DNA of 24,408 nt. It comes from a virus (lineage: Duplodnaviria; Caudoviricetes). The stretch is taken from IMG/VR virus record IMGVR_UViG_3300048886_001448, positions 1 to 24,408 of that record; one strand, given 5' to 3'. Both the position numbers and the translations under genes were made by a program. The notes beneath the pieces were generated by a model. It ran no database searches. It was not told where the DNA came from and saw nothing but the letters and a program-made list of their open reading frames with translations. Of this stretch, positions 1 to 24,408 are shown piece by piece (positions within the stretch are counted from its first letter, which is position 1; every line of letters starts with the position of its first letter).

Positions 1-181
1 TCAAGTATTCAAATGAACCACTAATTTGCTTACTGAAGTCAATGAAGTGGCCAGTATCCTTGCGAACAGATAGGACTGTCTCGCTGCTGGAGTCCCGGTA
101 CGTTGGCTTCATTCGGAATTCTCTTCCGTTGTCCTTTATGTTGGAATACCCAACATCTAGGAGTATGTTCTTGAAGTCCAT
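1..181 (-). CDS. Probable DNA primase, N-terminal part (runs off the left edge)
   Basis: Not in the ORF track. ATG at 181..179 overlaps the dnaB stop (TAATG). Translation MDFKNILLDVGYSNIKDNGREFRMKPTYRDSSSETVLSVRKDTGHFIDFSKQISGSFEYL stays open to the window edge. Residue spacing resembles a DnaG N-terminal domain without the Cys ligands, and it lies directly downstream of the helicase. Confidence 0.6.
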   Translation of the reverse strand, partial: MDFKNILLDVGYSNIKDNGREFRMKPTYRDSSSETVLSVRKDTGHFIDFSKQISGSFEYL

Positions 182-1668
182 TATATTACGTCGCCATCCC
201 TGTTGCTTTCATCTTCTAAACTATACTGCATTCTCTCTCTCGCTGCAATGTCAGCCGCGCTGCCAGATTCTTCGACATTAAAGTTTCTTACATCAAAGTT
301 AAGAAAATTGTTTTCAAATCTTACGTTACCATTTTCATCAGTTCTCCTTACTAGGTCGTGATGTCCTGCCGCGTCTTTACCTTGGAATCGTGTCTTAAGG
401 GTCACAAGCTTGTGTGTTCCGAACTCTTCTCCGTCGCTGGCAAGTTCGTCAACGGTTTTTCTCCTGAAAATTCCAACAAATGACGCAAACCATTGAAGTC
501 GATCAGACTGTGCGATGGCAGAACTATCATCAACGACAGCACCCCCTCTCCTGTTAAAGTTCTCTCCGCTGCGATTCATTTGCATTGCTGTTATTATGGG
601 ACAGTTCAGCTCTTCGGCTAACTTCTTAAGTTTGTCAACCTTGTCTCCTATCGCTTGGTACTCTGCCCAGTTATTTCCAACTCTTTCCCCTGTTAGCTTG
701 ATGTAGTCATAGCCTAGAACGAACGGGGTTCCTCTACCGACGTGAGCCATGGCCCACCTGCGTACAAACGAACATAGTTGGTCAATGTTTTTGTTTCCCA
801 CTGGGTAGTGGTAAAATTCGCAGTTGCTTATCTTTTTAAAAGCTCCTCTAACTTTGGTCACTAATTCTGAGTTGTTTCTCCACTTTCCTGTTTCAAGGTG
901 CCAGAGGGATACCCCGCTAAGCGCTGATGCTATTCTGTATTTTACGTCTAACGTTTCCATTTCCGTGTCTAATAGGAGGGCTTTTACTTTGCCCCCTTCC
1001 GCTATCTTTCTGCATATGTCCATTATGAATGTGGACTTGCCTTGCCCCGGCCTAGCGACAATCGCGTACAGGTTTCCCGGACGTAGCCCTCCGTACATCC
1101 TGTTAAATTCTGGGTAGGGCGTGGCAAATCCAGATTCTTCGCAAGGGTTTTCGCCTCTCTCTTCAACTATAGATTCTATATCATTTAAAAGTAATTCTGG
1201 CTCTTTTTCAACGAGTTCAATGTCTTTAATTTGGTCGCCATAAAGGGAATCTACTGTACTAATAATTTCATCAATAGGTTTTTCCCCGTTCTCAGTAAGA
1301 AACTTTTGGATATCTTTAGCGGTCCGTGAAAGGTTTCTCCTTATCGTTAGCTTGGCGAGCTCTTGTGCGGCCTCCATCAATCCCTTAACATTGATAGATG
1401 TAAATGAAATTGATTCTAAATAGTCATAAATATTAACATCATCCTTAAAGGATATACCAATATTTTTAATTTTTTCAGAAAGAACTACCGTGTCAACGCT
1501 TTCGTCCTTTATTATAGAGCTTCTTAGTAAGCAGAAGATTGTTTGATGTACTTCATTTACGAAGTCGTGTTCGGAGATGTATCGTTCTATGTCTGCGAAT
1601 AGCTTGGGGTTCTTGATTAGTCCACCTAGCACGTGTCTTTCTATCTGTATTGAATATATTGATTCCAT
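181..1668 (-). CDS. dnaB: Replicative DNA helicase, DnaB family
   Basis: N-terminal 'IERHVLGGLI...HQTIF' DnaB motif, Walker A 'ARPGQGKST', 'DTEM', Walker B 'YDYIKL', 'LKKLAEELNCPIITAMQMNR', 'KTRF'. Confidence 0.95.
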   Translation of the reverse strand: MESIYSIQIERHVLGGLIKNPKLFADIERYISEHDFVNEVHQTIFCLLRSSIIKDESVDTVVLSEKIKNIGISFKDDVNIYDYLESISFTSINVKGLMEAAQELAKLTIRRNLSRTAKDIQKFLTENGEKPIDEIISTVDSLYGDQIKDIELVEKEPELLLNDIESIVEERGENPCEESGFATPYPEFNRMYGGLRPGNLYAIVARPGQGKSTFIMDICRKIAEGGKVKALLLDTEMETLDVKYRIASALSGVSLWHLETGKWRNNSELVTKVRGAFKKISNCEFYHYPVGNKNIDQLCSFVRRWAMAHVGRGTPFVLGYDYIKLTGERVGNNWAEYQAIGDKVDKLKKLAEELNCPIITAMQMNRSGENFNRRGGAVVDDSSAIAQSDRLQWFASFVGIFRRKTVDELASDGEEFGTHKLVTLKTRFQGKDAAGHHDLVRRTDENGNVRFENNFLNFDVRNFNVEESGSAADIAARERMQYSLEDESNRDGDVI

Positions 1669-1756
1669 GTATATTGCTGCCTTCCATTTCGACTCCTCTT
1701 TTGCTTGTTTCCGTCTTGTTGTTCCACGCAGTTTTGTCGTTTGTTTGCATGTACTG

Positions 1757-1784
1757 AGTATACAGGAATTTTTACTGGGGGCAA
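1757..1784 (-). promoter_or_regulatory. Sigma70-like promoter TTGCCC-N16-TATACT upstream of dnaB
   Basis: Hexamers read directly. An ATG (1750) follows 6 nt after the -10 box. Confidence 0.6.
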
Positions 1785-1792
1785 TAAAAAAT

Positions 1793-2209
1793 TTACATTT
1801 TTATTTTAAAAGTGGTTTCAATAAACTCCTTTGAGAGGTTTTTGATGTCGCTTTCTTCTAGTTCGATTAGTTTATACTGGTTTTTCTCAAGCCAACATTG
1901 CTTTTCGTGGTCTCTTTTTATTGAAGCGAGGTATTTGGCTCTTGAGTTTCCGTGAAAAAACTTATTAAAGGAAGAGTGCTGTGGGCCATTAACTTCTACG
2001 GCTATTTTAGTTGTGGCGTTTAGGATGTCTACTTTTAGCCTCGTTCCATACACAGGGAATTCTTCGTAGACTATGTGACCTTTCCAGAAGGGTTTAAGGA
2101 AATCTTTTACTCGTTTTTGCAGCTTTGACCTTGACTTTTTGTTCCAATTAATGAGGTACTTGGACACATTTCTGTTTTGCATCCTTCCATGTGTGTTGTA
2201 CAGCCTCAT
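1793..2209 (-). CDS. PD-(D/E)xK-type endonuclease (DUF559/Vsr-like)
   Basis: Motif 'EEFPV...LKVDILNATTKIAVEVNGPQH...RDHEKQCWLEKNQYKLIEL'. Confidence 0.75.
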   Translation of the reverse strand: MRLYNTHGRMQNRNVSKYLINWNKKSRSKLQKRVKDFLKPFWKGHIVYEEFPVYGTRLKVDILNATTKIAVEVNGPQHSSFNKFFHGNSRAKYLASIKRDHEKQCWLEKNQYKLIELEESDIKNLSKEFIETTFKIKM

Positions 2210-2943
2210 ATTAGTTTGCTGTAGCTATTCTGGAATGTCAGAAACGGTCTGTTGGGGTCGTTTGCTTTCGCCTTGTTTATTGACACGTCTCTCTTGAGTT
2301 CTGGCATGTATGATTCTTCTCCTGCTCCCGTGCCAAACTCAGTTTTTTCTCCTATTTCATAGTTTCCTATCGTGTAAAGCAGGGTGTCTGTTTCGACATA
2401 GTTCGCCTTGGAGAAAAGCCGTGGCCTAAATTCGAAATCGTCTCCATAGTTTCCGCTAAGGTACTCGTTGGACCCTCCGGTTTTCCAGTAGTCTGCCTTG
2501 TCAATTACGTATATGTTTTCATGTACTGGCCACTTAGGGTAACTGGTTATGTTTTTTTCTTTATTGCAGTATGCTATATGAAAAAAGTAAACGTTGCCAG
2601 ATGTGAAGTGGTAGTCTTGTATCTTTTGAAATTCACTTTCTATCAAAAAGTGATCTATGTCTGACCTGATTACCCAGTCTGTTTTAGCTTCTTTGAAGGC
2701 AATGTTGTTTGCTTCTGGCATATTGAACTGTATGTCCACGTCAATTTTGTACAGGTCAATCTTTAATTTGTCTACGTAAAGTTTCGCGATGTCGAACGCT
2801 TGCTCTCTTTTTGAGCCATCATCAACTATAAGTAGGTTGATTTTGTCTAGTAGCTCTTTGTTGAACGAGGAGTACAGGTCTAAGTTATATTTTAACGCCT
2901 CATGCTGGTTGTAGAACGGAAAGTAAAGCGTTATGTCTTTCAT
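2206..2943 (-). CDS. Glycosyltransferase, GT-A fold (GT2-like)
   Basis: Motifs 'ITLYFPFYN', 'LLIVDDGS', 'ANNIAFKEAKTDWVIRSDID', 'GGSNE...GDDFEF'. Start moved to ATG 2943 (MKDITL) because the track's upstream extension overlaps a structured RNA. Confidence 0.85.
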   Translation of the reverse strand: MKDITLYFPFYNQHEALKYNLDLYSSFNKELLDKINLLIVDDGSKREQAFDIAKLYVDKLKIDLYKIDVDIQFNMPEANNIAFKEAKTDWVIRSDIDHFLIESEFQKIQDYHFTSGNVYFFHIAYCNKEKNITSYPKWPVHENIYVIDKADYWKTGGSNEYLSGNYGDDFEFRPRLFSKANYVETDTLLYTIGNYEIGEKTEFGTGAGEESYMPELKRDVSINKAKANDPNRPFLTFQNSYSKLI

Positions 2944-2951
2944 CTTTAGAT

Positions 2952-3032
2952 TGGCTGAGACTAAGCGCCGGTTAGCTACTCCGGTCCTCCTACTGCAGAA
3001 GGCGTGCAAGCTCACACCACGCCTAGCCTCAA
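2952..3032 (-). ncRNA. Candidate tRNA-like structured RNA (long closing stem, three hairpins, 3' CCA)
   Basis: UUGAGGCUAGGCG pairs with CGCUUAGUCUCAG and is followed by CCA. Inner arms are GGUGUG/CACGCC, UUCU/AGGA and CCGG/CCGG. Confidence 0.55.
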
Positions 3033-3037
3033 TAAAT

Positions 3038-3467
3038 TGGTGGAGGCGGTGGGAGTCGAACCCACGTCTTTAGAGCCATCTGCTCAGATATACTACAAGC
3101 TTAGTCGGTGTTAATACTCGCTTGGCATGTCACCGACAAACGGCCTACGCGAGGTTGTAAGGAATATAATAAATTTATACTGGGCTCCCTTACGTGCTCC
3201 AGTTTTTTGCTCGCTGTCGTCGCCCTATCTCTTTAACGAGCATCCGGAGTAGGACGTGGCGGGACTTATGCCGCCAGTTGGAGAGACTCCTCTTCAACAT
3301 AACCGAACTGAGCGAGAATCTCGTCAGCTTCAGCTACTGAAGGAGCGAACTCCATGTCAACGTTATCGTTGGCATTTATGTTTTTTTGATAGATGTTTTA
3401 AGAGGCCAACCATCATCCTCTGCTTGCAATCTGGCGTAAGAATCCAAATCGAATCCAGTACGCCCCC
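3038..3467 (-). ncRNA. ssrA: tmRNA (transfer-messenger RNA), 430 nt
   Basis: 5' end GGGGGCGUACUGGAUUCGA and 3' end GACGUGGGUUCGACUCCCACCGCCUCCACCA. Acceptor stem GGGGGCG/CGCCUCC carries the G3-U Ala determinant and there is a T-arm. Tag ORF 3373..3266 follows AUAAAU and ends in LAA-stop. Confidence 0.96.
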
Positions 3468-3476
3468 ATAAAATAT

Positions 3477-3483
3477 GTTACAC
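3477..3483 (-). promoter_or_regulatory. GTGTAAC motif (candidate phage-sigma promoter), 9 nt before tmRNA G1
   Basis: The same motif precedes several start codons in this window. Confidence 0.5.
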
Positions 3484-3552
3484 CTTGTAATGAAAAAACA
3501 CAATTTTTAAAACGAGACAAAAGTTGAACCCATGGGTGGACGATATACATAG

Positions 3553-4647
3553 TTATGCCTTCTTGAGGACATCTCTAAATTTAAAAAATAAAAACTTTCC
3601 TATCTCTTTGTTCTCTTCAAAATATTTTCTAAGGTTATCTAGCCCTTGGTGTTGCTTGTCGAGATCAAGGCCTGTTTCTTCTTTAACCTCATTGATTAAT
3701 TCTTCTGATATAGTAATCCAAGCGCCTTTCCTTGCTGCCATGTCCCATTGGAGCATCATGTCTACCACTTCATACTCAACCCAAATACTCTTGCCGTCTT
3801 TACTACCGTACCTGACGGGGTATCTAACTAGTGTTCCTGTCTTTTCGTTAGGAGATTTTTTAAAAACAACCTTACACCAGTGCCCCAATAGGTCACCTTT
3901 TCCGTTTGCCTCTGTTGATATGATATCTTTTAAGTGTCTCTCTTGGAATTCTATAATCCAATCACTGTAGTGTAACAGTGCGTTGCCTCCGGAAGCGTTC
4001 GTAACTCTTGCGTCTGTTCTTTCGTACGGGTTGATGGAAACCTTGCTCCTTACTTGGGAAACCATGTAGCAAATATGACCTCGCGTAGTAAGTCCGAGAG
4101 CCATCTTTCTCAAAAAGTCTGCGCTCAATAGTGCGCCACCAGCGACCTTGTTGGCTTCTTCCGGTGGTTTTTCTAAGTCGTTTTTAGGAACAAGTGAATC
4201 CATTGAATCTATGATAAACATATACTTATATTTTTCTGGATTGTTTTTCACTAGCTCGCGCATTAAGCTGATTACTGATTCGTATACGTTGCTTTTATAT
4301 ACGAACCATTTTTCCTTACTTGTGTCTAGCCCTGCTCGTGCGAGCATGTCGTCATGAAGTCTTCCTTCTGATTTTACGTAGACCACCATAGCGTTTTCCA
4401 TCTTTTGGAAATTTCTAGCAAACGCTAGAGCGCACGAAGTCTTGCCTCCTTCGGTTATACCGGAAGCGCGTATGATTCCGGGGCCTATGCCTCCGCCCAT
4501 CTCTATGTCGAGTAGAAGGCTTCCGCTAGACACGGTGTAGGTCCTCTCTTCTTCAAAGTTGTAGTGGTCCGCCTTGTTTTGGACAAGGTAGGATTCAATT
4601 TGCTCCAAGGGGTTTATTCCTGATTCAGTTTTCTTTTTCCGTGCCAT
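3553..4647 (-). CDS. recA: RecA/UvsX-family recombinase
   Basis: Motifs 'SSGSLLLDIEMGGG', Walker A 'GITEGGKTS', Walker B 'FIIDSMDSLVP', 'SQVRSK', 'SGGNALLHYS', 'KGAW'. Confidence 0.93.
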   Translation of the reverse strand: MARKKKTESGINPLEQIESYLVQNKADHYNFEEERTYTVSSGSLLLDIEMGGGIGPGIIRASGITEGGKTSCALAFARNFQKMENAMVVYVKSEGRLHDDMLARAGLDTSKEKWFVYKSNVYESVISLMRELVKNNPEKYKYMFIIDSMDSLVPKNDLEKPPEEANKVAGGALLSADFLRKMALGLTTRGHICYMVSQVRSKVSINPYERTDARVTNASGGNALLHYSDWIIEFQERHLKDIISTEANGKGDLLGHWCKVVFKKSPNEKTGTLVRYPVRYGSKDGKSIWVEYEVVDMMLQWDMAARKGAWITISEELINEVKEETGLDLDKQHQGLDNLRKYFEENKEIGKFLFFKFRDVLKKA

Positions 4648-4999
4648 GTTTTATGAAGTCCAATAAATTTAATTTTTTATTCGGGGGTTTTTCAAAAGCA
4701 GAACTCTCACCTACTTTCTCGTCCTCTAAAGTATAGCTCTCTTGTTTTAGTTTGTCTGGCTTAAATTTACGAAGTTTCTTGTATTTTTTGTACTCTAACA
4801 GGTACAACTCTTTGTTTTCTTTGGTTAAAAAATAAGTTAATGAAAGAACTTTCTCGGCTTCAGTTGTTTTCCAGAAATTTACGTCGGGTATCATCTTAAG
4901 CATGAACTTAGCCAGCCTATATTCTTTGGGTCTAAGACAGTTTGCCGGATCTTTTAAGAATCGATGGATCATGGCCTCGTATGTTTTTCTAGTAAACAT
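4625..4999 (-). CDS. Hypothetical basic protein
   Basis: 124-aa ORF with its own promoter, overlapping the recA start. No motif recognised. Confidence 0.7.
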   Translation of the reverse strand: MFTRKTYEAMIHRFLKDPANCLRPKEYRLAKFMLKMIPDVNFWKTTEAEKVLSLTYFLTKENKELYLLEYKKYKKLRKFKPDKLKQESYTLEDEKVGESSAFEKPPNKKLNLLDFIKHGTEKEN

Positions 5000-5008
5000 T
5001 CCAAGACC

Positions 5009-5036
5009 ATTATAAGGAATTTTTTATCTAAATCAA
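5009..5036 (-). promoter_or_regulatory. Sigma70-like promoter TTGATT-N16-TATAAT
   Basis: Near-consensus hexamers, 9 nt before ATG 4999. Confidence 0.75.
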
Positions 5037-5037
5037 G

Positions 5038-5334
5038 CTATTTTTTGTGCATCGCGTCAAGCTTTTGATCAATGCGATCAAATCTGTCGATCATACGCTC
5101 CGAAAACGTATTGAAATCATCTTTGGAGACGAATTTTTCGGGCATTGAAAGCGCTACCTCATGTAGTTTTTCTGACAGCTCTCTGTAATCGTCTCGTCGA
5201 CCTTGGCGTAAGTCTTCCATCTCATTTTTTAGATCAGAGATGCCTGAGAAGACAACTTTTAACACCCACCCCCCTAGGAAGGTGATAAGCGTGAAGACGA
5301 CGTTAACAAATAATTGAAATGATACTCCTTCCAT
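5038..5334 (-). CDS. Single-pass membrane protein with C-terminal coiled coil
   Basis: Hydrophobic 'FQLFVNVVFTLITFLGGWVL' followed by a heptad-like charged tail. GTGTAAT lies 7 nt before the ATG. Confidence 0.75.
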   Translation of the reverse strand: MEGVSFQLFVNVVFTLITFLGGWVLKVVFSGISDLKNEMEDLRQGRRDDYRELSEKLHEVALSMPEKFVSKDDFNTFSERMIDRFDRIDQKLDAMHKK

Positions 5335-5391
5335 GTAGGTAATTACACGGTTATTTAATAAACGCAGTTATAAAAATGATAATATAGCAAC

Positions 5392-5661
5392 TTAAATATG
5401 CCAGTGGTCAACGTGATGCTTGTGCAACAAGATTAAACCCCAAGATAGGAGTCCTAGCTTTAGCACGGTCCAAGGACAAAGGCATCCAAAGTGCAATAAT
5501 ACAGCCGAAAGAATCAAAACCATTGATTTCCAGAATGTATGACAGCTTAGATGGCTCATGACCCAATCCTTCAGGTCAAGCATCTTATCCCATAGGCGAA
5601 GGTCGCGTAGCTTTGCGCCGCTCGACCACCATTTACGAAGTTTTGATAGTAAGTTCTTCAT
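5392..5661 (-). CDS. Small membrane protein, Trp/His-rich
   Basis: Two hydrophobic segments and a His-rich C-terminus HKHHVDHWHI. GTGTAAT lies 11 nt before the ATG. Confidence 0.65.
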   Translation of the reverse strand: MKNLLSKLRKWWSSGAKLRDLRLWDKMLDLKDWVMSHLSCHTFWKSMVLILSAVLLHFGCLCPWTVLKLGLLSWGLILLHKHHVDHWHI

Positions 5662-5820
5662 AGTTGCAATTAATTACACCAAAGGAAAATTAAAGAAAGA
5701 AATGATGCCTTAAAATATTTAAAAAATATAATATTATTTTTCACGTTTTAGTTAAATAAGTGTAGCGGGCTAAGGGTTATTAAAGAAATTTTTTATATTT
5801 TTATGGGTGTAATTAATTGT

Positions 5821-6198
5821 ATGAAAAAGTTTTGGGCTTGGGTAAACAGGAACGCTACGAGTATTTGTACGGGGTGGATTGTGGCATTGATAATGACTAC
5901 AGTTATTATTGTTAAAGATATGAGCTTCGCAAGTAAGGAGATTGATCACTTACTAGAAAAAATAGAACTAACCAAAGAAAATAATGAGCTGACTCAGACC
6001 TCTATCTCACAGTTTGAAATGATCAATAGCTTGCTAGAGACATCCGCTCGTCAGCAACATCAAGCAGAACGGGCGGTAGAAACCATCGACGAACAGACCG
6101 TCATCCTTCAAAAGTTGGTAGACTACCTCAAAAGCATAGGTCATTGGCCGCCCAAGCTGAAGCCAGCTAAGCCTGTCGACCCAGACAAATGGATTTAG
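5821..6198 (+). CDS. N-anchored membrane protein with coiled coil and Pro-rich tail
   Basis: TM segment 'SICTGWIVALIMTTVIIV', a long helical region, then 'WPPKLKPAKPVDP'. Start set at ATG 5821, 7 nt after GTGTAAT. Confidence 0.7.
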   Translation: MKKFWAWVNRNATSICTGWIVALIMTTVIIVKDMSFASKEIDHLLEKIELTKENNELTQTSISQFEMINSLLETSARQQHQAERAVETIDEQTVILQKLVDYLKSIGHWPPKLKPAKPVDPDKWI

Positions 6199-6202
6199 AG
6201 AC

Positions 6203-6439
6203 GTGAGAATACTAGGTGAAGATAGCTATTGGTGGAAGAACGAAGAGAAGGAATGGGCTGCTCAAGATAAATCTGGAAGCTGGTGGATTTATAAAAAAGA
6301 TCAAAAACCTGCAATGAAAATCAAAAGAAAATCAAAGGAAGGCTCCAGCCGCATAACAACCGAGCAATATATAATCATTGCTCTAGCTTCTGGACTTGGG
6401 GTTAGTATTGCCTTGAATATAATAGCATTAATATCATGA
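6203..6439 (+). CDS. Small protein with C-terminal membrane anchor
   Basis: GTG start, C-terminal 'YIIIALASGLGVSIALNIIALIS', coupled to the next gene through ATGA. Confidence 0.6.
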   Translation: MRILGEDSYWWKNEEKEWAAQDKSGSWWIYKKDQKPAMKIKRKSKEGSSRITTEQYIIIALASGLGVSIALNIIALIS

Positions 6440-6828
6440 GTTGTTTTTTTCCATCAATATTTAAGAAAAATACTTATAAGAAAGTAAGATTCTTCACTAT
6501 CTCATCACTCGTACTAGCTGCCATCTTGCTATTTTCAGGATGCAGGGCTGTAAGGGCTGTCGCAAGCGCGCCATTTAAGGCTATAGGATGGGGCGCAAAC
6601 AAGGTTGGTGAAGTCGTAGGAGGTGAAAAGACCACGGGAGCAATAAAAAACGACTCTCAGGGTATGTCAGGGCCCAATATTGATGGCTCTGAGCACGTTT
6701 TGGCTACGAATAGCGGGGTTGAAATAAATTTTGTCCCTCTTATCCTGTGGGGTATAATGTTAGTGGTCTTTGCTTCGATAGTGAGGGCGTTAGTTAATAA
6801 ATATGTGGCAAGGAATATTACAGAATAA
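6436..6828 (+). CDS. Putative lipoprotein with C-terminal TM helix (u-spanin-like architecture)
   Basis: Signal and lipobox 'KKVRFFTISSLVLAAILLFSG-C'. C-terminal TM 'FVPLILWGIMLVVFASIV'. Confidence 0.6.
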   Translation: MSCFFPSIFKKNTYKKVRFFTISSLVLAAILLFSGCRAVRAVASAPFKAIGWGANKVGEVVGGEKTTGAIKNDSQGMSGPNIDGSEHVLATNSGVEINFVPLILWGIMLVVFASIVRALVNKYVARNITE

Positions 6829-7339
6829 AGTTTTCAGGGTTTGTGTGGTATTAATCGTTATAGTCTTTCCTTTTGCTTCAAAGTATAGATTTGTAAAAAC
6901 CGTGGGTCCGAGCATGCAACCCACTTTGGAGGACGGAGAGTGGGTTGTTATAGAAAGGAAATCTTCACTAGGGAACGACTGGTTTCCCTCGAGGCTTCAC
7001 AGCGTGGTCATAGAGGACCAAGGCGAGAATCTAAACAAAAGAATTATCGGATTGCCGGGAGATACTATAGAAATTAAAAAGGGAATTATATATTTAAATG
7101 AAAAAAAATTACAAGACCCATTCGGGCAGGGAAAGATCGGGTTCTATTTGGTTGACGACCATAATCAAAATTTAAGATATTGGAGTGGTCCCGAAAAGGG
7201 AGAGGTTGTTGTTCAGCTGGTAAGCCAAGGGCAAGAAAGGGTTCCCGAGGGCTACGTGTGGGTTATTGGAGATAACAGGAGAGACTCTTGGTTTGGTCTT
7301 CTTCCTATTAGGAATATTGTGGGTAGGATTTTGTATTAA
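6803..7339 (+). CDS. lepB: Signal peptidase I (peptidase S26)
   Basis: N-terminal TM, catalytic Ser box 'GPSMQPTL', Lys box 'KRIIGLPGDTIEI', and 'VPEGYVWVIGDNRRDS'. Confidence 0.92.
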   Translation: MWQGILQNKVFRVCVVLIVIVFPFASKYRFVKTVGPSMQPTLEDGEWVVIERKSSLGNDWFPSRLHSVVIEDQGENLNKRIIGLPGDTIEIKKGIIYLNEKKLQDPFGQGKIGFYLVDDHNQNLRYWSGPEKGEVVVQLVSQGQERVPEGYVWVIGDNRRDSWFGLLPIRNIVGRILY

Positions 7340-7340
7340 A

Positions 7341-7380
7341 AAGCCCCCCTTGAGTGAAAGACATTACTCAAGGGGGGTTT
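7341..7380. terminator. Bidirectional intrinsic terminator between convergent genes
   Basis: Inverted repeat CCCCCCTTGAGT...ACTCAAGGGGGG flanked by A and T runs. Confidence 0.8.
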
Positions 7381-7394
7381 GCGCGTGCTATAGT

Positions 7395-7589
7395 CTACTT
7401 TTTGGGAGTAGTTTTCTCTGCGGGAGAAACTTCCCCCTTTACAAGAGGTAGAGTTAAGCTTGCTCCTGAAGTCCCTGCTGATGCCCCTATAACTTGAGAT
7501 TCGTTAGCTTTAGGACCAAGGGTTACGGTGCTTGTGCACCCCGTTGCGAGCAGCATGACTGCTGCACTTAGTGTTACTAGTGTTTTCAT
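7395..7589 (-). CDS. Small lipoprotein
   Basis: Type II signal 'MKTLVTLSAAVMLLATG-C' from ATG 7589, just after the nrdB stop. Confidence 0.7.
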   Translation of the reverse strand: MKTLVTLSAAVMLLATGCTSTVTLGPKANESQVIGASAGTSGASLTLPLVKGEVSPAEKTTPKK

Positions 7590-7596
7590 GTTTTTA

Positions 7597-8607
7597 CTAA
7601 AAGTCATCTTCTAGGACTCCCGAACTTTGGTAGTCCTTCACTTTTCTTTCGAAAAAGTTAGTCATTGCTCCCGTGTCGACAACTTCAGACAACCAAGGAA
7701 ACGGGTTGGTGTCGCTATCAAAACGGAAGTCGATACCAATACCTTCGAGCCGTCGATTGCCGATATATTTCATATAGTCAACGAACATCTCAGCATTCAA
7801 TCCCAAGATGCCTCTTGGGAGAACGTCGTGGGCATAATTTATTTCAAGCTCTACAGCTTTTTTGATGTGTTCTACCGTCTCTTCTTCAAACTTTTTTGTC
7901 CACACCGTTGGGTATTGCTCTTTTATTGTGTTGACTAGATAGGTTCCAAATTGAATATGTAGGGTCTCGTCACGCAAAGTGTATCTGATTTGGTCTGATA
8001 ATCCGGGGAGTTTGTTTTGTCTGCCGAGGGCTAGTATCATTGCAAAACCACTAAAGAAAAATGTTCCTTCAGCTAAAAGATAATAGGTAACTAAATTACG
8101 CATAAACTCCCTTTTACCCTCTGTTGTTTTTGTGGAAAAATCCTGACGGTTAACGTCTGTGGTTACGCTCATTAAGAAGTCGTCTTTAGCCTTGATGGAG
8201 GGTATATTGAGATAAGCCTCATAGACTTCAGAAATTTTTAAATTAAAGCTATCGCAACATGTAACTACTGTCCAATTATGAAGTGATTCTTCATAGGCTT
8301 GACGAAGAATATACTGTCTACATTCTGCGTCTGTTACCCACCTATTAACGGTAAGAAGTAGATTGTTTCCAACTAATGACTCGGTCCCAGCAAAGAATCC
8401 CAGCGTCCTTTTTATTAAAAGTTTTTCGTCTTCGGTTAATTCGTTATTTTTCCATTGTTCTATGTCTGTAGACATATTTATTTCTGCGGGGCTCCAGTTG
8501 TTGGCTGTCCCTTTAAGGAACATGTCCCAAGCCTCTGGGTGCTTATGCGGGAGTATTTGGTTTACTCCAGCAACATCTTCTCCAAATATCATGCCATCCT
8601 TACTCAT
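7597..8607 (-). CDS. nrdB: Ribonucleotide reductase beta subunit, class Ic-like (Mn/Fe) signature
   Basis: Metal ligands E76, E107/H110, E180 and E214/H217. Val114 sits at the radical-Tyr position. C-terminal 'NFFERKVKDYQ'. Confidence 0.95.
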   Translation of the reverse strand: MSKDGMIFGEDVAGVNQILPHKHPEAWDMFLKGTANNWSPAEINMSTDIEQWKNNELTEDEKLLIKRTLGFFAGTESLVGNNLLLTVNRWVTDAECRQYILRQAYEESLHNWTVVTCCDSFNLKISEVYEAYLNIPSIKAKDDFLMSVTTDVNRQDFSTKTTEGKREFMRNLVTYYLLAEGTFFFSGFAMILALGRQNKLPGLSDQIRYTLRDETLHIQFGTYLVNTIKEQYPTVWTKKFEEETVEHIKKAVELEINYAHDVLPRGILGLNAEMFVDYMKYIGNRRLEGIGIDFRFDSDTNPFPWLSEVVDTGAMTNFFERKVKDYQSSGVLEDDF

Positions 8608-8861
8608 TCTTCTCCGGGTAAAATTATTTTATTTTCTGGAGGTGGTGTGCCTCCATCTTTCTGGTGGGCTTGAATAGCTTTTAGGGTTTGGTCCGCCCAA
8701 ACTACATTGTGCATGCAAAGCGCGTTTAAAGCTTCTTCGTTCTCCAAGGCTACCGTACCAGCAAGAATATATAGTATAGACGCCGCGTCCTCCATGCCTT
8801 TTTCCTTGTTCAGGGAGATAGCTAGATTTTCTATAAGTTTTAACGTCTTCTTTCGGGTCAT
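8604..8861 (-). CDS. Hypothetical protein between nrdA and nrdB
   Basis: AGGAGG SD (8876..8871) upstream of ATG 8861. Its stop overlaps the nrdB start (ATGA). Confidence 0.7.
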   Translation of the reverse strand: MTRKKTLKLIENLAISLNKEKGMEDAASILYILAGTVALENEEALNALCMHNVVWADQTLKAIQAHQKDGGTPPPENKIILPGEE

Positions 8862-8874
8862 TAAATTGTTCCTC

Positions 8875-11340
8875 CTATTGGCAGCTTTCGCATGAACCAT
8901 CTATGTTGCAAGTCTCAGCAGTAGGCTCAAGACGATCAGTATTACTTGCGTCACTATGATTAGTGAGACTACTAGTCGTAGCTTTTTCAATTTCGCTTGC
9001 ACTTTTATTTCTTAAATAGTATGTAGCTTTTAATCCCAGCTTGTAAGCGTGGAAGTAAAGGTCATTTAAATATTTTAACGAAGTTTTATTATTAAACAAG
9101 TTTAAACTTTGTCCCATGTCTATCCATTTTTGTCTAGCAGCACCACATTCAAGTAGTTTAAACTGATCGTGGTCGAAGGCTGTACAGTATCGTTCCTTTA
9201 GGTCTGCGGGGATGTCTCCGTTTAGGCGTGTTACGTCTCCGTCTACAGACTTTATGGCTTCAATAAGGCCTTGGTTCCATATGCCTCTTTCTTTACACTC
9301 TTTAATGAACCATTCATTCACTATGGTAAGATTCCCGCTCTTGTTTTCGTAAACAAAAAGAACTGAAAAATCTGGCTCAATACATGGAGAGCATCCCTGT
9401 ATGTAGGAGATGGTAGCTGTAGGGGCTATTGCCATCGTGTTGCTATTGCGCATTCCGTGTGCTTTTATGTGAGAGCGAACTTCTTTCCAGTCTAGTTCGG
9501 GACAATATTTTTTCCCTCTGTGAAGGATGGGTTTATAATCTCCTATATATTCCATTAAGTTCTTGTATGTATCCGAAGGAAGTATACCCTGATTCCAGAG
9601 TGAGCCCTCGAATGTGGAGTATTTGCCTTTTTCTTTTGCGAGCTTGCTAGAGTTTAAGATGCAATGATATGAAATAAATTCATAAAGTTCATCAGAAAAC
9701 TTAATGGCTTCATCCGAAGAAAAGCTAACTTTATAAGAATGGAATACGTCTGCCCACCCCATGCTTCCAGCACCAACAGGTCGATGCGCTAGGTTCGCTT
9801 TTTCGGCTTCCTTAGTGGGGTAAAAGTTCAGGTCAATGACATTGTCAAGCATACGCATCTGAACGGCGATGGTTTTTGCCAGTTTTTTGAAGTCCAATTT
9901 ACCACTCTGTTTTAAATGTTCTTTTAAGTTGACTGAACTTAGGTTGCAAACGGCAGTCTCTCCTACTTCGGTCTTTATGCCTTTTTTGTATTTAGATGGC
10001 TTGGTGTGTAGGAAGATTTCGGTGCAAAGATTTGAGCTATGAACCACTCCTTCGTGAGAGTTTGAATACCTCATGTTGGCATTATCCTTAAAAGTCATCC
10101 AAGGATGACCCGTCTCGAAGAGAGACCTGAGCATTTTTTTCCAGAGATCCTTAGCTTTAACGGTTCTGTAGTTAGTTATCTGGCCTTCGTCGGCCTTTTT
10201 GCAGTACTTCTTGTACTTCTTGTCAAAATTTACCCCATAAATCTCATGTAAATCTGGAACATCCGAAGGGGAAAAAAGGTACCAGTCTTTATCTTTGTTA
10301 ACATAATCTAAAAACAAATTAGGTAGCCAGTGAGCTGTATTCATGTCGTGACATCTGCGACGTTCATCTCCGGTGTTCTTTTTTAAATCAAGAAAGTCTT
10401 CTATATCTAGGTGCCAAGGCTCAAGATAAGCGCAGCCAGCGCCGGGACGTTTACCCCCTTGGTTAACTGCCACAAGGAGATCATTATAAATTTTAAGCCA
10501 AGGTACAAGCCCGCTAGAAGTCCCATTTGTTCCTTTGATGTGAGACCCAGAAGAACGAAAATTAGAGACATCAAAACCTAAGCCCCCTGCGTATTTAGAT
10601 TTTCTCGCCTCTTGCCAAGCGCCTTCAAATATGCCATCGATGCTGTCATCGAAAGTGTTGAGATAGCAAGAGCTAAGCTGACTATGAGTAGTCCCACTAT
10701 TAAAAAGAGTGGGTGTAGAAGGGCATAACAAAAATTTTGAAATGGTTTCATAAAATTCTATAGCTTTCTGTTCTTTGTTTTTCTCGTTGAGAGCAAGTCC
10801 CATTGCCACTCTCATCCAGAACGATTGAGGAGCTTCTAGTCTGCGGTCATTAACTCTAAGAAGGTAGCGATCATAAAGGGTCTGCAGTCCAAGATATTTA
10901 AATTGAAAATCTCTACAAAGTTTAAGGGATTCAGAAAGCTTTTTCAAATCAAAGTCTAAAAGTTTTTCAGACAGGATGTCTTCCTTTGCTAAAAGCTTTA
11001 CGTTTTTAATAAACGATAGGCGATACTGATGTTCAAAGGCCTCCTTGTCTACACTGCTGCCGAACACTTCTTTATGTATATTGAAGAGTAGGAGTTTCGA
11101 TGCAACATAATTGTAGTTAGGTTCTTTTTCGATTTTTTGGCGAGCAGAAAGAATTAAAGCTTTGTCAATTTCTTTCGTGGTGATTTTATCATAGAGCTGT
11201 ACGTGGGCGTCAAGGACAACTTCACTAGCAGAAACGTTTTCTAAATTTTCACATGCTCTTTCGGCACATAGATTAATTTTATTGATGTCTAGCTCTTGGA
11301 GTCGCCCATTTCTTTTTTTTACGTAAATAGACTCGCTCAT
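8875..11340 (-). CDS. nrdA: Class I ribonucleotide reductase alpha subunit with ATP cone
   Basis: ATP cone 'VKKRNG', 'TPTLFNSGT', 'LSSCY', 'QGGKRPGA', 'SSNLCTEI', 'AIAPTATIS', 'TYYLR' and C-terminal CESC. Confidence 0.97.
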   Translation of the reverse strand: MSESIYVKKRNGRLQELDINKINLCAERACENLENVSASEVVLDAHVQLYDKITTKEIDKALILSARQKIEKEPNYNYVASKLLLFNIHKEVFGSSVDKEAFEHQYRLSFIKNVKLLAKEDILSEKLLDFDLKKLSESLKLCRDFQFKYLGLQTLYDRYLLRVNDRRLEAPQSFWMRVAMGLALNEKNKEQKAIEFYETISKFLLCPSTPTLFNSGTTHSQLSSCYLNTFDDSIDGIFEGAWQEARKSKYAGGLGFDVSNFRSSGSHIKGTNGTSSGLVPWLKIYNDLLVAVNQGGKRPGAGCAYLEPWHLDIEDFLDLKKNTGDERRRCHDMNTAHWLPNLFLDYVNKDKDWYLFSPSDVPDLHEIYGVNFDKKYKKYCKKADEGQITNYRTVKAKDLWKKMLRSLFETGHPWMTFKDNANMRYSNSHEGVVHSSNLCTEIFLHTKPSKYKKGIKTEVGETAVCNLSSVNLKEHLKQSGKLDFKKLAKTIAVQMRMLDNVIDLNFYPTKEAEKANLAHRPVGAGSMGWADVFHSYKVSFSSDEAIKFSDELYEFISYHCILNSSKLAKEKGKYSTFEGSLWNQGILPSDTYKNLMEYIGDYKPILHRGKKYCPELDWKEVRSHIKAHGMRNSNTMAIAPTATISYIQGCSPCIEPDFSVLFVYENKSGNLTIVNEWFIKECKERGIWNQGLIEAIKSVDGDVTRLNGDIPADLKERYCTAFDHDQFKLLECGAARQKWIDMGQSLNLFNNKTSLKYLNDLYFHAYKLGLKATYYLRNKSASEIEKATTSSLTNHSDASNTDRLEPTAETCNIDGSCESCQ

Positions 11341-11362
11341 TTTGGGGAACCTTCTATAGACT

Positions 11363-11390
11363 ATAGTAACCGTTTTTTTTAGAATTGAAA
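11363..11390 (-). promoter_or_regulatory. Possible promoter TTTCAA-N16-TACTAT upstream of nrdA
   Basis: Weak -35 box, but the same 16-bp spacer as the other promoters. Confidence 0.4.
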
Positions 11391-11403
11391 GACTAAAAGC
11401 GAA

Positions 11404-12705
11404 CTAAATTTCTTTTCCATGAGGAGGAATGATTGAGCGATCTTCACAATGTTTAACCAAGTGAGCCTTGGTGTATCTTATATTATGAAACTCGTGAAAC
11501 TCAGTTGGAAAATAGTCTAATATCCTATTCATTTGAAACCTTACGGGCGGACCTACCTTGGGGTCGCTAATAAATTGTGCCTGCTGTGCTCTTGTGTAGT
11601 ACCAAAAACTATTACTGTTCCAGAAGCTTACGTGCGTCGGGTCTTGAAACGCTCCTCTTCCGTCCGTTGAGGGAACCTCGATTATGGCCCATCCTCCTTC
11701 AGCTAGACATCTGTGGATCTCTTTCATCGTCTGAAGCCCGTCCTTCATGTGTTCTATCGCGTCTTGACATCGGAACACCCCCACCGAGCCATCTTCAAGC
11801 GGCCAATTAGGGTTATCTAAATCAAAAACTATATCATTTTCGTTGAACTTTTGTATGTCTATACCTGTAAACCCTTCGTGTGGTCTACCGCTGCTGCAAA
11901 GATCTATCTTCTTAAGGTTATTTATGTCACTCCATTTCGTGGCCATATCAAGAATGTATTTGTCGTGCAATTCGTGAGTCTTCTCTTGGATTTTTTTATT
12001 TTTTTCACCATAAGCTGTATTCTCTTCGTGAAAATAATATCTGTATAAAGGTTCACGTATGTACTCGACTTTTCCAGATATATACGTTCTGCATACGAGA
12101 TCATAATCGTCACATATATCCATCTCTGGGTCGTGCCCTCCTATGGAGTGGTAAAATTCTTTTCTCCAAGATCTAACGTGGTCAGGCGCATACCAGATAT
12201 AAGAAAAGGATTGCGCGCTTGGTGCGAACGATGGGTGGTAAGGCTTGCCATCGTTCTCTTCTGCTGGCACTTTTTCCCACCCCCATTGTTGGGTAAAGGG
12301 TGTCTGGTATTCTTCTCGACCATCTGGGTGGAGCCTTATGGAGTAGTCGGAGGAATAAACAAAGTCTGCGTTAGTTTCTTCAAATTTTTTAGCGAGTTTC
12401 TCTAAGCAGTCTGGCTCTAGCGCGTCATCGTGATCAAGCTCTACTAAGAATTCCCCCGCCGCAAAATTGCAGCATTCTTTTTTTAGGTACCCTATGTTTT
12501 TGTTAAAGGTTTGAAAGAAATCTACCGTCTTGTAATCTATGCCTGCCGCCTCAACCTTTGAGATTAACGATTCCCTTTCCTTTAGTGCGTCTTGGTTTAG
12601 TAGAATTACCCATTCAAAGTCCTTAAGGGTTTGGCTCTTAAGGCTTTCTATGGTTCTGTCAATGTGCTTTAGGTCGTGAGATGGGGTAAATACAGAGAAT
12701 TTCAT
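11404..12705 (-). CDS. GT2 glycosyltransferase fused to a class I SAM methyltransferase-like domain
   Basis: N-terminal 'FSVFTPSH', 'SLKSQTLKDFEWVI', 'ELDHDD', 'DDYDL'. C-terminal 'KIDLCSS...GIDI...FDLD..WPL', 'DAIEH', 'EIHRCLAEGG', 'QDPTH'. Confidence 0.88.
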   Translation of the reverse strand: MKFSVFTPSHDLKHIDRTIESLKSQTLKDFEWVILLNQDALKERESLISKVEAAGIDYKTVDFFQTFNKNIGYLKKECCNFAAGEFLVELDHDDALEPDCLEKLAKKFEETNADFVYSSDYSIRLHPDGREEYQTPFTQQWGWEKVPAEENDGKPYHPSFAPSAQSFSYIWYAPDHVRSWRKEFYHSIGGHDPEMDICDDYDLVCRTYISGKVEYIREPLYRYYFHEENTAYGEKNKKIQEKTHELHDKYILDMATKWSDINNLKKIDLCSSGRPHEGFTGIDIQKFNENDIVFDLDNPNWPLEDGSVGVFRCQDAIEHMKDGLQTMKEIHRCLAEGGWAIIEVPSTDGRGAFQDPTHVSFWNSNSFWYYTRAQQAQFISDPKVGPPVRFQMNRILDYFPTEFHEFHNIRYTKAHLVKHCEDRSIIPPHGKEI

Positions 12706-13061
12706 AATGTTTTTGGGCCGTTGCCACTTTTGTTTGGGTGAGGTTTACCTGTCTTTTTTTCGTATGACGTAACAGTCTTTTGTTTTACTGGATCTAATCC
12801 TCGAGCCTTCTCTCTTTTCTTGCTTAGGCTCTCCGATAGTTCAGTCATCTCTCCGTGAGTCATGCCTTTTTTAGCTGTATGTCTTAGGAACTCCTTTTCT
12901 GAGAAGGGATCTACGTCTGAATCTATCGCCGCGTTTGGAACATCGAATACCCTTTTCCATTCTATTCCGCTTTCATCAATGTAAACATGGTCTTCTTTCA
13001 TTTTTTGAATGATTTCTATCGTTTCTCCTGTGTCTGGGTGGATGTATTGGTAAGATGGCAT
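12702..13061 (-). CDS. FmdB-like putative regulatory protein lacking Cys
   Basis: 'MPSYQYIHPDTGETIEIIQKM...WKRVF' matches the FmdB MPxYxY pattern but has no cysteines. Confidence 0.6.
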   Translation of the reverse strand: MPSYQYIHPDTGETIEIIQKMKEDHVYIDESGIEWKRVFDVPNAAIDSDVDPFSEKEFLRHTAKKGMTHGEMTELSESLSKKREKARGLDPVKQKTVTSYEKKTGKPHPNKSGNGPKTL

Positions 13062-14143
13062 TATATTTTTCCAAGTTCTTCTACTATTTTATCAGTCATT
13101 CCTTTATAGGTAAAGTCTTTTTGTAGCTGAGTTCCCTGTTCGTTGAGGGGCTTTTCCTTGTATTTATTTATTGCTCGTTCGCATCCGTCTATAAAAGCCT
13201 CTTCGTCCCAGTCAAAAAAATTACCTTGATTGAACCATGCGCCTTTTTTAAAAAAGACATCATCCGTTGAATCAATTTTTCCGTTAGGTTCGACTAGGGT
13301 ACTGTTGGTTTCATTCGCCCATTCTTTGTATCCGTGAGCATTTAAAATTACAGAATGTTTACCTAGCGCTACCGACTGAAACTCTGGCAGACCCCATCCT
13401 TCTCCTCCTGACATACCTATAACGATGTTCCCAGCGTTTAAGAAGTCATTGTAGGTTTCATTTTCGTTCATCCATCTTAGGAATTGTATATTGTAGTAGC
13501 TTTCTCCCTCTAAGCAGGAATCAAAATTACTTTTATTTTCTTCTGGTTTTAGGAAGCCATTCCAAACGGCACACTGTAGGTAATAGTTCTTATTGTTTCC
13601 GTATTTTTTCAACCATGCTTTGATGATTTTTTCATGATGCTTTCTCTTCTCAAACTTTCCGCATAAATTAAAAGTGATTCTATCATCATTGAAATATTTT
13701 TTATTATTTATTCGGAAGTTATAGGAGTCAAAGCCTAGGGGTATAACTCCCACCTCTGCACCGTGCGCTCTGAATATGTCTGCCGTATAACTATTAGTTA
13801 CAAAAGTCTTATTGTTTTTGAGCACGTGAAGCTCTTGAGGCGTAGGGGAATCTGTTTCGTAAAAGGTTAAAAGCATTTGCCTTTCGCTAAAAGATTGAAG
13901 CGAGTCAGAAAGATGCCAAAGCCTGAAGCATGGGTTTTTCCTTTCGTGAAAAAGAGATCGCTTTACACAATCACTTACCCAGCTTTCAAACTCTTCCGAC
14001 GGGCCTTGGGAAGCAAAGGAAACGGAACCAGCCATGGGAAACAAAGCTGGCTCCGATCCTTGAGCGTGTAGCTCTCTAAGGAGAGCAGTACCAATTTGGC
14101 CGAAGGATGTTTCCGTTACCGGAACATTTACGGCAAAATCCAT
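13061..14143 (-). CDS. Glycosyltransferase, GT-B fold (GT4-like)
   Basis: Motifs 'VIPLGFD', 'GKFEKRKH', 'SGGEGWGLPEFQSVALGK'. Confidence 0.88.
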   Translation of the reverse strand: MDFAVNVPVTETSFGQIGTALLRELHAQGSEPALFPMAGSVSFASQGPSEEFESWVSDCVKRSLFHERKNPCFRLWHLSDSLQSFSERQMLLTFYETDSPTPQELHVLKNNKTFVTNSYTADIFRAHGAEVGVIPLGFDSYNFRINNKKYFNDDRITFNLCGKFEKRKHHEKIIKAWLKKYGNNKNYYLQCAVWNGFLKPEENKSNFDSCLEGESYYNIQFLRWMNENETYNDFLNAGNIVIGMSGGEGWGLPEFQSVALGKHSVILNAHGYKEWANETNSTLVEPNGKIDSTDDVFFKKGAWFNQGNFFDWDEEAFIDGCERAINKYKEKPLNEQGTQLQKDFTYKGMTDKIVEELGKI

Positions 14144-14146
14144 GTC

Positions 14147-14428
14147 CTAAAGGACATCTTCAGTTTCTACTTCTGAAGTAACGGTTTCCTCTTGCTTGTT
14201 TGCTCGAGGCTTCTGGTCTTCGACCGTATAAATGCGGAAGTCTGGGTGACTGTCCTTGTTTTTGTGTCGATTAGAAAAGACAACGACCTTTAGGAGTTTT
14301 TCCTCTCCATAGTCGTCAACTTTTACGTGCCCTGAGAAGAATTTTTGGGTGGGGCTTTCCTTTTTCCAAAGGGCACCAACTTCTCTTTTTTGCCAATCTG
14401 TTTTATTATCATTATTATCAGTACTCAT
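14147..14428 (-). CDS. DUF736-like small protein with acidic tail (possible ssDNA-binding)
   Basis: 'VGALWKK...FSG...NRHKNKDSHPDFRIY' and acidic C-terminus EVETEDVL. Confidence 0.6.
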   Translation of the reverse strand: MSTDNNDNKTDWQKREVGALWKKESPTQKFFSGHVKVDDYGEEKLLKVVVFSNRHKNKDSHPDFRIYTVEDQKPRANKQEETVTSEVETEDVL

Positions 14429-14437
14429 GATTGTTTA

Positions 14438-14465
14438 ATCATAACACACCTTTTTAGTATGTCAA
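14438..14465 (-). promoter_or_regulatory. Sigma70-like promoter TTGACA-N16-TATGAT
   Basis: Consensus -35 box and TGn-extended -10 box, 9 nt before ATG 14428. Confidence 0.8.
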
Positions 14466-15079
14466 ATCATATCTTGTAGTTCTTCTGATTTAATTTTTTT
14501 AAACAACATCTCCCTACCTCTGTGGTGAAGGTTGATAGCTGTTTGTGTGCTGGTTTTTATCTTTTTAGCTATGAAACTCCACGTAGGCTTTGTTTTTTCT
14601 TTATAATTTTCAAAATATCTTAGTTCAAAGACCTTGGCTATGCGTTTATCCTTAAGGTTATTTAAAATATTAAAAATATATTCTTTGTCGTATTTATTTT
14701 TAGATTCTTGATCGTAAATTTGCTTAGCTTGGCTGTCCATTACGACCTCCAATAGGTCTTCTTCGGAGGATATTTGATGCTTACCGCTCGAATTAATTAG
14801 TCCAAGACAGTGGTATTTCGTGCAGTTTCCTAGCCATGTCGAAAATTTTGTTTTTCTATTTGGCTTATAGGAGGATATTGCTTTGAATATTACAAAGTCT
14901 TTATCGTTAAGAAGGTCTTGCTTTTTAATTCCCTTTGAATAAGCTACGGGAATGTAGCGTTGACATATCTTGTAGAAAAGTTTCTCGTGTCTGTCTCTGA
15001 GCATTTCGTAGCTTTCATTACATCCATCTTTTTTAACCCTTCTTACTAAAGTATTATCTGCTGGCGTTATCTTTTTCAT
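14462..15079 (-). CDS. RNA polymerase sigma factor (sigma70 family, regions 2 and 4)
   Basis: Region 2 'DLL...IFKAISSYKPNRKTKFSTWL' and region 4 'VFELRYF...TWSFIAKKIKTSTQTAINLHHRG'. Confidence 0.85.
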   Translation of the reverse strand: MKKITPADNTLVRRVKKDGCNESYEMLRDRHEKLFYKICQRYIPVAYSKGIKKQDLLNDKDFVIFKAISSYKPNRKTKFSTWLGNCTKYHCLGLINSSGKHQISSEEDLLEVVMDSQAKQIYDQESKNKYDKEYIFNILNNLKDKRIAKVFELRYFENYKEKTKPTWSFIAKKIKTSTQTAINLHHRGREMLFKKIKSEELQDMI

Positions 15080-15683
15080 GGTCTAAGAGCCACTTCAGAA
15101 AGTTATCAATGTAACTTTCAAGCTCTTCTATTCGACCATCCTTAATAAACTCCCATTCGATTTGAAAGTCACTTTTTTTCTTTATTTTAGGATCATTTCT
15201 GGCTTCTTCAGAGTTAGCTGGATCCTTGAATTTCTTAACAAACGGACCCAAATCAGGCTTGTGTAGGTTTTCAGAACAAAGTTCATATTGAGAAACGTGA
15301 ATCAAAACCCCACCAAGCTCTCTTTGAATCCAGTCTGCTTCGTCATTCTCGTAATCATCATACCTTATGTCAGTAATAATTTTAAACTTAGAATTGTCTC
15401 CCTTAACTACTTTATCATGGAGTTGCTCAATCCAGTGCCTGCCTTTCGACATCTTGCGCTTGGTTGTTCCGTGTGCAACGAGGAGTGGTCTAATGATTTC
15501 CTTTTGATCTCTGTTACAATTAACTGAATCAATATGGTAGTGCATTCTGCACCACTGATTAACTTCTCTTTTCAGTTCGTCAGCCAAAGAGTATTTCTCA
15601 CAGGGGATTCTTTCAGAGAGAAGATCAAAGAAAGTATCTTTTCCTGCTCCTGCAACACCGGATATACCTATTATCTTGTTCAT
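15054..15683 (-). CDS. Deoxynucleoside monophosphate kinase (phage dNMP kinase type)
   Basis: Motifs 'IIGISGVAGAGKDT', 'SLADELK', 'RPLLVAHGT', 'IITDIRY..ENEA'. Confidence 0.85.
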   Translation of the reverse strand: MNKIIGISGVAGAGKDTFFDLLSERIPCEKYSLADELKREVNQWCRMHYHIDSVNCNRDQKEIIRPLLVAHGTTKRKMSKGRHWIEQLHDKVVKGDNSKFKIITDIRYDDYENDEADWIQRELGGVLIHVSQYELCSENLHKPDLGPFVKKFKDPANSEEARNDPKIKKKSDFQIEWEFIKDGRIEELESYIDNFLKWLLDHEKDNASR

Positions 15684-15724
15684 ATATTATATAAAAATTA
15701 TTTAAATTTTAAATCTAACAATCT

Positions 15725-16135
15725 TCGAGTATGACTGCTTATCCTTTAAATTTTTCCTCTGAGCTGAGAAAGCCTGAAGGGCTTTCGAGATAAGAACATA
15801 GCTGTCCACTTGGAAATAAATCTTACTCTTAACAAAGCCGCTTTAGTCCGTCGCGTTAACCTCTTTTAGTCTCGCTCGCTGACTTGTTAAGCTATATTGT
15901 TTTTTGTTTCTGCGGCGGGACTTTTCTTTTGACTGCTTATCCTTTTTCCTCTTGAGAGGATGAAGTTTCTAGCTTAAGTATTGCTACTTACATTGGCCTC
16001 AACTGTCGCTTTTTCCCGAAATAACAGTAAACTTATTAGGTTTAATTGGCCAAGGTCTTTTTACGGGCCTGTGGTCTCTTATGAGTTGAAGTGAGGGTAA
16101 CCCTCACAAGCTATTCACCGCTAACAAAGAACTGG
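15725..16135 (-). ncRNA. Candidate ~410-nt structured non-coding RNA with two tandem modules
   Basis: No ORF of 60 aa or more within it, an upstream promoter, many hairpins including a GCAA tetraloop on the minus strand, and a 16-bp direct repeat. Ends are approximate. Confidence 0.55.
15732..15945. repeat. 16-bp direct repeat TGACTGCTTATCCTTT at 15732..15747 and 15930..15945
   Basis: Exact copies 198 nt apart, each adjoined by TTTTTCCTCT. Confidence 0.9.
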
Positions 16136-16139
16136 TGCT

Positions 16140-16167
16140 AGTATAAAACAACTTTTACGAAAATCAA
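16140..16167 (-). promoter_or_regulatory. Sigma70-like promoter TTGATT-N16-TATACT firing into the non-coding region
   Basis: Hexamers read directly. The nearest downstream CDS start is about 450 nt away. Confidence 0.7.
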
Positions 16168-16174
16168 GTTTTTT

Positions 16175-16891
16175 TTACCCCCACTGAAACTTCATGGGCT
16201 GGTGAGATCTCAGGTATATTTTGAAGGTAACGAAAGAATATGGCGGGATGTGCTGGCCTTGCGCTTCATCGCCATAAGCCAACTCTGGAGGACAGGGGAC
16301 AATGCGGGTTTCTCCCAGTCTCATTTCGAGCAAGGCTAATTCTAATCCTAGGGGCCAGTCTTGCCCGTTGCTTTGCTCGTGACCCGAAAGGAATTTACAT
16401 GTTTTCGTTTGCGGGACCATAAAGGAGCATTGTTTCATTTGAGAAATATAATTTTCTTCCGAGCCTCCGGGAGAAGGATGGAGTATTGGCAGCCACTGTG
16501 TCCAATCACAATTAATCCGTTGGTGGAGCTTGTTCGTGCTACTCGTTACTTCGCTCATCTTTGGACCTTTTCCCTCCGTAATGATTTTAGATTTTATTTT
16601 AATAATTTTTTGCGCGTCTTCTATTTTTAAGTTCGCAAGAAGTCGGCCTGTTTTTGGGTCTTTTTTTACATTTTTATACTCTTCCCATTCTTCACTTATT
16701 GCGTCCGTGCCAGTCGCTTCTGCTTCTTTTTTTCTTTTTTGAAATTCCTCCCAATCATCTAGTTGAATTTCTTTAGCCATGTATTGGCAGCCCATTGCTT
16801 CGCATTCACGGCTGCCTACCTTCATCGGACCATCGCATTCGGGGCACTTATAGTACCTTACGCCATTGATGCTGTAGCTTTTGCCGCTCAT
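16175..16891 (-). CDS. FKBP-type peptidyl-prolyl isomerase domain with N-terminal zinc-ribbon-like motif
   Basis: N-terminal 'CPEC...CEAMGC'. FKBP motifs 'IITEGKGPK' and 'GLELALLEMRLGETRIVPCPPELAYG...IPPYSFVTFKIYL'. Confidence 0.8.
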   Translation of the reverse strand: MSGKSYSINGVRYYKCPECDGPMKVGSRECEAMGCQYMAKEIQLDDWEEFQKRKKEAEATGTDAISEEWEEYKNVKKDPKTGRLLANLKIEDAQKIIKIKSKIITEGKGPKMSEVTSSTNKLHQRINCDWTQWLPILHPSPGGSEENYISQMKQCSFMVPQTKTCKFLSGHEQSNGQDWPLGLELALLEMRLGETRIVPCPPELAYGDEAQGQHIPPYSFVTFKIYLRSHQPMKFQWG

Positions 16892-17442
16892 TTTTTCTTC
16901 TTTGGTTTACTCTCGTCGGCGTCATTAGGCGGATCTTTTTCGGGCGGCGGTTCCTTAACATCTTCCGAAAGACTAGAGAGGTGTTTTGCTGTCATGGCGT
17001 CAAGTGGTTCTAGGTCTTTGCCAGATATAATATTTTCTTTCTCCATTACTCTTTGTTTGTACCACTGTATAACATGAACAAGGTTTCTTACGTCTTTTTC
17101 TTGCACGTTAGAAACAGAGCACACATCAGTTTGGTCTTCCAATAGATCGCAAAATTCGTTTATTTCAGCTGCGATAAACTTCGCCGTCCACGGCCCGACT
17201 TCAACGCTTTGTTGAAAAGAGTCCATGGGTTTTTCAAGAATGTAATACTTTTTATCTGCATAATCTTTAGAGCAAAGCAAATTTATTTCTTCTAGCTTTT
17301 CTAGGGCTATCCTGAAGGCTATAGTCGTAGCTTCCTCATCCTCCATAATAGGAGCAACCTTCCTTAAGTCTCTACCTATTTCAAAATTGTCGGCTTTTTC
17401 AAACCAAGTAAATAGCTCATTTGATGCGTCTTGAACTGTCAT
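16888..17442 (-). CDS. Hypothetical protein
   Basis: 184-aa ORF with its own promoter, coupled to the FKBP gene through ATGA. Confidence 0.75.
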   Translation of the reverse strand: MTVQDASNELFTWFEKADNFEIGRDLRKVAPIMEDEEATTIAFRIALEKLEEINLLCSKDYADKKYYILEKPMDSFQQSVEVGPWTAKFIAAEINEFCDLLEDQTDVCSVSNVQEKDVRNLVHVIQWYKQRVMEKENIISGKDLEPLDAMTAKHLSSLSEDVKEPPPEKDPPNDADESKPKKKK

Positions 17443-17448
17443 ATAAAT

Positions 17449-17515
17449 ATAATAAACAAACCCCTATTCAAATCTAAAAAAAGTATCTTGACTTTATAAA
17501 AAAATAGCTTAATCT
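17449..17515. promoter_or_regulatory. Divergent promoter pair: TAGATT-N16-TATTAT (minus, 17476..17449) and TTGACT-N16-TAATCT (plus, 17488..17515)
   Basis: Located at the main strand-switch point. ATGs lie 6 and 9 nt after the respective -10 boxes. Confidence 0.65.
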
Positions 17516-17524
17516 TTCTATAAG

Positions 17525-17785
17525 ATGGATACAAAAGTTAAAGTTTCTAGAAGAGGACGTCCACCAGTAGACATTACTTGGCCTGACGTGGTTTTTACCG
17601 CTCAAGACGTGGTTGACACTGTTTCAGAGAAGATTTCTCGCGTCACTATTCACAGTAAATTAAATAAGGCTGTAGATGTCGGCGACCTAACGGTGGTTGG
17701 AGCATCTAAAACCAAGAACGGTAGACCTCGGGTAAAATACATGAAAACAGAGGTCGCACCGGTTTGTGGGGCCGATGAACAATAG
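17525..17785 (+). CDS. Small DNA-binding protein (winged-HTH-like, two GRP motifs)
   Basis: Motifs 'RRGRPP', 'FTAQDV...ISRVTIHSKLNKAVDVGDL', 'GRPRVKY'. Confidence 0.65.
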   Translation: MDTKVKVSRRGRPPVDITWPDVVFTAQDVVDTVSEKISRVTIHSKLNKAVDVGDLTVVGASKTKNGRPRVKYMKTEVAPVCGADEQ

Positions 17786-18188
17786 GATATCTTGGGAAAG
17801 TTACGCGCTTAGCATAGCCGAAGCAGCATCCCAAAGAAGCGAAGACCCCTATCAAAAAGTAGGGGCTTGCGCTTTAAACGCCCAAAACATGGTTGTAGGG
17901 GTGGGCTACAATGGTCTAGCTTCTGGAGTTACAATGCCATATAAAAACTTCTGGGATAACAGGGATTATCGTAGAAAATTTATGATTCATGCGGAAGCGA
18001 ACTGTCTTTCTCTGTGTAAAAAGGGGGAGGTCAAGCTTTTAGCGGTCACGCTTTTGCCCTGCTCTTATTGCGCCACCATGGTTTCTGCCTACGGTATACA
18101 AGAGGTTTACTATAAGGACACCTACGAAAGAGACGAACAGGCTAAGGAGATTTTTAACTGGTATAATATAAAATTAGTTAGACTATAG
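17775..18188 (+). CDS. dCMP deaminase
   Basis: Motifs 'RSEDP..KVGA', 'GYNG', 'HAEAN', 'PCSYC'. ATG 17775 preferred as start. Confidence 0.93.
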   Translation: MNNRISWESYALSIAEAASQRSEDPYQKVGACALNAQNMVVGVGYNGLASGVTMPYKNFWDNRDYRRKFMIHAEANCLSLCKKGEVKLLAVTLLPCSYCATMVSAYGIQEVYYKDTYERDEQAKEIFNWYNIKLVRL

Positions 18189-18216
18189 TAGTATCTGGAG
18201 GTAACATATCACTAAC

Positions 18217-18567
18217 ATGGAAACGATAGTTTATCCATTTTTAGTTTCAGTTGTACTATTTTACATATATGAAACTGATTTTTTTGTAGAGTACGTTAAG
18301 CTATTTAGGCTTGGCAAACTTTTTAAAATAAAAGAATACGAGGAGCACTTGGCGCTTGGGACAGACAATAACTATTGGGAGTGGCTGGTTTTTGAGAAGC
18401 AGACCTTTTTAAGAAAGTTACTTTCTTGTCCCTACTGCCTTGGGTTTTGGCTTAGTGTTTCTCTTTACTTTACCTATGAAGATATAGGTTTGTTTATAAT
18501 GAATTTATGGTTATCTTTATTTTTGTTTTTGATTTTAAAGATTGCAACTAGGAAAGCTTATGACTGA
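18217..18567 (+). CDS. Membrane protein with CPYC motif (DUF1360-like)
   Basis: 'LLSCPYCLGFWLS' and three hydrophobic segments. Confidence 0.65.
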   Translation: METIVYPFLVSVVLFYIYETDFFVEYVKLFRLGKLFKIKEYEEHLALGTDNNYWEWLVFEKQTFLRKLLSCPYCLGFWLSVSLYFTYEDIGLFIMNLWLSLFLFLILKIATRKAYD

Positions 18568-19147
18568 CAACAACACAGAGCCTACTCATCCGCCCGTTTC
18601 TGCCCCCCCAACGACGGAAGAAGAATGGCGACTAGCGAACCCAGACTCAACGTCTGAAGCCTGTATGATGGAGTGTGAAACTTGGATACCACCAAGCTAT
18701 ACCTATTATACTTTTACAGCGATGAGGGAGTTTGTTGCTTTTTGCGGAGCAGGAAGTCCCGCGCCATCTGATGCACCCCAAAACCCTGAGTTTTGTGATC
18801 TTTCGGAAGAGCAAGCAGCGACAACAGACAGCCAAGAAGTGGATAAAATAAGAGCTTCGTGCCACCACCTTATGAAGGCTGCAGCAAACAGTATTGGCGG
18901 GTGTGGGTGCAACAGGAGCAAAAGACTGGAGCAGGCGGTAAAGGTATACACTGACACCATTGATCTAATTTCTAAGTGTCCTGCGGTATGTGATAACGTA
19001 AAAAAACTTTTAAATTCCGTAGAAAGGGTTCACTTTTGGAAAGACGGAGACAAATATTCAAATCAGGGGCGCGTTTTTAGCATGAGTAACTCACCAGCCT
19101 TTGATTGGCGTAAGACTCCACCGCCATCACCCTTTTTAATAATTTGA
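18560..19147 (+). CDS. Hypothetical Cys/Pro-rich protein
   Basis: ATG 18560 overlaps the end of the previous gene. Contains 'GGCGCNR' and 'CPAVC'. Confidence 0.65.
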   Translation: MTDNNTEPTHPPVSAPPTTEEEWRLANPDSTSEACMMECETWIPPSYTYYTFTAMREFVAFCGAGSPAPSDAPQNPEFCDLSEEQAATTDSQEVDKIRASCHHLMKAAANSIGGCGCNRSKRLEQAVKVYTDTIDLISKCPAVCDNVKKLLNSVERVHFWKDGDKYSNQGRVFSMSNSPAFDWRKTPPPSPFLII

Positions 19148-19148
19148 A

Positions 19149-19910
19149 ATGCGTTTTTGCGTAAGTTACAGTCATACTCATAAGGTTTTCTTGGAGGACT
19201 TTTTCTTAAAGTCTTTTCCATTCGAGAAGGGCGTTTCCCTCCTAATAGAGCAAGTCTCACAAAAGTGCGCTTCAGGTAATCTTTTTTCAGACGGATGGAG
19301 AGATCAGATGCTTGAGAAGCAAATATTTATAAATAAATGTTTAAATACTTTTAAAAAGGGAGAGATAGCAGTTTTTACTGATGTAGATATTAGGTTTTAT
19401 GGAAAAATCAAAGCTGACCTAACTTCCTGCTTGGAAGGAAAGGACATTTGCTTTATGAAGGATCATAATACGGATGAGCACGGTAGGTGCGGTGGCTTTT
19501 TTGTTGTAAGAGTGTCCAGCAAAATTAGATCCTTTTTTGAAGAAGTCGCAAACAGGCTGTCATCCAACAAGGATTCAAAAGTTTCCTTCGAAACGTCAGA
19601 ACAGTGCGCTATTAACAATATATTAAATGATCACTGTTACCGCAGGGGGAAACAAAGTGGCTCGGATACAGGGATAGAGTGGGGCTATTTGCCAGCGCGA
19701 TATTACACACATGGCTTGTACGTAGAAGGAATAGAGAACTTCTCAATGGAAGACCAGAGTGGCCTGTGGTGGGAAAATAAAAACTGGAGCGAGAAGAGTT
19801 GTGTTTTTGTTCCCGATGATATCTTGGTTCATCATGCGAATTGGTGTCATGGGGTTGACAATAAACTCCATCTCCTAAACTGGATTAAAGAAATAGTGGA
19901 TCAGAAATGA
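19149..19910 (+). CDS. Nucleotide-diphospho-sugar transferase (GT-A fold)
   Basis: DxD motif 'VFTDVDI', then 'CGGFF', 'EQCAINN', 'VHHANW'. Confidence 0.8.
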   Translation: MRFCVSYSHTHKVFLEDFFLKSFPFEKGVSLLIEQVSQKCASGNLFSDGWRDQMLEKQIFINKCLNTFKKGEIAVFTDVDIRFYGKIKADLTSCLEGKDICFMKDHNTDEHGRCGGFFVVRVSSKIRSFFEEVANRLSSNKDSKVSFETSEQCAINNILNDHCYRRGKQSGSDTGIEWGYLPARYYTHGLYVEGIENFSMEDQSGLWWENKNWSEKSCVFVPDDILVHHANWCHGVDNKLHLLNWIKEIVDQK

Positions 19911-19913
19911 CAT

Positions 19914-20294
19914 ATGGCAGAGAAGAAACAACTATTTTGTTTTAAGTTTAGGAACACCAACGGGGTGAGATACGAGGTGCGCTTTAGAAAACCAAACGCT
20001 GCTCACTTTGGCAAGGCGGACGGCTATTGTGATGATCCAGAGGAAGATTACCCACGGATTTACATTAACCCACACTTAACCCCAAAATCAGAACTCAATA
20101 CCATAGTTCACGAATTAGCACACGCTTTCTTCTGGGATAAACCAGAAAAAGAAATTTACAAATACGCCAACACAGTTGCGGCGTTTCTATACAGGCAGGG
20201 CTGGAGAAAAAACGAAGAGCTAACCAATAACGAACCGCCTCCTCCAAGAAAGAGGGCAAAAAAGAAGTCTAAAAAATCCTCAAAAAAGAAGTAA
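19914..20294 (+). CDS. HExxH zinc-metallopeptidase-like protein with basic tail
   Basis: 'IYINP...LNTIVHELAHAF....E' and a Lys-rich C-terminus. Confidence 0.7.
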   Translation: MAEKKQLFCFKFRNTNGVRYEVRFRKPNAAHFGKADGYCDDPEEDYPRIYINPHLTPKSELNTIVHELAHAFFWDKPEKEIYKYANTVAAFLYRQGWRKNEELTNNEPPPPRKRAKKKSKKSSKKK

Positions 20295-20469
20295 TTAAAC
20301 CCCTACAACAAAAAGTAAAATCCTAATGTATCCTCCACGGTTATGTTGTCTTGTATAAAAGACCTGTTTTTATCATCTACTTTCTTATTTAATATTACAC
20401 CGTATAAGCGTATTCGCAAATTAAATATGCAAAAGAACCAATCAGTTTGCTACACTTATTTAATTGTAA

Positions 20470-20497
20470 TTGACTAATAAAAAAAACATTCTATACT
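20470..20497 (+). promoter_or_regulatory. Sigma70-like promoter TTGACT-N16-TATACT for tRNA-Gly
   Basis: Near-consensus hexamers, 14 nt before the tRNA. Confidence 0.8.
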
Positions 20498-20511
20498 TTA
20501 GGCAGCGTAAC

Positions 20512-20585
20512 GCGGGTGTCGTATAATGGTATTACTCCAGCCTTCCAAGCTGATAACGCGAGTTCGATTCTCGCCACCCGCTCCA
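20512..20585 (+). tRNA. tRNA-Gly (anticodon TCC)
   Basis: Acceptor GCGGGTG/CACCCGC, anticodon loop CT-TCC-AA, T-arm GCGAG-TTCGATT-CTCGC, encoded CCA. Confidence 0.96.
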
Positions 20586-20656
20586 CAAAACAAAAAAAAC
20601 CGATTTTAAAGCGAGGGGGAAAATTGACCCATAGGTGGACGATATATAAAAAATTC

Positions 20657-20684
20657 TTGACTTATTTAAAAAAAGACGTATCAT
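20657..20684 (+). promoter_or_regulatory. Sigma70-like promoter TTGACT-N16-TATCAT
   Basis: ATG 20691 follows 6 nt after the -10 box, implying a leaderless transcript. Confidence 0.75.
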
Positions 20685-20690
20685 AAGAGC

Positions 20691-20858
20691 ATGACAGACA
20701 AAGACAAATGGGAAGAAAGGCTTCTTTCGCCAAAAGACAATTACGAAAGATGGATCGACAAGCACAACCATAAGCTTGAGCTTGTTAGGACCATAGGAAG
20801 CATAATTGCCGCAATTACCGGACTCCTAGTGTTTTTAAAGGTTTTTGACTTTATTTAA
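20691..20858 (+). CDS. 55-aa protein with C-terminal membrane anchor
   Basis: Below the ORF-track cutoff: MTDKDKWEERLLSPKDNYERWIDKHNHKLELVRTIGSIIAAITGLLVFLKVFDFI. Has its own promoter. Confidence 0.7.
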   Translation: MTDKDKWEERLLSPKDNYERWIDKHNHKLELVRTIGSIIAAITGLLVFLKVFDFI

Positions 20859-20935
20859 GCTCTTGTAGCTCAATTGGATAGAGCATCTGTCTTCTAAACA
20901 GAGGGTTCTGGGTTCGAGTCCCAGCAAGAGTGCCA
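20859..20935 (+). tRNA. tRNA-Arg (anticodon TCT)
   Basis: Acceptor GCTCTTG/CAAGAGT, D-arm GCTC/GAGC, anticodon arm TCTGT-CT-TCT-AA-ACAGA, T-arm CTGGG-TTCGAGT-CCCAG, CCA. Confidence 0.96.
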
Positions 20936-20947
20936 TTAAAATAACAT

Positions 20948-20975
20948 TTGACAATTCAAAAATCTAATATACAAT
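20948..20975 (+). promoter_or_regulatory. Sigma70-like promoter TTGACA-N16-TACAAT
   Basis: Near-consensus hexamers, 11 nt before ATG 20987. Confidence 0.8.
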
Positions 20976-20986
20976 GGAGATTCACT

Positions 20987-21265
20987 ATGAGTAATACAAA
21001 CAAAAACCAGTGCGAAACAGACCAAAACCAGTGCGAAACAGACCAAAGCAAATACACCCAAGTTAAAACGGTATATGCCCGCGCAGCAGTTCTTCTTCTG
21101 GCGGTAAACTTCTGTCTAACAGGATACGTTTTGACAGGCATGATGAAAATCCAAAACGAGCAAGCAGATAGCTCTCAGCCCCCGCAGCCCCTTTCTAAGA
21201 CTGCAGGAACCAGCCCGCCTACCTCAACGGAAATTCCTCAAACACTTAAGAAAGAAGATAATTAA
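20987..21265 (+). CDS. Small single-pass membrane protein
   Basis: ATG 20987 (MSNTNK), TM 'AAVLLLAVNFCLTGYVLTGM', Pro/Thr-rich tail. The track's TTG start coincides with the -35 box. Confidence 0.7.
   Translation: MSNTNKNQCETDQNQCETDQSKYTQVKTVYARAAVLLLAVNFCLTGYVLTGMMKIQNEQADSSQPPQPLSKTAGTSPPTSTEIPQTLKKEDN
21003..21047 (+). repeat. 21-bp in-frame tandem duplication (NQCETDQ twice)
   Basis: AAAACCAGTGCGAAACAGACC occurs at 21003..21023 and 21024..21044. Confidence 0.9.
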
Positions 21266-21301
21266 TTCACCGCTTAATTATCGGTGATCTCCAAAAACAC
21301 G

Positions 21302-21334
21302 CCCCACTTAGACTTTTGTCTTGGTGGGGTTTTT
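21302..21334 (+). terminator. Intrinsic terminator
   Basis: CCCCAC..AGAC-TTTT-GTCT..GTGGGG followed by TTTTT. Confidence 0.75.
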
Positions 21335-21372
21335 CTTTTGCTCGTGCGCCGTATTTGTGTTAATATATAAAC

Positions 21373-22185
21373 ATGGAAGCTGTTCCGCTATTTGATTGGC
21401 TAGAGATTGAAACGCAAGGAGACTGCAATAGGCGCTGCAACACCTGCTTAAGACAAAGCTACCCTGATAAAGAGAACCCTTCTCACCAAGGAAGGTTTCC
21501 AACTCGATGGAAAGTGGGGCAGGGCAAAAAAATGGAAATGCTCACCTTTAAAAGCGTCGTTGATCAAGCCGTGGACATGGGGTTTACAGGAACCGTTAAC
21601 TTGCAGCACTACAACGAACCCCTTTTGGACGAAAGGCTTGCAGAGTTAGCTGCGTATGTTAAAACGAAGACGGAAGTCAAGGAGGTAAGAGCCTTCACAA
21701 ATGGAGACCTGTTCGATGAAGCGAGAGCTAAAGAACTCGATGGCCTGTTTGATGTTTTTCATATAGCTCTTTACATGCCTAGAGAGAAACAAAAGATAAG
21801 AGAAGAGTGGTTAAGGGGCTTATTTAAAAAAACTCACTTAGAATTTACAGGAGGACAGCATAGGGCGTCACACTTCAGCCCCCCAGAAGCGTGGGAGGGC
21901 GTATATAACATTGCTGCTCCAGCAAATAACCTAGAAGAACTAATTAAAACACAAAGGGAAAAACCTTGCCTTCACAACAACCATATGCTTATCATAGCTT
22001 ACGATGGCACTATTCTTCATTGTTGCGAGGACTATGTTGGTCACTTTGGACTCGGTAATGTTAATTCTATGTCGCTGAGAGACATTTGGGAAGGTCCAAG
22101 GCACACGCAACTAGTCAAAGACCTTTCTTGCGCTGGTGGCAGAAAAAAACATGCGTACTGTAGTATTTGCCCCAGAGAAACATAA
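21373..22185 (+). CDS. Radical SAM protein with SPASM/twitch domain
   Basis: CxxxCxxC 'CNRRCNTC', 'NEPLL', 'FTNG', and C-terminal 'C...DGTILHCCED...LGNV...IW...CSIC'. Confidence 0.9.
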   Translation: MEAVPLFDWLEIETQGDCNRRCNTCLRQSYPDKENPSHQGRFPTRWKVGQGKKMEMLTFKSVVDQAVDMGFTGTVNLQHYNEPLLDERLAELAAYVKTKTEVKEVRAFTNGDLFDEARAKELDGLFDVFHIALYMPREKQKIREEWLRGLFKKTHLEFTGGQHRASHFSPPEAWEGVYNIAAPANNLEELIKTQREKPCLHNNHMLIIAYDGTILHCCEDYVGHFGLGNVNSMSLRDIWEGPRHTQLVKDLSCAGGRKKHAYCSICPRET

Positions 22186-22189
22186 TTTT

Positions 22190-22264
22190 GCGAGCGTAGC
22201 TCAGCGGTAGAGCACCGCGTTTACACCGCGTAGGTCGTAGGTTCGATCCCTTCCGCTCGCACCA
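22190..22264 (+). tRNA. tRNA-Val (anticodon TAC)
   Basis: Acceptor GCGAGCG/CGCTCGC, D-arm GCTC/GAGC, loop TT-TAC-AC, T-loop TTCGATC, ACCA end. Confidence 0.94.
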
Positions 22265-22269
22265 TAAAA

Positions 22270-22308
22270 AAAGTTGCAGCAGAGGTTCACATGAACATGC
22301 TGCAACTT
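22270..22308. terminator. Hairpin between convergent units (probable terminator, U-tract on minus strand)
   Basis: AAGTTGCAGCA...TGCTGCAACTT preceded by an A-run. Confidence 0.65.
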
Positions 22309-22339
22309 CGGGCCTCCACCTTTGTCCACCCCTTGAAAA

Positions 22340-22756
22340 TTACATTTCTTCTATTCTTTTTGCTTTATCGTCAATTACTAAGTCGTATGGAGGCTTTACG
22401 TATTTTCCCTTTGTACCAGTAGATAAGTCATTGAATCTGCAACCCCATGATTCTAGCTGTTTCCAAGTAAAGTCATAATAACATGAGCCCTCTCTCTTGG
22501 ATTTCTCAGATCCACCCCTAGCTGTCCAGTAAACTACGTGCCAACCCTCGTCATATAGCTTGTTTATTTTTTTAATATTTTCTTGGCTTGGTTCTGCTAA
22601 ATTGTATTGCCTCTTTCCGGAATAGAAACAAATAGTTTCGTCAATATCAACAAGAACCACCTTCTGTTCGCCCTCTGGGGCAAGTCTATCCGAGATGTGG
22701 AATTCTTGTTCTTCGGCGTACTCTTCGTACTCGCTTCGTTCACTTTCGTACGTCAT
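22340..22756 (-). CDS. HAD-superfamily phosphatase (capsule-biosynthesis-phosphatase-like)
   Basis: Motifs 'VDIDETIC', 'WTARG', 'KP.YDLVIDDKA'. AAGGAG SD upstream. Confidence 0.85.
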   Translation of the reverse strand: MTYESERSEYEEYAEEQEFHISDRLAPEGEQKVVLVDIDETICFYSGKRQYNLAEPSQENIKKINKLYDEGWHVVYWTARGGSEKSKREGSCYYDFTWKQLESWGCRFNDLSTGTKGKYVKPPYDLVIDDKAKRIEEM

Positions 22757-22933
22757 TTTTATTCTCCTTTTTAACTTTGTTCATCATATTTAGACAGTTA
22801 TTGAGTAATGTGTAACACAAAACCGTCACAACCCCGAGTAATGCTACTATAAAAAACTCCATGTTTTTATGTTACTTTGTTAGTGGAAATAAGTACAAAA
22901 AATATTTCCCTAGATGAAGGTGTAATCATTGCT

Positions 22934-23122
22934 ATGAAAATTTACGAAGTAAAACAACAGACGAGTAACCTACAGTGGCACACCCTTGCTTTTCTTAAAA
23001 AAAGGGAAGACGCAGAAAAATATCGATTATTATACAACACGAAAGTTGTTGTGCATCCCACCAAAATAGTGGAACATAAGCTGACTGAGTTTAAAGACTT
23101 TGAAGACGAGTTTAAATTATGA
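22934..23122 (+). CDS. Small hypothetical protein
   Basis: ATG 22934 (MKIYEV), 7 nt after GTGTAAT, coupled to the next ORF through ATGA. Confidence 0.65.
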   Translation: MKIYEVKQQTSNLQWHTLAFLKKREDAEKYRLLYNTKVVVHPTKIVEHKLTEFKDFEDEFKL

Positions 23123-23283
23123 AAAACAAGCACCAAGAGAAATACTTCAAATCCCCTAAAGGAAAAAACTCTTTAAAAAAGGCGAGGAAATCATATGATA
23201 TTAGAGACCCCGAAAGGAGAAGGAGACAAAAACGGGAATACATGAGAAGGAAAAGGTCAGAAAACCCAGATATATGGAGGTAA
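23119..23283 (+). CDS. 54-aa highly basic protein
   Basis: Below the ORF-track cutoff: MKNKHQEKYFKSPKGKNSLKKARKSYDIRDPERRRRQKREYMRRKRSENPDIWR. It fills the gap between two genes exactly. Confidence 0.65.
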   Translation: MKNKHQEKYFKSPKGKNSLKKARKSYDIRDPERRRRQKREYMRRKRSENPDIWR

Positions 23284-23287
23284 CACC

Positions 23288-24163
23288 ATGGCTAGCATTG
23301 GAATAGTAGGAAACGGATTCGTGGGGGGAGCAACGGCATTAATAGGGGAAACGATTCCCCTAACAGAGGAGGACATAAAGATGTTCATCTACGATAGAGA
23401 CGACGAAAAATGTAGTCATAGAGACATTTCCCTAGAATCCCTAACCGAAGGTTGCAATTTTATATTCGTGTGCGTTCCCACGCCGATGAACTTAGACGGA
23501 AGCTGCGAAACTATAGAGGTCGAAAAGGTTGTAATAGAGCTTAAAGACTTAGGGTACGACCCAGAAAGAATAATAATCAGGTCAACAGTTCCAGTAGGAA
23601 CATGCAAGAGACTCGGAACAATGTTTATGCCTGAGTTTTTAACAGAGAAGCGGTGGGAAAAAGATTTTACCGATCAGCAACATTGGATCCTAGGAACAAA
23701 CGAAAGAAATGATTCAATAAGAGACGAGTTATATTCTATATTTAAGAGAGCTTACGATAACAAAGTTTTTTCACGTAATCCTATAATTCATTTTTTAACT
23801 ACGGAAGAAGCTGAGCTAGTTAAATATGTTCGCAATTCTTTTTTAGCCGTAAAGGTTTCTTTCTTTAATGAGATATATGATTTTTGTGGCGCGTCTGAGA
23901 TAGACTTTGATAAAGTAAAAGATATGTCGATTCTAGACGAAAGAGTAGGAGAATCACATACTCAAGTTCCCGGTCCAGATGGAAAACGTGGCTTTGGTGG
24001 AACCTGCTTCCCTAAAGACATAGCCTCCTTTAAACACCAATTACTTGACAAGGGAATCATCAAGAAAGACTCAAGCGTTATATCAGCAAGCATAAGCAGG
24101 AATAACGACGTAGATAGACCAGAGCAGGACTGGAAGAGCGACAAGGGAAGGGCTATTGTGTGA
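23288..24163 (+). CDS. UDP-glucose/GDP-mannose dehydrogenase family protein (short form)
   Basis: Motifs 'GNGFVG', 'FVCVPTP', 'IRSTVPVGT', 'PEFL', 'AELVKYVRNSFLA', 'GFGGTCFPKD'. Lacks the usual C-terminal domain. Confidence 0.9.
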   Translation: MASIGIVGNGFVGGATALIGETIPLTEEDIKMFIYDRDDEKCSHRDISLESLTEGCNFIFVCVPTPMNLDGSCETIEVEKVVIELKDLGYDPERIIIRSTVPVGTCKRLGTMFMPEFLTEKRWEKDFTDQQHWILGTNERNDSIRDELYSIFKRAYDNKVFSRNPIIHFLTTEEAELVKYVRNSFLAVKVSFFNEIYDFCGASEIDFDKVKDMSILDERVGESHTQVPGPDGKRGFGGTCFPKDIASFKHQLLDKGIIKKDSSVISASISRNNDVDRPEQDWKSDKGRAIV

Positions 24164-24408
24164 ACGATCAAGACGGGCGACACAGCCTATCTGGACCATA
24201 TCAAAGATGGAGGGATGTGCGAGAATGTCAAATTGCTTTCCTAAAGAGCGCAGGATTAGAGCCTACTCATAAATTCTTAGATATTGGATGCGGAACCTTA
24301 AGAGGAGGAATACCTATCGTCCGTTATCTTAATTCTAAAAATTACTACGGTATTGATGTTCGAAAAAACGTAATAGAATGCGCTCAAGAAGAGCTTAAAT
24401 ATACTAAC
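24160..24408 (+). CDS. Class I SAM-dependent methyltransferase (partial, runs off the right edge)
   Basis: GTG start overlaps the previous stop. Translation includes 'GLEPTHKFLDIGCGTLRGGIPIVRYLNSKNYYGIDV'. Confidence 0.85.
   Translation, partial: MNDQDGRHSLSGPYQRWRDVRECQIAFLKSAGLEPTHKFLDIGCGTLRGGIPIVRYLNSKNYYGIDVRKNVIECAQEELKYTN

Follow-up and report, generated by a model that had tools for sequence, protein, structure and literature searches.

The gap between the FKBP gene and the dNMP kinase gene of an uncultured phage is, judged by comparison of sequences, the gene for a real, uncatalogued non-coding RNA that represents a new family, and its transcript, about 420 nt long, is predicted. 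Comparison of the homologues demonstrates conserved helices, two homologous arms and a joint change of both arm copies from lineage to lineage. The reading that we favour, tentatively and at somewhat less than an even chance, is that the RNA is a stand-alone ~420-nt pseudoknotted scaffold whose two equal arms are offered to a partner that is itself two-fold.

The predicted RNA gene and its homologues

The source is a large uncultured aquatic tailed phage. The window, by which we mean the whole stretch of 24,408 nucleotides that was analysed, is a 24-kb fragment of it (16% complete) with genes for DnaB, a RecA-like protein and ribonucleotide reductase, a tmRNA and three tRNAs; a related 109-kb contig, G001 (64% complete), also encodes primase, Pol III alpha and tail proteins. 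No relative was found among 50,697 annotated phages by blastn and tblastn. The RNA gap is flanked by the FKBP gene and the dNMP kinase gene, after which comes a sigma-70-family gene.

16140..16167, minus strand: sigma-70-type promoter TTGATT-N16-TATACT, recognised by sequence, with a similar site in homologues
15715..16133, minus strand: predicted non-coding RNA of about 420 nt; 5' end placed from the distance to the promoter and from where conservation begins, 3' end placed approximately
15054..15683, minus strand: dNMP kinase gene (PF21448), downstream of the RNA
14462..15079, minus strand: phage sigma-70-family gene (PF04542, just below cut-off)
16888..17442, minus strand: conserved ORF upstream of the RNA; its product is predicted to combine a winged helix with further helices and is no more than a candidate partner

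Several features of this neighbourhood deserve mention in their own right. Two conserved divergent genes meet at a strand switch (window 16888-17442 and 17525-17785). The product of the former is acidic, with a predicted winged helix, and it outpaces core genes in divergence (48-50% versus 75-86%, G009 against G008/G011); its model has a pLDDT of 92, its winged-helix matches are weak, with none at E<=0.001, and its Atlas matches lie below 0.9. The latter encodes a small protein with an RGRP motif. The phage tmRNA (window 3038-3467, minus strand) has an unusually long, acidic tag, and G001 and G003 carry similar tmRNAs.

The initial annotation had read the gap as a promoter-driven, structured minus-strand RNA of an unrecognised class, and the sequences that it quoted all occur on the minus strand where it had placed them. 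The promoter-like site at 16167..16140 scores 9/12, which alone is not above chance (9 sites versus 5.9 expected in 2.8 kb); a similar site lies just 5' of the conserved start in 26/35 representative homologues, a count made without a shuffle control. Conservation begins 6-8 nt past the promoter-like site and stops shortly after the second of two repeats, while flanking sequence and neighbour genes diverge around the conserved RNA. No ORF longer than 37 aa lies wholly inside the gap, and the homologues differ throughout by 1-2-nt indels. Folding energy of the single sequence does not favour a structured minus strand (z -0.69; plus strand z -2.18). Structural support for a minus-strand RNA comes from covariation.

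Homologues were collected from motif scans of viral and metagenome contigs, followed by an iterated profile. The 185 full-length loci reduce to 78 distinct sequences, of which 77 were kept, corresponding to ~33 effective sequences at 85% identity; a chance match (L138), a locus with an internal deletion (L303) and partial matches were left out. Scans of this kind are biased towards RNAs that retain the motifs scanned for. A synteny scan with the sigma alignment, independent of the RNA motif, supplied 56 further loci. Nineteen of these carry the RNA (three on contigs already in the set), yielding nine new distinct sequences, and 37/56 have no strong RNA match at the slot. Each of 11 longer contigs holds one copy of the RNA, and the gaps 3' of the sigma gene proved to be coding in the six loci examined. 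Among GTDB genomes the motif scan returned 70 matches, none of them upheld by the profile. When 151 genomes from the phylum to which G012 belongs were searched with a model of the 5' domain, none matched; this search had no positive control, and the phylum is not known to be that of the host.

Rfam 15 gave nothing in the gap at the gathering threshold, with three chance fragments the only matches at E<=10, and no match at E<=5 for the RNA of 11 divergent loci; the RNA thus fits no Rfam 15 family, be it GOLLD, ROOL, OLE, raiA, RNase P, tmRNA, 6S, SRP, introns or riboswitches. In the literature consulted the RNA is not described, within the limit that part of the supplement to a large phage RNA screen (PMC10690425) lay outside the comparison, so that a fragment may be among its candidates; six supplementary files of that screen contain none of five motifs and not the one contig prefix sought. 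Another paper, PMC10085705, is unrelated in the part considered.

The conserved fold

The fold was derived from mutual information on an anchor-based alignment, together with pair counts over 77 sequences. Its elements are as follows.

16116..16121 with 15912-15917, minus strand: long-range helix P2; 6/6 pairs in 75/77 sequences, 21 strand combinations
16108..16111 with 16008-16011, minus strand: pseudoknot A, GCUU / AAGC; paired in 77/77, 77/77, 77/77 and 76/77
16091..16107, minus strand: variable hairpin H1; absent in L208, L503, L505 and L508
16071..16074 with 15806..15809, minus strand: pseudoknot B, CCAC / GUGG; 77/77 at all four pairs
16064..16067 with 16015-16018, minus strand: kissing helix C, CCCG / CGGG; 77/77
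15993..16053, minus strand: three-way domain of helix D, hairpin H2, helix E and the conserved loop AUUUCGGGAAAAAGC
15975..15990, minus strand: hairpin with GNRA loop, optional; close relatives show compensatory changes, several lineages lack it
15918..15922 with 15845-15849, minus strand: pseudoknot F, AGUCC / GGACU; 73-77/77 paired
15829..15890, minus strand: second core, in which helix G encloses a AGCUAGGCU..GGCC-type stem and the 3' strand of pseudoknot F

Covariation supports these helices individually. Pseudoknot A, with UA, CG and GC variants, contains the top-ranked pair of the alignment, and pseudoknot B, which joins the two halves of the RNA, changes on both sides at two pairs. Helix C occurs as UCCG:CGGA in two sequences and as CUCG:CGAG in L517. 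Over the 77 sequences pseudoknot F appears as AGUCC:GGACU (35), AAUCC:GGAUU (15), AGUUC:GAACU (15), AGUCA:UGACU (7), AGUCA:AGACU (4) and AGUUC:GGACU (1). Helix G (15883-15890 with 15829-15836) is paired in 68-77 of 72-77 sequences per position, with 4-6 pair types and two-sided change at all 8 pairs.

An independent MAFFT alignment of 22 diverse RNAs, including the nine found by synteny, gave the same picture: the 30 named pairs are 93.7% paired and 20/30 show two-sided change, values that 0/500 shuffles reach on any measure, and a slid-partner control is 33-42% paired. The shuffle ignores relatedness, the structure was derived from overlapping data, and G-U pairs are frequent on the minus strand. 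The nine new sequences retain the helices with new pair types. Covariation among relatives, which the initial annotation had named as a check, is present.

The individual frames drawn in that annotation fared less well, being crossed or replaced by four pseudoknot-type helices and one long-range helix. It had closed its first module by UAGCUU/AAGCUA; pair 16109:15974 forms in 28/68 sequences and 16109:16010 in 77/77, with three pair types, so pseudoknot A takes the place of that closing helix at 16109. The helix AUAUAGCU/AGCUAUGU, proposed to close the second module, is not a conserved pairing either (43-88% per pair, in a part where the alignment is loosely anchored). Its named hairpins do exist; the GAAAGCC/GGCUUUC hairpin is confined to the clade of the window.

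A total of 56 columns are at least 95% conserved, and they cluster where the crossing helices join. This clustering, in phages that carry tRNAs and a tmRNA, would suit a ribozyme or its relic with a rearranged, group I intron-like or RNase P-like core, the arms serving as substrate mimics or docking sites, and short motifs in the RNA presumably resemble conserved elements of both classes. In group I introns P7 is bulged, the elements P, Q, R and S succeed one another in that order, and the guanosine-binding pair is a fixed G-C. The five base pairs of pseudoknot F form a simple helix with no bulge, the would-be guanosine-site pair switches between C-G and U-A, the resembling motifs are out of order, and there is no Rfam match; a group I intron was rejected on these grounds. 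RNase P RNA has a P4 pseudoknot with a bulged U between two conserved regions. Here that P4 pairing is missing, since AGUCC covaries with GGACU and not with a CUUA-like segment, and with no Rfam match RNase P RNA was rejected as well. Neither the window (E up to 10) nor the 11 divergent loci (E up to 5) matched any ribozyme family in Rfam, and the arms fit the phages' own tRNAs and tmRNA no better than those of others. We regard a ribozyme or its relic as clearly unlikely. Likenesses to group I and group II introns, RNase P, tmRNA, the glycine riboswitch, the hairpin ribozyme, type III antitoxins and the tRNA D-loop did not hold across lineages. A retron, DRT or DGR RNA was discarded because no reverse transcriptase occurs among 22 window proteins or 86 ORFs of G001 (64% complete).

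In L505 and L508 the small stem-loop that follows AGCUA in the second core has given way to a large structured insertion, which indicates that the core tolerates extra domains.

The twin arms

The RNA has two homologous arms, whose exact 16-mer the initial annotation had noticed.

15930..15973, minus strand: arm 1, with GCU..CYU, a small hairpin ending in CUCA, an A-run and repeat copy 1 (15930-15945)
15732..15802, minus strand: arm 2, the homologue of arm 1; its hairpin (15768-15786) is clade-specific, its linker variable, and it includes repeat copy 2 (15732-15747)

The duplicated unit is an arm of ~45 nt that comprises GCU, CYU, a hairpin ending in CUCA, an A-run, and AAAG followed by about ten variable bases. 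In the window the two copies share an exact 16-mer, 198 nt apart, just as had been reported; with up to 3 mismatches allowed it has 3 matches in the window versus 0.47 expected, a number reached by 1/100 shuffles. An exact internal repeat of 11-18 nt is present in 65/77 RNAs and exists as 19 lineage-specific alleles. The longest run common to both tails averages 14.6 nt within an RNA versus 6.9 nt (maximum 12) across lineages, and an RNA's own second tail is the unique best match in 18/19 lineages. Identity covariation between the arm copies ranks among the strongest signals of the alignment. The repeat was found in 9/9 new sequences, with several new alleles, and in 15/15 rechecked ones; single mismatches between the copies occur in L328 and L206.

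The CUU/CCU element and the 3' strand of the hairpin also change jointly in both arms, and the linker of arm 2 varies freely. Such a discontinuous match would favour selection for one ligand over block copying, and short-tract gene conversion could contribute to the identity of the copies. Arms that differ between lineages and are yet identical within each RNA suggest that the RNA grips two copies of one partner. They are lost in 10/77 sequences (two lineages) and degenerate in two, including L196, which indicates that the arms are not essential to the core.

No partner for the repeat emerged inside the RNA. None of 16 segments fits its own arm over the arms of other lineages (best p 0.047, uncorrected), no covarying partner for the repeat was found within the RNA, and a consensus fold of 23 arm-1 sequences contains 0 pairs. 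By eye, the repeat pairs locally within its own arm in some lineages, a pattern that is not general, so it may not be wholly free. Elsewhere, nine contigs, all partial, contain no further exact copy of the arm sequence, the kind of target that an RNA guide to phage DNA would need, and comparison of the arms with the phages' own tRNAs and tmRNA gave no lineage-specific fit. No phage gene evidently tracks the presence of arms when G009, with arms, is set against G008 and G011, without them; nor does the winged-helix ORF, which occurs at loci whose arms are lost and is lacking next to some RNAs that bear them.

Individual loci show further peculiarities. In L329 the arm sequence recurs exactly a third time, over 11 nt (455-465) at the 3' strand of helix G, and partial likenesses to it in L299, L346 and L354 hint at an older internal duplication. 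In L266 and L214 the first codons of the dNMP kinase frame lie in arm 2, which still equals arm 1.

The exact repeat at 198 nt, the homology of the arms and several GGA motifs in the window had prompted the proposal of two tandem ~200-nt RNAs processed at the repeat, or of a CsrA/RsmA sponge. Helices P2, B and F span the first repeat, which makes the RNA one fold and not two separable modules, and the spacing of the repeats ranges from 185 to 242 nt across RNAs. GGA is found in 6/19 arm alleles, at 2 to 10 GGA per RNA. Both proposals are very improbable. Sponges of the CsrB/RsmZ type display repeated single-stranded sites and titrate a dimeric protein. The repeated sites of the 420-nt RNA could likewise titrate a dimeric protein; unlike the sponges, it has two sites of 11-18 nt that are lineage-specific and mostly lack GGA, on a pseudoknotted core.

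The operon slot and the proposed role

The next gene is the dNMP kinase gene in 49 elements, the sigma gene in 16 and another in at least three (hand count), and a tRNA-Gly stands between the RNA and the next gene in L169. In most cases a same-strand gene starts 14-149 nt past arm 2, and in 5/35 representatives (L266, L214, L225, L268 and L340) the open frame of the kinase begins within the second half of the RNA. In 4/35 a separate promoter-like site precedes the next gene. The same operon occurs without this RNA in related phages; in L549, for example, the upstream ORF is directly followed by promoter and kinase. In L286 (2-886, minus strand) a truncated Cas12b-like ORF (NF033949, E 9.5e-23, below cut-off) lies ~350 nt past the RNA.

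These surroundings raise the question whether the RNA is a cis-acting leader of the early operon of kinase, sigma and replication genes. Such a leader would influence RNA polymerase or translation by antitermination or attenuation, and the arms would be binding sites in repeat or alternative partners for pairing. A same-strand gene always follows, with ~30 kb of nucleotide and replication genes downstream in G001, and no general intrinsic terminator was found after the RNA in 35 representative homologues; together with the closeness of the next gene and the kinase frames that open inside the RNA, this speaks for a leader. In a single lineage (L174, L267, L282 and L363) repeat copy 2 pairs with a pyrimidine run downstream of it, and the hairpin so formed shows a compensatory change in L282; this too speaks for a leader, though the pairing is not general. 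Lambda nut and HK022 put are phage antitermination leaders that directly follow an early promoter and open a long operon. The 420-nt RNA has a like position after its promoter, and its 5' end is in part boxA-like; it differs from nut and put leaders in being several times larger, with a varying downstream gene and a role that is predicted only.

16125..16132, minus strand: boxA-like 5' GUUCUUUG, which may instead pair with a segment near 15900-15907

The boxA consensus GYTCTTTAANA was derived for gammaproteobacteria, according to the part of PMC5725501 used here, and GTTCTTT equals its first 7 positions, although this consensus may not be that of the host. GTTCTTT stands at the 5' end of 20/35 homologues and is absent in 15/35, so the match is partial in extent and in distribution; as far as it goes, it speaks for an antiterminator. 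The variable downstream genes, the tRNA of L169, the separate promoter-like sites and the operons that do without the RNA all weigh against a leader, a reading already offered by the initial annotation. We hold it to be unlikely, and the main rival of the scaffold.

Another role, related to the origin option of the initial annotation, is that of a replication primer like ColE1 RNA II, whose purine-rich arms would form an R-loop before an AT-rich unwinding tract. The GC-skew check bears on this point. The cumulative minimum lies 0.4-2.7 kb upstream of the RNA in 8/11 contigs (partial, 16-64% complete), at the upstream divergent gene pair and not in the RNA. This position does not put an origin in the RNA, nor does it speak against a primer. 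An AT-rich tract does occur 3' of arm 2 in the window, two genes nearby have predicted winged-helix products and one belongs to DUF736, and DnaB, primase and Pol III alpha are all encoded by the phage. The local skew of the window follows the coding strand, however, and arm 2 overlaps coding sequence in some lineages. A primer appears quite improbable.

More distant phages have two other promoter-led structured elements at this slot, neither of which is matched by the 5'-domain model of the 420-nt RNA; Rfam returned only tRNA/tmRNA or chance fragments for them.

L511:2860-3290, L512, L515, L516, L520:2965-3370, L524 and L556: family 2 loci
L522:240-700 and L528, minus strand: family 2 loci
L523:2625-2900, L550:1290-1600, L554:2650-2950 and L538: family 3 loci

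Family 2 is a structured element of ~430 nt with covarying helices (two-sided change in 23/33 predicted pairs, nine loci aligned) and two A-rich arms that have a short sequence in common within each RNA. It precedes the kinase in most loci and lies within the opposite operon in L522 and L528. Family 3 is an element of ~290 nt (four loci aligned) with two CU(C)AGGGAAAAG-like elements; the string UUCUCAGGGAAAAG is common to it and to arm 1 of L299. Both families have two A-rich GAAAAG-type elements near the 3' end. Three different large RNAs appear to replace one another at this slot in a widespread group of aquatic phages. In L532 (2430-2950) a long promoter-led gap with a strong terminal hairpin lies upstream of the operon; it was assigned to none of the three families.

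The scaffold with two equal arms accounts best for these observations in our view. The RNA would be transcribed from its own host-type promoter as a stand-alone molecule, its gene being independent of the downstream gene though often co-transcribed with it. The pseudoknotted core would hold the arms exposed for recognition from outside. The partner would be two-fold, whether a protein dimer from phage or host or another RNA molecule, the latter on the model of the GOLLD and ROOL cages, and the lineage-specific arm sequence would follow a lineage- or host-specific partner. The likely purpose would be to tie up or organise this partner early in infection. A bolder version takes the arms as interchangeable labels on a reusable core, which would show one 11-18-nt sequence twice and so capture a host-specific nucleic acid or defence protein bivalently. 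The three slot families look unrelated, yet all have a pair of A-rich arms towards the 3' end, and in this version they would be alternative chassis for one job; we think this unlikely.

By its size, covarying helices, pseudoknots, phage origin and lack of an ORF, the 420-nt RNA fits, from its sequence, the description of a large ornate phage RNA. GOLLD and ROOL, in the parts of the reports drawn on here, are large, multiply pseudoknotted phage RNAs, often near tRNAs, with kissing loops (PMC12286853, 10.1101/2024.12.08.627333), and their covarying long-range helices proved partly intermolecular (PMC12286853). Measured against those parts, the 420-nt RNA is likewise phage-encoded and pseudoknotted, with a kissing helix and covarying long-range helices. 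It differs in length (about 420 nt versus >800 for many GOLLD RNAs), in matching no Rfam family, in residing in a nucleotide and replication module and adjoining a tRNA in one lineage only, and in having twin arms that change in concert, a feature not found in GOLLD and ROOL as described there. The OLE RNA is, in the portion of the same report consulted, a dimer that presents protein sites (PMC12286853). Like OLE and the raiA-motif RNA, so far as those accounts go, the 420-nt RNA is conserved, complex and non-coding; OLE and raiA are bacterial chromosomal genes, whereas it was not found in the bacterial genomes searched and has no Rfam match.

Neither GOLLD nor ROOL has a known function, one reason being that their sequence points to no partner. 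In the RNA described here the concerted arms, in at least 19 versions, would mark the contact site and could serve as bait for pull-downs and in arm-swap tests, and its four crossing helices make it a compact target for cryo-EM. If the bolder reading, with arms as interchangeable labels, is true, the RNA would represent a new class of programmable bivalent phage RNA.
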